Shown here: piece after piece, positions 1-52,692 of the stretch
Layout: each line of letters begins with the position of its first letter
How positions within the stretch are numbered: position 1 is the stretch's first letter
DNA from: a virus
Taxonomy: Duplodnaviria; Caudoviricetes
Length of the DNA: 52,692 bases
Virus record (IMG/VR): IMGVR_UViG_3300032329_000320
Coordinates: 1-52,692 of that record
Direction: 5' to 3' (one strand)
The notes under the pieces: generated by a model
The model's database searches: none
What the model was told of the DNA's origin: nothing
What the model saw: only the letters and a program-made list of their open reading frames with translations
Translations under genes and position numbers: made by a program

Positions 1-18
1 ACAGGAGAACTCTACTCT

Positions 19-372
19 ATGAAGAAGCTTCCTAAAAATAAAAAGGTGCTTCACGATTCAAAGATATACATAAAACTGTTCCAGGACAAATCAGATGTCT
101 TGATGAATCTTCCGTACCAAAGCATGAGAATATTCTTTTACATATGCTCTAGAGTACGACCTATGAGAGACTATGTATTTCTCAATAAGGATGATATTAC
201 GGCTGTTTTAGGTAACATGTCTGAGCCAACATTCAGACTTGCGATTAATGGTCTTATTGAGGCTAATATCATCGCTAGAAAGATGGGCTCAACTTTAGAG
301 TATTGGTTGAATCCTGATATTATGTTTAATGGCAGCAGACTTAAATTAATAGAAAATCACAAAATGATTTAA
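19..372 (+). CDS. RepL-like winged-helix protein
   Basis: 117 aa; HTH-like segment (LGNMSEPTFRLAINGLIEANII) and C-terminal YWLNPDIMFNGSR resembling the RepL family. Confidence 0.6.
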   Translation: MKKLPKNKKVLHDSKIYIKLFQDKSDVLMNLPYQSMRIFFYICSRVRPMRDYVFLNKDDITAVLGNMSEPTFRLAINGLIEANIIARKMGSTLEYWLNPDIMFNGSRLKLIENHKMI

Positions 373-376
373 AGTG

Positions 377-384
377 TATCTTTG
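377..384 (+). promoter_or_regulatory. Bacteroidota sigma70 -7 element TATCTTTG
   Basis: Matches TAnnTTTG; intergenic, ~33 nt before ATG 417. Confidence 0.6.
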
Positions 385-416
385 TGTCTCATTTTAAACA
401 ACTAAAAACAAATACA

Positions 417-572
417 ATGGCAAAGATGATTAAAGAATACGGTGGTAAAGAAATGTACGCTTCTAAAGGTGCTAAAATGATGCACGAGAAGAAAGAAGGT
501 AAGAAAGTAGAGAAGAAGGAAAAGATGATGGAAAAGAAATCAGTGGCTAAAAAACCAATGAAGAAGAAGTAA
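417..572 (+). CDS. Small Lys/Met-rich basic protein
   Basis: ATG 417 after an A-rich leader; the TTG at 384 overlaps the promoter motif; MAKMIKEYGGKEMYASK... Confidence 0.7.
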   Translation: MAKMIKEYGGKEMYASKGAKMMHEKKEGKKVEKKEKMMEKKSVAKKPMKKK

Positions 573-573
573 A

Positions 574-744
574 ATGAAAAGTACTGTAAACAAAGCAGGA
601 AATTATACTAAGCCTACTATGAGAAAGGTATTGTTTGAGAAAATCAAAGCAGGCACTAAAGGCGGTAACGCTGGTCAGTGGTCTGCAAGAAAAGCTCAAA
701 TGTTAGCCAAGGAGTATAAAGCTAAAGGAGGAGGATATAAGTAG
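574..744 (+). CDS. DUF5872-like protein, N-terminal half (not in ORF track)
   Basis: 56 aa MKSTVNKAGNYTKPTMRKVLFEKIKAGTKGGNAGQWSARKAQMLAKEYKAKGGGYK; GQWSARKAQ motif; fills the gap between neighbours. Confidence 0.8.
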   Translation: MKSTVNKAGNYTKPTMRKVLFEKIKAGTKGGNAGQWSARKAQMLAKEYKAKGGGYK

Positions 745-745
745 T

Positions 746-988
746 ATGGCAAAGAAGGAAACACAACAAAGTTTAGATAGGTGGACTAATCAGAAATGGA
801 CTACAGCGTCAGGAAAGCCATCTAGCAAAACAGGAGAGGTCTATGCTCCGGCAAAGACAATAGCTAAGTTGAAGAGTACTGATGAAGGTAGAAGGAAACT
901 TGCAGCAGCCAATGCTACAAAAAGAGCAGCAACTAAAGCAGGTAAGCAATTCGCGAATCACGGATTACATAAAGGTAAAAAAAGATAA
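746..988 (+). CDS. DUF5872-like protein, C-terminal half
   Basis: QQSLDRWTNQKWTT..GKPSSKTGE.Y.P..KRAATKAGKQF motif; starts 1 nt after the previous stop. Confidence 0.7.
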   Translation: MAKKETQQSLDRWTNQKWTTASGKPSSKTGEVYAPAKTIAKLKSTDEGRRKLAAANATKRAATKAGKQFANHGLHKGKKR

Positions 989-990
989 AT

Positions 991-1182
991 ATGGCAAAAG
1001 CTAAATTAGGTTCAGGAGCAAAGTTTGCTGCAATGCAAAAGAGTGTTGCATCAGCATATGCAAAGAAAGGTGTGCCAGCTGCTAAGGCAAAAGCTATTGG
1101 CGCTGCTGTTGCAGCTAAAGCTGGTATTAAAAAGTATGGTCAGAAAAAAATGACCCAAATGGCCGTAAAAGGTAAAAAATAA
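991..1182 (+). CDS. Small Ala/Lys-rich basic protein
   Basis: 63 aa, KLGSG.KF...GIKKYGQKKM; tightly packed operon. Confidence 0.75.
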   Translation: MAKAKLGSGAKFAAMQKSVASAYAKKGVPAAKAKAIGAAVAAKAGIKKYGQKKMTQMAVKGKK

Positions 1183-1187
1183 TTGAT

Positions 1188-1457
1188 ATGCAAGAAAAGA
1201 AAAAGAACCCTGACCAAGGTAAAGTTGGTGAAATGGGTAAGCCTAGTTTACAATCTAATTTCGAAGCAGCAATGCAGGAAGAAAGAGATGCCATGATGAA
1301 AAAGAAAGGTGATAAGACCCCTAGCGTAAATATTAAAAGAGTTATGGAGGTTATAAAGAAGAGAGGCCCTCAGAAAACTGAAATGGGAGGAAAAGATAAT
1401 AGCATGAAGTTTGAGGGTGCTATGCAGAAAGCATTTATGAGCAGATTTAAAAATTAA
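1188..1457 (+). CDS. Small Lys/Met-rich hypothetical protein
   Basis: 89 aa with an internal duplication (EMGK..FEAAMQ / EMGG..FEGAMQ). Confidence 0.65.
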   Translation: MQEKKKNPDQGKVGEMGKPSLQSNFEAAMQEERDAMMKKKGDKTPSVNIKRVMEVIKKRGPQKTEMGGKDNSMKFEGAMQKAFMSRFKN

Positions 1458-1460
1458 TAT

Positions 1461-2489
1461 ATGCCTGACCAAACTTCAAATACTAAAGGAAATCCTTCTT
1501 TATTAAGACAACTTTTTGAAGGTGGTGCATTCTTACCATCTCCAGGTGGAGCTTATACTACCATTAAAAAAATAGGAAAACAAATTACTAGTAATATAGC
1601 TAGCAATATAGAACCAAGGGGTTACACTGATGGTAGGTCTACCGCTAAGAGTAAAACTATGCAAGATATAGAAAACACTATAGCATCAGCGAAGAAGTTT
1701 ACTAAAGCAGGAGTATTAAATGAAATGAGTCCATACAGAATGGCTACCGAAAATTATGTAAGCGCAAATAAAGACGTAGACGAAAATAAAGAAAGACTAG
1801 ATTTAGTTAATATGTGGGCAGGTAAGCCTCAAAGATTTGGAACTGTTGTTAAGTCTGAGTATAAACCAACAATAGGTGCAGAAGAAGGAACTCAATATTA
1901 CAAACTACCAGGTGTTGAAAAAGAATTATTTGGGAGTTTAATAAGAAACGGTGTAATGGAAGGGAAGTTCAATAAGCCTGTAAAAAGTAAGCAAGATTTA
2001 GAAAATGCTTTAGGTATTGAAAAAGGTGGATTTTTTACGGAAGCAAAAGATGCATCTGGTAAAAAAATAGGTTACACTGGAACTATACGCTCTTTAGGAG
2101 AAGGAACTATTAGTATAGGAGAGGATGCAAAGGGACCATACATAAGCTACTATGATAAATGGGATATAAATCCTTTAGCAGGGGCATCATCTGCAATGCC
2201 AAGCTGGGTTCCTGATGTTGTAGTAAAGGGAATAGATAAAGTAGTTACAGGTATTCCAGAAAAAATGGGAATAACAAGCGCTCCAAGAGTATATGGAAGA
2301 ATATACTTTGATAAGCAAACAGGTAAACCTATTGGTAAAGATTTTGAAGATATTTTTAATAAATTAAAATCTGAATCTCAAGGCCCTGAACAACCTATAG
2401 AGGATGGGAAACAAAGCTCTAGTTCTACTGGTGGATTTGCCGGATTGCTTAAGAAGAAGTCTTCTGGACCTATAGGAAAGAAAAAATAA
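1461..2489 (+). CDS. Hypothetical protein, possibly virion-associated
   Basis: 342 aa; GEDAKGPYISYYDKWDINP motif reminiscent of Bacteroidota phage virion proteins. Confidence 0.7.
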   Translation: MPDQTSNTKGNPSLLRQLFEGGAFLPSPGGAYTTIKKIGKQITSNIASNIEPRGYTDGRSTAKSKTMQDIENTIASAKKFTKAGVLNEMSPYRMATENYVSANKDVDENKERLDLVNMWAGKPQRFGTVVKSEYKPTIGAEEGTQYYKLPGVEKELFGSLIRNGVMEGKFNKPVKSKQDLENALGIEKGGFFTEAKDASGKKIGYTGTIRSLGEGTISIGEDAKGPYISYYDKWDINPLAGASSAMPSWVPDVVVKGIDKVVTGIPEKMGITSAPRVYGRIYFDKQTGKPIGKDFEDIFNKLKSESQGPEQPIEDGKQSSSSTGGFAGLLKKKSSGPIGKKK

Positions 2490-2657
2490 GTAAAGAGTGT
2501 GAGCTGGCCATATGAAGCAGAATACTAGGACATTTATTTCATTATAAGTCAGTCCTGTTATATCTCCGATATAAGTCATTATATCGACACATATCCAAAA
2601 TAGCTCATCTACTATTTCTTGTTGAAAAGGGAGGAATCCTACGATTTCTTGTGACAT
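2364..2657 (-). CDS. Small membrane protein, opposite orientation
   Basis: 97 aa; LFWICV..GLTYNEINVLVFCFIWP hydrophobic motif; fills the + strand gap 2490-2747. Confidence 0.65.
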   Translation of the reverse strand: MSQEIVGFLPFQQEIVDELFWICVDIMTYIGDITGLTYNEINVLVFCFIWPAHTLYLFFLSYRSRRLLLKQSGKSTSRTRALFPILYRLFRALRFRF

Positions 2658-2747
2658 TGTAAATAGTTTTTAGTTTTATAAATAGCTTATATAGCAATAT
2701 TAAACAATGAATTTGAAATAAATAGTAACTTTAACAAACTTTAACAA

Positions 2748-2870
2748 ATGGCGAAGGTAAAAGGCGATAGCATAAAAACTAGTTTTGGGAAGAGAAAAGG
2801 AGGTTCTGCCAAGAAATCTTACAATAAGCATTCACCTAAACCAAAGCGATATAAAGGACAAGGAAGATGA
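2748..2870 (+). CDS. 40-aa basic peptide ending YKGQGR (not in ORF track)
   Basis: MAKVKGDSIKTSFGKRKGGSAKKSYNKHSPKPKRYKGQGR; its stop overlaps the next start (ATGA 2867-2870). Confidence 0.75.
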   Translation: MAKVKGDSIKTSFGKRKGGSAKKSYNKHSPKPKRYKGQGR

Positions 2871-3184
2871 TAGACTTAGCTAGAATAAAGAAAAGATACG
2901 GATTCTCAGAATTCAATAAGCCAAAGCCGTCTGATGATAGCACACATAAGAGAATGGTACTAGCTAAAGAAGGCGACAAGGTTAAACTTGTTAGATATGG
3001 CGCTAAGGGTTATTCTTCAAACTATTCAGACGAGGCTAGACAACAATATAGAAAGCGACACGCTAAAGAAGCTAACTCATCTAAGTTAACAGCAGGTTGG
3101 TGGGCATTCCACGACCTATGGTCTAAGGGCTCTAAAGTTTATAGAGAAGGTAAAACTTCTGGTAAAGGAGAGCGTTTCAAGTAA
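2867..3184 (+). CDS. Basic protein, DUF5754/DUF6321-like
   Basis: NKPK..KEGDKVKLVRYGAKGY..YRKRH..TAGWWA..LW pattern. Confidence 0.7.
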   Translation: MIDLARIKKRYGFSEFNKPKPSDDSTHKRMVLAKEGDKVKLVRYGAKGYSSNYSDEARQQYRKRHAKEANSSKLTAGWWAFHDLWSKGSKVYREGKTSGKGERFK

Positions 3185-3193
3185 ATATATTCA

Positions 3194-3201
3194 TATCTTT
3201 G
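3194..3201 (+). promoter_or_regulatory. -7 promoter element TATCTTTG
   Basis: TAnnTTTG 14 nt before ATG 3216. Confidence 0.55.
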
Positions 3202-3215
3202 CTATAAATCAAAGT

Positions 3216-3515
3216 ATGAAGCAAGATAAATTAAATGAGGCTGTTATTGCCTCTATAGAGTATATGCTTAAGCCATACGGTGTAAGCATGTTACATATCT
3301 CACAAAATCCAATAATAGAAGGGAAGCATTGGTTTCATTATTATACATTTAAATCCAAAGAGCAGTTCGAGGATTGGAGAGAGCAAACTATTGCCATTTT
3401 TAGAAAGCACGCCAAAGTTTCAAAATCAGCAGCAAAGAAATATTTTAACCAATTAAATCTACAATATGGACTCAGAGAAGATTACGCTACAGAGCCTGAA
3501 ACCACTGAGGGGTAA
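3216..3515 (+). CDS. Hypothetical protein
   Basis: 99-aa ORF downstream of a promoter motif. Confidence 0.7.
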   Translation: MKQDKLNEAVIASIEYMLKPYGVSMLHISQNPIIEGKHWFHYYTFKSKEQFEDWREQTIAIFRKHAKVSKSAAKKYFNQLNLQYGLREDYATEPETTEG

Positions 3516-4089
3516 GGTACTCGTAGGTGTCAACTACGATGAGAAGAAGGAACATAAACTAGCAGACGGAACATCTATTCAAGTTGAACGTCAGTTTGAT
3601 TGGGATGGTAAGATGTCTCAAAATACATTCGGAATCATTATGCATGATTATGAGAATGTAAAGAGCGGAACTATGATTGTAATAAATCACAACGCTTGTA
3701 TCAAAGAAACTTGCCTTCCTGTTAAATACGGGAAGTATGATATATACTCTATTGATGCGGCTCAAGTATATGCTTATGTAATAGAGGGAGTGCCTCATCC
3801 TTTTGATGGATACTTTTTAGTAGACAGGCTAGAAGAGGTAAAGGAAAAATCTATCATCTATACTGAACATACTGAGAAGAAGCATATTCATAATAAGTTC
3901 CTAGTTAAAGAGATAGGTGTTAACGAAGACATCAAAGAAGGAGATATAGCAATCTGTTATACTATGTCTGACTATGAACTTCCATACAATAATAACGGAA
4001 GATTAGAATATCTAATAAGAGTAAAGGTTAGAGATGTTGTAGCAATAGAGAAGTTTGATAAAACAAAGTATGCAATCTATGAAAAGTGA
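3466..4089 (+). CDS. GroES-like co-chaperonin, probably two tandem domains
   Basis: LKPLRGKVLV and PHPFDGYFLV starts; IKEGD...LIRVKVRDVVAI resembles the GroES C-terminus. Confidence 0.55.
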   Translation: MDSEKITLQSLKPLRGKVLVGVNYDEKKEHKLADGTSIQVERQFDWDGKMSQNTFGIIMHDYENVKSGTMIVINHNACIKETCLPVKYGKYDIYSIDAAQVYAYVIEGVPHPFDGYFLVDRLEEVKEKSIIYTEHTEKKHIHNKFLVKEIGVNEDIKEGDIAICYTMSDYELPYNNNGRLEYLIRVKVRDVVAIEKFDKTKYAIYEK

Positions 4090-4387
4090 TAAGGATAGTT
4101 TAAAAGAGATAATAGAGATTATAGAAAAAGACCATATCATTGGTTCTTATTATCAGCTTCAAAAGAAGCTAATGGAGATTAATAAACTATTAGACGCAAC
4201 TGACTTATCTCAAATAAGCCTAGATAACAAAGACGATGGAACATGGGAGAGAATCATGAAGCTGTTTAGCTCAATAGGTGACATTAACGATGTTCTAAAA
4301 AAACTAAGAATAGATAATGGACTTACAGGAAACAAAGAAGAAGACATTAAAAAAAGCAAATCCATCATCGAAAGATTTGCTCAATAG
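4079..4387 (+). CDS. Helical protein, candidate terminase small subunit
   Basis: Small helical ORF two genes upstream of TerL; start uncertain (4055/4070/4079). Confidence 0.4.
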   Translation: MKSDKDSLKEIIEIIEKDHIIGSYYQLQKKLMEINKLLDATDLSQISLDNKDDGTWERIMKLFSSIGDINDVLKKLRIDNGLTGNKEEDIKKSKSIIERFAQ

Positions 4388-4835
4388 ATTAGAGCACTTC
4401 AAGGCTAAATCTTCTGAGCTTTCTAAAAAGTTAAGTCTATTAAAACTAGACCAAAAGAGATTGGTAGAAAGAAGTGCAGGATACAGGAAGGAGGCTAGGA
4501 TAAAGAAATTCGCTCCTGTTAATGTTACGCATGACGCAAAGACTATTTCCAGGTATATGCTGTTTACTCGTAACTTAGAGAAAGCGACAGGTGTAAGTAT
4601 ATATAACATGGGAATATTAATATGGGCATCTTGCTATGAGAGATTCTGTTATTCGGATTATATGAAAGACGGAATAGCTAATAGCAACTCTTATTTTATA
4701 TTTATCAGATACGCTATGGAGAATAATTACATCGGAAAACATAAGAACATAGAGAACGCTAAAACATACTTTATAACACCTCTTGGTACAAAGACTGCAA
4801 ACTCTTTTATTAAGTATATGAAAAAGAACGTATGA
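4317..4835 (+). CDS. Hypothetical protein with C-terminal winged-helix-like region
   Basis: YFITPLGTK wing-like motif; ATGA overlap with TerL. Confidence 0.55.
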   Translation: MDLQETKKKTLKKANPSSKDLLNRLEHFKAKSSELSKKLSLLKLDQKRLVERSAGYRKEARIKKFAPVNVTHDAKTISRYMLFTRNLEKATGVSIYNMGILIWASCYERFCYSDYMKDGIANSNSYFIFIRYAMENNYIGKHKNIENAKTYFITPLGTKTANSFIKYMKKNV

Positions 4836-6841
4836 TAGAAGAGATATATGGCATAAAATACGAACTACATGAAAAGCCTAAACTAATAGAAATAGGTAAT
4901 AGCGAATTGGATAAAGAGGAACAGTACTTTAGGATAACGAAATTACCCGACTATTTAAGAGATGTGGAGTTTGATGATAATGGTAACGCCATATATAACG
5001 AACAACAAGAGGATTTTATTGTAAAGGAAATCAATAGAATAAATGAAGGTTATTGGTTTTTCAATAATGGAGAGCCTACATATATAACAGGACTTCATTA
5101 TTTCTACTTAAACTATTGGACACTAGAAGATGGAAGTAAGCCTGATTACAGAGAGGTAGATAGGAGATGGTTTTACTATCAAGACCACTGCGAAACATTA
5201 AATCACTGCTTTGGCATTGTCAGAATAAAGAAGCGTAGAGAGGGTGCTACATCACAAGCTACTTGTTATCTTGTATGGAAGTCAATCACTAAGAAGAAGT
5301 CATTCTGTGGTATAGTTTCTAAAACAGGTAAAGATGCGAGTGACGCATTTATCTACATGGTAATGAACGGATATAGGAGCCTTCCTGTTTATCTTAAACC
5401 AAGAGCTGAAGATGAAGACACAAAGACCGAACTTGTGTTTAGGGAAAAGAAAAGCAGAAAGATAAAAGTAAGAGAGAAGGGTCAAATGTTTGATGATGAC
5501 ATTGGTATTGAATCAAAGATAAATTGGAAGAATACTGCACTTAACTCTTATGACTCAGGAAGGGTGACTGCTCTACTAGTAGATGAGGGTGGTAAGTATC
5601 CGGCAGAAGTTCCTATTAATCAGTATTGGCCTATCGTTAAGAAGACCCTTGGGAAGGGTGCGTTTAGAGTAGGCTTCTGTCTAATGCCGTCTACTGCCAA
5701 TGATTCTAAATCTGGTGGTGAACCATATAAGAAACTATTTGACGAATCCAATCACTTTGAAAATGAGTATACGGCTACTGGTCTTTATAGATACTTTTGT
5801 CCTGCTTATGATGGATATGAAGGTTTTATAGATAGATACGGCAAATCAATAATAGAAAATCCTACACCTGAGCAAAAAAAGTACATCAAGGAAAAGCTAG
5901 GCATGAATATAGATTGCGGAGCCAAAGATTTCTTAATGAGACAAAGGTCATTAATATCTGACCCTACATTATTAGCGGAAGAGATAAGAATGAACCCATT
6001 CACAGAAGAAGAAGCGTTCATGATTGACCAAAAGAGATGCTACTTTAATTCTGAGAAAATATATAATCAAATAGAAAGAATAGAACATGATAGAGTTATT
6101 CCGAGAAGAATAAGATTGTATTGGAAGTCAGAAGGAGTTGTGGATTGGTCAGATGACAAAGAAGGTATGTGGTCTGTTTATGAGATACCTGAAAAGGAAC
6201 TTCAGAACAAGAAACTAGATGATAGGAGGATTCCGGCAAATACGCACATATTCTGTAATGGTATTGACCCGTATCGTTCTACGATAATATCAGGGAAGGG
6301 TTCTATGGCAGCGGCTTATATATTTAAGAGACTAGACCCAAATGACCCAGAAAATACAGGAATGGCTGTTGCAGAGTTTTATGGAAGACCAAGGCAAAAA
6401 TCAATGCTTCACGAGGAAATGCTCAAGGCTTGTGTTTTATGGGGAATGAAAGCGAATTATGAGAATGACGTAGGAGATGACTATGTTGACTATTTCAGGG
6501 ATAGAGGATACTCCGAGTATCTATCTAAAACACCTCAAGCAGCTATAGACAGGAATAAGAAGAGGACAGGAAATGTAACATACGGAGTAGCTTCTAGAGA
6601 CCCTTTTGCCTTGGCTAGGCAATTAGAGACATGTATCAACTATATTGAAAGTCATTGTCATAAGATATTCTATAGGGAATTACTAGAGGAATTACTAAAC
6701 TATGACCATGAGAATAGAACGCCTTTCGATAGGACTGTTGCTTTTATGATTTCTTTATTAGCAGGGGTTTCTATAGAAATGAGAAAAGAAGAGATTAAGG
6801 TTCGCAAAGTGCCTATAAAATCTTATAAACTAAACCTTTAA
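4832..6841 (+). CDS. terL: Terminase large subunit
   Basis: YITGLHYFYLN, Walker A-like KKRREGAT, Walker B LLVDEGGK, STAN coupling motif, RNase H GIDPY and FDRTVA. Confidence 0.93.
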   Translation: MIEEIYGIKYELHEKPKLIEIGNSELDKEEQYFRITKLPDYLRDVEFDDNGNAIYNEQQEDFIVKEINRINEGYWFFNNGEPTYITGLHYFYLNYWTLEDGSKPDYREVDRRWFYYQDHCETLNHCFGIVRIKKRREGATSQATCYLVWKSITKKKSFCGIVSKTGKDASDAFIYMVMNGYRSLPVYLKPRAEDEDTKTELVFREKKSRKIKVREKGQMFDDDIGIESKINWKNTALNSYDSGRVTALLVDEGGKYPAEVPINQYWPIVKKTLGKGAFRVGFCLMPSTANDSKSGGEPYKKLFDESNHFENEYTATGLYRYFCPAYDGYEGFIDRYGKSIIENPTPEQKKYIKEKLGMNIDCGAKDFLMRQRSLISDPTLLAEEIRMNPFTEEEAFMIDQKRCYFNSEKIYNQIERIEHDRVIPRRIRLYWKSEGVVDWSDDKEGMWSVYEIPEKELQNKKLDDRRIPANTHIFCNGIDPYRSTIISGKGSMAAAYIFKRLDPNDPENTGMAVAEFYGRPRQKSMLHEEMLKACVLWGMKANYENDVGDDYVDYFRDRGYSEYLSKTPQAAIDRNKKRTGNVTYGVASRDPFALARQLETCINYIESHCHKIFYRELLEELLNYDHENRTPFDRTVAFMISLLAGVSIEMRKEEIKVRKVPIKSYKLNL

Positions 6842-6861
6842 CTTTGCACAAATACATTTTA

Positions 6862-9156
6862 ATGAACTTAGATGATAAAAAGATTCTAAACTTCCATTTA
6901 GCTAATGGCGCATTGAAGCGTGAGGCCTCTGAAGGACTCAAGGTTGCAAAGATATTAGAAAAGGCATTTAATGAGGGATTCTTCTCTAGAAGAAATAAGA
7001 AGTTCATAAAGAACAGGTCTTTCTCTCGTGGCCGTCAGCCAATGAAAGAATACCTAGACTATCTAAATATTGATGGTAAAGAGGCCTTTGTTAATCTAGA
7101 TATGAAGGCTCCGGCTATTGCTCCTAAGTTTATACAGGTAATGATAGGTGGGTTCATGAAGAGAGAAGAGAAGGTTAGAGCATCTGCCGTAGACCCTATT
7201 TCTACAGAAAGAAAGAAGATAGAAAGAGAGAATGCTGAGTTCAGAATGAATCAAGGACCTGAAGTTGCTCAATTAGAGCAGCAGTTCCAAATGGAGTTAA
7301 TGCCTAAAGGGTTTACTCCTGAAGATGAAGATGAGTTAGAATTATTCTTCTCTGACTACCAAACTCCAGAAGAGATTATGTTTGAGCAAGGTGTTAGCTT
7401 TGTTTTGCATCAAAATACATGGCCAGTAATTAAAAGAAAGGTACTTGAAGATTTAATTGAAGTTGGTATAGCTGGAACTAAGACATATGTTGCTACTAAT
7501 GGCCAAGTGAAGATTAAGAGGGTTATACCTGAAAATATGATTTATTCATATTCAGAATACGATGACTTTAGAGACCTTTCTTTCATAGGAGAAGTTATTT
7601 CTAAAAAGATTGTAGAAATTAGAAATGAGTATCCTGATATGAGCGAAGATGATTTATTCAAACTAGCTAAAAGCGGAAAGAATAGAAACTCTTCTTTAGG
7701 TTGGCAAGAAAGATATAGATATGATTCATATAGACCATATGACGACTGGGCTGTTGAGGTTATAGATTTTGAGATTAGAACTATCGATTCTTTAATGTAT
7801 CAAGCTAAAACTAATAAGTTTGGTAACCTAATAGTAGAGAGAAAAGATAAAAGACCTACAAAGGTTTCAGAAAATAAAGAATTGATTACCAAGGACATGT
7901 TCGTTATATATCATGGCGTATATGTAATAGGAATGGATAAGATGTTAGAGTGGGGTATTCAAAAGAATATGATTAAACCTTCTGTTGTTAAAGAAATGGC
8001 AGATGCTTATTTCAGCTACTCTCTTTACATGTATGAGAATCTTGATTTAGAGAACATGCCAATACCTGAAAGAATGGAAACTTCTATTCGTCAGATGACA
8101 TTAGCTCACTTAAAGATTCAGCAATTAGTTGCTAAGATGAGACCTCCAGGAGTAGCTGTTGACGTAGATGCTTTAACAGATATGGACTTGGGTCAAGGTA
8201 AGAGCTCTACACCATTAGATGCTCAGGCTGTATATGACCAAACAGGCGTATTGTACTATAAGAGCAAGAATGAAGAAGGAGAAAGGTCAAATGGTCTTCC
8301 ATTCCAAGAGCTTCCAAATAGCGGAGGTGCTGCTCAATTACAACAATTACAAGCTACTTATAATTTCTATTTAGATAGACTTAGGGCTGAGATAGGATTG
8401 AATGAGGTGGCAGAAGGTGCTTCATTAAACCCAAGAATGGGCGTTGGTGTAGCTCAGGCTCAAATGGCCGTATCTAATAACGCAACTGATTTTATATACG
8501 AAGGATACTTATCGATATTTAACCAAACAGCATTTAAAGCTAGTTTGCTTATATATGATGCTACAATGTATGGTGGTCAGCAGTATAGGGAGCATATGGG
8601 GGAATCTGTTAAAGATAAGAAATTTGATGTAAAGATTCAAGTTCTACCAGACGAAAAGGATAGACAGTATTTAGAATCTATTATTCAGACTGCATTATCT
8701 GCGCAACAGATAGAATTTGAAGATGCTTTTAAAATTAGACATATAGAGAATGTTAAGCTAGCTGAAATGTATCTTACTAAGTCTAAAAAGAGAAGGCAAA
8801 AAGAGCAAATGGAAATAGCTCAACAAAACTCTCAAATGAATGCAGAGGCTCAACAAAAGTCTATTCAGGCTAAGGGAGAATCTGATGCTCAGTTGCAGCA
8901 AATTCAATCTCAATCTAAGGCTAGTCTTATACAGATTGAAATGTCTATGAAAGCTGAAATGGCAGAGCAAGAGTTTGTTCAAAGTATACTACTTAAATCA
9001 TTTGAAACAGGAACTACATTAAGTCCTGAATTAAGAATGATTGTTGATTCTTATATGGCTAAAAAACAAGCCAAAGAACAAGCTATTCAGCAGCAACAAA
9101 TGCAACAGATGCAGCAAGCTCAATCTCAAGAAATGCAAGGAGAAGAAATGCAGTGA
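6862..9156 (+). CDS. Portal protein
   Basis: ~764 aa directly after TerL; IAPKFIQVMIG motif, Gln-rich coiled-coil tail; promoter TAACTTTG at 6839-6846 favours ATG 6862. Confidence 0.85.
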   Translation: MNLDDKKILNFHLANGALKREASEGLKVAKILEKAFNEGFFSRRNKKFIKNRSFSRGRQPMKEYLDYLNIDGKEAFVNLDMKAPAIAPKFIQVMIGGFMKREEKVRASAVDPISTERKKIERENAEFRMNQGPEVAQLEQQFQMELMPKGFTPEDEDELELFFSDYQTPEEIMFEQGVSFVLHQNTWPVIKRKVLEDLIEVGIAGTKTYVATNGQVKIKRVIPENMIYSYSEYDDFRDLSFIGEVISKKIVEIRNEYPDMSEDDLFKLAKSGKNRNSSLGWQERYRYDSYRPYDDWAVEVIDFEIRTIDSLMYQAKTNKFGNLIVERKDKRPTKVSENKELITKDMFVIYHGVYVIGMDKMLEWGIQKNMIKPSVVKEMADAYFSYSLYMYENLDLENMPIPERMETSIRQMTLAHLKIQQLVAKMRPPGVAVDVDALTDMDLGQGKSSTPLDAQAVYDQTGVLYYKSKNEEGERSNGLPFQELPNSGGAAQLQQLQATYNFYLDRLRAEIGLNEVAEGASLNPRMGVGVAQAQMAVSNNATDFIYEGYLSIFNQTAFKASLLIYDATMYGGQQYREHMGESVKDKKFDVKIQVLPDEKDRQYLESIIQTALSAQQIEFEDAFKIRHIENVKLAEMYLTKSKKRRQKEQMEIAQQNSQMNAEAQQKSIQAKGESDAQLQQIQSQSKASLIQIEMSMKAEMAEQEFVQSILLKSFETGTTLSPELRMIVDSYMAKKQAKEQAIQQQQMQQMQQAQSQEMQGEEMQ

Positions 9157-9209
9157 GAAGAAATGGGTCAAGAGCAGGAGCAATCAGATGAAGGAATGGC
9201 TGAATAGTT

Positions 9210-9230
9210 ATACCTTTGCTAAAACAAAAG
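9210..9230 (+). promoter_or_regulatory. Promoter/leader ATACCTTTGCTAAAACAAAAG, copy 1
   Basis: TAnnTTTG plus A-rich leader; identical copy at 12507-12527. Confidence 0.7.
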
Positions 9231-9234
9231 TAAC

Positions 9235-10380
9235 ATGGATAAAAACATCTTTGACATTGATGGCTATTCTAGTGAGCCTATCATAGCAGATTCTCAAGAA
9301 GGAGCTGCAAGTGATAGTCAATCAACTGAAGGCTCATCACAAGACCAATCGCAAGGCGAAGGGGAAGGAAACCAAACTACATCAACTGAAGGACAATCAT
9401 TAGAAGGTCAATCTTCTAATAGTCAAGAAGGCTCTAGTAGCACAGAAGGAGATTCAGGAAGTTCGTTTGAATTTGAACCTAAGTCTTTTGATTTTGAATG
9501 GGATAATGAAGAATCTAAAACTATTTATGAAAGTCTCATAAGTGGAGATTACGCTTCAGTATCCGATATGCTTTATGAGCAAAAGCTGTTATCTAATCTA
9601 TCAGAAATGAATGACTCAGATGCAGTTATGATGGCTCTTGCATATCAGTACCCTGATTTAACCCCTGAAGAAATTTATGAGGAGTTTGACTCTAGGTACG
9701 GTGTTCCAAAAGAGGATACAGAATATATGAGTGAAGACGAATTGTCTGCCTACAATAAAAAGGTAGAAAAGGAATCTAAGCGAATAGAAAGAGAACTAAA
9801 AAAAGATGCTAGAGTTGCTAAAGAGACACTTTCTTCATATAAGAAAGAAATTAGCTTCCCTGACATTCTATCGAAGGCAAAAGAGTTTGCTTCGGTAGTA
9901 GACCCAAAGGAGTATGTAAATCAATATATTCAATCTGAGCAAACTAAGTCAGAACAGACTAATAAAGCTGAGAGAGAAAGATACCTATCACAAGTTGATA
10001 AGGGATTAAATGAGTTTAATGGATTTGAAGTCAAGTACAAAGACGAGGAAGTCTCTATTGACGCAAAATTCGCTATCCCTGATGAGGATAAAGCTGCATT
10101 AAAGCAGGAATTAAATGATTTTGACCTTGTTGACTATTTTGGTAACAGATACGTCAAGGATGACCAGTATGATACCAGACAGATTGCAGAAGATAAATAC
10201 TTCTTGCAAAACAGAGATAAGATTATTAACTCTCTTGTCACACAGGCTGTATCTAAAGCTAAGTTAGATTGGTTAAAATCAATAAAAGGAATAGACTTAT
10301 CATCTAAGCCTAGTATTGGAGCTAACCCTTCAGCGAATGATGAAGTGAGAAGTGCATCTCAAAAAATCTTTAATTTTTAA
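9235..10380 (+). CDS. Capsid scaffold-like acidic protein
   Basis: Very acidic, S/Q/E/G low-complexity N-terminus; between portal and capsid genes. Confidence 0.7.
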   Translation: MDKNIFDIDGYSSEPIIADSQEGAASDSQSTEGSSQDQSQGEGEGNQTTSTEGQSLEGQSSNSQEGSSSTEGDSGSSFEFEPKSFDFEWDNEESKTIYESLISGDYASVSDMLYEQKLLSNLSEMNDSDAVMMALAYQYPDLTPEEIYEEFDSRYGVPKEDTEYMSEDELSAYNKKVEKESKRIERELKKDARVAKETLSSYKKEISFPDILSKAKEFASVVDPKEYVNQYIQSEQTKSEQTNKAERERYLSQVDKGLNEFNGFEVKYKDEEVSIDAKFAIPDEDKAALKQELNDFDLVDYFGNRYVKDDQYDTRQIAEDKYFLQNRDKIINSLVTQAVSKAKLDWLKSIKGIDLSSKPSIGANPSANDEVRSASQKIFNF

Positions 10381-10399
10381 TAAATAAAATAATTTTAAA

Positions 10400-11788
10400 A
10401 TGGCAACATTACAACCAGGTGGAGTAGTTCCTCAAGGTGGAGCAGTATCGCAAGCGTTCGTTACCGCATTGTCTTTATTGAAGCCTCAGAACTATGACCA
10501 ATTTATTGAGTCTTACGGTGCTCAATCTTACACTCAAATCCTAGAGATGTTGGGTAACAAACAAGTAGTACAAGCTACAGAATTCGGTCACTTTGAAAGT
10601 CGTGGTAAGCGTCATTTCGCTGTACAAACTACAGGTGCTCCAGCAGAAACTGCAGCTTATTCTGATGCAGATACTACTATTGAAGCAGGTGAAGGTGTTA
10701 CAATCACCATTACTGCAGCCTCTCACTTCCCTAACACTTCTGGTGCTGAGTCTCCAATCCGTGTAGGTGAAGTTTATGAAATCGCAGCAACAGGTATTTT
10801 AGTAAAATGCGTAGCTGTAAACAAAGCGACTGCAGGTGCTCACACTATGACAGTTGTTCCTTTACAAAGCACTTACGTTCTTAACTCAACTAACTTACCT
10901 TCAGGTAGCTGGTTATTAGGCCGTGGCGCATCTCTTGCTGGTGAGGCTTCAACTAAAGTTGATTCTCAAACAGAATTAGTGAATCGTTACACTAACACGA
11001 CTACTATGATTCGTGAAGATTTCGAAATCACTGACAAGGCTATGATGCAAGAGCTTTGGGTTAGCTTTGATGGCGAAGCGAAATATACTCGTAAAGGTGC
11101 TAAAGAAGCGGTTAATCGTTTCTTAAACAACAAAGAGTTTACTTTACTTTTCGGTGTTCAAGCAACTAACAGCCGTGCAGGTGACAACGGTACTGCGGGT
11201 CTTATCCCTACTATCGAGTCTCGTGGTCAAACTCATCAGTGGAATTCTGATAGCGTATTCGATATCGAAGATTTCCACTCAATCAGCCGTTTAGTAGACT
11301 TCAACGGTGGTGCTTCTGAGTATCACTTCTTGATGGATAGCTACTTACGTAGCAAGATTGACGATGCTTTATTCGCTAAATACCAAAATGGTGCAATCCA
11401 GTGGGCTGCAGTAGGTGGTAGCAATGAAGTAGCTGTTAAGTATGGTTTTGATAGCATCAAGATTGATGGTATTACTTACCACCTTAAGAAGTTCTTAGGA
11501 TTCAATGCTGAAGCTGTATACGGTGTAGCTCCTGCTACAGAGAAGTACAAGAACTTCGGTATCTTGGCTCCTATGAAATCTAACAGAGATGCTCGTACAG
11601 GCGACAACATCCCTAGCTTACAAGTTGTTTACAACGAAATTGAGCCAGGTAAAGAGTTGAAAGTATGGGAAACTGGTGGTCTTGCTAAAGTTCCAACTTC
11701 TGATAAGTTGAACTTAGTTATCAGCCACGCTTGCTCTGCAGGTCTTCGTACATTCGCAGCTAACCAATTCGTAGTTGTGAAGCCATAA
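10400..11788 (+). CDS. Major capsid protein
   Basis: 462 aa, strongly biased codons (CGT, TTC, AAC), position after scaffold, followed by a strong terminator. Confidence 0.85.
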   Translation: MATLQPGGVVPQGGAVSQAFVTALSLLKPQNYDQFIESYGAQSYTQILEMLGNKQVVQATEFGHFESRGKRHFAVQTTGAPAETAAYSDADTTIEAGEGVTITITAASHFPNTSGAESPIRVGEVYEIAATGILVKCVAVNKATAGAHTMTVVPLQSTYVLNSTNLPSGSWLLGRGASLAGEASTKVDSQTELVNRYTNTTTMIREDFEITDKAMMQELWVSFDGEAKYTRKGAKEAVNRFLNNKEFTLLFGVQATNSRAGDNGTAGLIPTIESRGQTHQWNSDSVFDIEDFHSISRLVDFNGGASEYHFLMDSYLRSKIDDALFAKYQNGAIQWAAVGGSNEVAVKYGFDSIKIDGITYHLKKFLGFNAEAVYGVAPATEKYKNFGILAPMKSNRDARTGDNIPSLQVVYNEIEPGKELKVWETGGLAKVPTSDKLNLVISHACSAGLRTFAANQFVVVKP

Positions 11789-11815
11789 TTGATTACTAAT
11801 CAATAGGTTAAATAT

Positions 11816-11848
11816 AAGGGCTCTAGTTAATTCTAGGGCCCTTTTTTT
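11816..11848 (+). terminator. Intrinsic terminator after capsid gene
   Basis: AAGGGCTCTAG-TTAATT-CTAGGGCCCTT followed by a T-run. Confidence 0.85.
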
Positions 11849-11875
11849 GTTCATAAATTTGCTAAAATAGTAGCT

Positions 11876-12496
11876 ATGAGAAAAGTGTTAAGCAAGTTTA
11901 AGGATAAGAATAGTATAAATTTCATAGAAGAAGTGATAACTACTTGTAAGCTGTATGGGGTAAAGTGTAGTATAAGAGACGTATCATACGTAAAGCTAGG
12001 CGGATTCAAATGCGGAGGTTGGTTTGACGGAGAAGACAGAGAATTAGTATGTAGTATAAAGCACGATAAAGGGTTAGCATTATTGGCTCATGAATTCTCG
12101 CATTTTCATCAGTGGGCAGAAAATAGTGATATATGGGATTTAGCTACAAGAAAGAACTCTCATTCAGCAATGCACGAATGGATAGATGGAAAGCAAATTA
12201 GAGATATTAAAAAGCATATAGCAATATGTAGAGACCTTGAGGTTGATGCCGAAAAAAGGGCCGTTAAAATGATAAAGAAGTATAATCTTCCTATAGATAT
12301 AGATGAGTATATAAGAGGGGCTAATGCTTACATATACTTCTATAATTATATACTTGATATTAGAAGATGGAGTGCTCCAAAAAATAGCCCATATAGGAAT
12401 AAAGTATTGATAGATAGTATGCCAAAGACATTCATGAAAGACTACTCTATTCTACCTGACAGTCTACTCAAGATATACCAAGAGCAAGGTATATAG
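11876..12496 (+). CDS. Zincin-like metallopeptidase
   Basis: LAHEFSHFHQW (HExxH) and downstream EVDAE; own promoter motif TAAATTTG at 11854-11861. Confidence 0.75.
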   Translation: MRKVLSKFKDKNSINFIEEVITTCKLYGVKCSIRDVSYVKLGGFKCGGWFDGEDRELVCSIKHDKGLALLAHEFSHFHQWAENSDIWDLATRKNSHSAMHEWIDGKQIRDIKKHIAICRDLEVDAEKRAVKMIKKYNLPIDIDEYIRGANAYIYFYNYILDIRRWSAPKNSPYRNKVLIDSMPKTFMKDYSILPDSLLKIYQEQGI

Positions 12497-12506
12497 TACA
12501 AAATAC

Positions 12507-12527
12507 ATACCTTTGCTAAAACAAAAG
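12507..12527 (+). promoter_or_regulatory. Promoter/leader ATACCTTTGCTAAAACAAAAG, copy 2
   Basis: Identical to 9210-9230. Confidence 0.7.
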
Positions 12528-12534
12528 AAATAAA

Positions 12535-13413
12535 ATGGCAAAAGCTAAAAGTATTCTATCTGAAGATGGTGAAATCATCGAAGTAGAGCAGCCTGTTGTT
12601 AAACAAGAGGTTAAGAAAAAAAGACAACCTTCGGAGTATGTATTCCAGTTGTTAGTAAATTTCAGAAATCAAGACGGAACCTTATCATTCCCTCCAACAT
12701 TCTCACTTAGAAATAAAAGTGTAGTGTTTGATGAGGAAACAGGCAGAGAAAGAGCTACAAGATACCTTGAGGGTATTTCTACTATCTGGCAAGATGAGCA
12801 AGACTCTTTACCTGAGAGCATTCAAAACAGAAGACCTAACATTCAGTTTAAAGATGGTTTCCTAAGAGTTCCTTCTACAAAGCCTACATTGGTAGAGTTC
12901 TTATTAAAGAATGACCAATACGACAAGAAGAAGAATAAAATGGACAAGTTTGCTCCTGCAACCTACACAATGATTAATTATGAGGAAGCAGAAGAAGAAC
13001 AACTTAAGAAATCTGAAAACAAGCTAGAAGCAATGAAGGTTGCAATGAATGCTAGCGAAGAAGAGATGTTAGCACATGCTAAATTCTTGAATGTTAAGTT
13101 CAGTTATGAAACAGGAGAGCCAAGGTCAGAAAGTGCAATTAGGTCTGATTATGTGACTAAAGCACAGAACAATCCTGATTTATTCTTAAAGACTGTAAAT
13201 AATCCTGTAGTAAAAGCTAAGTACATGGTAACTAAGGCTATGGAGAATAACCTTATTACTATTGCACATATCAAGGGTCAGGCACATTGGAGACAAACAA
13301 AGCTCCTTATTGCACAGATTCCTGACGGAGCAGATGCAGCTAAATTCCTATCAGAATTTGCCCTTACAGAAAAGGGAGCAGAGTTCTATAACAAATTGAA
13401 AGAGTTATCTTAA
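12535..13413 (+). CDS. Conserved head-module protein
   Basis: 292 aa; IQFKDGFLRVP..LVEFL; position after the capsid gene. Confidence 0.7.
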   Translation: MAKAKSILSEDGEIIEVEQPVVKQEVKKKRQPSEYVFQLLVNFRNQDGTLSFPPTFSLRNKSVVFDEETGRERATRYLEGISTIWQDEQDSLPESIQNRRPNIQFKDGFLRVPSTKPTLVEFLLKNDQYDKKKNKMDKFAPATYTMINYEEAEEEQLKKSENKLEAMKVAMNASEEEMLAHAKFLNVKFSYETGEPRSESAIRSDYVTKAQNNPDLFLKTVNNPVVKAKYMVTKAMENNLITIAHIKGQAHWRQTKLLIAQIPDGADAAKFLSEFALTEKGAEFYNKLKELS

Positions 13414-13444
13414 AATAGGTTTTTGTTTCATTTGCTTTTGGTTT

Positions 13445-13481
13445 ACCCCTCTACTATTCTTAGTTGGAGGGGTTTCTTTTT
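13445..13481 (+). terminator. Intrinsic terminator
   Basis: ACCCCTCTACTA-TTCT-TAGTTGGAGGGGT then TTCTTTTT. Confidence 0.8.
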
Positions 13482-13510
13482 ATATGCTTAACTTTGTACA
13501 AATTTGACAC

Positions 13511-14173
13511 GTGAATATAAATGACTGCTTTAAAATTGTAAGCTATCTAGTAGATAAGTATCAAGGAACAGGCGTATCTCCGGAAGAGTTCAATAGGATA
13601 TTCCCTATGGCAGAAAGGTCTTATTTTGATATGCTTTCAGGAGGTGTTGAAGATTTTCAACCTGGAAGACCTATATCAAGAGTAGGATTAGGAATGGGTA
13701 ATAATATAAATGAGGCACTAGCTCCGTTTATACAAGTATCTACATTAACAATATCTTCAGGAAGTGTTCCTGTTCCCACAAATCTATTTAAGGCTATATC
13801 TATGAGAACAACGGCTAATGTGGATATATTAAGAGTAGACCATTCAAAATTAGCTAGTAAATTAAATAGCTCAATAGATGCTCCTACCTTAACAAAGCCT
13901 TGCTTTAATGAGGTTGGAACTAATTATAAATTTTATCCATCATCTCTAACGTCAGCTAGTATTACATATCTAAGACTTCCAAATAGCCCTGTTTGGGGAT
14001 ATACAACAGTAGGTGGAAGACCTGTATATGATGCAGGTTCTAGTGTTCAGTCTGAGTGGAATGATGCAGATTTGAATAAAATAATAATGAGAGCTGTTGG
14101 TTTAATTGGTGTAAGCATAAATGACCAATTATTAATACAAGCTGCAAATCAAGTTAAAGCTAAAGGAGAATAA
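13511..14173 (+). CDS. Putative tail ring/adaptor protein
   Basis: 220 aa; SPEEFN and ITYLRLP..PVWGY motifs; promoter TAACTTTG at 13489-13496. Confidence 0.6.
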   Translation: MNINDCFKIVSYLVDKYQGTGVSPEEFNRIFPMAERSYFDMLSGGVEDFQPGRPISRVGLGMGNNINEALAPFIQVSTLTISSGSVPVPTNLFKAISMRTTANVDILRVDHSKLASKLNSSIDAPTLTKPCFNEVGTNYKFYPSSLTSASITYLRLPNSPVWGYTTVGGRPVYDAGSSVQSEWNDADLNKIIMRAVGLIGVSINDQLLIQAANQVKAKGE

Positions 14174-14176
14174 CGC

Positions 14177-14782
14177 ATGAATAGAATTCAATTTATAGAA
14201 TTAATAAGAAGGAACTATTATAATGGTGTTCCTAGTTCTGATGCAGAATTAACATCAGAAGAGGTTGATTTGTATGTAGATGCTGCAGTTGGTAGAGCTA
14301 TTACAATAAACTATAGAGAGGCTATTGAATTAGATGGTATTGAGACTATTGGAGATGTATTTTATTCTACATTTAAGGGATTTACTATAGCTAAGGATAA
14401 TGATACTGGTTACTATTATTTTGATTTACCTCAAGTTCCATTGGCATCAAAAAGAGGATACAATATAGCAACATTGACTTTCCCTGTTAGTTCAGGATTA
14501 GCTAAAGCTCCAATACAAGTATCTGTAAAAGAACTTGATTATATGGACCAATTACCAACACCTCCAAGTAAGATATTCTTCTGGCCTGAAGGTAAGAGAT
14601 TATATATGAAGAGTTACATTAACTTAATAGGAAAATCACCTATCGTAAGAATGGTAAGTCCTAAAGTTGATGATATACCAGAGGATTATGTAGCAGCAGC
14701 TATGGAATGGATTATTAATCAATTAAGAATTAAAAAACAAACACCTCAGGATTTCGCTAATGATGGTGTTGATAAAGCATAA
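14177..14782 (+). CDS. Putative tail ring protein
   Basis: 201 aa; synteny; C-terminal PQDFANDG. Confidence 0.55.
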   Translation: MNRIQFIELIRRNYYNGVPSSDAELTSEEVDLYVDAAVGRAITINYREAIELDGIETIGDVFYSTFKGFTIAKDNDTGYYYFDLPQVPLASKRGYNIATLTFPVSSGLAKAPIQVSVKELDYMDQLPTPPSKIFFWPEGKRLYMKSYINLIGKSPIVRMVSPKVDDIPEDYVAAAMEWIINQLRIKKQTPQDFANDGVDKA

Positions 14783-14788
14783 TAAATT

Positions 14789-15559
14789 ATGAGTAAAGCA
14801 ACAGCACAATGGGTTCCGTTAGCAGAGGTTATATACAATTATATAGACCAAGCTCATTTAACTAGCGCAGAGTTTAGAAGACTTTGGGCAATAGGAATTA
14901 GAGGCGTAAATGAATTGGGTATGGATGTGTATTACACTCCAAAAACAGAAAAGTTGGCAGTAAAGCCAAATATGACTGTTGAATTACCTGCAGATTATTT
15001 AGCATATACTAAGATAGGGGTACTCAATGCAGACGGAGAAGTTGCTACATTGAAAAGAAACGCAAACAAGTCTGCTTATAAAATATCAGATGCAGACAGA
15101 ACTAGCAATAATACAGATGGTAGAATAGGAAATCTTTATGATAGCAGGTATTGGAGTTATGTTAACTACTATAGCGGAGCTGGATATGTAAACTTATTTG
15201 GCAATGGCTCTATGCTAAACGATGCAGGACAATTTAATATAGATGAAGAGCAAGGTTTAATATACCTAGACAATAGCTTTTCTTATGATTATATCATATT
15301 AGAATATCTGTCAGATGCATCTAACGACCAGGATTTTAAAATACCAATTCAAATAGTAGAAGCTACTATTGCATTTTTGGCATGGAAAGATATAGAGTTT
15401 CTTGCATCTTCTAGAAAGGTTAATATGGGAGAAAAACAGCTCAGAAAAGGTAACTACTATAATCAAAAAAGACTAGCTAAACAAAGAGTAAATCCAATAA
15501 GACTTTGGGAAGCTAATAGTACTATAAGAGCAGGACAGAAATTGGTTGTTAAAGGATAA
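14789..15559 (+). CDS. Putative tail ring/tubular protein
   Basis: 256 aa; LPADYLAYTKIG and IILEYLSD motifs. Confidence 0.6.
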   Translation: MSKATAQWVPLAEVIYNYIDQAHLTSAEFRRLWAIGIRGVNELGMDVYYTPKTEKLAVKPNMTVELPADYLAYTKIGVLNADGEVATLKRNANKSAYKISDADRTSNNTDGRIGNLYDSRYWSYVNYYSGAGYVNLFGNGSMLNDAGQFNIDEEQGLIYLDNSFSYDYIILEYLSDASNDQDFKIPIQIVEATIAFLAWKDIEFLASSRKVNMGEKQLRKGNYYNQKRLAKQRVNPIRLWEANSTIRAGQKLVVKG

Positions 15560-15570
15560 AAAAATAATAA

Positions 15571-18500
15571 ATGCCTCAAGAGAAAAAGCAGTTTCAGGGT
15601 ATACTAAATCTTCAAGATTCAGAAGATATAATACAGCCAGGTCATCATATTGATGCCATGAATATAACATTCAGAAATGGCATAGCTGAAAATATACTTG
15701 GTAATAGAGAATTAGGTAGCTTATCATTATTACTCCCTAATACAGGAACTAACGTATGTATATGTGCGTATAATGACGAATTAAGAGGTAAGCTGATTAT
15801 ATTCAATGCTAACTCTTTAGGACTCGATGGGATATACAAGATGTCTACATTGGATTCTGCAGCAGCAACTAGAATATATCAAGCAGGAACTGCATCTTAT
15901 CCAAACATATTAAACTTCAACACAGCCAATAAAATACACTCTGTAAATATTCTTTACGGAGAAACAGAGGCTGATGATATTCTATTATTCGTAGATAGTC
16001 TTGGAAGACCTACTAAAATGAAGATGTCTAGATTCATAGCTAATGAATACTCTGCATCTGAAATAAATAGAACATATATTGATGTTCATGTTAATCCTCC
16101 TTTATCTCCTATTAAATGCACATATGAGCATGATAATGCTGTTACTGCAAATAACGTAAGAGACTCATTATTCCAATTTAGATACAGATTCGTATATGAT
16201 GATAACGAGAGAAGTACATGGTCTCAATCTAGTATAACTCCACTTCCTTTTGATTACCTAAGACAACAAGGAATAAAGAATAATTCAAGAATTGCATTAT
16301 TCATGTCTACAGGTGGTAGTAATGTGAAGAAAATAGAAATCGCAGCAAAAGAAACTAAGGGAGAGTCTACTTCAGATTATTTCTTGGTTGATTCAATAGA
16401 TAAGTCAATATCTTCATTATCAGACAATTCTATATATAAATATAACTTCTATAATAATGGAGTTTATGAATTTTTAGACCAAAGAGAAATAGACTTAACA
16501 TTTGATAAAGTTCCAGATGAGGCTAATACTCAAGAATTATTAAATGGTAATGTAATCATATATGGAGGTATTAAGGAAGGGTATGATAATCCAACTGTTA
16601 CAGGTTCATTATCTACTTTTTCAATAGACTATATGACGCAGCCCAATGGGCTTCTGTTTGTAGCATCAGCAAGAGGAGAGGATACTTCAAACATAGCTTC
16701 TGACATTGTTTTAACAATAGCTGGAACAGGAACATTAGATGGAAATAATAGGACATCTATATTAGATTCTGTAAATGCTACAGGTCACACATATGTTATA
16801 AACATGGTAGATTCATTAGGAAATGCTATTAATATTAACTATAACGCTACATCTCAAACAATAGATACAATACTTACTGGAATTGGTTCAGCAGCTACAG
16901 GTCTTGGTTTTACTACTTCAGCAGTTACAAACCACTCGATTACAATATCTAAAGCAGGCGTTAAATTACTCGGTTCTTCATTTAGAACAAATAATCAAAA
17001 TATATTATCAGATAGCTCTAATGTTTATAGCGAATTAGCTAAAAACTCATTCTACTCATTTGGATTAGTTTACTTTGATGTAAAGGGTAAAACAAATGGA
17101 GTAGTATATCCTATTCAAGCGTTCGATAAGAGCACTAGTGAATATGTTTCAGTACCAACAGCATTTACAGACTATATTAGCTTATCAATAACTAGTAGAC
17201 CTCCATCATGGGCAGTTAAGTATTCAGTTGTAAGAAGTGAAAATAAAACAATAGATACGCAGTTAACTTGGGTTACAAATAATGTAGCTACAGGTTCTTC
17301 TGATTCTACTATCGCATCAGATGCGTTAGTAACCTATGTTGGAATTCAAAATATGATAACGTATAATGAGATTCTTAATTCGGATAGGGGTATAAATTAT
17401 GATTTTGTAGAAGGAGATAGAATTAAGTTTATATCAAGATACCAAACAGGAAATTTTAATGACCTGAAAGCTACATTGGTTACGGGTACGTATGATTATG
17501 AGATTATAGGAACAGAGATAAACCCTAAAATAGGAGGTAAAGCTAAAGACGGTAAATATATCAAATTAAGATACTCTGATTTATCAGGAGATTTATCTGC
17601 TCAATTCAAAGTTGACGGAAGTATGTTTTTTGGTAATTACCTGGTTGTAATCTATAGACAAAAGAAAAGGTCAGCAGATGATAAGACATTTTTCTATGAA
17701 TTTGGTCCTAGCTTAGGCATAGGTGATGCAGGATTAGCAACTAGATATCATATAGGTAATACAGATTCTGCTTATACAAACAATGGCAATCAATCAACTG
17801 ACTTGGTAACTCCTGCAAAAATTAATTTTCATACAGGAGATTGTTATACAAAATTCAGAAAGAATCTTCCGATAGTACTAGGTAGATACGAAGGTTCTTT
17901 AAGAGAATATGCACACGCAGTTAGCGCAGGTCATATATATTCTACAATGAAGATAAATCTTCCTAGCGAAGACAATGCTGCTTATAGAGTTAGTTCTCAA
18001 ACAGAGCAGTTATCAGGAGGATATGGTTCTGGAGATTATCCTCTATATGCAAATGATGCAGGGTTTTTCTTCTTTAATAAATCAACAACAGAAGAGCTTA
18101 AAATAAGGATTACAGGTTCATTTAGGGCTTATGGAACTAAGAATTCATATATGAAGCTAGTTATTAAGAAGGTACCTCAATTAGCTCCATTGGCTGTAAC
18201 AACAAGCGAATTAACAGGAGTTGTAGATATATCTAATGCACCTGTTGCAGTTGGTAGTCCAGGAACTCCAGTTGATGTTCAATTTGATAAAGTGATATCT
18301 GTTAGGCAAACAGATAAGATTTCTCTAATGGCAGAGAGTACAGTTTTTGCTCAGTCAGTTGTTTTATTCTCAGAGTTTAATATTGAGGTTTATAGAAATG
18401 TAGATAGAATACCTGTCACAGAAGAGCTTATATCTGATTCAAGCAGGCTTTATTTTAATGGAAATGGAAGGCCTTTTGTTTTTGATAGAACCGCTAAAAG

Positions 18501-19557
18501 AGGTTATTACGGAAGTCTTGTTAGATATGGACAAAATTATCTAGCAGGAAGTTCGATAAATGATACAAATAGATTCTATGATAGTAATCAGGATGAATAT
18601 GACCTTCAGTATGGAGACATTGAAAGATTTAAATCTAGAGATAAGTCACTTAGAGTGTTCCAACAAAGGAATACAGGAACTGTTCCTATATTCCAATCAT
18701 TAATTCAGGATACATCAGGCTCTAGTCTAATAGCTCAAAGTGATAAGATTTTGAATAAAATTCAGTATTATGCAGGTAACTACGGAATAGGAAATCAGCC
18801 ATGCTCTTTAGCATCATCTTCTTTTGTTGATTATTTTACAGATACAGTAAATGGGGCTATAGTAAGAGTTAGCCTAGATGGTATTACCGCATTAAGTAAA
18901 ACTTATAAGCTAGACGATTGGGCTGTTAGTAAACTATCTAAATACTACAAGTTTGGATACAAAGATGTTATATTTGGAGCATACGATAAATTAAATAATA
19001 ACTATATAGTACACCTTCAGGCTGTGGCTAATATAGAACCTGATTTAGCTATTACAGATACATATACTCTTTCTTTTAATGAGCAATCTAATTCATTTGT
19101 TAGTTTCTATAGCTACTACCCTGAATCTATGGCATTTTCTAATGGAGGATTCTATAGCATGAAATCAGGTAAAGCGTATTTACATGATGTGGTTACTGCA
19201 GGTTCAAGAGCTAGGTTCTATGGAGTTTCAGGAGGATGTTATATACAATGCGTATTCAACTCTTCAAGAGATGCTAAAAAGAGATTCAATGCATTAACTT
19301 ACTTAGGAGATGGCAGTTGGGAAGTAGTATCTAGTACATCTATAGGTCAAGATAGTAGCTTAATAGAATCAGATTTTAATAACGTAGAGGATAAGAAACA
19401 CGCAACAATGCTAAGGGATTCAAATAGTCCTGGAGGATTGATTAATGGAGACGTGTTGAAAGGGGATTGGATTAAGGTAAAACTATCAGCAAAATCACCG
19501 CAAAATAAAGTAAATTTGCATTTAGTAGAATTAAACTTGTTAATACAAAATAGATAA
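15571..19557 (+). CDS. Tail stabilization/muzzle protein (P22 gp10-like role)
   Basis: 1328 aa beta-rich; DAMNI, FQFRYRFVYDDNERS, YGIGNQPCS, FVSFYSYYPE motifs; synteny. Confidence 0.7.
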   Translation: MPQEKKQFQGILNLQDSEDIIQPGHHIDAMNITFRNGIAENILGNRELGSLSLLLPNTGTNVCICAYNDELRGKLIIFNANSLGLDGIYKMSTLDSAAATRIYQAGTASYPNILNFNTANKIHSVNILYGETEADDILLFVDSLGRPTKMKMSRFIANEYSASEINRTYIDVHVNPPLSPIKCTYEHDNAVTANNVRDSLFQFRYRFVYDDNERSTWSQSSITPLPFDYLRQQGIKNNSRIALFMSTGGSNVKKIEIAAKETKGESTSDYFLVDSIDKSISSLSDNSIYKYNFYNNGVYEFLDQREIDLTFDKVPDEANTQELLNGNVIIYGGIKEGYDNPTVTGSLSTFSIDYMTQPNGLLFVASARGEDTSNIASDIVLTIAGTGTLDGNNRTSILDSVNATGHTYVINMVDSLGNAININYNATSQTIDTILTGIGSAATGLGFTTSAVTNHSITISKAGVKLLGSSFRTNNQNILSDSSNVYSELAKNSFYSFGLVYFDVKGKTNGVVYPIQAFDKSTSEYVSVPTAFTDYISLSITSRPPSWAVKYSVVRSENKTIDTQLTWVTNNVATGSSDSTIASDALVTYVGIQNMITYNEILNSDRGINYDFVEGDRIKFISRYQTGNFNDLKATLVTGTYDYEIIGTEINPKIGGKAKDGKYIKLRYSDLSGDLSAQFKVDGSMFFGNYLVVIYRQKKRSADDKTFFYEFGPSLGIGDAGLATRYHIGNTDSAYTNNGNQSTDLVTPAKINFHTGDCYTKFRKNLPIVLGRYEGSLREYAHAVSAGHIYSTMKINLPSEDNAAYRVSSQTEQLSGGYGSGDYPLYANDAGFFFFNKSTTEELKIRITGSFRAYGTKNSYMKLVIKKVPQLAPLAVTTSELTGVVDISNAPVAVGSPGTPVDVQFDKVISVRQTDKISLMAESTVFAQSVVLFSEFNIEVYRNVDRIPVTEELISDSSRLYFNGNGRPFVFDRTAKRGYYGSLVRYGQNYLAGSSINDTNRFYDSNQDEYDLQYGDIERFKSRDKSLRVFQQRNTGTVPIFQSLIQDTSGSSLIAQSDKILNKIQYYAGNYGIGNQPCSLASSSFVDYFTDTVNGAIVRVSLDGITALSKTYKLDDWAVSKLSKYYKFGYKDVIFGAYDKLNNNYIVHLQAVANIEPDLAITDTYTLSFNEQSNSFVSFYSYYPESMAFSNGGFYSMKSGKAYLHDVVTAGSRARFYGVSGGCYIQCVFNSSRDAKKRFNALTYLGDGSWEVVSSTSIGQDSSLIESDFNNVEDKKHATMLRDSNSPGGLINGDVLKGDWIKVKLSAKSPQNKVNLHLVELNLLIQNR

Positions 19558-19559
19558 TT

Positions 19560-20135
19560 ATGGCAGCAGTAGGAGCACTAATAGGAACAGGAATAGGCTT
19601 AGGTACAGCAATATATGGCGGTATTGCAGCTAAAAAAGTAAGAAAAAATATAGAAGGAGAGATGGCTAATAGGCCTGGATTATCAACTCCTGCAGCATTA
19701 TCTAAGCTAACTGCAACAGCAGAGTCTAGAGAAGGCATGGGAATATCCGACGCTGCCAAGAATCTAGCTCAAACAAGTGCTGCTCAGGGAATGTCTACAG
19801 GCATATCTGCTTTAACAAAGGCAGGTAGAGGTGGACTTACATCTGGCGTAACAAGTTTAGTTAGAGGTCAACAAGATTCTGCAAATCAAATGGCTTTGCA
19901 AGACGAGGCTGCTAGACAAAGAAATCTAGGTGCCGCTCAACAAGCTAGAGGAATGATGGCTCAGAGCCAGATGGCAATACAAAAAGATAGGCAAGATGCA
20001 TATCAAGAAAAGCTTTCTTTTTTAAATCAGAGATACAATCAAATGCAAGGATTAGCTAGTCAAGGATTAGGTATAGCAGCTAGTTCTGCAGCAAAAATTG
20101 AAAAAAACCCATTTGCCGGATTATTTAAAAAGTAG
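19560..20135 (+). CDS. Putative ejected internal virion protein (small)
   Basis: Gly/Ala-rich hydrophobic N-terminus, A/Q-rich helices. Confidence 0.6.
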   Translation: MAAVGALIGTGIGLGTAIYGGIAAKKVRKNIEGEMANRPGLSTPAALSKLTATAESREGMGISDAAKNLAQTSAAQGMSTGISALTKAGRGGLTSGVTSLVRGQQDSANQMALQDEAARQRNLGAAQQARGMMAQSQMAIQKDRQDAYQEKLSFLNQRYNQMQGLASQGLGIAASSAAKIEKNPFAGLFKK

Positions 20136-20155
20136 GCATAAAACAAACAGAAACA

Positions 20156-21451
20156 ATGGCAGCATTTAAATTTAATTTACAACAGCTCGATGTTTTAGGA
20201 GCCTATGATAGGTATACTAAAGAATTAGAAGAACAGAAAAAAGAAGAGCTATATCAAAATAAGTTAGTAGACCAACAGGTTGATGACTTTACAAGATATT
20301 ATAATCCAAGCTCTCTTAGAGAGAATGATAAGCCATTACTTCAAGGTTATTTTAAAAGCTATCAAACAGCAGCTAATGCTTTAAATAAAGCAACTAGATA
20401 CGGAAATGTTGAAGAAGTAAATAAGAATAGAGATATAATGCAGAAGTCTATTGCAGATATGGGTGACCTATATAATAGGTCTGTTATTGCAAAGAAAGTT
20501 GCTGCTGACTTATCCTCATTGAAAGACCAACAAAGAAAAGGACTTATTGTAATAGATGATAAGAACTACAATGACAATTTTAATTTATTTACAGCAGGAA
20601 GCTTAAATGATATAGAAACTAGTGTAGGAAAACCTGACACATGGGGAAATGTAATGACAGGGGTTGAATATAATAATAATAAATATAATGAGGCTATAAC
20701 AAAGGCTAAGAACGCATTCAATGCTTCTACAAATGGAGAGAAGACTAATTATATAAAATCATTAAAGCCTACAGAAACTACACTAGTTGAAGCTAATGGA
20801 GAGAAACTTAGCGTTCCCGTTTACGAATACGTTCCAAACTACAAAAAGGCGCTTGAGTTAGCAATTCTTCAACCAGAACCTGCAAAGGCTAAATTGATGC
20901 AGAATTTCAATGCTAGTATGGCTCAAGGTGGACCATATGCAGATTCAGCTAGAATAACGCAGGATAAAATATCTAAAATATACGGAGTAGCTCCTGAGAA
21001 TATTACAGCAGATATGTTCCTTGCGTACACTATAGCCGGAGATTCAATCAAACAAGCTGACTTTAAAGAAGGTAAGGCTACATGGCAAATGAAGCAAGAT
21101 GAGCTCAAGTTTGAATATAAGAAAAATCTAGATGAAGCAAAGATGAAATTAGCTAAACTTAAGGCTGCAAATAAATCTGCAGGAACGGGAGGTAAGGTTA
21201 ATAACATGGAAATAACATTGCTTAAAAACTACTACGACGCTTCTAAAGGAGATTTTACAGATAATTCAGGCAATATAAAGCCTGGAAAGGAAGTTGTATT
21301 TAAGTCGTTCTTAGAAGGTATTGACCCTAAGATAATTGGATTCATTCAAAAGGCTGCTCCAAAAACAGCAACCGATATTAAAGAGATGAACAAAGTGTTA
21401 CAGGGGTACATGAAAAATCCACAGAGCCTATACGCTGCAGTAGGTGGATAA
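20156..21451 (+). CDS. Putative ejected internal virion protein (medium)
   Basis: 431 aa, helical, no Cys or His; synteny. Confidence 0.6.
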   Translation: MAAFKFNLQQLDVLGAYDRYTKELEEQKKEELYQNKLVDQQVDDFTRYYNPSSLRENDKPLLQGYFKSYQTAANALNKATRYGNVEEVNKNRDIMQKSIADMGDLYNRSVIAKKVAADLSSLKDQQRKGLIVIDDKNYNDNFNLFTAGSLNDIETSVGKPDTWGNVMTGVEYNNNKYNEAITKAKNAFNASTNGEKTNYIKSLKPTETTLVEANGEKLSVPVYEYVPNYKKALELAILQPEPAKAKLMQNFNASMAQGGPYADSARITQDKISKIYGVAPENITADMFLAYTIAGDSIKQADFKEGKATWQMKQDELKFEYKKNLDEAKMKLAKLKAANKSAGTGGKVNNMEITLLKNYYDASKGDFTDNSGNIKPGKEVVFKSFLEGIDPKIIGFIQKAAPKTATDIKEMNKVLQGYMKNPQSLYAAVGG

Positions 21452-21509
21452 TAGAACTCCTTAGTATAAAATTGGTTAGCTTTGCATATTACTGTAAAGC
21501 TAATTTTTT

Positions 21510-24500
21510 ATGGCAGATACCCAGAATGATAATCAACAGCAGCCGCCTAGAGGGGGATTATTGAGAGCTATTTTTGATAAAGGAATACAAGATGGAACTA
21601 TTCAATCAGGACCTATTAGTCCTGCTAGAAAGGTTCAGCCTATATTAACAGGAGTTAGTTCTGAAGCTCAACCTAGACCTATATCTCTACAAGGTGCTGG
21701 AATGGAGAAGCCAAGAAAGGCAATAGTTCAACCAAAGCCACAATTAGTCGGTAAGGTAGAAAATGGAACACCTGTACAACCAATAGCTGTTCCTCAAGTT
21801 AGTGATATACAGTCACTTGCTCCTCAAAAACAATTAACCGAAACTGAGATAGAGCAGAATAGAGCAAAGTATGTGCCTGAAGCTATAGAGAATACAATAA
21901 TCACAGCTAGAAATAGTGCGTCAGATAAGACATATTTTGACAACTTTGTTGCCCCTAATTTAAGAAAAACATTATCTGAAGATATTAAATCAGGAGAGCT
22001 TAATGCAGGATTAAATAAAGATAGATACCCTGTAGTAACAAGACAGATAGATGGTATATTTGAGAATATAGTATTAGGCGTAAAGGATAGGGCTAATACT
22101 TTAATAGGTCTAGATGAGTATGATAGGTTAGATAAGCAAGGTAAAATACAATTCCTTTCAGGTAAAAGCACATTAAGAGTACCCACCATATCTCAAGTTG
22201 GTTCGCCAACAAGAGATTTATATTCAGGTCAAACAACTCAAGAATACCAAGGCGCTGTACCAACAGAAAGAGGAACAGCAGGAGAAATAGCTTATGGTGT
22301 AGGCGGTGTCCTTCCGGACATTGCTACAGGTATCGTGACAGCACCGTTAAATTTGGTAGTTCCTGGAGCTAGCTTATCTTCAGTTGCTGCCATACAAGGT
22401 AGGACAGGAAGAATAAATGCGGCTCAACAAGCATTTCAGGTAGCAAAGACGAATGGATTAAATGATGATGAGGCTTTACAGGTTGCAAAGAATGCAGAGA
22501 AAACAGGAGCTGTAACAGGTGCATTAGAGGGTGCTGCTAGTCAATTCTTTGGTACTAAAATACTTAAAGCATTTGCTGAACCTGCAGCTAAAACAGCATT
22601 AACAGGATTCGTTAATCAAGCTAAACAGTTTCTTAAAGGAGCTATTACTACTACAGGTAAAGTAGCTCTTCCTTTAGCTGCTGATATGGGTGTTGCAGGT
22701 GCTATGGAGATAGTAAGACAAGAAGCTCTTGCAGACCAAAACTTAGAAAATCTAAATAGAGATAAAGAGATTTTAGATAATGTTAAAATGGAAGGTGCTG
22801 TTGGTTTAGCATTTGCTATTGTTGGAAAGCTTAGTAAAGTTCCTAAGTATCTTCAGTCTTATGCAACTAGCGCATTAGCTACATTAGACCCTAATGACTT
22901 AGTGGATTACGCAACAGAAATGGAATTGAGAGGAGAAGCTCCTGCAGGTTTTACGGATACTGTTAGAGAAGAGGTAAAGAAATATAATGATGCAAAGGCT
23001 GCATCAGGAGATGTTGTAGATGCTAATATAGAGCCAACAATCGTTGGTTTAATAATGAAGAAGAAAGGTCTTCAAGAAAAACTTAAACAGGCTGATGATA
23101 CAATTAAGCCTCAGATACAAGCACAAATAGACGAATTAAATACAAGAATTAATACTACACTTGATACAAAAGTACCTCAAGAAGTAGATGATAAAACACA
23201 ATCTAAAATAGAACAAGATGCCACTAAAGAAAGCGAGCAAGTCTCTACCGTACAAGAAGGCGGTACAGCAGAACCTACGGGAGTTATTTCTGGACAACAA
23301 GAAGCCGGGAAAGGAGAAGGGAGCCAACGGCAAGCCACGGAGCAGAGCACAAATATTAGCGATAGCAATATCGGAAGCCAAGCGGAAGTGGTACCTACTC
23401 AAGAAAAAACAAAAAGAGCAGGAGACTCTATTAGAGCATTTAAGATAGAACAAGCTGCAGATACTTTGGATACTAATATATTCGGTATACCTATTGCAAT
23501 ATATAATGGTGTACTAGAAACCGCAGCAACAGCTACTGATTTAGGTGCCGATGTAGTTACTGCTGTTAGAAAGTATTTATCAGAACAGAATCCTGATGAT
23601 ATAGTAGATATAGATGAGAGCGCATTAATAGATGACATAACATCTAAGCTTCCTAAAAAAGAAAAGCCTATCATTACAGAAGATGATGTAGTTAACTATG
23701 AAGCTACTTCTGAACAAAGGAATAATCAAGAAAAGAAAGCATCTAGAACTGTTAATAAAACAGTATGGAGAAAGTTATTAAAGGCTGTTGATGATAATCA
23801 GGTAAATGTAATAAAAGAACTTAGAAAGACTGGTAAGTTTTCAGACTTACTTGTTTCTGCATTAGAAGCTATTAGGCACACTTCAGCAGATTCAAATCAA
23901 AGGATAGATGCATTTAATAAAAATGTATATGATGGACTTAGTGATAAGCCTACAATTCAATTAGGAAACTCTAAGTTTAGCGAGAAAGGATTACTTGAAG
24001 CTGTTATAAAAGCTAAAAGATTGATAGAGATTCAAAGAATGCTAAGTGACAAGTTCAATAGATTTCAACAATATGATACAGAATATAATACAGCATTAGC
24101 TGAATATGAAGCAATAGATGAGGCCACAGCAAAAAATAAAAAGAAACTAGATAAGGTAGCTGAAAAAATAAATGAATTAAATAAAAAGATTGTATCAGCT
24201 AATTTAGATGAAGCTAATCAAGAAGAGTTTGATAAATTAGTTGAACTTGTTAGAGACCAACATGATAAAGCTGATGCTATAATGGCTGAGATGGAATCTA
24301 TATCTGAGCAAAACAAGATAGCTATTGCAAAGATAAGAGAGACTAGAAACAGAAGACAAACAGCACTAGAGTACATAGCAAATAGAGGTGTGCTAACACG
24401 TAATCAAGACGGCACATATTCTTTAGGTAATTACAAAATGGGAGCCATAAGAGAAGGCGTTCCATATACCGCAAATGAAGCTCAAGCATTTTTAAATGTA

Positions 24501-27218
24501 GCTTCTAAATCTGATAAATTTAGCGATATTGACGCTAGGTCAGAAGAGGCTTTCTCTGCATTCAAATCAATATTAGATGAGCAATATGATGCAGGATTAA
24601 TATCTCAAGATGTATATGATGATTTATCTAAATATAAATATGTTCCAATTAAGTATATATCAAGCGTATTGACAGATGGTAATAGCGCATTTATGAAAAG
24701 TAGAGGAGGAGCTGGTATTAAATCACTAACAGGTGGTTCTGATGGTTCTCAAATAACAGATTACTCTACTTTATTCAATATATATGCTACAACAGCTTTA
24801 AAGAATATAGCAACTAATAAAACACTTCAATTATTAGAGAAGGCAATAAAATCAGACCTACCAACAATGGGTGCTACTAATATGTATAATCAAGACATAG
24901 TAGTAAAACTAGCAGAAACTGAAAAGAAAAAAGACGGAACAGATAAGGTAGATAAATTTGGAAACAAAGTATATGTAAAACCTAAAGATGGTTTTAGTAA
25001 TATTAAGGTTTATAATAAAGATGGCATAACAATGCTAACTGCACCTACCTGGTTTACAGATGAATTTCATGGCAACTCTGAATACAATAGAGGGTTGAGT
25101 ATGCTATCATCTGCGCTCGGAGTTAACTTACTAAGAAAAGCTGTTACTATTGCGAATCCAGCATTCGGTATAGCTCAGTTAGTGACACTAGACCCTATTC
25201 AAGCTATTTTAACAGCTAAAGGATTCAATCCTGTTTTACCAATAGCATATGCAGAGATAGTAGCCCAATGGCCTTCAGTTGCAAAGAGTATATTCAATAG
25301 AGATGCTATTTACAAAGAGGCTATTAAGAATGGGGTATTTGGTGATATGGCTGCTAGGTCAGGAATAGATAAGTTTTATGATAATGCGATATTTACAGGT
25401 GTAAAAGATATAGATGATAAAATTGCTGATAAAAATTTATTTGAAAAAGTTTTATTTGGAGCTGATATATCTAGGATACCAGGAATTAAGCAAGCTATAG
25501 ATTTTGGAGAATCAACAGTAGGAGCATCAGAAAAAATGACAAGACTTATAGTTTATAAAAAAGCTAAGAAGTATTTCATGGATAAAGGGTCTTCTGAAGA
25601 GGAAGCCGGGCAACTAGCAGCATATGAAGCTAGAAATACCGCAAACTTTTCTAGAGCAGGTGATATTATAAAACAAGCTAACCATGTAATTCCATATCTG
25701 TCAGCAGCATATGCTACTAAAAGAGCAGTTGTTAAATCAATAAAGAGAGACCCTGCAAAAGCTACTTTCGTAATTTCTCAAATGGCATTAGGCGGTATGG
25801 CTGCTACGCTATGGTCTATTGGTGCTATGTCTGATGATGAAAAAGAAAAAGAGTATTGGGGAGAAATGTACAAGGCTCTTCCTGATTACTATAAGAATAA
25901 CTATGTTGTAATAAGAAATCCTTCTCATAAAATAGGAGATGATATTACAAATGCATTCATTAGAATCCCTTTACCATTTGGAGCAAAAGAAATGTATAGC
26001 GGAGTTATGAGCGCTAGTATGGGAGAGTATATGGATGAGGCAACAACTCCAAGAGAGGCTATCGTATCTTCAATATTATCTACTCTTGATATGGTTGGAT
26101 TAGAAGACGTATCATTACCTCCTGTTGCAAATGCATTAGTTAAGTATAAATTAAATATAGACCCGTATACTGGTAATAAGATAGTTTATGATGAATCTAC
26201 AGGAAAATATAGTTTCCTTGAAGAAAAGAAAGGAACACTACCTATGATTCAGGCTGCAGCACAGAAAACTAAAGCATTCTCTGCTCCTAGATTACAAGCT
26301 GCTATAGAGTCATTTACAGGAAAGTTTGAAAGAAATCCTTTAACTCAAATAACAGTTAACTCATTAAACTCTATGTACGAGTTAGCTGCAGGTAAAGAAA
26401 ACTCTGTATTAAAGTCTATAAAAGATGACCCAAACAAACTCATAGAAAGTCCATTGACTTCCGTATCAGGTAGATTTTTTGCTACACCTACTAAGTACTA
26501 TAAAAATAAGTTTAATACAATCCTTACTGATTATCTATATTCTAAGCTTAATAGTGACTTTAATGGAGCATTAGTAGATTTAGCAGGCAAAAGAATGGAG
26601 AAGATTGGAATATCAGGAATGACATCTAATGAGCAAATGAAATTTTTTGTTAAGGATGCTGAAATATTCCTTAAAGAAGTTGAGAGAGACTTAGGAAAGC
26701 AAGAGGCTTTAAAATATGAGAAGAAACTAAGAGATGCTAGAGTTGGAGAAATAAAAGATGTTCTTAAACTAAAGATAATTGAAGATGATTCTTTAAAGAA
26801 ATTAGCAACAGAGACTAATCCTACTATTAAAGGGAGAGCCGCTTATGAGATATTAAAGAATTCTTCAGATAATCCAAATAAAAAGACCCTTATAGCAACA
26901 GCATTACAAGCTACCGAATTCTTTAGAGACCCTGCAATAGTTGCTTCTTACATGGAAAGTATGCTTGATGATAAATTTGGAGCAGAATATAGAGATAAGT
27001 TTAAGGGTACTTTAAAGGGCAATAGGGCTGATGCTATAGAAAAGATGTATAAATCATCAAAGCAGTTTGGTTCAGACTCAGAAGAGGTAAGAAATGATAA
27101 GCTTGGGATGATAGATGTAATGAAGTTCTATATAGATAGTAAGAACTACGATAGAATGACAAGAAAGGGAGATACTATAACTGAAAGGTTATTTGGGTTC
27201 GACTACCCTCGGAAGTAA
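21510..27218 (+). CDS. Large internal virion protein with LPD38-like C-terminal region
   Basis: 1902 aa; NFSRAG..IPYLSA, LPDYYKNNY..FIRIPLPF, NIDPYTGNKIV motifs; promoter TAGCTTTG at 21477-21484. Confidence 0.7.
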   Translation: MADTQNDNQQQPPRGGLLRAIFDKGIQDGTIQSGPISPARKVQPILTGVSSEAQPRPISLQGAGMEKPRKAIVQPKPQLVGKVENGTPVQPIAVPQVSDIQSLAPQKQLTETEIEQNRAKYVPEAIENTIITARNSASDKTYFDNFVAPNLRKTLSEDIKSGELNAGLNKDRYPVVTRQIDGIFENIVLGVKDRANTLIGLDEYDRLDKQGKIQFLSGKSTLRVPTISQVGSPTRDLYSGQTTQEYQGAVPTERGTAGEIAYGVGGVLPDIATGIVTAPLNLVVPGASLSSVAAIQGRTGRINAAQQAFQVAKTNGLNDDEALQVAKNAEKTGAVTGALEGAASQFFGTKILKAFAEPAAKTALTGFVNQAKQFLKGAITTTGKVALPLAADMGVAGAMEIVRQEALADQNLENLNRDKEILDNVKMEGAVGLAFAIVGKLSKVPKYLQSYATSALATLDPNDLVDYATEMELRGEAPAGFTDTVREEVKKYNDAKAASGDVVDANIEPTIVGLIMKKKGLQEKLKQADDTIKPQIQAQIDELNTRINTTLDTKVPQEVDDKTQSKIEQDATKESEQVSTVQEGGTAEPTGVISGQQEAGKGEGSQRQATEQSTNISDSNIGSQAEVVPTQEKTKRAGDSIRAFKIEQAADTLDTNIFGIPIAIYNGVLETAATATDLGADVVTAVRKYLSEQNPDDIVDIDESALIDDITSKLPKKEKPIITEDDVVNYEATSEQRNNQEKKASRTVNKTVWRKLLKAVDDNQVNVIKELRKTGKFSDLLVSALEAIRHTSADSNQRIDAFNKNVYDGLSDKPTIQLGNSKFSEKGLLEAVIKAKRLIEIQRMLSDKFNRFQQYDTEYNTALAEYEAIDEATAKNKKKLDKVAEKINELNKKIVSANLDEANQEEFDKLVELVRDQHDKADAIMAEMESISEQNKIAIAKIRETRNRRQTALEYIANRGVLTRNQDGTYSLGNYKMGAIREGVPYTANEAQAFLNVASKSDKFSDIDARSEEAFSAFKSILDEQYDAGLISQDVYDDLSKYKYVPIKYISSVLTDGNSAFMKSRGGAGIKSLTGGSDGSQITDYSTLFNIYATTALKNIATNKTLQLLEKAIKSDLPTMGATNMYNQDIVVKLAETEKKKDGTDKVDKFGNKVYVKPKDGFSNIKVYNKDGITMLTAPTWFTDEFHGNSEYNRGLSMLSSALGVNLLRKAVTIANPAFGIAQLVTLDPIQAILTAKGFNPVLPIAYAEIVAQWPSVAKSIFNRDAIYKEAIKNGVFGDMAARSGIDKFYDNAIFTGVKDIDDKIADKNLFEKVLFGADISRIPGIKQAIDFGESTVGASEKMTRLIVYKKAKKYFMDKGSSEEEAGQLAAYEARNTANFSRAGDIIKQANHVIPYLSAAYATKRAVVKSIKRDPAKATFVISQMALGGMAATLWSIGAMSDDEKEKEYWGEMYKALPDYYKNNYVVIRNPSHKIGDDITNAFIRIPLPFGAKEMYSGVMSASMGEYMDEATTPREAIVSSILSTLDMVGLEDVSLPPVANALVKYKLNIDPYTGNKIVYDESTGKYSFLEEKKGTLPMIQAAAQKTKAFSAPRLQAAIESFTGKFERNPLTQITVNSLNSMYELAAGKENSVLKSIKDDPNKLIESPLTSVSGRFFATPTKYYKNKFNTILTDYLYSKLNSDFNGALVDLAGKRMEKIGISGMTSNEQMKFFVKDAEIFLKEVERDLGKQEALKYEKKLRDARVGEIKDVLKLKIIEDDSLKKLATETNPTIKGRAAYEILKNSSDNPNKKTLIATALQATEFFRDPAIVASYMESMLDDKFGAEYRDKFKGTLKGNRADAIEKMYKSSKQFGSDSEEVRNDKLGMIDVMKFYIDSKNYDRMTRKGDTITERLFGFDYPRK
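23218..23448 (+). CDS. Candidate overprinted basic protein in +1 frame
   Basis: MPLKK..QNLREL..KPRSRAQILAIAISEAKRK resembles free-standing small phage basic proteins; A-rich leader. Confidence 0.6.
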   Translation: MPLKKASKSLPYKKAVQQNLRELFLDNKKPGKEKGANGKPRSRAQILAIAISEAKRKWYLLKKKQKEQETLLEHLR

Positions 27219-27250
27219 AAATAGCTTAAATTTGCATAAAATAATAACTT

Positions 27251-27781
27251 ATGCCTTTTGAAGCAATTATAACACCATCTCAGAGCTCAAACTGTGCTAG
27301 ATTTACGGTAACTGATACATCTACATATTCGGTTGAAGCTAAGGGTACATTCAGCTCTAGAAAGCTAACCTTACAGAAGTCAGATGGTTCTTATGTAACT
27401 GTAGGAGCTACTGTTTACAATGAATATGTATGGCCGTATGCTGCAGGAGATTCTATAGAAATTACGGGTCTTACATGGGACTTAGCTATTACTGCTGTTC
27501 TTAAATTAACATCATCTTCTCCTCAAACAGGAAGCACATATACAGATACACAGATTTTCAGTTTAACATGTTTCACTAACTCTGCATACTTTACCAATAC
27601 TAGCCTAATGTCTACAAATCAGTCATTAGAAAAGAATCCTAAGTTTGTAAGAGATGTGATTAGGTTATTCATAGAACAATCTGCTGCCGTAAAAGCTGCT
27701 GCAGAGGGTAATATGTCTAGTGCACAAGCGTCTTTAGATAGAGCAGAATACATAACAAATGACCTTAAAACAGGGTACTAA
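27251..27781 (+). CDS. Putative tail structural protein
   Basis: 176 aa S/T-rich; promoter TAAATTTG at 27227-27234; stop overlaps the fibre start. Confidence 0.6.
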   Translation: MPFEAIITPSQSSNCARFTVTDTSTYSVEAKGTFSSRKLTLQKSDGSYVTVGATVYNEYVWPYAAGDSIEITGLTWDLAITAVLKLTSSSPQTGSTYTDTQIFSLTCFTNSAYFTNTSLMSTNQSLEKNPKFVRDVIRLFIEQSAAVKAAAEGNMSSAQASLDRAEYITNDLKTGY

Positions 27782-30700
27782 TGGGGTATACTTTAACTCA
27801 AATCAATACAATTCTATCAAAAGCTGATAGGGCAATTCACATATTAGGCAGTGTAGCTTATAACAAGAAGTTCGCTGAGCTAGATGAAACCTATTGGTAT
27901 GATAGAGACATCATATTTTTATATAAGTACGCAGTAGAATGGGGAAAAGTAAATGACAGGGTTGGAACTGCTCGTATGGATTCTATTGTGGAGAGGTTAG
28001 AGGCAATGATGGAGATATATGACTACGGAAGTTTAGCTCCTATTTATAGTCAAGTAGCTCAGGTTACAGGAATAAGCACTATTAACTTCTTAACAGAAGA
28101 AACAGACCCAACAGTTCCGGCATGGGTAAAACTAATAACACAATCAAATATAGCAAACTGGGATGATTCTTATGGAAATAAAGTTACGTCAGCAGCAGTA
28201 ACAGGAACCAACACAAAGACCCTTACTTTAAATCAGCAAGACGGAGGAACAGTAACGGCTTCTTGGACAGACATCAATACAGATGCTGTTAGTTCTGTTT
28301 TCGGAAGAACAGGGGCTATAGTAGCTCAGTCAGGAGACTACACTACAACTCAGGTAACAGAAGGATTAAACTTATATTATACAGACGGAAGAGTTAGAAA
28401 TGCTATATCTGAATCAATAGTAGGAATAGACTATAATTCTACCACAGGAGTATTTAGTACTACTGCTGGCTATTCTATACCAACATCATCTAGTCAGGCT
28501 AATTGGGATACAGCTTATGCCAATAGAATCACTAGCCTAACGACTACAGGAACTTCTGGAGCAGCTACACTTATTAGTAATATATTAAATATCCCAGCAT
28601 ATACTTTAGCTGGACTTGGTGGTATTAGCTTGACTTCGTTAAGCGCATCAAGCCCTTTATTATATAATAATACTACAGGAGTATTTTCTATACAAGTAGC
28701 AAATGGCTCTCAAAATGGTTACCTATCATCAACTGATTGGACAACATTTAATAGCAAGCAGTCTGCATTAACTTTTAGTTCTCCATTAGTAAACATATCG
28801 GGAACTGTATCTATTCCTGCTGCAACAAGTTCTGTTAATGGTTATTTAACTTCTACAGACTGGATTACATTTAATAATAAACAATCTGCAGGTAATTATA
28901 TTACTTCATTAACAGGAGAAGCTACGGCTTCAGGTCCCGGGAACGCAAGTGTCACATTAAGTACATCTGCGGTTACTGGTAAAATACTTTCGGGATTAAA
29001 TTTAACTGCGGGAGGAACTATTATAGATACTGATTCTATATTACAGGCTTTTGGTAAGGTTCAAAATCAAATATCAGGATTATTTGGAGGAGTTACTTAT
29101 CAAGGAATATGGAATGCATCTATAAATAGTCCTTCATTAAATAGTTTTATAGGTACGAAGGGTTATTATTATATAGTTAGTGTGGATGGCTCTACCAACT
29201 TAAATGGTATTACAGATTGGAAGGTAGGTGATTGGGTAGTATTTAATGGCTCTTCATGGGATAAGGTTGATAATACAGATGCTGTAAGTTCGGTAAATGG
29301 ATTTACGGGTGCTGTAAGTTTAACTACATCTAGCATATCAGAAGGAACCAATTTATACTATTCTGATTCTAGGTCTAGATTGGCTTTAAGTTTTATGGCT
29401 GGAAGTGGTAATTATAATAGTATTAGTGGTGTTATTACAATACCTACTAATACAAGTCAATTAACAAATGGAGCTAGTTTTATAACTCTATCTTCCATTA
29501 ACTCAACAGCCCCTATTCAATACAATAATACTACTGGTAACATAAGTATTACTCAGGCAGGAGTATCAAGTAATGGTTACTTAAGTTCTACTGATTGGAA
29601 TACTTTTAATAATAAACAATCAGCAATAATAAATGGAGTAACAGGTACTGGTACAAATAATTTTATATCTAAGTTTACTGGGTCTACTACAATATCCTCT
29701 AGTCAGATATACGATGATGGGACTAGTGTACTTATAGGCGCTACTGGTTATTTACCAAATGTAAAGGTTGGAATATATTCTACTTCTCAAAGGGCTTTAG
29801 AAATAGTATCTACAAACTCAAACGCTTTGTTTGTTCAGAGTCCTGCTGCTTATATTCTTACTATTACAAACGGAATTTGGTATTCTCAATTTACAAATAC
29901 AGGTCGCTTAGATTTAGCTGGCGACTTATTACTTAATACTATCACAAAAGCTACTATTGATACAGACAGATTTTTAGTAAGCGATGGAGGTGTTATTAAA
30001 TACAGAACAGGTGCTGAGTTATTAAGTGACATCGGTGGACAGCCTTCTGGAACTTATGTTACAAGCGTAGGAGTTACAAGAAGTGGAGATGCTTTATCTA
30101 TTACAGGTAGTCCTATAACATCAAGTGGGACTATTAATATAGGATTTTCAGGTAGCACTACACAATATGTAAGAGGAGATGGCACACTTGCAACGTTCCC
30201 TTCTGTTATAACAAATGCCTCTACTTTAGTTACAGAAGTATATAATGAAACAGGAGCAACTTTAACTAAAGGAACTATTGTTTATATCAATGGAACACAT
30301 GGAAACTTACCGACAGTTACTAAAGCTTTAGCTACCGGTGACGCAACGTCTGCGCAAACTTTTGGGTTTATACAAGATGACATTGGCAACATGAGCAATG
30401 GTTATGTAGTTCAGGTAGGCAAACTAACAAACTTAAATACAAACGGATATGTAGACGGAACGCAGCTTTATTTAAGTGGTACAACTGCGGGAACCTATAC
30501 AAGTACAAAGTCTTACGCACCTACGCATTTAGTATATGTAGGCGTAGTTGTAAGGGCTCATCCAACACAGGGGGTTATTGAGGTAAAAATACAGAATGGA
30601 TATGAAATGGATGAACTTCATAATGTATCTGCTCAAAGCCCAAACAACGGGGATATTTTACAATACGTTACAAGTACAAGTCTTTGGACTAAAGTTGCAG

Positions 30701-33700
30701 GTACAACTTCAAACATATCAGAAGGAACTAACTTATATTATACAGAAGCTAGAGTAAACGCTAATGCTAATGTTGCGGCTAATACGGCAGCAAGACACAA
30801 CGCAGTAACAATCGGAACTGCTAATGGATTAAGCTTATCTACTCAAGTTTTAAGTTTAGCTTTATCATCTAGTTCTACAACTGGCGCTCTATCTTCTACA
30901 GATTGGACAACGTTTAACAATAAACAAAATGCTTTAACCAATCCAGTAACGGGTACAGGTACTACTAACTACCTACCTAAGTTTACAGGTACAAGTACAA
31001 TAGGAAATAGCTTAGTTTATGATAATGGAACAAATATTGGTATAGGTACTACAAGTCCTGAATCTGTTTTATCAGTTCAAAAAAATGTTGCTGGCGGTAG
31101 AGGTGGTGAAATATCTATTGTTAACTACGCTGCACCTACTGTTGGTAATGAAGCTGCCTTAAACTTTGGTATTGAAGCATCTACTTATGGTTCTGATAAT
31201 GGTAATTTCCAAATTAAAGCTTATTTAAATAATACCAATGGAGCTACAGATGCTATTTTTTCAAATTGGAGCGGTTCTGCATTTTTAGAAAGAATGCGCA
31301 TAAGCTCAGCGGGTAATGTTGGTATTGGAACTACATCTCCTTCAACTTTACTTCACGTTAAAGGAACTACTAATGGACCTATAAGAGCAGAAAATACATC
31401 TTCAACAGGTTATGCTACTCATACTTCTTTTAATGATACAGGAGCAAATATGTCTATTGGTATGGGAGGAAGTGCTGCTTCATTATTTGCAGGTGTAGGC
31501 TTTATTGATACAGGTGGTGCTATACCTTTAATATTTGCTACTAATGATGTTGAAAGAGCAAGAGTAACAGCAGCAGGAAATTTTGGTATAGGTACTACAT
31601 CGCCAAGTGAGAAGTTATCAGTGATAGGTAATATATATGCAAACGGAGGACTTAGTTCTTATAGAACAGACGGTGGTATAGGATTAGATGTTAATGGTGG
31701 AGACCTTGGGCAAGGTAGTTACATTGCAAGATTTAAAGATTTTTCAAATAATCCTCAAGTAGTAATTTTAGGAAATGGAAGATTAGGTATAGGTACTACA
31801 TCACCTGCTCAAGCACTTGATGTAAACTCTGCATCTTCAACAGATACAGATTTAAAATATAATTTAGTTGTTAGGTCTTCGGATGCTTTTTCAACAACTC
31901 CACAAGCTGGTATTGCATTTGCAACATACTTTAATGGTTCTTCAAACTTACCTTTAGTTGGTATTTATGGTGGTAAAGAAAATGCAACTTCAGGAGATTT
32001 TGCAGGTAAACTTTCATTTGCTACAAGACCAAATGGAGGAAATATTACAGAGCGTTTAAGGATAACAAGTGGGGGAGCTATCAACATAAAAGATGGAACA
32101 TTAACTGGTGGCGGTGGTTTTGAATTTACAAGTGAAGCTTTTTTTGGTGCAAGATTTCAGTCAAACGCTTATAAGTTTATGGCTGGTGATAATAGTACCG
32201 AATATATGCGACTTACCTCAACAGGATTAGGTATAGGTACTACAAACCCACAAGTTAAATTAGTAGTATCTAATAGCGGTAATTTAGGATTAGAAATTGA
32301 CCCTACAAATACAAGTGGAACAGTTGTAAATATGTTTGCTTATGATAGAGTAGCATCAGTTTATAGAACAATAGCTTTGAATAGTGGTGGTGGAAATGTT
32401 GGAATAGGAACAACAAGCCCTGCAACTTTATTACAAGTAAAGGGGAATGGTGTTAATATGATTTCTGTACAATATACAGCAGATGCTGGTTCAGCGGGAT
32501 ATGGTTTTTACAATTCAGCAGGTACAGAATTATGGAGTATTGGTGGTGGTAGATTTGTGTCTCAAGATGCATTTGAAATTAGTAGACAAGGCTCATTGAA
32601 ATTCTTAATTAATTCAAGTGGTAATGTAGGTATTGGAACAACAAGTCCAGCTTATCTTTTAGATGTAAGAGGAAGCGGAATGTTTAATGGTGATTTAAGA
32701 CTTGATAATAATGAATTAAATACACCAAAAACATTATTTTTTAGTGCAAACTCTACTACTGGTGGCAGCTATGGTAATATAAAATGGTACAACGTACAAT
32801 GGGATGGTTACACAAGAGGAGAAATAGTTGTAGAAGGTGATGGAGCTTTATCAAATGGTAGAATGATTTTCAAGGTAGGTCCTACTAATTCTAATGCTAC
32901 AGAAGCAATGCGAATAACAAGTAATGGATATGTTGGAATCGGTACTACAAATGTGGCAAGCAAGTTTAATATAAGAGGCGCAAGTTCTAATGCTCAATTA
33001 GAATTTAATAATTTTTCAAGTGGAGTAAATTATCTTCTTTCTTATGATAGGGTTGCTTCAGCATATAGAGAAATACTTCTTATCACTAATGCATCTAATA
33101 ACTCTTTATATGTAGCTACTTCAGGTAATATTGGAATAGGTACTACTAGTCCAAATGTTAGTGGACAAGGTGCAAATCAAAGAGTATTAACAGTTCAAGG
33201 AAGTAGTGATTATGGAGTTATTGAGGTTGCAACAAGTTCAACTGCTGCTGGAAATTTACTTGGTGCTTATGGTTTCGCAAGTTCAGGTTTATCAGCAACA
33301 TATAAATTACCTGCATATATAGGCTCTTGGCTTGATGGTGGTGGAGTTACAAGTGGAGCTAATATGAGATTTCATACACAAGCTAACGGAACTGCTGGTG
33401 CAAGTGAGCGTGTAAGAATAACAAGTGCAGGTAACGTAGGTATAGGTACTACATCTCCTACAAGTACATTATCTGTTATTGGTAGTTCTGATATTAGAAG
33501 CGCAACGGGGGCAAGTGGTACAGGTTACGCTTTAGAAATGAATACAAATAGTTCTACTCCAAGAATAGATTTAGTAGATAATGGAACTTATACAGGTGCT
33601 TTCAAATCAAATGCGAATATAGTTACAGTTGGTAATAACTCAGCTAATCCTTTAGTATTTACAACAGGTGGTACAGAACGTGCAAGGATAACTTCTGTTG

Positions 33701-34239
33701 GAAATATTGGCGTAGGAACTACTGCTCCTACTGATTATACTATTTATGGATATGGTCCTGTAATAGAAACAAGAGGTGGTGTAGGTGGTGTATTTATAAC
33801 TAAAAATAGTACAGGAACTCTTTTAGGTAGTTTTTCTGCTGATAGTGGTTCAAGCTTAATAAAATTGAAAGCTGAAACAAATCATGCTTTAGCTTTTTTT
33901 ACTAATGATTTAGAAAAAGCAAGAATAACAACAAGTGGTAATTTTAATATAAAAAATGGTACAATAACAACAGGAGCAAGTTTTTCTATTACTGCATTAA
34001 ATACAAATACTGTTATTAATAGCACACCATATTCAGGTTTAATAGTTATTAGAGATAATACAAATGGAGGAAGTGCTGTATGGTTAGCTGACCCAAATAT
34101 GGGATATATTCAAATCTCAAATAATATGCCAGGTACTTTTTCAATGTCGTATGGTTCAGGAGTAACTAATATTCAAAAAAACTCTGGTAGTGTACCTGTG
34201 AATTATTCAGTAGGTTTTTATAGTAACGTATTAGCATAA
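27781..34239 (+). CDS. Long modular tail fibre / receptor-binding protein
   Basis: 2152 aa G/S/T/N-rich; about 11 GIGTT-type repeats, four LSSTDW.TFN.KQ-type and three EG.NLYY repeats. Confidence 0.85.
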   Translation: MGYTLTQINTILSKADRAIHILGSVAYNKKFAELDETYWYDRDIIFLYKYAVEWGKVNDRVGTARMDSIVERLEAMMEIYDYGSLAPIYSQVAQVTGISTINFLTEETDPTVPAWVKLITQSNIANWDDSYGNKVTSAAVTGTNTKTLTLNQQDGGTVTASWTDINTDAVSSVFGRTGAIVAQSGDYTTTQVTEGLNLYYTDGRVRNAISESIVGIDYNSTTGVFSTTAGYSIPTSSSQANWDTAYANRITSLTTTGTSGAATLISNILNIPAYTLAGLGGISLTSLSASSPLLYNNTTGVFSIQVANGSQNGYLSSTDWTTFNSKQSALTFSSPLVNISGTVSIPAATSSVNGYLTSTDWITFNNKQSAGNYITSLTGEATASGPGNASVTLSTSAVTGKILSGLNLTAGGTIIDTDSILQAFGKVQNQISGLFGGVTYQGIWNASINSPSLNSFIGTKGYYYIVSVDGSTNLNGITDWKVGDWVVFNGSSWDKVDNTDAVSSVNGFTGAVSLTTSSISEGTNLYYSDSRSRLALSFMAGSGNYNSISGVITIPTNTSQLTNGASFITLSSINSTAPIQYNNTTGNISITQAGVSSNGYLSSTDWNTFNNKQSAIINGVTGTGTNNFISKFTGSTTISSSQIYDDGTSVLIGATGYLPNVKVGIYSTSQRALEIVSTNSNALFVQSPAAYILTITNGIWYSQFTNTGRLDLAGDLLLNTITKATIDTDRFLVSDGGVIKYRTGAELLSDIGGQPSGTYVTSVGVTRSGDALSITGSPITSSGTINIGFSGSTTQYVRGDGTLATFPSVITNASTLVTEVYNETGATLTKGTIVYINGTHGNLPTVTKALATGDATSAQTFGFIQDDIGNMSNGYVVQVGKLTNLNTNGYVDGTQLYLSGTTAGTYTSTKSYAPTHLVYVGVVVRAHPTQGVIEVKIQNGYEMDELHNVSAQSPNNGDILQYVTSTSLWTKVAGTTSNISEGTNLYYTEARVNANANVAANTAARHNAVTIGTANGLSLSTQVLSLALSSSSTTGALSSTDWTTFNNKQNALTNPVTGTGTTNYLPKFTGTSTIGNSLVYDNGTNIGIGTTSPESVLSVQKNVAGGRGGEISIVNYAAPTVGNEAALNFGIEASTYGSDNGNFQIKAYLNNTNGATDAIFSNWSGSAFLERMRISSAGNVGIGTTSPSTLLHVKGTTNGPIRAENTSSTGYATHTSFNDTGANMSIGMGGSAASLFAGVGFIDTGGAIPLIFATNDVERARVTAAGNFGIGTTSPSEKLSVIGNIYANGGLSSYRTDGGIGLDVNGGDLGQGSYIARFKDFSNNPQVVILGNGRLGIGTTSPAQALDVNSASSTDTDLKYNLVVRSSDAFSTTPQAGIAFATYFNGSSNLPLVGIYGGKENATSGDFAGKLSFATRPNGGNITERLRITSGGAINIKDGTLTGGGGFEFTSEAFFGARFQSNAYKFMAGDNSTEYMRLTSTGLGIGTTNPQVKLVVSNSGNLGLEIDPTNTSGTVVNMFAYDRVASVYRTIALNSGGGNVGIGTTSPATLLQVKGNGVNMISVQYTADAGSAGYGFYNSAGTELWSIGGGRFVSQDAFEISRQGSLKFLINSSGNVGIGTTSPAYLLDVRGSGMFNGDLRLDNNELNTPKTLFFSANSTTGGSYGNIKWYNVQWDGYTRGEIVVEGDGALSNGRMIFKVGPTNSNATEAMRITSNGYVGIGTTNVASKFNIRGASSNAQLEFNNFSSGVNYLLSYDRVASAYREILLITNASNNSLYVATSGNIGIGTTSPNVSGQGANQRVLTVQGSSDYGVIEVATSSTAAGNLLGAYGFASSGLSATYKLPAYIGSWLDGGGVTSGANMRFHTQANGTAGASERVRITSAGNVGIGTTSPTSTLSVIGSSDIRSATGASGTGYALEMNTNSSTPRIDLVDNGTYTGAFKSNANIVTVGNNSANPLVFTTGGTERARITSVGNIGVGTTAPTDYTIYGYGPVIETRGGVGGVFITKNSTGTLLGSFSADSGSSLIKLKAETNHALAFFTNDLEKARITTSGNFNIKNGTITTGASFSITALNTNTVINSTPYSGLIVIRDNTNGGSAVWLADPNMGYIQISNNMPGTFSMSYGSGVTNIQKNSGSVPVNYSVGFYSNVLA

Positions 34240-34257
34240 AATTAAAATAAAATAAAA

Positions 34258-34656
34258 ATGGCAACAACAGTATTTGAATGGGTAATCAGCCAATTAAATT
34301 GCGCTGTAGAATCAGATGGTCTACCAGATGTAATCAATACAATACATTGGAGATATAATGCAACACAAGTAGATGGGGATAAGACTTACTTTGCTGATGT
34401 TTATGGTTCATCAAGCGTAGCACAACCAAATCCTCAAAACTTCGTTCCTTATGCAGATGTAACCGAAGCACAAGTAATTGGGTGGTTAGAGGAAATCCTT
34501 CCTGTAGCAGAGATGCAAGCAGGTTTAGAGGCTAATATTGCTCTGCAAATTACACCAAAAGAGGTAACACTTCCATTACCATGGGTATCTACACCAACAG
34601 AAGTACCTGTATTTGAAGAACCTACAATAACTTTAGAAAATGAAGAAACTGTTTAA
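34258..34656 (+). CDS. Tail-fibre-associated protein
   Basis: TIHWRY..FVPYADVTEAQVIGW motif typical of genes following such fibres. Confidence 0.65.
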   Translation: MATTVFEWVISQLNCAVESDGLPDVINTIHWRYNATQVDGDKTYFADVYGSSSVAQPNPQNFVPYADVTEAQVIGWLEEILPVAEMQAGLEANIALQITPKEVTLPLPWVSTPTEVPVFEEPTITLENEETV

Positions 34657-34897
34657 TTGGATGGGGGGATTTTTTTCCTCAGAAAGCAATAACTCTAGCA
34701 AGAGATTAGTAGGCATAATAGGGGCCGGTTTTCTTTATTGGACCCTTTATACCAATTCTAAGTCAGAGACTCATGTAGCCCCTGCAGAATCGCTTGTATG
34801 GGCAACTACTGCATTAGTAATGGTTTCTCTTGGACTTACAACTGTCGAATCAGTTACGGGTCTTATAAAAGGTTTTAAACAAGATAAAACAGAATAG
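34640..34897 (+). CDS. Holin-like two-TM protein
   Basis: SSKRLVGIIG plus two hydrophobic helices; directly before the endolysin. Confidence 0.65.
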   Translation: MKKLFNWMGGFFSSESNNSSKRLVGIIGAGFLYWTLYTNSKSETHVAPAESLVWATTALVMVSLGLTTVESVTGLIKGFKQDKTE

Positions 34898-34899
34898 TA

Positions 34900-35499
34900 A
34901 TGAAGCTAGATGCATTATCTACAAAGATTCCAGCTCAGGTATTATCAGAAATACCATCAGTAGTACAGAAGTTCTCTATAGATAGTCCACTTAGGTTGGC
35001 TCATTTCTTGTCTCAGTGTGCTCATGAGAGCGGTAACTTCAAGGCTGTTACCGAAAACCTTAATTATGGTGCAGCAGGACTGCGTTCTACGTTTGGGAAA
35101 TACTTTAAAGATGATGTATCAGCTAAGGCTTACGAAAGAAAGCCTGAAAAAATAGCTAATAAAGTATATGCTTCTAGAATGGGCAATGGAGATGAAGCTA
35201 GTGGAGATGGTTGGAAGTTTAGAGGAAGAGGATATCTGCAAACGACAGGCAAGGATAATTACAGCCAATTCGATAAGGTTGTAGAAGATGATATCCTGGC
35301 TAGTCCTGAATTAGTAGCTACAAAGTATCCATTAATGTCTGCAGCTTTCTTCTTTGAGAAGAATAATCTATGGAAAATCTGTGACGGAGGGGCTGATAAA
35401 GATGATGTAATAGCTCTTACAAAGCGTATAAATGGCGGTACACATGGGCTTGAGGACAGATTAGCTAAGTTCAGCCTATTCAACTCATTACTCAGTTAA
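34900..35499 (+). CDS. Endolysin, glycoside hydrolase family 19
   Basis: FLSQCAHESGNF, ENLNY, FRGRGYLQTTGKDNY, TKRINGGTHGLEDR. Confidence 0.9.
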   Translation: MKLDALSTKIPAQVLSEIPSVVQKFSIDSPLRLAHFLSQCAHESGNFKAVTENLNYGAAGLRSTFGKYFKDDVSAKAYERKPEKIANKVYASRMGNGDEASGDGWKFRGRGYLQTTGKDNYSQFDKVVEDDILASPELVATKYPLMSAAFFFEKNNLWKICDGGADKDDVIALTKRINGGTHGLEDRLAKFSLFNSLLS

Positions 35500-35532
35500 T
35501 ATATATCCGTATACCTTCATATATTTGCACTA

Positions 35533-35790
35533 ATGAAAGACAATGTAGTAGATAAAGTTAAAGCGTGGCTGATGCCACTTTTACTAAGCGGATTCTGCTA
35601 TATATTTTATAGTGATATAAGAGAGATGAAGTCAGACATTAAGATACTACTAGGTCAGAGTAGAGAATATTCTGTTAGAATTTCAACAGCAGAAAGAGAC
35701 ATAACAGAATTAAAAGGCAAAATAGCATTATATGAAAGATACCCTGCAAAGCATGAAGAAATTTATGACACCAAGAGGAATATTAGGTAG
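35533..35790 (+). CDS. Membrane-anchored coiled-coil protein
   Basis: N-terminal TM; promoter TATATTTG at 35520-35527. Confidence 0.6.
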   Translation: MKDNVVDKVKAWLMPLLLSGFCYIFYSDIREMKSDIKILLGQSREYSVRISTAERDITELKGKIALYERYPAKHEEIYDTKRNIR

Positions 35791-36064
35791 TCTAATTGCA
35801 GTTGTATTTATCTTAATGGTCTTTTTTGTGAAAAAATCACAAAAAGAAATAAAATTAGACCTAATAAAGTACGATTCAGCCATAAATAACGCTAAAATCG
35901 ATATAAAATCCCTAGAATTAGAGTCAAATGAGAAAGAGAAGCAAGTAGCATCTAAAGAATATTCAATTAAAGAAATATATATTCAGTATGAAAAAGATAC
36001 TACTTATGTCAATAGCATGTCTGTTGATTCTATCCAAAGCTGGTTCACAGACCGTTACAAATAA
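35732..36064 (+). CDS. Candidate i-spanin-like protein
   Basis: N-terminal TM then coiled coil; start could be 35753 or 35765. Confidence 0.5.
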   Translation: MKDTLQSMKKFMTPRGILGSLIAVVFILMVFFVKKSQKEIKLDLIKYDSAINNAKIDIKSLELESNEKEKQVASKEYSIKEIYIQYEKDTTYVNSMSVDSIQSWFTDRYK

Positions 36065-36386
36065 CGATACAGTAAAAATACACATAAACGTAGCTAAGAA
36101 GGTTATTAAGGACCTTTTGTTATTAGATGGAATAAAGCAACATAATGATACTTTAACGTCGATTTTGATGCTTAAAAACGACATTATAGCTAATAAGGAC
36201 TTACAGATAGAAAACTATAAAAAGATAAGCTTAAATCAAGAGATAAAGGAAGCAATTTATGATAGTGAACTATCTAGGAAGAACATAGAGTTAAAAAATA
36301 CCAATAAGAAATTAGCCATTCAACAAAAAGTGAAGTGGGTTTATTTAATTTTTGGTATTTTAGCAACATCATTTGTATTAAAATAG
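35988..36386 (+). CDS. Candidate spanin-like secreted protein
   Basis: Signal peptide MKKILLMSIACLLILSKAGSQ, coiled coil, C-terminal hydrophobic segment; overlaps the previous gene. Confidence 0.5.
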   Translation: MKKILLMSIACLLILSKAGSQTVTNNDTVKIHINVAKKVIKDLLLLDGIKQHNDTLTSILMLKNDIIANKDLQIENYKKISLNQEIKEAIYDSELSRKNIELKNTNKKLAIQQKVKWVYLIFGILATSFVLK

Positions 36387-36414
36387 TATATTTGTAATCT
36401 AAAATAAAAGCAAA

Positions 36415-36819
36415 ATGACCGTAAAAAAAACCTACGAAGATTTACTTAATGTAAATTATGGAGTTTCTTTAGCTGTTAGAAACTTATCTGAAGGTACTAA
36501 GGCTAAGAAAGCTTTAGAGAAATTCAACAAAAGACTAGATAAGCACATTGAAACCTACAATGAAAAGCTAGGAGATATTAACCTAGACTATGCAGCAACA
36601 GACGATAAAGACGTTTTATTGCTAGATGAAAAAGGTGGATATAAGTACAAGAAAGAGGACCAAAAGAAAAGAACAGAAGCTATCAAATCTTTATTAAAAG
36701 AAGAGTTTGAGTTTGAATCTGTTAGAATTGCAACAGTGGAAGATATTGCAGATATGCACTTCCTTAATGAATGGATTATAGGAGTTAATCCTAAGCCTGA
36801 AGAACCTGAAGAAGATTAA
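36415..36819 (+). CDS. Hypothetical helical protein
   Basis: 134 aa; promoter TATATTTG at 36387-36394; followed by a terminator. Confidence 0.7.
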   Translation: MTVKKTYEDLLNVNYGVSLAVRNLSEGTKAKKALEKFNKRLDKHIETYNEKLGDINLDYAATDDKDVLLLDEKGGYKYKKEDQKKRTEAIKSLLKEEFEFESVRIATVEDIADMHFLNEWIIGVNPKPEEPEED

Positions 36820-36834
36820 TATCTTAAAGTATAG

Positions 36835-36864
36835 AGCCTAGCTTTTGCTAGGCTTTTCTTTTTT
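36835..36864 (+). terminator. Intrinsic terminator at the end of the late region
   Basis: AGCCTAGC-TTTT-GCTAGGCT then TTTCTTTTTT. Confidence 0.8.
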
Positions 36865-37014
36865 AGAGAAGTCTATCTTAGTGTTATCGTACTTGTATAC
36901 CAACTTTCTTCTTTCCTTGATTCTCACTTCTATCATTTCTGTTAGTTTATTTATCTCTGAGGTTAGAAGTTCTACTCTTTCATTATCTTGCAGTGATTCG
37001 TAAAGTGGTATCAT
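36838..37014 (-). CDS. Hypothetical 58-aa protein (not in ORF track)
   Basis: MIPLYESLQDNERVELLTSEINKLTEMIEVRIKERRKLVYKYDNTKIDFSKKEKPSKS; stop lies inside the terminator hairpin. Confidence 0.4.
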   Translation of the reverse strand: MIPLYESLQDNERVELLTSEINKLTEMIEVRIKERRKLVYKYDNTKIDFSKKEKPSKS

Positions 37015-37032
37015 TTTATTAAATATTTAGGG

Positions 37033-37239
37033 ATGCAATATAAAACATATAATCTAATTATGGAAGGAGAAATTGATGACTCTGAAAAGATTGTTGTTAA
37101 GTCTTTTGTTATATCTAAATCAGATGACTTAGATGAGGTTTTAGACATGGCTGAACTAGCCGGTTCAGTGTCTATAACAAAATATGGAACGAGCCCTGAA
37201 AGCGACCCGTTCCTTATCAAGACAATTATGATGAATTAA
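37033..37239 (+). CDS. Hypothetical acidic protein
   Basis: 68 aa; composition more protein-like than the overlapping - strand ORF. Confidence 0.4.
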   Translation: MQYKTYNLIMEGEIDDSEKIVVKSFVISKSDDLDEVLDMAELAGSVSITKYGTSPESDPFLIKTIMMN

Positions 37240-38276
37240 AATATGTGAACGAATCTTGCTATCTGACCATGCAGTTTGTGATGCAAGAAGCCTTCAACAG
37301 CTTTAGGGGCGTGGGTATAACCATTTCGATGATGCCAACTATCTGTTCCTGATGGACTTCTTAGGGTCTCAACATTAACACCCATGTAATCTCTAGAGCG
37401 TTTATGATGTAAGTGATGTACGTAAAAATACTTGTGCTTACACTCTGACCAATCTAATCCGGCCTCATGAGCCATTAGCATAGGCAAATCAGATTCTTTT
37501 GCTCCATCTCCGTGCGTTGTACCTATTAGGTTATTATGGTATCTAAAATACTTTCTGTGAGCTATTGAGCAGTTGAACACAACAGCTTTATCTTTTGAGA
37601 ACCAACTGTTTATTGTATCTGCTAGGAAGAAACCATTAGTATAGTCGTGATTTGATGGGTCATACTGAACATATACGTCAGCAATCTCTCTAAGAACTTC
37701 TATGATTTCTATGTGCATTTGCTTTGCAATCAAGAAGTTATCATACCACATACCATCTGTATCCTGTGGAGTACCTGATGTAGTTTGTCTCTTTGGAGTA
37801 TCTACGTGTAAAATATCATTTCCTATAACGTAAAGTATCTTATCTTTTTTGAAACCACTAGATTTCTCTATGATGCCATATACGCCTTCCATAACTCTTT
37901 TAACAGCTATATCTACGTTGTAATCTTCTCCTGTCTCGAATGCACTAGATAGCTTACCTATGTGAATATCTGCTGGGTCAACAACTAACAAATGATAGTC
38001 ATCTTGTTTTAGAACTCTGTCTCTTGTTGGGTATTTATACTGAGGAGCATACTTGGTCATAGAGTCGATAATCTCGTCTCTAACTTCCACATATCCCTTA
38101 CCTCTGTTTGCTACGTTAATAGAGAAGTGGTCTCCCTTGAACCAATAATGTTTTACATCTTGTATGGGGATTCCATTTAACTCGCACTCGTTAGCTAGAG
38201 CTTCATGTCTACTTCTAATGTCTTTTAGAATGTCGAATTCCTCTTGCGTAATGCGAGGTCTAATTTGGTTGTTCAT
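37236..38276 (-). CDS. Calcineurin-like metallophosphoesterase
   Basis: ADIHIGK, GNDILH, SNHD, HGD, HHLHH motifs. Confidence 0.85.
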   Translation of the reverse strand: MNNQIRPRITQEEFDILKDIRSRHEALANECELNGIPIQDVKHYWFKGDHFSINVANRGKGYVEVRDEIIDSMTKYAPQYKYPTRDRVLKQDDYHLLVVDPADIHIGKLSSAFETGEDYNVDIAVKRVMEGVYGIIEKSSGFKKDKILYVIGNDILHVDTPKRQTTSGTPQDTDGMWYDNFLIAKQMHIEIIEVLREIADVYVQYDPSNHDYTNGFFLADTINSWFSKDKAVVFNCSIAHRKYFRYHNNLIGTTHGDGAKESDLPMLMAHEAGLDWSECKHKYFYVHHLHHKRSRDYMGVNVETLRSPSGTDSWHHRNGYTHAPKAVEGFLHHKLHGQIARFVHIF

Positions 38277-38297
38277 TGTTTATTTGCTTTATTGGGT

Positions 38298-38708
38298 TTA
38301 GTTTTTTCTCCTACCCCTTTTCGCACTTTTCTTTACAGCAGATAGGTCATTTGCTTTTAGCTTGGCTATTAGCTCTATGCATTCTGTTTGAGATGAAGGG
38401 AAGAATATCTCCGGAGTGAACTCTTCCCTAGAAGACAAGAAGTATTTAAATAACTTCCATCTTAATTTATTCTCGGGTCTAAAAAAACCCTTGGTATCAA
38501 CGATGACTGGAAAGTCTTTTGGATACACTACAAAGTCGACTGTTAAAGTCATTTTCCTTAACGTCTCACTATTGTATTTTATTTTATCAAAGAGTACATA
38601 TTCTACTTGAAACTCGAACCTTAACTTACTTTTAACAAGTAGCTCATACATATAGAGCTCCAATTTAGAGTCGAATTTAAGTCCATGCTTATGTACCTTT
38701 TTTATCAT
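38298..38708 (-). CDS. PD-(D/E)XK endonuclease, DUF1064-like
   Basis: FDSKLE, VDF, VDTKGF motifs. Confidence 0.75.
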   Translation of the reverse strand: MIKKVHKHGLKFDSKLELYMYELLVKSKLRFEFQVEYVLFDKIKYNSETLRKMTLTVDFVVYPKDFPVIVDTKGFFRPENKLRWKLFKYFLSSREEFTPEIFFPSSQTECIELIAKLKANDLSAVKKSAKRGRRKN

Positions 38709-38974
38709 TTCTTGCCTCTCGCTCTTTTGTCTCCAGGTTGGTCTGACTTTGAGCCACGGTTAGCTGATTCTGACTTAACCTTTAAGCCTGATTTGGTATG
38801 AGCCATGTCCTTCTTGTCTCCGTTGCCATATGTTCCGGCTTTTCTATTGGCTTTATTAAGTTCAGTACGCTTTTCTACTTGCTCTTTCTTTTTATTGAAG
38901 GCCTTATCGTAGTCAGCTTTTTTCTTTTTAGCTTCAGGGTTCTTGTCGTAGAACTCTTGTGTTTTACCTTTCAT
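38705..38974 (-). CDS. Basic protein with degenerate HNH-like motif
   Basis: GDKKDMAH...SANRG; Lys/Arg rich. Confidence 0.6.
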   Translation of the reverse strand: MKGKTQEFYDKNPEAKKKKADYDKAFNKKKEQVEKRTELNKANRKAGTYGNGDKKDMAHTKSGLKVKSESANRGSKSDQPGDKRARGKK

Positions 38975-38975
38975 A

Positions 38976-39377
38976 TTATAATTTTTCTATTTCAGATTTA
39001 AGATATGATAATGAACTTCTAAGTATCTCCACTTGATAGTGCATCTCTTTGATTAACAGTTCCATTACTTCATCATAAAAAAGCACATCTCCCATCTCTG
39101 CATTGAGTATATATTTCTTCTCATTTGCGTTCTTGCCACTCTCTTGGTCTAACAAAGGTAGCTTTTGTAGTGCATATTTGTTGCATAAATATGTAAAAGA
39201 TGCTTTTGTATGGGCAGCTAGGGCTTGAACAGACTGAATGCACTCCATCTGTTTTAATACAGCTACTGGATTATCCATCTCTATTTTGTTGGCTATAACC
39301 TTACGAACTGCTTCGTAGTTATTAACAGTTGCTTCAAATTTTCTATTGAGCAAATCGTCTTTAAAAATCTCTCTCAT
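38976..39377 (-). CDS. Hypothetical helical protein
   Basis: 133-aa ORF in a packed operon. Confidence 0.7.
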   Translation of the reverse strand: MREIFKDDLLNRKFEATVNNYEAVRKVIANKIEMDNPVAVLKQMECIQSVQALAAHTKASFTYLCNKYALQKLPLLDQESGKNANEKKYILNAEMGDVLFYDEVMELLIKEMHYQVEILRSSLSYLKSEIEKL

Positions 39378-39380
39378 ATA

Positions 39381-39743
39381 TTATTGTTTAAATAGTTCGT
39401 GTATTGGTATTAAAAAGCCCTTAGATGTATCGTTGTCTCCGCCATTCATCAGGTATCTACCTTCCTTATGAAACCTCCTTAGTTTGTCTTTAAGGATAGC
39501 AACATCTAGTATGATGGCTGATTTAGATTCATCTATAATGTATATCCAATAATGAGCGTCTGATGTAGATACTCCCGAATGTTTTCCTCTTGACTCGTAT
39601 TCTATAAATACATTACCTGTTTTGTGAGCCAACCTGTCGGTCTTTACTTCTACCTTCTTACCACTAGTAAATATATCATTTACCCAATCCTCTCCAACAG
39701 TTCCAAAGTCTAAGTCGTGCGTGAAGCTAGATGAGTATTTCAT
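39381..39743 (-). CDS. Restriction-endonuclease-fold protein
   Basis: VEVKTD..TGNVFIEY..SG...S.AHYW motif. Confidence 0.7.
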   Translation of the reverse strand: MKYSSSFTHDLDFGTVGEDWVNDIFTSGKKVEVKTDRLAHKTGNVFIEYESRGKHSGVSTSDAHYWIYIIDESKSAIILDVAILKDKLRRFHKEGRYLMNGGDNDTSKGFLIPIHELFKQ

Positions 39744-39997
39744 TTTTTATTTTGTTTTAAATACTTCTCGTAATCAATGTGTCTTATTACGTAAGGCTTA
39801 CCATTCTTATCTGTTATCTTACCATTACCTCTTAGCTTTGAATAAGAGAATTTACCTTGACTTGCACCTAAAAACTTTAAGCAGTCACTAACTCTCCTAA
39901 ATACTATTTTATTCTTTGCTCTCTCCTCTATTGGAAGTGTTAAATCATATAGAGCAATGGGTGTGCTCTCGAAAACATTTTCAATATTTACTTTCAT
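39740..39997 (-). CDS. Hypothetical protein, possible small DNA-binding domain
   Basis: 85 aa; FRRVSDCLKFLG helix pattern. Confidence 0.55.
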   Translation of the reverse strand: MKVNIENVFESTPIALYDLTLPIEERAKNKIVFRRVSDCLKFLGASQGKFSYSKLRGNGKITDKNGKPYVIRHIDYEKYLKQNKK

Positions 39998-39999
39998 AC

Positions 40000-41802
40000 T
40001 TAGAACGGGATATTTTTTGATGTTGGTTTAGGAATTCTTTTAATAGGCGTGTCTCCGTATAAGTCAACGAACTCAACTCCTCCTCTTAATTTTAAGATGA
40101 TAGGGTTCTTTGACTGCGTAGGGTTTCCGCCAGTGTCTTTGTTTCTAATCTTGTGCACGTAGATTTCAGTGTTCATCCATGTAGCTGCATCATATATATT
40201 TCTATGAATAGTTATGAAGTTGTCCGTCTTATTCATTAAGACAGAGCCACCCTCAGCATCTGCTGCCCTTGGTGGAAGTTGGTTACCATCTTTGTCAACA
40301 GTCCTTTGTGCATTAGTATTAGTATGAACAGATAGGAATGTGCTGATATTATGCTTTTTAGTGAATAGTAATATTTCCGAGTATGCTCTAACATTGTAAT
40401 CATATTGTGTTGCTCTGCCTAGTTCCATACTTAGTGAGTTGTATGGGTCTATAAGCAATCCTTTTATTGAACGATATTTAGCTGTGGTAATGACGTTATT
40501 TAATATGTCTTTATATGTTACCATATCTAGATTATTCATAATAAAAAATCTATCATTTACCCACTTCATAGCGACTTCAAAAATATCTTGGGGCACATCT
40601 TTAATCTTGTACCCTGTATAATATTCTATGAGCCTCATCTTTATTGATGCGGTCTTGTTCTCTCCTGAGAATATAAACCAACCCCAATCGTATTTATGTG
40701 CAGCAAGAAACGCTAACCATAAGTTGATAGTTGTCTTTCCCGTATTAGCGTGAGAAAGTATTCCATAGAACTCTCCTTCTTTTAAAAGCAAGTGTTCATC
40801 TAGGTCTTTATATCCATAAGGCATACCCATAGGAATCATGCCATGCTTAAACTTGTAGATGTAATCTTCATCAGCTATGTTATCCGAAAGAAATGACAAC
40901 TCTTGGTCTATGATACCAAGGTCATGTTCTACATTTAACAGTTCAGAATTAACCTCTGTTAAAGGTCTAGTCATACCGAATCTTAAACCATCTTCAATAG
41001 TTTTCTTAGCTAGGAATATATCATCTACATTCTTTTTTGAAATCTCATGTATCAGTGTATCTCTAGCTATATCGTATTCCATGATTCCTGCAGAAACATA
41101 TCCACCCATAAGATTGGAAGCTGATAATAAAACTTTATGCTTTTCCCCATCAGGTGCTTTCCTAATCATACGAGCAGCAACATCTAGTTTTCTATAGTCA
41201 GTAGATATTTGCGACAAGTTTATTGCATCTCCAAAAGAAACAGCCTCTTCTTGTTCTAGTTCATAAAAAGGAACAGCAATCTCATTGATGTAAATGTCAG
41301 GGTCATACGATAGAAATAAGATGCGACTCTCATTTTGTGCAGTAGTATCTAAAAATGGAAACTTTTTACATAGTGCTCTATAGTGTTCTCTATGTTTATT
41401 TCCATCGGATATTCTAACTAGCCCATGAAGTCCTCTGCCTGATGATGATGTCCACAATGCGTATACATAAGGTTCATGCATTAATGCTTCCTTTAACTCT
41501 TCTACATTGTCTATAGAATCAACATCAATAGGAACTAGTAAGCTGTGTCTTGTAAGTGACCTATCGTTTCTATAAGACTCTCTTCCAGAGTCAGCTATAG
41601 GTCTTCTAAATTCCCCTGAAAAGCATACACATGGTAACTCCTTCTTGAGTTCCGTTCTTTCAGATTTGTCTTCTGAGTTTCTAATTTTATTTATAAGTTC
41701 TAGATTCTTGCCACCTGTCTTGATGGAATGCAATACGTTATCCACGGATGTGTAAATTGGATTACCTACATCCGAGTAATGTTTAAATACTGTGACGTTC
41801 AT
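40000..41802 (-). CDS. Primase-helicase: BT4734/VirE-N-like domain plus DnaB-like helicase
   Basis: LKKELP..FSG.F, IDVD, SSSGRGLH, RILFLSYDP; helicase HANTGKT, LLIDPYN, KIRN. Confidence 0.85.
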   Translation of the reverse strand: MNVTVFKHYSDVGNPIYTSVDNVLHSIKTGGKNLELINKIRNSEDKSERTELKKELPCVCFSGEFRRPIADSGRESYRNDRSLTRHSLLVPIDVDSIDNVEELKEALMHEPYVYALWTSSSGRGLHGLVRISDGNKHREHYRALCKKFPFLDTTAQNESRILFLSYDPDIYINEIAVPFYELEQEEAVSFGDAINLSQISTDYRKLDVAARMIRKAPDGEKHKVLLSASNLMGGYVSAGIMEYDIARDTLIHEISKKNVDDIFLAKKTIEDGLRFGMTRPLTEVNSELLNVEHDLGIIDQELSFLSDNIADEDYIYKFKHGMIPMGMPYGYKDLDEHLLLKEGEFYGILSHANTGKTTINLWLAFLAAHKYDWGWFIFSGENKTASIKMRLIEYYTGYKIKDVPQDIFEVAMKWVNDRFFIMNNLDMVTYKDILNNVITTAKYRSIKGLLIDPYNSLSMELGRATQYDYNVRAYSEILLFTKKHNISTFLSVHTNTNAQRTVDKDGNQLPPRAADAEGGSVLMNKTDNFITIHRNIYDAATWMNTEIYVHKIRNKDTGGNPTQSKNPIILKLRGGVEFVDLYGDTPIKRIPKPTSKNIPF

Positions 41803-41818
41803 AGCTTAAAGTTGAGAG

Positions 41819-41885
41819 AATCCGGTATTGGAATCGAACCAATATCTTATCCGTACGAATAGTTTTGCCGTTAAACTAACCGGAT
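41819..41885 (-). ncRNA. tRNA-like RNA with truncated anticodon arm
   Basis: Acceptor ATCCGGT/ACCGGAT, T8A9, D arm GTTT-AACGGCA-AAAC, T arm ATTGG-TTCGATT-CCAAT; only 18 nt between D and T arms. Confidence 0.75.
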
Positions 41886-41974
41886 TACCAACTAGATGCA
41901 GTTCCCATTAAATAACTCTTGATTAATTAATTAATTTAGATTGATTATTTACTGCAACTAGTGTGGTCTTTTTT

Positions 41975-42244
41975 CTAGAATGGTAGGTCGTCATCTGCTT
42001 CCTTAACAGGAACTCTTTCTTGAGTTGCAGACTTTGTTGGAACCCATGTATCTTGAACAGCAAACATATTAGAGCCGAACTTATCCGGACTCTTTCTATT
42101 CTTTAATTCAACTTTTACAGAGCCCTTCTCATCCTGAAGTTTAGCTAACTCTTCGGTTAACAACTTAACATCAATAAGGAACTTAACGCCATACTGACTA
42201 GACTTGGCAAACTTGATGCCATTTAGGTAATTGGTTTGTGACAT
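41975..42244 (-). CDS. Putative single-stranded DNA-binding protein
   Basis: 89 aa, acidic tail DDDLPF; PDKFG motif; next to the helicase. Confidence 0.65.
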   Translation of the reverse strand: MSQTNYLNGIKFAKSSQYGVKFLIDVKLLTEELAKLQDEKGSVKVELKNRKSPDKFGSNMFAVQDTWVPTKSATQERVPVKEADDDLPF

Positions 42245-42255
42245 TTGCTTTTGGT

Positions 42256-42492
42256 TTACTTTTTTGTTACATTGATTTGGATATCGTATCCTAGTTGGTC
42301 GAATACATCTAGTACAGCCCCTATAGATACTGTTCTTGGTTTACCCTTCACATCTTTATATTTCCCTGAATAGTTGGCAAAGAACCAGTAGAAGTGTGAC
42401 TTATGGTTTTTAGGTATTTCTTCTAACTGCTCTGCTAAACTCGGGAATGATTTTTGTAATTTGCTTTTGTTTATATACTTGAGGCGACTCAT
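42256..42492 (-). CDS. Hypothetical protein, HTH-like C-terminus
   Basis: VSIGAVLDVFDQLGYDIQI resembles XRE-type C-termini. Confidence 0.5.
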   Translation of the reverse strand: MSRLKYINKSKLQKSFPSLAEQLEEIPKNHKSHFYWFFANYSGKYKDVKGKPRTVSIGAVLDVFDQLGYDIQINVTKK

Positions 42493-42824
42493 TTAACCCT
42501 CCTTACGTGCTTTACTTTCCCAAACACTATTTTTACATCATATACAAATGGTTCATTGTTGTGGAATGTGTACATTCTGATATCCTTATCCCCGTTGTAT
42601 CTTTTAGTACCCAAAGGAACGGCCTCCATCTTTTTGGAGAAGAGGCCATCCTCATCGGTATTATCTACTAACTGAAACTCGTAATCTTCGTATGTTACAT
42701 TACTATCTCTCACGGTAAACTCTAGCCATTCTCTGTCTAGGTCGTGAGTTTGGAATATCAGTCCCCTTTGAGTTGTCTCAGGAAGCTCATCCATCCATTT
42801 TATTATGTCGAATCTTTTTGACAT
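42489..42824 (-). CDS. Hypothetical protein
   Basis: 111 aa; promoter TATATTTG on - strand at 42840-42847. Confidence 0.65.
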   Translation of the reverse strand: MSKRFDIIKWMDELPETTQRGLIFQTHDLDREWLEFTVRDSNVTYEDYEFQLVDNTDEDGLFSKKMEAVPLGTKRYNGDKDIRMYTFHNNEPFVYDVKIVFGKVKHVRRVK

Positions 42825-42871
42825 TTAATATATTTATTGCAAATATACAATGTTTTTTAGCAATTTATATA

Positions 42872-43645
42872 CTAGTTATTAACTTTTTTCATCCAACCTG
42901 GAAGAGATAAGGTATTTTCATTGTTTACCTTCCAATCTATACCAACATTAAACCCGTCTGCTATCATACAGCCTAAGAAATCATTGGCTGCCTTTTTGAT
43001 AGCGTATTTGCCTAACTCGATAAACTCTTGGTCAGGAATCATAAATCCGAAATCAAATACAGAACCTGTCTGAATGATTAGATACAAACATTTCTTACCT
43101 GTTACCTCGCTATATAGACCTGCCTGCCAATGATACTTAAGGTCTGAAAATCTTTTCTGTAGGTTGCTGTAAGAAGCATCGTCAATAGTCTTTACTTCTA
43201 GAAAGAAATCATCGGCCTCACCATCAATGTATCCAGTAAAAGGTAGTCCTGATACTTCGTACTCAAATTTTCTTTCCTTATGGGTTAGCTTATAAATAAT
43301 ATCAGTAAATTCACTTGACTGATTCATTACATCAATCATTGACTTTGCATTGCTCCATTGAGCAGATGTTACAATCTCTTTACCCTGAGACATCTCTTCG
43401 GCTTCTTTCCATTTGGTCTTGCCTTCCGATGTTCTTCTATCTACATCCGGCATGGCGTAGAATCTAGATTCAACTGTATCGGGTTCTAGTATATGAGCAT
43501 GCACTAGGCTGCCGAATCTCATTGCATCTGATGGTTCTCTTTTAGAGTTGATGTAATGTACATAGTGAGCCGGACTTTTGTCGAACTCTTTAATAGAAGA
43601 GAAGCTAAGTGGTCTACTCTTCAAAAATTCTAAATCTACTTGCAT
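42872..43645 (-). CDS. RecE/Exo VIII-like PD-(D/E)XK exonuclease (DUF3799-like)
   Basis: LSFSSIKEF.KSPAHY, AMRFGSLVHAHILEP, GYID..LEVKT, YHWQAGLY. Confidence 0.85.
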   Translation of the reverse strand: MQVDLEFLKSRPLSFSSIKEFDKSPAHYVHYINSKREPSDAMRFGSLVHAHILEPDTVESRFYAMPDVDRRTSEGKTKWKEAEEMSQGKEIVTSAQWSNAKSMIDVMNQSSEFTDIIYKLTHKERKFEYEVSGLPFTGYIDGEADDFFLEVKTIDDASYSNLQKRFSDLKYHWQAGLYSEVTGKKCLYLIIQTGSVFDFGFMIPDQEFIELGKYAIKKAANDFLGCMIADGFNVGIDWKVNNENTLSLPGWMKKVNN

Positions 43646-44226
43646 GATTCTAATTTTTTAGTTACGTATAATCTGAACTCTTTGTTACTCTTTACGTCAT
43701 CGCTCATTGTTTTTGACAACGCTATAACCTCCTCTTTCGTTTTACATTTGTCTATTGAAGACTTGATGTCATTAGTGAAAAGGTTATTAGAGTATTCTAC
43801 AAGAGCCTTATCGTGCTGCCCCTTAAATACGTCAATACCGATACCTATGTACGAAGCTATCTTGGTAATAGCATCAGTTGCCGCACCTTTACTAGCATCT
43901 CCAATATCATCGTTAGTAGATGAGGCTACGCACTCGTAGTATATACCATACTCTATTACCTCAAACTTTGTTTTCATTAGTGCTGTATACTCAGTACGCT
44001 CAGCACCTGCTTTAGTAATCTTAATATTCTTTACTAGCGCAAGTGGATTGTCTATTAAGTCTGTCTTAATTGTCCATCCACCAATTCCGAAAACATCATT
44101 AAATCTTTCTGTTACATAGATTGCTTTAATAGTAGAAAGGTTTTGCTTTGATGGGTGTGGCATAACAGCTTCTTTAGGAAGCGGTTTTTTAATTAGAGCT
44201 ATCTGCTCTTGGGATAATGTTTTCAT
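43636..44226 (-). CDS. Rad52/22-like single-strand annealing protein (Sak-like)
   Basis: YVTERFNDVFGIGGW and KGAATDAITKIASYIGIGIDVF. Confidence 0.8.
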   Translation of the reverse strand: MKTLSQEQIALIKKPLPKEAVMPHPSKQNLSTIKAIYVTERFNDVFGIGGWTIKTDLIDNPLALVKNIKITKAGAERTEYTALMKTKFEVIEYGIYYECVASSTNDDIGDASKGAATDAITKIASYIGIGIDVFKGQHDKALVEYSNNLFTNDIKSSIDKCKTKEEVIALSKTMSDDVKSNKEFRLYVTKKLESCK

Positions 44227-44827
44227 TTTCTAATATGTTTTTAACTTTTGTATATAAATCGTTTAGGTTTCCGTCATTATTAATCACTGCATCGAAGTTC
44301 CATCTATCTAAATCAACCTCAGACGGGTGATTATTCACAGGGAATACTCCTGGCCTATTAACTCTGATTATAATTCCACCTCTTTCCTTTATCGATATGG
44401 CTTCATTATTGAATCTGCAATCGGTTATAATCCAATTAGGAACATCTTTGAACCACAGCTTCATATTTCCATCGTCTAGTATATCTATTCCTTGTTCTGT
44501 CTTATAGTCATACATTAGAGCATTTACCCAAGCGTTTCTATGTAAACCTATTCTAATAGATTCAGTTCCCAATATTTGCATAAACTCTCTTACACTCATT
44601 TGCGTATGGCTACCTCTTCTATTTGCCCACTCGTTACCGAGCATGGTACTCTTGAACTCTTGGTCTTCAAAATTATCTTCAGGTATACCTGTTAGAATAG
44701 AAGCAACAGTTTTTAGTTTACCTGCAAACTTTTTTACTTGCCAATCTTTGTCAGGCTGAATCTTTTGTATCATGCTAGCAACCTCATCTTTCCCTGAGCC
44801 AGCATATCCTGATATTCCATATATCAT
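44189..44827 (-). CDS. Deoxynucleoside monophosphate kinase
   Basis: GISGYAGSGKD P-loop, FAGKLK, REFMQILGTE, IITDCRFNNE, HPSE. Confidence 0.9.
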   Translation of the reverse strand: MIYGISGYAGSGKDEVASMIQKIQPDKDWQVKKFAGKLKTVASILTGIPEDNFEDQEFKSTMLGNEWANRRGSHTQMSVREFMQILGTESIRIGLHRNAWVNALMYDYKTEQGIDILDDGNMKLWFKDVPNWIITDCRFNNEAISIKERGGIIIRVNRPGVFPVNNHPSEVDLDRWNFDAVINNDGNLNDLYTKVKNILENENIIPRADSSN

Positions 44828-44845
44828 ATTAATTTATTTTAATTT

Positions 44846-45139
44846 TTAAATACTTTTCACAACAGTCTTCTCTACGAAATCTATCCTAACATCCATAAGC
44901 TCCGATAACATGATATACAATTGAACAGCCTCTGCATAACCTAATAAAAGAAGTTTGCCATTTTCGTGCATCTTTATAGCATAACCATTTCCATTGTCGT
45001 CTACCGACATTACTCTTTTGTTTCTAGCGGTCGTTGTCCATAGTTTGTCATCTGAAGTCCATAATTCTCCTTCATCTGAAACATTAAACTCGTGCTCATA
45101 AGAACCTGTCGACAATTCTTTAATCATAATTTCTTTCAT
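44846..45139 (-). CDS. Hypothetical protein
   Basis: 97-aa ORF in operon. Confidence 0.65.
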   Translation of the reverse strand: MKEIMIKELSTGSYEHEFNVSDEGELWTSDDKLWTTTARNKRVMSVDDNGNGYAIKMHENGKLLLLGYAEAVQLYIMLSELMDVRIDFVEKTVVKSI

Positions 45140-45148
45140 AGCTTATGT

Positions 45149-45394
45149 TTATTTATTTTCCAATATTTTTTTAACATCAATAAAGTGTTGAACTCTAAAT
45201 GTCATTCCTTCTTCGGTTAACTCATCTATAATGTTATCAACCATTAGGATACTTGTATCTTTAACAGCTCTATCTGAATGTATTTCAGGAACAAGATGTA
45301 AGTGTGTTGGAACGCACGCCCATATACCTATTCTTACTATCTTGCTAACTTCCATCATAATGTTATTAGCTGTTTGTTCAGGTGTCGATATCAT
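45149..45394 (-). CDS. Hypothetical protein
   Basis: 81-aa ORF overlapping the upstream stop. Confidence 0.6.
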   Translation of the reverse strand: MISTPEQTANNIMMEVSKIVRIGIWACVPTHLHLVPEIHSDRAVKDTSILMVDNIIDELTEEGMTFRVQHFIDVKKILENK

Positions 45395-45896
45395 TTTTTG
45401 AATATTTTAGTTTGATTCTTTTTATTACATCTAAATACAGTTCCTTAAAAGACTCATCTCTAACTACTAGATTATCAAATTGCTCAATGCCGTATCTAAT
45501 AGTTGTATGGTCGTATCTAGGACATTTTAGTGTAGCCATTGTATCTCCGATACTATCTAATGTGTGCCCTAATAATCTAGCCAGCTTGAAATATATAAAC
45601 CTCATATTGACTAATTCTATTTTCCTTGAACGGTTTCTAAGCCTAGCTACATCATGTATAAACAGCCTATCACCATACATTTCTAATAGAATATCATCCA
45701 TGGTATCCCTAAGCGTTAGTAGTGGGATATTTGGTACGTCAGAGTTATCATCCATCATTGTTAAAACATGTGGCTCATAACCAATCTTCTCTTTGAATTC
45801 TAGCTTGAAGGATTCGATAAGTCTAGCTTCTAATTTTCTTTTGTAAATAATAGTATCTGTACTTAATTCCGTGTGTTGTAAATAATCATTCTTCAT
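45378..45896 (-). CDS. Protein with DnaA domain IV-like HTH
   Basis: RSRKIELVNMRFI..TLDSIG..YDHTTIRYGI parallels DnaA R..R..IG..RDHTTV. Confidence 0.7.
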   Translation of the reverse strand: MKNDYLQHTELSTDTIIYKRKLEARLIESFKLEFKEKIGYEPHVLTMMDDNSDVPNIPLLTLRDTMDDILLEMYGDRLFIHDVARLRNRSRKIELVNMRFIYFKLARLLGHTLDSIGDTMATLKCPRYDHTTIRYGIEQFDNLVVRDESFKELYLDVIKRIKLKYSKNDIDT

Positions 45897-45913
45897 CTAA
45901 TCGTTTGTTTTAA

Positions 45914-45945
45914 CAAAGGTAATTCTAGTATTGCTAATTAGCAAA
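45914..45945 (-). promoter_or_regulatory. Full Bacteroidota promoter TTTG-N20-TACCTTTG with overlapping palindrome
   Basis: -33 and -7 elements at consensus spacing; TTGCTAATTAGCAA at 45931-45944. Confidence 0.75.
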
Positions 45946-45946
45946 T

Positions 45947-46180
45947 TTATTTTGATGATACTGAAACATTCATATACCTATCATTGTAATACTTGTCTAT
46001 GACTAATCTCTTCCAGGGGCCGGTGTGCCCGTCTTCATCGAATGCGTACATCATGGCATCGTGAATAAAAGTTTTCTCATCAGCTAGTAATTGAGCGTAG
46101 TTATCCACTAGCCACGAGTCAAAGTCATTCTGATTCATGGAAGATTTGGCTGTTAATACAGCTTGTATTGGTGTTATCAT
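45947..46180 (-). CDS. Hypothetical protein
   Basis: 77-aa ORF with A-rich leader. Confidence 0.6.
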   Translation of the reverse strand: MITPIQAVLTAKSSMNQNDFDSWLVDNYAQLLADEKTFIHDAMMYAFDEDGHTGPWKRLVIDKYYNDRYMNVSVSSK

Positions 46181-46272
46181 TTGTTTTTTTTGGGTTTGAT
46201 TTAGGTAGTGATGCTACCATAATGTGCATTACACGACACTTTTTGCGACACTTTTATGTCTTATATGAAACT

Positions 46273-46668
46273 TTATTTTATTTTAAATATAACGTCAGTA
46301 GTCTCGTTTTCTCCCTTTACTAGTGTAATGGATTCTACTATAAGGTCTTGGTATTCTACTTTCGGCCAGAACTTTGCTAGGTTATCCCCTATGACTATAT
46401 AAGGTCCTCCCGATGGGTCTACCATGTCAATACTAGTATCGTCTGCTATGCCATACCGCATCCATGTTCCTCCTTTCATAATAACCTCATTTCCGATATG
46501 CTCAAAGATTATCTTGTCCCTATACCTATTGTGGTATACAACCTTGTTATCTGCACAGTCCTTACAATAAATATCTTCGGTTATTCCGTTATTTATTATG
46601 ACTTTACAATGATGGCAAAGGGTTGCACCTGCACCTCCGTTATACTTATGTATAGGCTTCTTATCCAT
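46273..46668 (-). CDS. Hypothetical protein with N-terminal Zn-ribbon
   Basis: CHHC...CKDC; VDPSGGPYI motif. Confidence 0.65.
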   Translation of the reverse strand: MDKKPIHKYNGGAGATLCHHCKVIINNGITEDIYCKDCADNKVVYHNRYRDKIIFEHIGNEVIMKGGTWMRYGIADDTSIDMVDPSGGPYIVIGDNLAKFWPKVEYQDLIVESITLVKGENETTDVIFKIK

Positions 46669-46671
46669 AGG

Positions 46672-46902
46672 TTATTGGTTATAGGTTTGTTCGTAATACT
46701 TTTCTCCGCTAAACATTGTTTTATTTATTTCCAATGCCTCATCTAAATCACATGCTTTGTAACCTTTATCATAGGATTCTACTATCTGCTCTTTTTCTTT
46801 TTCCAATAGACTCTCTGCTACTTTTATTATTCCAGGTATCATTGTGTTGAAGTCTCTAGCATAATTTAGACGTTCAATGAAATCTTGTAATGCTGTTTTC
46901 AT
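46672..46902 (-). CDS. Small hypothetical protein
   Basis: MKTA...EKEKEQI..Y...YYEQTY pattern common in Bacteroidota phages. Confidence 0.7.
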   Translation of the reverse strand: MKTALQDFIERLNYARDFNTMIPGIIKVAESLLEKEKEQIVESYDKGYKACDLDEALEINKTMFSGEKYYEQTYNQ

Positions 46903-46905
46903 AGG

Positions 46906-47025
46906 TTATCTTCTAATGTTTATAGTAATGTTTAACCAACTTATTTCTAGTAACCACCATGTATATATGTTTATAGATGGGATTAGTGCAAAGTAGAATC
47001 TATTCTTGAATACCGATACTTTCAT
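46906..47025 (-). CDS. 39-aa hydrophobic peptide (not in ORF track)
   Basis: MKVSVFKNRFYFALIPSINIYTWWLLEISWLNITINIRR; ends 3 nt before the next start. Confidence 0.5.
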   Translation of the reverse strand: MKVSVFKNRFYFALIPSINIYTWWLLEISWLNITINIRR

Positions 47026-47109
47026 GGAGTATTTGTTTTAGTTTTTGTATGATGCTCATAATAAAAAGACCTATATAAGCAACTATTCCTATTGTAAAGA
47101 AAGCTATTA

Positions 47110-47199
47110 CTATCTTTCGTTCATGTACTTTAGGATTAGTTTTCTTAGTGTTCCTCTTACTATCTCCCATACTATTATTGTTATTATTATTGTTTTCAT
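47110..47199 (-). CDS. 29-aa amphipathic peptide (not in ORF track)
   Basis: MKTIIITIIVWEIVRGTLRKLILKYMNER. Confidence 0.45.
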   Translation of the reverse strand: MKTIIITIIVWEIVRGTLRKLILKYMNER

Positions 47200-47520
47200 A
47201 ATATATGTGCATATCTGGTTCTATATCCAAGCAAAAGGTTACTAACCTAAACTTGAATCTTCTACCACTCTATATATGTAACTAGTGGCTTCATAGCTCA
47301 ACATCATATCCCTATATCAAAGGGAGTAGTAGTTTTTAAAAAACTTTGCTTGTCGGCAGTTGTCAACCAGGAAGACATTGCTACCACTTTTACTACTACT
47401 TATATCTCCGAATTAGCCAAACGTATTGCGCAAAATCTAATTCGTTAAATGATAAGAACTGTAAACTTTCATTTATCTGTTTTGTTACTTGCAGATTAGG
47501 ATTGAAACTCTGTTAAGACC

Positions 47521-47570
47521 TAAAAGAAAAACCCCACCTCTAGTTGGACAACGGGTGGGGATTCTTTTAA
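47521..47570 (-). terminator. Large-loop terminator-like hairpin in a leader
   Basis: - strand AAAAGAATCCCCACCC...GGTGGGGTTTTTCTTTTA; promoter TACCTTTG at 47638-47645 upstream. Confidence 0.6.
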
Positions 47571-47667
47571 GCTATGTCTATTAACAAGTCACTGAGTAAG
47601 AATCATCTACGAGTGTCCAATCTCTTTGATGAGGATACAAAGGTATATAATTTTTTAATAATTACAA

Positions 47668-47892
47668 TTATTTACTAACATAAATATCCACATCTCTTAA
47701 TAAGTTGTCAAATACATCCTCCCAAAAGTCATATCCTTCAGGACTCATGCCCCAAACAAATGCAGATGCAACGGCTCCTGATGGACTACTAACCTCTGTA
47801 TCTAATCCAGGTTCATATACAATATTAGCCATGGCTTTATCATATAGCTCCGGAGTTAATTTCTCTCTCAAGTGCTGTCTTACTGTCTTCAT
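47668..47892 (-). CDS. Hypothetical protein
   Basis: AFVW..SPEGYDFW motif. Confidence 0.7.
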   Translation of the reverse strand: MKTVRQHLREKLTPELYDKAMANIVYEPGLDTEVSSPSGAVASAFVWGMSPEGYDFWEDVFDNLLRDVDIYVSK

Positions 47893-48097
47893 TTAACTTA
47901 TCATTGAAACTTTTTAATAAATCTAATAACTCTCTAACAGTTTCCTTATCGAACTGCTTATGAATTAATACTTCCATTCCGTATTTAAAATACCTAGCAC
48001 TAAACACTACTATAAATCTAAGCACGTTCAGTAGTATAATAAATAGAACAGCAGGATAGGCTATGAGCCTTAATAAATAGTCTATTACTTTCTGCAT
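47840..48097 (-). CDS. Small membrane protein
   Basis: N-terminal hydrophobic helix. Confidence 0.6.
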   Translation of the reverse strand: MQKVIDYLLRLIAYPAVLFIILLNVLRFIVVFSARYFKYGMEVLIHKQFDKETVRELLDLLKSFNDKLNEDSKTALEREINSGAI

Positions 48098-48188
48098 ATA
48101 TTAATTAAAAATATAACGTAAAATATTATCATAAACCACCCAAAGACAACTAATCTTGGGTATGGTTCTTGTTCATCTCTTTTCATGA

Positions 48189-48338
48189 TTAATAAATATC
48201 TCGTTCATCAAAATGAATATCAAAGTCATCATTCTTTATCTTCTCTATACTCTTATCTACATAATAAGTCATGAATAAGCTGATTACAATGGATACTAAT
48301 ACAGTCGATAATACCCCGATAAAGATTCCTTCTATCAT
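48189..48338 (-). CDS. 49-aa membrane peptide (not in ORF track)
   Basis: MIEGIFIGVLSTVLVSIVISLFMTYYVDKSIEKIKNDDFDIHFDERDIY. Confidence 0.55.
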   Translation of the reverse strand: MIEGIFIGVLSTVLVSIVISLFMTYYVDKSIEKIKNDDFDIHFDERDIY

Positions 48339-48344
48339 ATGTTT

Positions 48345-49080
48345 TTAGTTTGTGCAAGAACAATCATATGCAGGTGACAAGTCTGATAGGTCTTGCTGTT
48401 TGAATAAATCTGATTGCGATATATTAAATAACTCTCTATAAGTAATGTCTTGAAAGTATGTTCTATTCCTTCCTGATTTAGCTGACATCTCTTCATCTCT
48501 TATCCACTCCTTAGCTAACTCAGGATAGTCTCTCATTATGCTTATTAAAACATTTTTACCTTTAAGAAAGCATAGAGTACAGTTACCTAGAATAGGTGGT
48601 ATAGATAAATCATATGGCTTATTCTTCCAATAGTCTATTACCATTTCCTTTGTTGTTCCGTTATCATAAAGAGGGAACATAGGCTTAATGTATTTGACTC
48701 CTGGATTATAGGACCTTACTCTTCTTTCCTCATCAGCCCTAAATCCTACGAGCCACTCATAGTCTTGCTTACCATACATCTTACGTATATACCTCTTTGC
48801 TGTACGTATCTTTAATTCAACAGTACATATCCTTTTTACTCTATTAGGTATCTGCCGGAAGCCTTTCTTTTCTAGCATCTCGGTGAACCCCCCCCCCGTT
48901 ACCATAACTTATTCTAGTAACGGGTATACCTTCGTTCTTCTCGAAGTCGTCTATAAACTTATAAGTTCCTTCGTGTTCTCGTAAGGTATCGGTAAACAGA
49001 ACAATATCACCTTCTCTATAATTCTGTATGGTCATTAGTGCAGATGTTCTACCACCACTAAAATTTATGATTCTTTTCAT
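48345..49080 (-). pseudogene. PAPS-reductase-like (PP-loop) gene frameshifted at a G10 tract
   Basis: 5' ORF has FSGGRTSA and FTDT.REH; 3' ORF has RICTVELK, GFRADE.RR, GNCTLCFLK; removing one G at 48888-48897 joins them (..YGNGGGFTEM..). Confidence 0.85.
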
Positions 49081-49082
49081 AA

Positions 49083-49316
49083 TTACTCTGTCTCTGTTTG
49101 TATGTAATTAATTAAGCTGTCTGCAGCTTTTGGATTATTTAGTTGAAGGTATTCTATTCCATGTGCATATCTAGACATTTGCATCTTAGTTTGGAATAAC
49201 TCACTAGATAAGTCTGCTACTTGCTCTCTAAGAATATCTACTTGAATCCTAGCTAATATAAGAAATACTAGCAGTGTTATCCATAATAATATATTTGTTA
49301 CTCTTTTTACACTCAT
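49083..49316 (-). CDS. Membrane-anchored hypothetical protein
   Basis: N-terminal TM plus coiled coil. Confidence 0.6.
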   Translation of the reverse strand: MSVKRVTNILLWITLLVFLILARIQVDILREQVADLSSELFQTKMQMSRYAHGIEYLQLNNPKAADSLINYIQTETE

Positions 49317-49319
49317 TTG

Positions 49320-49505
49320 CTACTTATTAATGAATTTATATAACTGTTTTAATATCGTTAATGCTACAACGAATGGACCGAATAAAAAGCATACTATATA
49401 AGTTATAACATCGGCTACACCTGACTTGCTATTATTACTTTCATAGAAAGCTCCTGTTAGAAAGCTACTTGCAATAAAATAGAATGCAATTAAAATGTTA
49501 ATCAT
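49320..49505 (-). CDS. Two-TM small protein
   Basis: 61 aa with two hydrophobic segments. Confidence 0.6.
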   Translation of the reverse strand: MINILIAFYFIASSFLTGAFYESNNSKSGVADVITYIVCFLFGPFVVALTILKQLYKFINK

Positions 49506-49966
49506 ATATATATATAGTTATTAGTTTAAAAAAAGTTGGTTGTTCTGGCACAACCATAAGCCCCTCTGCATTCTTTATAGGTATTATAACTTAGAGATAG
49601 TAAGAACCTAATATCAAGAATGCTGTGTCTACCGCAGCCACGAGGATATAGCTCAAGCGTTATGTCCTCCTACTATCCTCATTATTTAAAACAATGACAA
49701 CTGATTGTCACTAATATCTTCTTTATCTTTATACTTAAGGTTCTCTAAAAGAGAATCTAAATTCTCTGATACTATCTATTTCATTATAGTATAGTATACC
49801 TGATTACCTATTTCCTTTTTACCTTGTGATTTCATGGAATAAAACAATCCATTTCCTTTATATATTTTATACTCATTAAAGTCTTGCATGTATTCCATTT
49901 TATCTATTTTTTCTATACTTAATATGGTAATATGCTAACATGCATAGTACGTATATTACTATGACA

Positions 49967-50173
49967 TCAAATACTATTGTCTTGGGTAATTTCATTTTCT
50001 ATATTTTCTTCGTATGACATAATCTTAAAAGACCTTTTGTTTAACATTAATGCGTCATTCATAAACAGTTTAAACTTCTTGTATATGTCGTCGTTATACC
50101 ACAAGTAATGATATAATCTAGCCATTTCCATTTGTCTTTCTAGTGGCGTTAAGTCTTGAAATTTATCTTCCAT
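49967..50173 (-). CDS. Hypothetical protein
   Basis: 68-aa ORF. Confidence 0.6.
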   Translation of the reverse strand: MEDKFQDLTPLERQMEMARLYHYLWYNDDIYKKFKLFMNDALMLNKRSFKIMSYEENIENEITQDNSI

Positions 50174-50474
50174 TCTTTTTATTTTTAAGGTTACTTGATA
50201 TGATAGACACTGATAATATATGTGTCATCTTCTCATTGAATTGAAGTTCAGCTTCTTCTACAGTTATATGTTTCAATAATTCAGAATCCTTACCTGATAA
50301 TATATCTCTCAACTCAATACAATAATCAATCTCGTACTTATCAAAGTAGTGTTCTCTTGCGAACTCGAATACAGGATTAAAGAAGTTGTCCTTCATCCAT
50401 TCCTGATAGACATAATCTGCATCTATCATATCATCTTGGTCACTCAGGTTTATATTTCTATATAACTTACTCAT
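50163..50474 (-). CDS. Hypothetical acidic protein
   Basis: 103-aa ORF; start may be the second ATG. Confidence 0.6.
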   Translation of the reverse strand: MSKLYRNINLSDQDDMIDADYVYQEWMKDNFFNPVFEFAREHYFDKYEIDYCIELRDILSGKDSELLKHITVEEAELQFNEKMTHILSVSIISSNLKNKKNGR

Positions 50475-50514
50475 AAAGGTAAATATTAATTGCTAAATAG
50501 CAATATTTTAAATG

Positions 50515-51141
50515 TTAAAATTTTCCCCACTGTTGAGCAATAGCTTTTGCTATGCCTGGAAATGTCTTACTTCTTAATGTTCTTCTTTCTGCTGCTGTCT
50601 TGGCATTAGCTAGTGCATCTGCATACCATTTAGGATGAGATTTGCCGGACTTAAATATAGTTCGCTCACCTTTTCCTACAACATTTGTAGGCTCTAATTT
50701 TGGTAGGTTTTTGAGCCAAAGACAAGTAGTCTTGGTTGCCTCATCTCCGAACATCCATGGCTGTATAATTTGGTCAGGCTTTCTAATTAGTGTAGAGATT
50801 ACCGATACCGGATTCTCTATGGCTATCCTAGGTATATTAACAGACATCAAATCAGATACAAATTCTATGGCTAAATCTCTATGCATATATCTCTCTCTGT
50901 TAACGGTACCGTCTTTATTATATAACCACCTTGCACCGCTTACTGAAAGGTACGTACATGGAGGATGTGCTATCATCAAATCCCAACCATAGTTCACGTA
51001 TAGGAATACGTCTCCTTGCAAATGCCATTCAGGATGTCCGCCACTACAATCAAGTATGTCGCATGAGTATGCCTCATGACCCAATGCTCTAAATTCTTTT
51101 GTTATTGTTTGGCTCTCTTCACAAGCCACAAGTACTCTCAT
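50515..51141 (-). CDS. Short C5 DNA cytosine methyltransferase-like protein
   Basis: VLVACEES, SCDI, DLMIAHPPC (catalytic PC), IENP, K.TCLWL, RSKTFPGIA. Confidence 0.85.
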   Translation of the reverse strand: MRVLVACEESQTITKEFRALGHEAYSCDILDCSGGHPEWHLQGDVFLYVNYGWDLMIAHPPCTYLSVSGARWLYNKDGTVNRERYMHRDLAIEFVSDLMSVNIPRIAIENPVSVISTLIRKPDQIIQPWMFGDEATKTTCLWLKNLPKLEPTNVVGKGERTIFKSGKSHPKWYADALANAKTAAERRTLRSKTFPGIAKAIAQQWGKF

Positions 51142-51153
51142 GTAGTAATAGTT

Positions 51154-51333
51154 TTATTTCTTAAAAAATTCAGCCTCTACTAAATCAAATTCATGTTTAC
51201 TTTCAGGAATCTCTCCGCAATCTTTTCTTTCTTTATTATGCCTACGAAACCATTCATTAAAGTCTTTCGGAGAATCAACAATAGCCTCTATACTGTTATC
51301 TTCTTTGTAAATAATTGCATACATTGTTTTCAT
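51154..51333 (-). CDS. 59-aa hypothetical protein (not in ORF track)
   Basis: MKTMYAIIYKEDNSIEAIVDSPKDFNEWFRRHN...; fills the gap between neighbours. Confidence 0.65.
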   Translation of the reverse strand: MKTMYAIIYKEDNSIEAIVDSPKDFNEWFRRHNKERKDCGEIPESKHEFDLVEAEFFKK

Positions 51334-51335
51334 AT

Positions 51336-51860
51336 CTATGAATTTTGTTTTAAGATTAGCTGTCTCATGTCAGACTTGAAATTATTTGTACTTACTATAT
51401 CTTCTAGTGATTGAAATATGCCACCATAATACCTGTATTCATACGACGTATCAAGTTTTGCTATATGACTAATGCGACTATCGAAATAAACCTTATCAGA
51501 TTTTTGCCAGCACAATATATCAACATTCTCAGTAGAATCTATATAGTATTTTTTGAATTGCTTTAATGTTGTTATACGAATAGTAGAAGTCCATTTTTTA
51601 TATGCTACCAAATCATATTTAACTAAATCATCATTTATCCTTTTAATATCATTGTCTACGTTATCAAGAAATATTTTTGTGTTTATATTATTCTGTAATT
51701 CAATCTCGCTCCTTCTTATTTTATCTGCATTCAGTTCTTTAATTAGTGGACTTAAATCTATAAGACCACCTTCATATGTCTTGTAATCATCATTAATCTT
51801 GTTGAACTCATTAGTTATTTGAGTTATAATGTCTTGTTGGTTTTGTGTTAAGTTGTTCAT
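51336..51860 (-). CDS. Hypothetical protein
   Basis: 174-aa ORF in a packed operon. Confidence 0.7.
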   Translation of the reverse strand: MNNLTQNQQDIITQITNEFNKINDDYKTYEGGLIDLSPLIKELNADKIRRSEIELQNNINTKIFLDNVDNDIKRINDDLVKYDLVAYKKWTSTIRITTLKQFKKYYIDSTENVDILCWQKSDKVYFDSRISHIAKLDTSYEYRYYGGIFQSLEDIVSTNNFKSDMRQLILKQNS

Positions 51861-51862
51861 AA

Positions 51863-52060
51863 TTAATCCGTTTTAGTGTTTTCAATTATAGAATAATATT
51901 TATCGTATAGGTCATTGAATATATCTTGCGCCTCATCGGTATATTCTAGTATATCTGAATTATCATCTTTGTATATCTTTACAGAGTTTTCCCAATCATC
52001 GTGAAGCCTTTCACTAGCTAACTCACTAGCTAATTCTATTATGTTTATTGTTACGTTCAT
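51863..52060 (-). CDS. Hypothetical acidic protein
   Basis: IIELASELA...YTDEAQDIFN..YD motif. Confidence 0.7.
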   Translation of the reverse strand: MNVTINIIELASELASERLHDDWENSVKIYKDDNSDILEYTDEAQDIFNDLYDKYYSIIENTKTD

Positions 52061-52062
52061 AA

Positions 52063-52278
52063 TTAATCTAATTCTATTGTAATAAATCTAATATAAGTAT
52101 CATAAGGAATCTCTTCTTTATTAAATGCTCTTTGAAAACCTTCTAATGATAATACTGTTCCTTGTTCTTCGCTTAAATTTATCCATTGTTCATCTGTTAA
52201 GTTATTCCAGTCTCCAACTTCAACTCCAGATAAGTCATTTTCTAAAAAGATAAGGTAAACTCTAGTTTCTTTTGTCAT
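52063..52278 (-). CDS. Hypothetical acidic protein
   Basis: EEQGTVLSLEGFQRAFN motif. Confidence 0.7.
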   Translation of the reverse strand: MTKETRVYLIFLENDLSGVEVGDWNNLTDEQWINLSEEQGTVLSLEGFQRAFNKEEIPYDTYIRFITIELD

Positions 52279-52284
52279 TTTATT

Positions 52285-52473
52285 TTAATTTAATTGATTG
52301 TGTTTTTTAATATGTTCTTGAGCTTCTTCTTCGCTTTCGAAACTATCATAGTCAATTCCATGGTCTATAACATTACCATCTTTATCTATTGAGCAATATT
52401 CTACAGCGTACTTTTTTTGATTGTCAATTATATAATCTGCATCTAGGCATCTTGTAGCTTTATACTTTATCAT
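52285..52473 (-). CDS. Hypothetical protein
   Basis: 62 aa; FESEEEAQ motif. Confidence 0.6.
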   Translation of the reverse strand: MIKYKATRCLDADYIIDNQKKYAVEYCSIDKDGNVIDHGIDYDSFESEEEAQEHIKKHNQLN

Positions 52474-52690
52474 ACTTTAATTGTTTTTGATTATTAGTAA
52501 TATGTTTTTGTGCCGTGTACATGTCGCTCTCGTATATGTCATAGCATGACTTACATACTATCGCATCGAAGTCATGTAAGTATTCAGCCTCTCCTACTTT
52601 GGATATATTATTGCAATCTTCACATAAGAACTCATCATCTTTCAGGTAGGCTTTCTTCTTTGTATCAAGTCCTAGCCAACTGTCATATGA
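52460..52690 (-). CDS. 5'-truncated Zn-finger-like ORF at the window edge
   Basis: Open frame from the window end with CEDC...CKSC. Confidence 0.55.
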   Translation of the reverse strand, partial: SYDSWLGLDTKKKAYLKDDEFLCEDCNNISKVGEAEYLHDFDAIVCKSCYDIYESDMYTAQKHITNNQKQLKYDKV

Positions 52691-52692
52691 AT

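What the first reader, a model, noticed from the sequence alone, without database searches (positions are those of the whole stretch)
23218..23448. Overprinted basic-protein gene hidden inside the 1902-aa virion protein gene
Seen: the +1 frame reads MPLKKASKSLPYKKAVQQNLRELFLDNKKPGKEKGANGKPRSRAQILAIAISEAKRK..., preceded by an A-rich leader (TCTAAAATAGAACAAG-ATG). The host frame here becomes a low-complexity acidic linker (DATKESEQVSTVQEGGTAEPTG..) with locally higher GC and unusual codons (CGG, ACG, GCG, GCC), as expected under dual coding. From recall, it resembles free-standing phage proteins of the MPLKK..NIREL..QAIAIALSEA type (DUF6496-like). The TGG after AKRK may be an eroded stop. Inference: a microprotein gene captured in an ejected-protein gene, yielding a basic peptide and an acidic linker from the same DNA.
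Basis: partly seen in the sequence, partly recalled or inferred. Interest (0 to 1): 0.82.

Follow-up and report, generated by a model that had tools for sequence, protein, structure and literature searches.

The report
Conserved small gene nested in giant phage gene
A complete, evolutionarily conserved gene for a small, strongly basic protein lies in a shifted reading frame inside the gene for a giant phage particle protein, a rare case of one stretch of DNA coding for two proteins in a tailed phage.

Summary
ORF 23218-23448 (+, 76 aa) lies in the +1 frame of the 1902-aa ORF 21510-27218. It is a true member of a phage-borne DUF6496-like family: best hit E 7e-14 and 72% identity over residues 1-57, with Pfam PF20106 at 23.4 bits against a cut-off of 24.

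The arrangement recurs. In 32 of the 80 best IMG/VR loci the same small ORF sits inside a giant ORF of 1,097-3,864 aa, always in the same relative frame, with its own ATG and stop.

Selection follows the small frame. pN/pS is 0.36 in the small frame and 1.9 in the host frame. Among five close relatives the host's wobble position is 19-fold less variable inside the nest than elsewhere in the gene.

Nested copies carry dual-coding marks that free-standing copies lack: GC raised by 0.07-0.24, and T at 1% of third positions against 29%. The host frame there reads as an acidic, disordered linker rich in E, Q and G.

The nested copy is the only copy in each of the six virus records checked. The TGG after AKRK is a private stop loss.

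Expression and function are inferred, not shown. I found no published description. It most resembles the lambda Rz/Rz1 embedded architecture.

The parts
21510..27218 (+). Host gene: 1902-aa giant protein in the structural (late) module of a phage genome
   Evidence: ORF list and translation. No Pfam or PHROG family. Its neighbours are terminase, portal, capsid-like, virion structural and tail-fibre-like genes.
23218..23448 (+). Nested ORF in the +1 frame, 76 aa in this window; a basic DUF6496-like protein
   Evidence: It is the only family match in the whole 52,692-base virus record.
23218..23388 (+). Family-homologous core of 57 codons, the length of the gene in close relatives
   Evidence: Relatives L001-L004 end here. 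AF2 model: helix 12-27, Gly-rich basic loop, helix from 43; mean pLDDT 88.
23389..23391 (+). TGG at the site of the ancestral stop codon. A private stop loss adds 19 residues.
   Evidence: TAG or TAA in 4 of 4 close relatives. A at 23390 in contigs of runs X2, X3 and X4.
23209..23211 (+). TAG stop in the small frame, two codons upstream of the ATG
   Evidence: In all nested loci the small frame is closed 2-20 codons before the ATG (stop-to-stop lengths against ATG-to-stop lengths).
23193..23232 (+). A-rich, unstructured stretch around the nested AUG (-25..+15), a putative SD-independent initiation region
   Evidence: A fraction over -20..-1 is 0.56, against 0.36 at 4,354 internal ATGs. MFE is -0.6 against -4.06 kcal/mol background, and 26 of 26 unique contexts are less structured than their background mean.
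23217..23393 (+). Host-frame reading of the nest: an acidic E/Q/G-rich linker, host residues about 570-628
   Evidence: Net charge -1 to -11 in the 33 nested loci. Host codon position 1 is T in 1.3% of nest codons against 17.4% elsewhere.
23007..23216 (+). Helical segment of the host protein that ends at the nest. Its counterpart is conserved in most distant hosts.
   Evidence: Alignment A2. BLAST HSPs to distant hosts cover residues about 512-640 only.
24540..26186 (+). Host residues about 1011-1559, homologous to large phage proteins that carry Pfam LPD38
   Evidence: BLASTP E 5.6e-19 to the 1093-aa ORF of L021, which has LPD38 at E 3e-26. Pfam does not detect LPD38 in the window's own protein.
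23136..23453 (-). Antisense 105-aa ORF, a by-product of the skewed composition of the nest and not a gene
   Evidence: One antisense frame is stop-free over the nest in 28 of 32 unique nested copies, as expected when T is nearly absent from one sense position.

Best explanation
The window is an uncultured tailed phage. Its nearest cultured relatives by terminase infect Flavobacteriia. Inside the gene for a 1902-aa structural-module protein, in the +1 frame, lies a complete gene for a small basic protein of 57 aa (76 aa here, through a private stop loss). The protein is a helix, a Gly-rich basic loop and a helix, and belongs to a phage-borne DUF6496-like family.

Shown: the nest is ancient and maintained. 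The same gene, in the same relative frame and at the same junction of the host protein, occurs in dozens of very divergent giant genes. Purifying selection acts on the small frame. The host frame is kept open and hydrophilic. It is the only copy in these genomes.

Inferred:
- The small protein is translated independently from its own AUG on the late mRNA of the giant gene, by Shine-Dalgarno-independent initiation on an A-rich, unstructured stretch, as in Bacteroidota.
- The giant protein reads the same DNA as a disordered acidic linker between a conserved N-terminal module and variable C-terminal modules.
- The small gene is the older frame and the linker reading the newer one, so a free-standing gene was engulfed by a growing polyvalent-type gene.
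- My best guess at function (about 35%): a nucleic-acid-binding or virion-associated partner made together with the giant protein.
For: Homology:
- 37 proteins of 48-65 aa, best E 7.2e-14.
- 27 of 38 aligned members hit PF20106 at E<=0.01.
- 200 cluster representatives at E<=0.001 among 1.84 billion. The 150 listed are 30-214 aa, so none is a giant in-frame fusion.

Recurrence:
- 32 of the 80 kept IMG/VR loci are nested, 47 are free-standing and 1 is broken.
- In all 32 the host frame is the small frame minus one.
- 32 of 32 have an ATG start (31 MPL, one MPI) and their own stop after 56-64 aa.
- 1 of 8 genome-collection loci is also nested.

Selection:
- Nucleotide diversity at small-frame codon positions 1/2/3 is 0.30/0.22/0.42.
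- pN/pS is 0.36 in the small frame, 1.90 in the host frame and 0.83 in the third frame. Free-standing copies give 0.31, 1.71 and 1.39.
- Among 5 close relatives, nest nucleotide identity is 0.935 against 0.767 for the whole gene, and only 2.6% of 1,929 windows match it.
- In the same 5, host position-3 diversity is 0.021 in the nest against 0.391 elsewhere. Changes are 19 synonymous to 8 non-synonymous in the small frame and 3 to 25 in the host frame.

Dual-coding marks:
- Third-position T is 0.01 in nested copies against 0.29 in free copies, and G is 0.49 against 0.18.
- GC is raised in all 33 nested copies.
- The host-frame peptide is 47% E+Q+G and about 1.4% F+L+M+W+Y+C.

Sole copy: one match in the window's record and one in each of 5 of 5 other nested-type records, two of them 100% complete.

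Initiation context. Abstract of PMC6847099: Bacteroidetes lack SD sequences, and A at -3 and low structure favour initiation.

Link to giant proteins: free-standing copies lie 0.2-2.8 kb downstream of large ORFs homologous to the C-terminal part of the nested hosts (8 such ORFs). Two of these carry LPD38.
Against: No direct evidence of translation exists: no Ribo-seq, no proteomics, and no cultured phage carrying the gene. There were no matches in 50,697 GenBank phage records, and 0 of 4 nearest relatives have it.

The window's ORF scores just below Pfam's cut-off.

The 80 loci are the best of 304, ranked by likeness to a nested query, so the nested share is inflated. The loci are related, so pairwise statistics are not independent.

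In overlapping genes, pN/pS in one frame is distorted by constraint on the other.

The window's copy has lost its stop, which could mean relaxed constraint in this one genome.

Function is unsupported by any fold or sequence match to solved structures.

The host taxon is inferred only from 28-32% terminase identity and from SD-less gene starts.
Confidence: 0.82

Rival explanations
1. Silent relic. A small gene was swept into the giant gene by recombination and is no longer expressed. The +1 ORF persists only because too little time has passed or because of composition.
For: The window's copy has lost its stop codon. There is no expression evidence. GC-rich stretches carry fewer stops.
Against: 33 nested copies (32 IMG/VR loci plus the window), whose small proteins are 71% identical on average, keep the ATG. 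The 32 loci also keep the stop. Their host proteins are otherwise barely alignable. Variation follows the small frame's codon periodicity. The nested copy is the only copy in 6 of 6 records checked.
Confidence: 0.06
2. Frameshift product. Ribosomes translating the giant gene shift +1 near 23218. They end at the small ORF's stop and produce an N-terminal module with a DUF6496-like tail, not a free small protein.
For: Both frames are open and in the same orientation. Programmed frameshifts are common in phage structural genes (general knowledge). The nest sits exactly at the end of a conserved N-terminal module.
Against: The small frame is closed by a stop 2-20 codons before the ATG in every nested locus. 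The ATG is invariant, while the overlapping host codon varies (D, N or Y). Free-standing homologues start at the same MPL. I saw no conserved slippery motif in the upstream sequences printed, but that was a visual check and no formal scan. The initiation-like, unstructured, A-rich context fits a start site.
Confidence: 0.05
3. Nucleotide-level element. The conserved GC-rich 170 nt is an RNA or DNA signal, for example a regulatory structure, and the two open frames are incidental.
For: It is the most conserved stretch of the gene at nucleotide level and has odd composition.
Against: Variation has three-base periodicity in the small frame, with 19 synonymous against 8 non-synonymous changes. The protein is homologous to free-standing genes whose nucleotide composition is quite different. 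No inverted repeats lie in 22900-23800.
Confidence: 0.03

Closest known systems
Lambda spanin genes Rz/Rz1 (embedded gene architecture)
   Same: A complete gene lies embedded in the +1 frame of a larger phage gene. The embedded gene lies over a mutationally silent, flexible linker of the host protein. Other phages carry the same genes apart. (Passages of PMC5295617 seen; that other phages have 'separated architectures' is mentioned there.)
   Different: The proteins and functions are unrelated: lysis there, a structural-module giant protein here. Here the embedded gene is the older, widely distributed frame and the host reading is a linker. The host is a 1,900-3,900-aa protein. Whether the two products interact is unknown.
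Pfam DUF6496 (PF20106)
   Same: Length of about 55-60 aa, and a match over profile positions 8-50 of 58. 27 of 38 close relatives match at E<=0.01.
   Different: The window's protein scores 23.4 bits, below the 24-bit cut-off. This is a phage-borne branch: only 8 loci, all MAG contigs, in one genome each of 185,579 species. The family has no known function, and the term appears in no paper of the library.
Polyvalent proteins of phages, LPD38-bearing type (Iyer et al. 2017, PMC5512222)
   Same: Giant multi-module proteins encoded among late virion genes. Residues about 1011-1559 of the window's protein are homologous to LPD38-bearing ORFs. One distant nested host gives a weak ART-PolyVal hit. 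[quoted passage not shown]
   Different: No Pfam polyvalent domain is detected in the window's protein itself. The words 'overlapping' and 'frameshift' occur 0 times in that paper's main text, so no nested gene is described there.
Classical overprinted genes of small viruses (review PMC8227390; search listing and abstract only)
   Same: Two proteins come from one DNA stretch in different frames. One frame is ordered and conserved, and the other is compositionally biased and probably disordered.
   Different: In classical overprinting a new ORF arises inside an old gene. Here the nested ORF appears to be the old gene, and the enclosing reading is the newcomer.

Membership tests
Pfam DUF6496 (PF20106) | Whole-protein score at or above the gathering cut-off of 24 bits | tested here: inconclusive
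   P0001 scores 23.4 bits, E 7.6e-5, covering profile 8-50 of 58, which is 0.6 bits short. 27 of 38 aligned relatives match at E<=0.01, best 5.7e-7. Two hits carry a precomputed PF20106 label. I file it as 'DUF6496-like, phage branch', not as a certified member.
Phage small-protein family MPLKK...QILAIA (defined here by alignment A1) | Conserved columns M1, E22, D26, N27, K29, G31, G35, G38, K39, R41, Q45, A48, I49 and a length of about 57 aa | tested here: met
   All 13 invariant columns are present. Best hit E 7.2e-14 at 72% identity. The length is 76 aa only because the stop became TGG.
Embedded same-strand overlapping gene pair (Rz/Rz1-type architecture) | One gene lies wholly inside another on the same strand in a different frame | tested here: met
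   23218-23448 lies inside 21510-27218 in the +1 frame. The same holds in 32 of 80 IMG/VR loci.
Embedded same-strand overlapping gene pair (Rz/Rz1-type architecture) | Purifying selection on the embedded frame, with the enclosing frame maintained | tested here: met
   pN/pS is 0.36 in the small frame, with 19 synonymous to 8 non-synonymous changes. The host frame is open in all 33 nested copies. T is 1.3% at host codon position 1, and hydrophobic and basic residues are depleted.
Embedded same-strand overlapping gene pair (Rz/Rz1-type architecture) | Both products are actually made | not testable with these tools
   The only data are contigs from an RNA library covering parts of the region at 90-95% identity. 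These may be DNA carry-over and say nothing about translation.
Phage polyvalent proteins (Iyer et al. 2017) | Giant multi-domain protein with recognised polyvalent-protein domains (LPD, ART, MPTase and others) | tested here: inconclusive
   The window's protein has no Pfam domain. It shows BLAST homology (E 5.6e-19) to an ORF carrying LPD38. A distant nested host gives ART-PolyVal at 23.8 bits against a cut-off of 31.2.
Phage polyvalent proteins (Iyer et al. 2017) | Encoded among late or virion genes | tested here: met
   The gene lies between virion structural and tail-fibre-like genes, downstream of terminase, portal and capsid-like genes.

The most novel reading that the evidence does not exclude
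The two readings of this DNA make a matched pair. The basic small protein has net charge +10 to +17. The acidic linker that the giant protein reads from the same bases has net charge -1 to -11. The pair may bind each other, so that the giant protein carries or masks the small DNA-binding protein for co-packaging into the capsid and co-delivery into the host. Nesting would then fix their co-expression. On this reading, selection against K/R and for E/Q in the host frame is selection for that partnership and not merely for a soluble linker.
Probability: 0.12. Interest if true: 0.88.

Novelty: new variant of a known kind. Interest (0 to 1): 0.74.

Why it matters
Long same-strand embedded genes are very rare in tailed dsDNA phages. 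The lambda Rz/Rz1 pair is described in the literature as a 'bizarre' and 'unique' architecture (PMC5295617, passages).

Here a second, unrelated and widespread example shows unusually clean evolutionary signatures. There is a natural control as well, because the same gene exists free-standing in other phages. That allows direct measurement of what dual coding does to composition and rates.

It also shows a route to overlap that reverses classical overprinting: an old gene is engulfed by a growing giant gene. Standard gene callers never report such nested genes, so a conserved phage protein is missing from the annotation of these genomes.

Finally, it gives a first functional lead for DUF6496-like proteins: they are linked to giant virion-module (polyvalent-type) proteins.

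Tried and rejected
Fold and sequence comparison of the small protein with solved structures gave nothing usable. Foldseek against the PDB gave 9 matches at E<=10 and 0 at E<=0.001. A profile search of PDB sequences gave 0 matches at E<=1. NCBIfam gave 0 families for four small proteins. The ESM Atlas returned only viral hypothetical-protein clusters.

Complex prediction of the host segment (204 aa, alignment A2) with the small protein (residues 1-57) gave no verdict: score 0.00 against a mark of 0.32. This is no evidence either way.

I looked for the gene in cultured or GenBank phages. tblastn with two family members and blastn with the nest found no match in 50,697 records. The low-complexity filter may hide K-rich matches. 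A profile search of the 4 records nearest by terminase found 0 of 4.

I looked for in-frame fusions. The 'longer' search found one 184-aa protein. The exhaustive representative search listed nothing above 214 aa.

I tested the idea that the nest arose by fusing neighbours [N-module][small gene][C-module]. An HMM of the conserved upstream module found nothing in the 48 non-nested loci. There the small gene lies downstream, not upstream, of the homologous large ORFs. A simple neighbour fusion is therefore not supported, and the origin stays open.

No flanking repeats suggest a mobile insertion. The window has no tRNA genes.

The antisense ORF 23136-23453 is rejected as a gene.

RNA evidence is weak. 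Contigs of one metatranscriptome library cover parts of the region at 90-95% identity. They may be DNA and belong to a relative, so I do not use them as support. Habitat labels of low-share runs are not used.

Rows dropped:
- L013 (match without an intact ORF) is left out of all statistics.
- Identical small-ORF DNA was collapsed: 33 nested to 32 unique, and 47 free to 40 unique.
- L005 is left out of alignment A2 because its contig ends there.

Supplementary files of the cited papers were not opened and could hold relevant lists of small phage genes.

Full report
**What is in the window.** The window is a whole IMG/VR virus record of 52,692 bases, estimated 85% complete. It encodes a large terminase, a portal, a capsid-like protein, virion structural proteins, a tail-fibre-like giant protein and a primase/helicase. 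The nearest GenBank relatives by terminase are an uncultured Caudoviricetes record (31.8%) and phages of Cellulophaga, Flavobacterium and Maribacter, all at 28-32% identity.

ORF 21510-27218 (1902 aa) lies in the structural module and matches no Pfam or PHROG family. A stop in that frame lies two codons before the ATG. Local GC is 0.50 against about 0.30-0.38 in most of the rest of the gene.

**Is the small ORF a real family member?** Pfam DUF6496 (PF20106) matches at E 7.6e-5 and 23.4 bits, just below the 24-bit cut-off. Against 5.8 billion proteins, 37 proteins of 48-65 aa match, the best at E 7.2e-14 and 72% identity over residues 1-57. All 13 invariant alignment columns are kept. 27 of the 38 aligned members hit PF20106 at E<=0.01.

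An exhaustive profile search of 1.84 billion cluster representatives found 200 at E<=0.001. The 150 listed are 30-214 aa long, so no giant protein carries the module in frame. A separate search among longer proteins found one 184-aa protein.

The family ends where the window has ..AKRK followed by TGG. Four of four close relatives have TAG or TAA there. Contigs from three of three other DNA runs that cover the site read A at 23390. The 19-residue tail is therefore a private stop loss.

**The nest recurs.** A scan of IMG/VR found 304 stretches encoding a relative, and the best 80 were kept. In 32 of these 80, the small ORF lies wholly inside a giant ORF of 1,097-3,864 aa measured stop to stop; some are cut by contig ends. 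The host frame is always one base behind the small frame. All 32 have an ATG start (31 read MPL, one MPI) and their own stop after 56-64 aa. 47 loci are free-standing and one (L013) is broken.

One of eight loci from the species-genome collection, all MAG contigs, is also nested.

The host proteins are extremely divergent. Outside four close relatives (65-91% identity), BLAST against the window's protein aligns little more than the nest itself and about 55 residues before it. In some hosts a C-terminal region also aligns at about 23%. The alignment of host segments shows a conserved helical module ending exactly at the nest, with unalignable sequence after it. The nest therefore sits at a homologous junction.

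A tree of the small proteins puts 44 of 47 free copies in one supported clade (SH-aLRT 96). All 33 nested copies, with 3 free ones, fall on the other side. At least 3 changes of state are needed, against 25.7 for shuffled labels (0 of 500 shuffles as low). Well-supported branches do not exclude a single origin. The tree has only 62 columns and is unrooted.

**Which frame is under selection?** Across 32 unique nested copies, nucleotide diversity at small-frame codon positions 1, 2 and 3 is 0.30, 0.22 and 0.42. The host's third position, which is the small frame's second, is the least variable.

| Set | pN/pS small frame | pN/pS host frame | pN/pS third frame |
|---|---|---|---|
| 32 unique nested copies | 0.36 | 1.90 | 0.83 |
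| 40 unique free-standing copies (same virtual frames) | 0.31 | 1.71 | 1.39 |

Among the window and its four close relatives:
- The nest is 93.5% identical at nucleotide level, against 76.7% for the whole gene. Only 2.6% of 1,929 windows are as conserved.
- Host third-position diversity is 0.021 in the nest against 0.391 elsewhere.
- Single changes are 19 synonymous to 8 non-synonymous in the small frame, and 3 to 25 in the host frame.

This is the pattern of a protein-coding gene read in the small frame.

**Is the host frame also constrained?** At similar protein identity (0.71 and 0.70), pS in the small frame is lower in nested copies (0.57) than in free copies (0.81). Host-frame identity is 0.48, against 0.29 for the virtual frame of free copies.

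| Feature | Nested copies | Free copies or rest of host gene |
|---|---|---|
| Third-position T | 0.01 | 0.29 (free) |
| Third-position G | 0.49 | 0.18 (free) |
| Third-position A before codons starting AA, AG or GA | 0.11 | 0.39 (free) |
| Third-position T before codons starting AA, AG or GA | 0.00 | 0.29 (free) |
| Host codon position 1 = T | 1.3% | 17.4% (rest of host genes) |
| Host-frame K | 3.9% | 10.2% (rest of host genes) |

The host-frame peptide in the nest is E 14.8%, Q 16.2% and G 16.0%, with about 1.4% F+L+M+W+Y+C. Its net charge is -1 to -11, while the small protein is +10 to +17.

Stop avoidance explains only part of this. The rest looks like selection for a soluble, non-basic linker.

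Free copies stay close to their locus GC. The rise is therefore a consequence of overlap, not a sign of foreign origin.

The 105-aa antisense ORF is a by-product of the same skew.

**Only copy.** The family matches once in the window's record. It matches once in each of 5 of 5 other nested-type records, two of them 100% complete.

**How it could be expressed.** Gene starts in these loci lack Shine-Dalgarno motifs and are A/T-rich.

| Stretch | Mean A fraction, -20..-1 |
|---|---|
| Before the nested ATG | 0.56 |
| Before ordinary gene starts | 0.46 |
| Before 4,354 internal ATGs of the host genes | 0.36 |

Only 3% of the internal ATGs reach 0.56. A at -3 occurs in 76% of 25 unique contexts. 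The -25..+15 window folds at -0.6 kcal/mol against a background of -4.06. In 26 of 26 unique contexts it is less structured than the host-gene mean.

The abstract of Baez et al. 2019 (PMC6847099) states that Bacteroidetes lack SD sequences and that low structure and A at -3 favour initiation. Independent internal initiation is therefore plausible but not shown.

A +1 frameshift product is less likely. The small frame is closed 2-20 codons before the invariant ATG in every nested locus.

**What the proteins may do.** The small protein is predicted with pLDDT 88 as helix 12-27, a Gly-rich basic loop, then a helix from 43. No fold or sequence match to solved structures was found.

Free-standing copies lie in structural modules. 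Two of those checked sit just upstream of SU10-adaptor-like genes. Eight sit 0.2-2.8 kb downstream of large ORFs homologous to the region C-terminal of the nest in nested hosts. Two of those ORFs carry Pfam LPD38. Passages of Iyer et al. [quoted passage not shown]

The link between this small gene and giant polyvalent-type proteins thus holds in both architectures. I infer a partner role, with about 35% odds: nucleic-acid binding or virion-associated, made with the giant protein. That the giant protein is ejected is inference from this kinship and from gene position.

**Comparison and novelty.** The architecture matches lambda Rz/Rz1: a complete gene in the +1 frame of a larger one, lying over a flexible, mutationally silent linker, with separated versions in other phages (PMC5295617, passages). 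It differs in proteins, in function, in the size of the host gene, and in that the embedded frame seems the older one.

I found no description in print:
- 'DUF6496' occurs in 0 papers.
- Three further searches on overlapping, nested or overprinted phage genes listed nothing on it.
- The polyvalent-protein paper uses 'overlapping' and 'frameshift' 0 times.

The library lacks most subscription journals, and supplements were closed.

**Verdict.** It is a new variant of a known kind. Confidence is 0.82 that this is a maintained, functional nested gene. Interest is 0.74.

Noticed in passing
P0040 (184-aa database protein): One relative is fused in frame behind a 130-residue N-terminal part that contains an HExxH-type motif (..AHESYH..). 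It may be a small metallopeptidase-like domain joined to the MPLKK module, or a gene-caller read-through. It is a single sequence.
   Followed up: no
L019 10406-11170 and L031 10468-11235: In two free-standing loci the gene just downstream of the small gene matches Pfam SU10_adaptor (E 7.7e-9 and 9.4e-7). This places the free copy between a large unknown ORF and the head-tail adaptor gene.
   Followed up: partly
L016 6121-16497: This 3459-aa host of a nested copy has a weak ADP-ribosyltransferase (ART-PolyVal) match at residues 1663-1714, 23.8 bits against a cut-off of 31.2.
   Followed up: no
window 23221: A near-identical contig from another run (X2) reads G instead of C here. That changes residue 2 of the small protein (P to A) and the host codon GCC to GGC. 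P2 is at least 90% conserved in the family.
   Followed up: no
window 45378-45896 (-) and 45382-45780 (+): A 172-aa ORF and a 132-aa ORF on opposite strands overlap almost completely. This is probably one real gene and its shadow.
   Followed up: no
window 23136-23453 (-): This is a long antisense ORF (105 aa) over the nest. The same antisense frame is stop-free in 28 of 32 unique nested copies. The near-absence of T at one sense position explains it.
   Followed up: yes
L069 6026-6205; L008 and L019: Three free-standing copies group with the nested clade in the tree, and L069 has the long N-terminal form typical of nested copies. They could show the state before nesting, or an escape from it.
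   Followed up: partly
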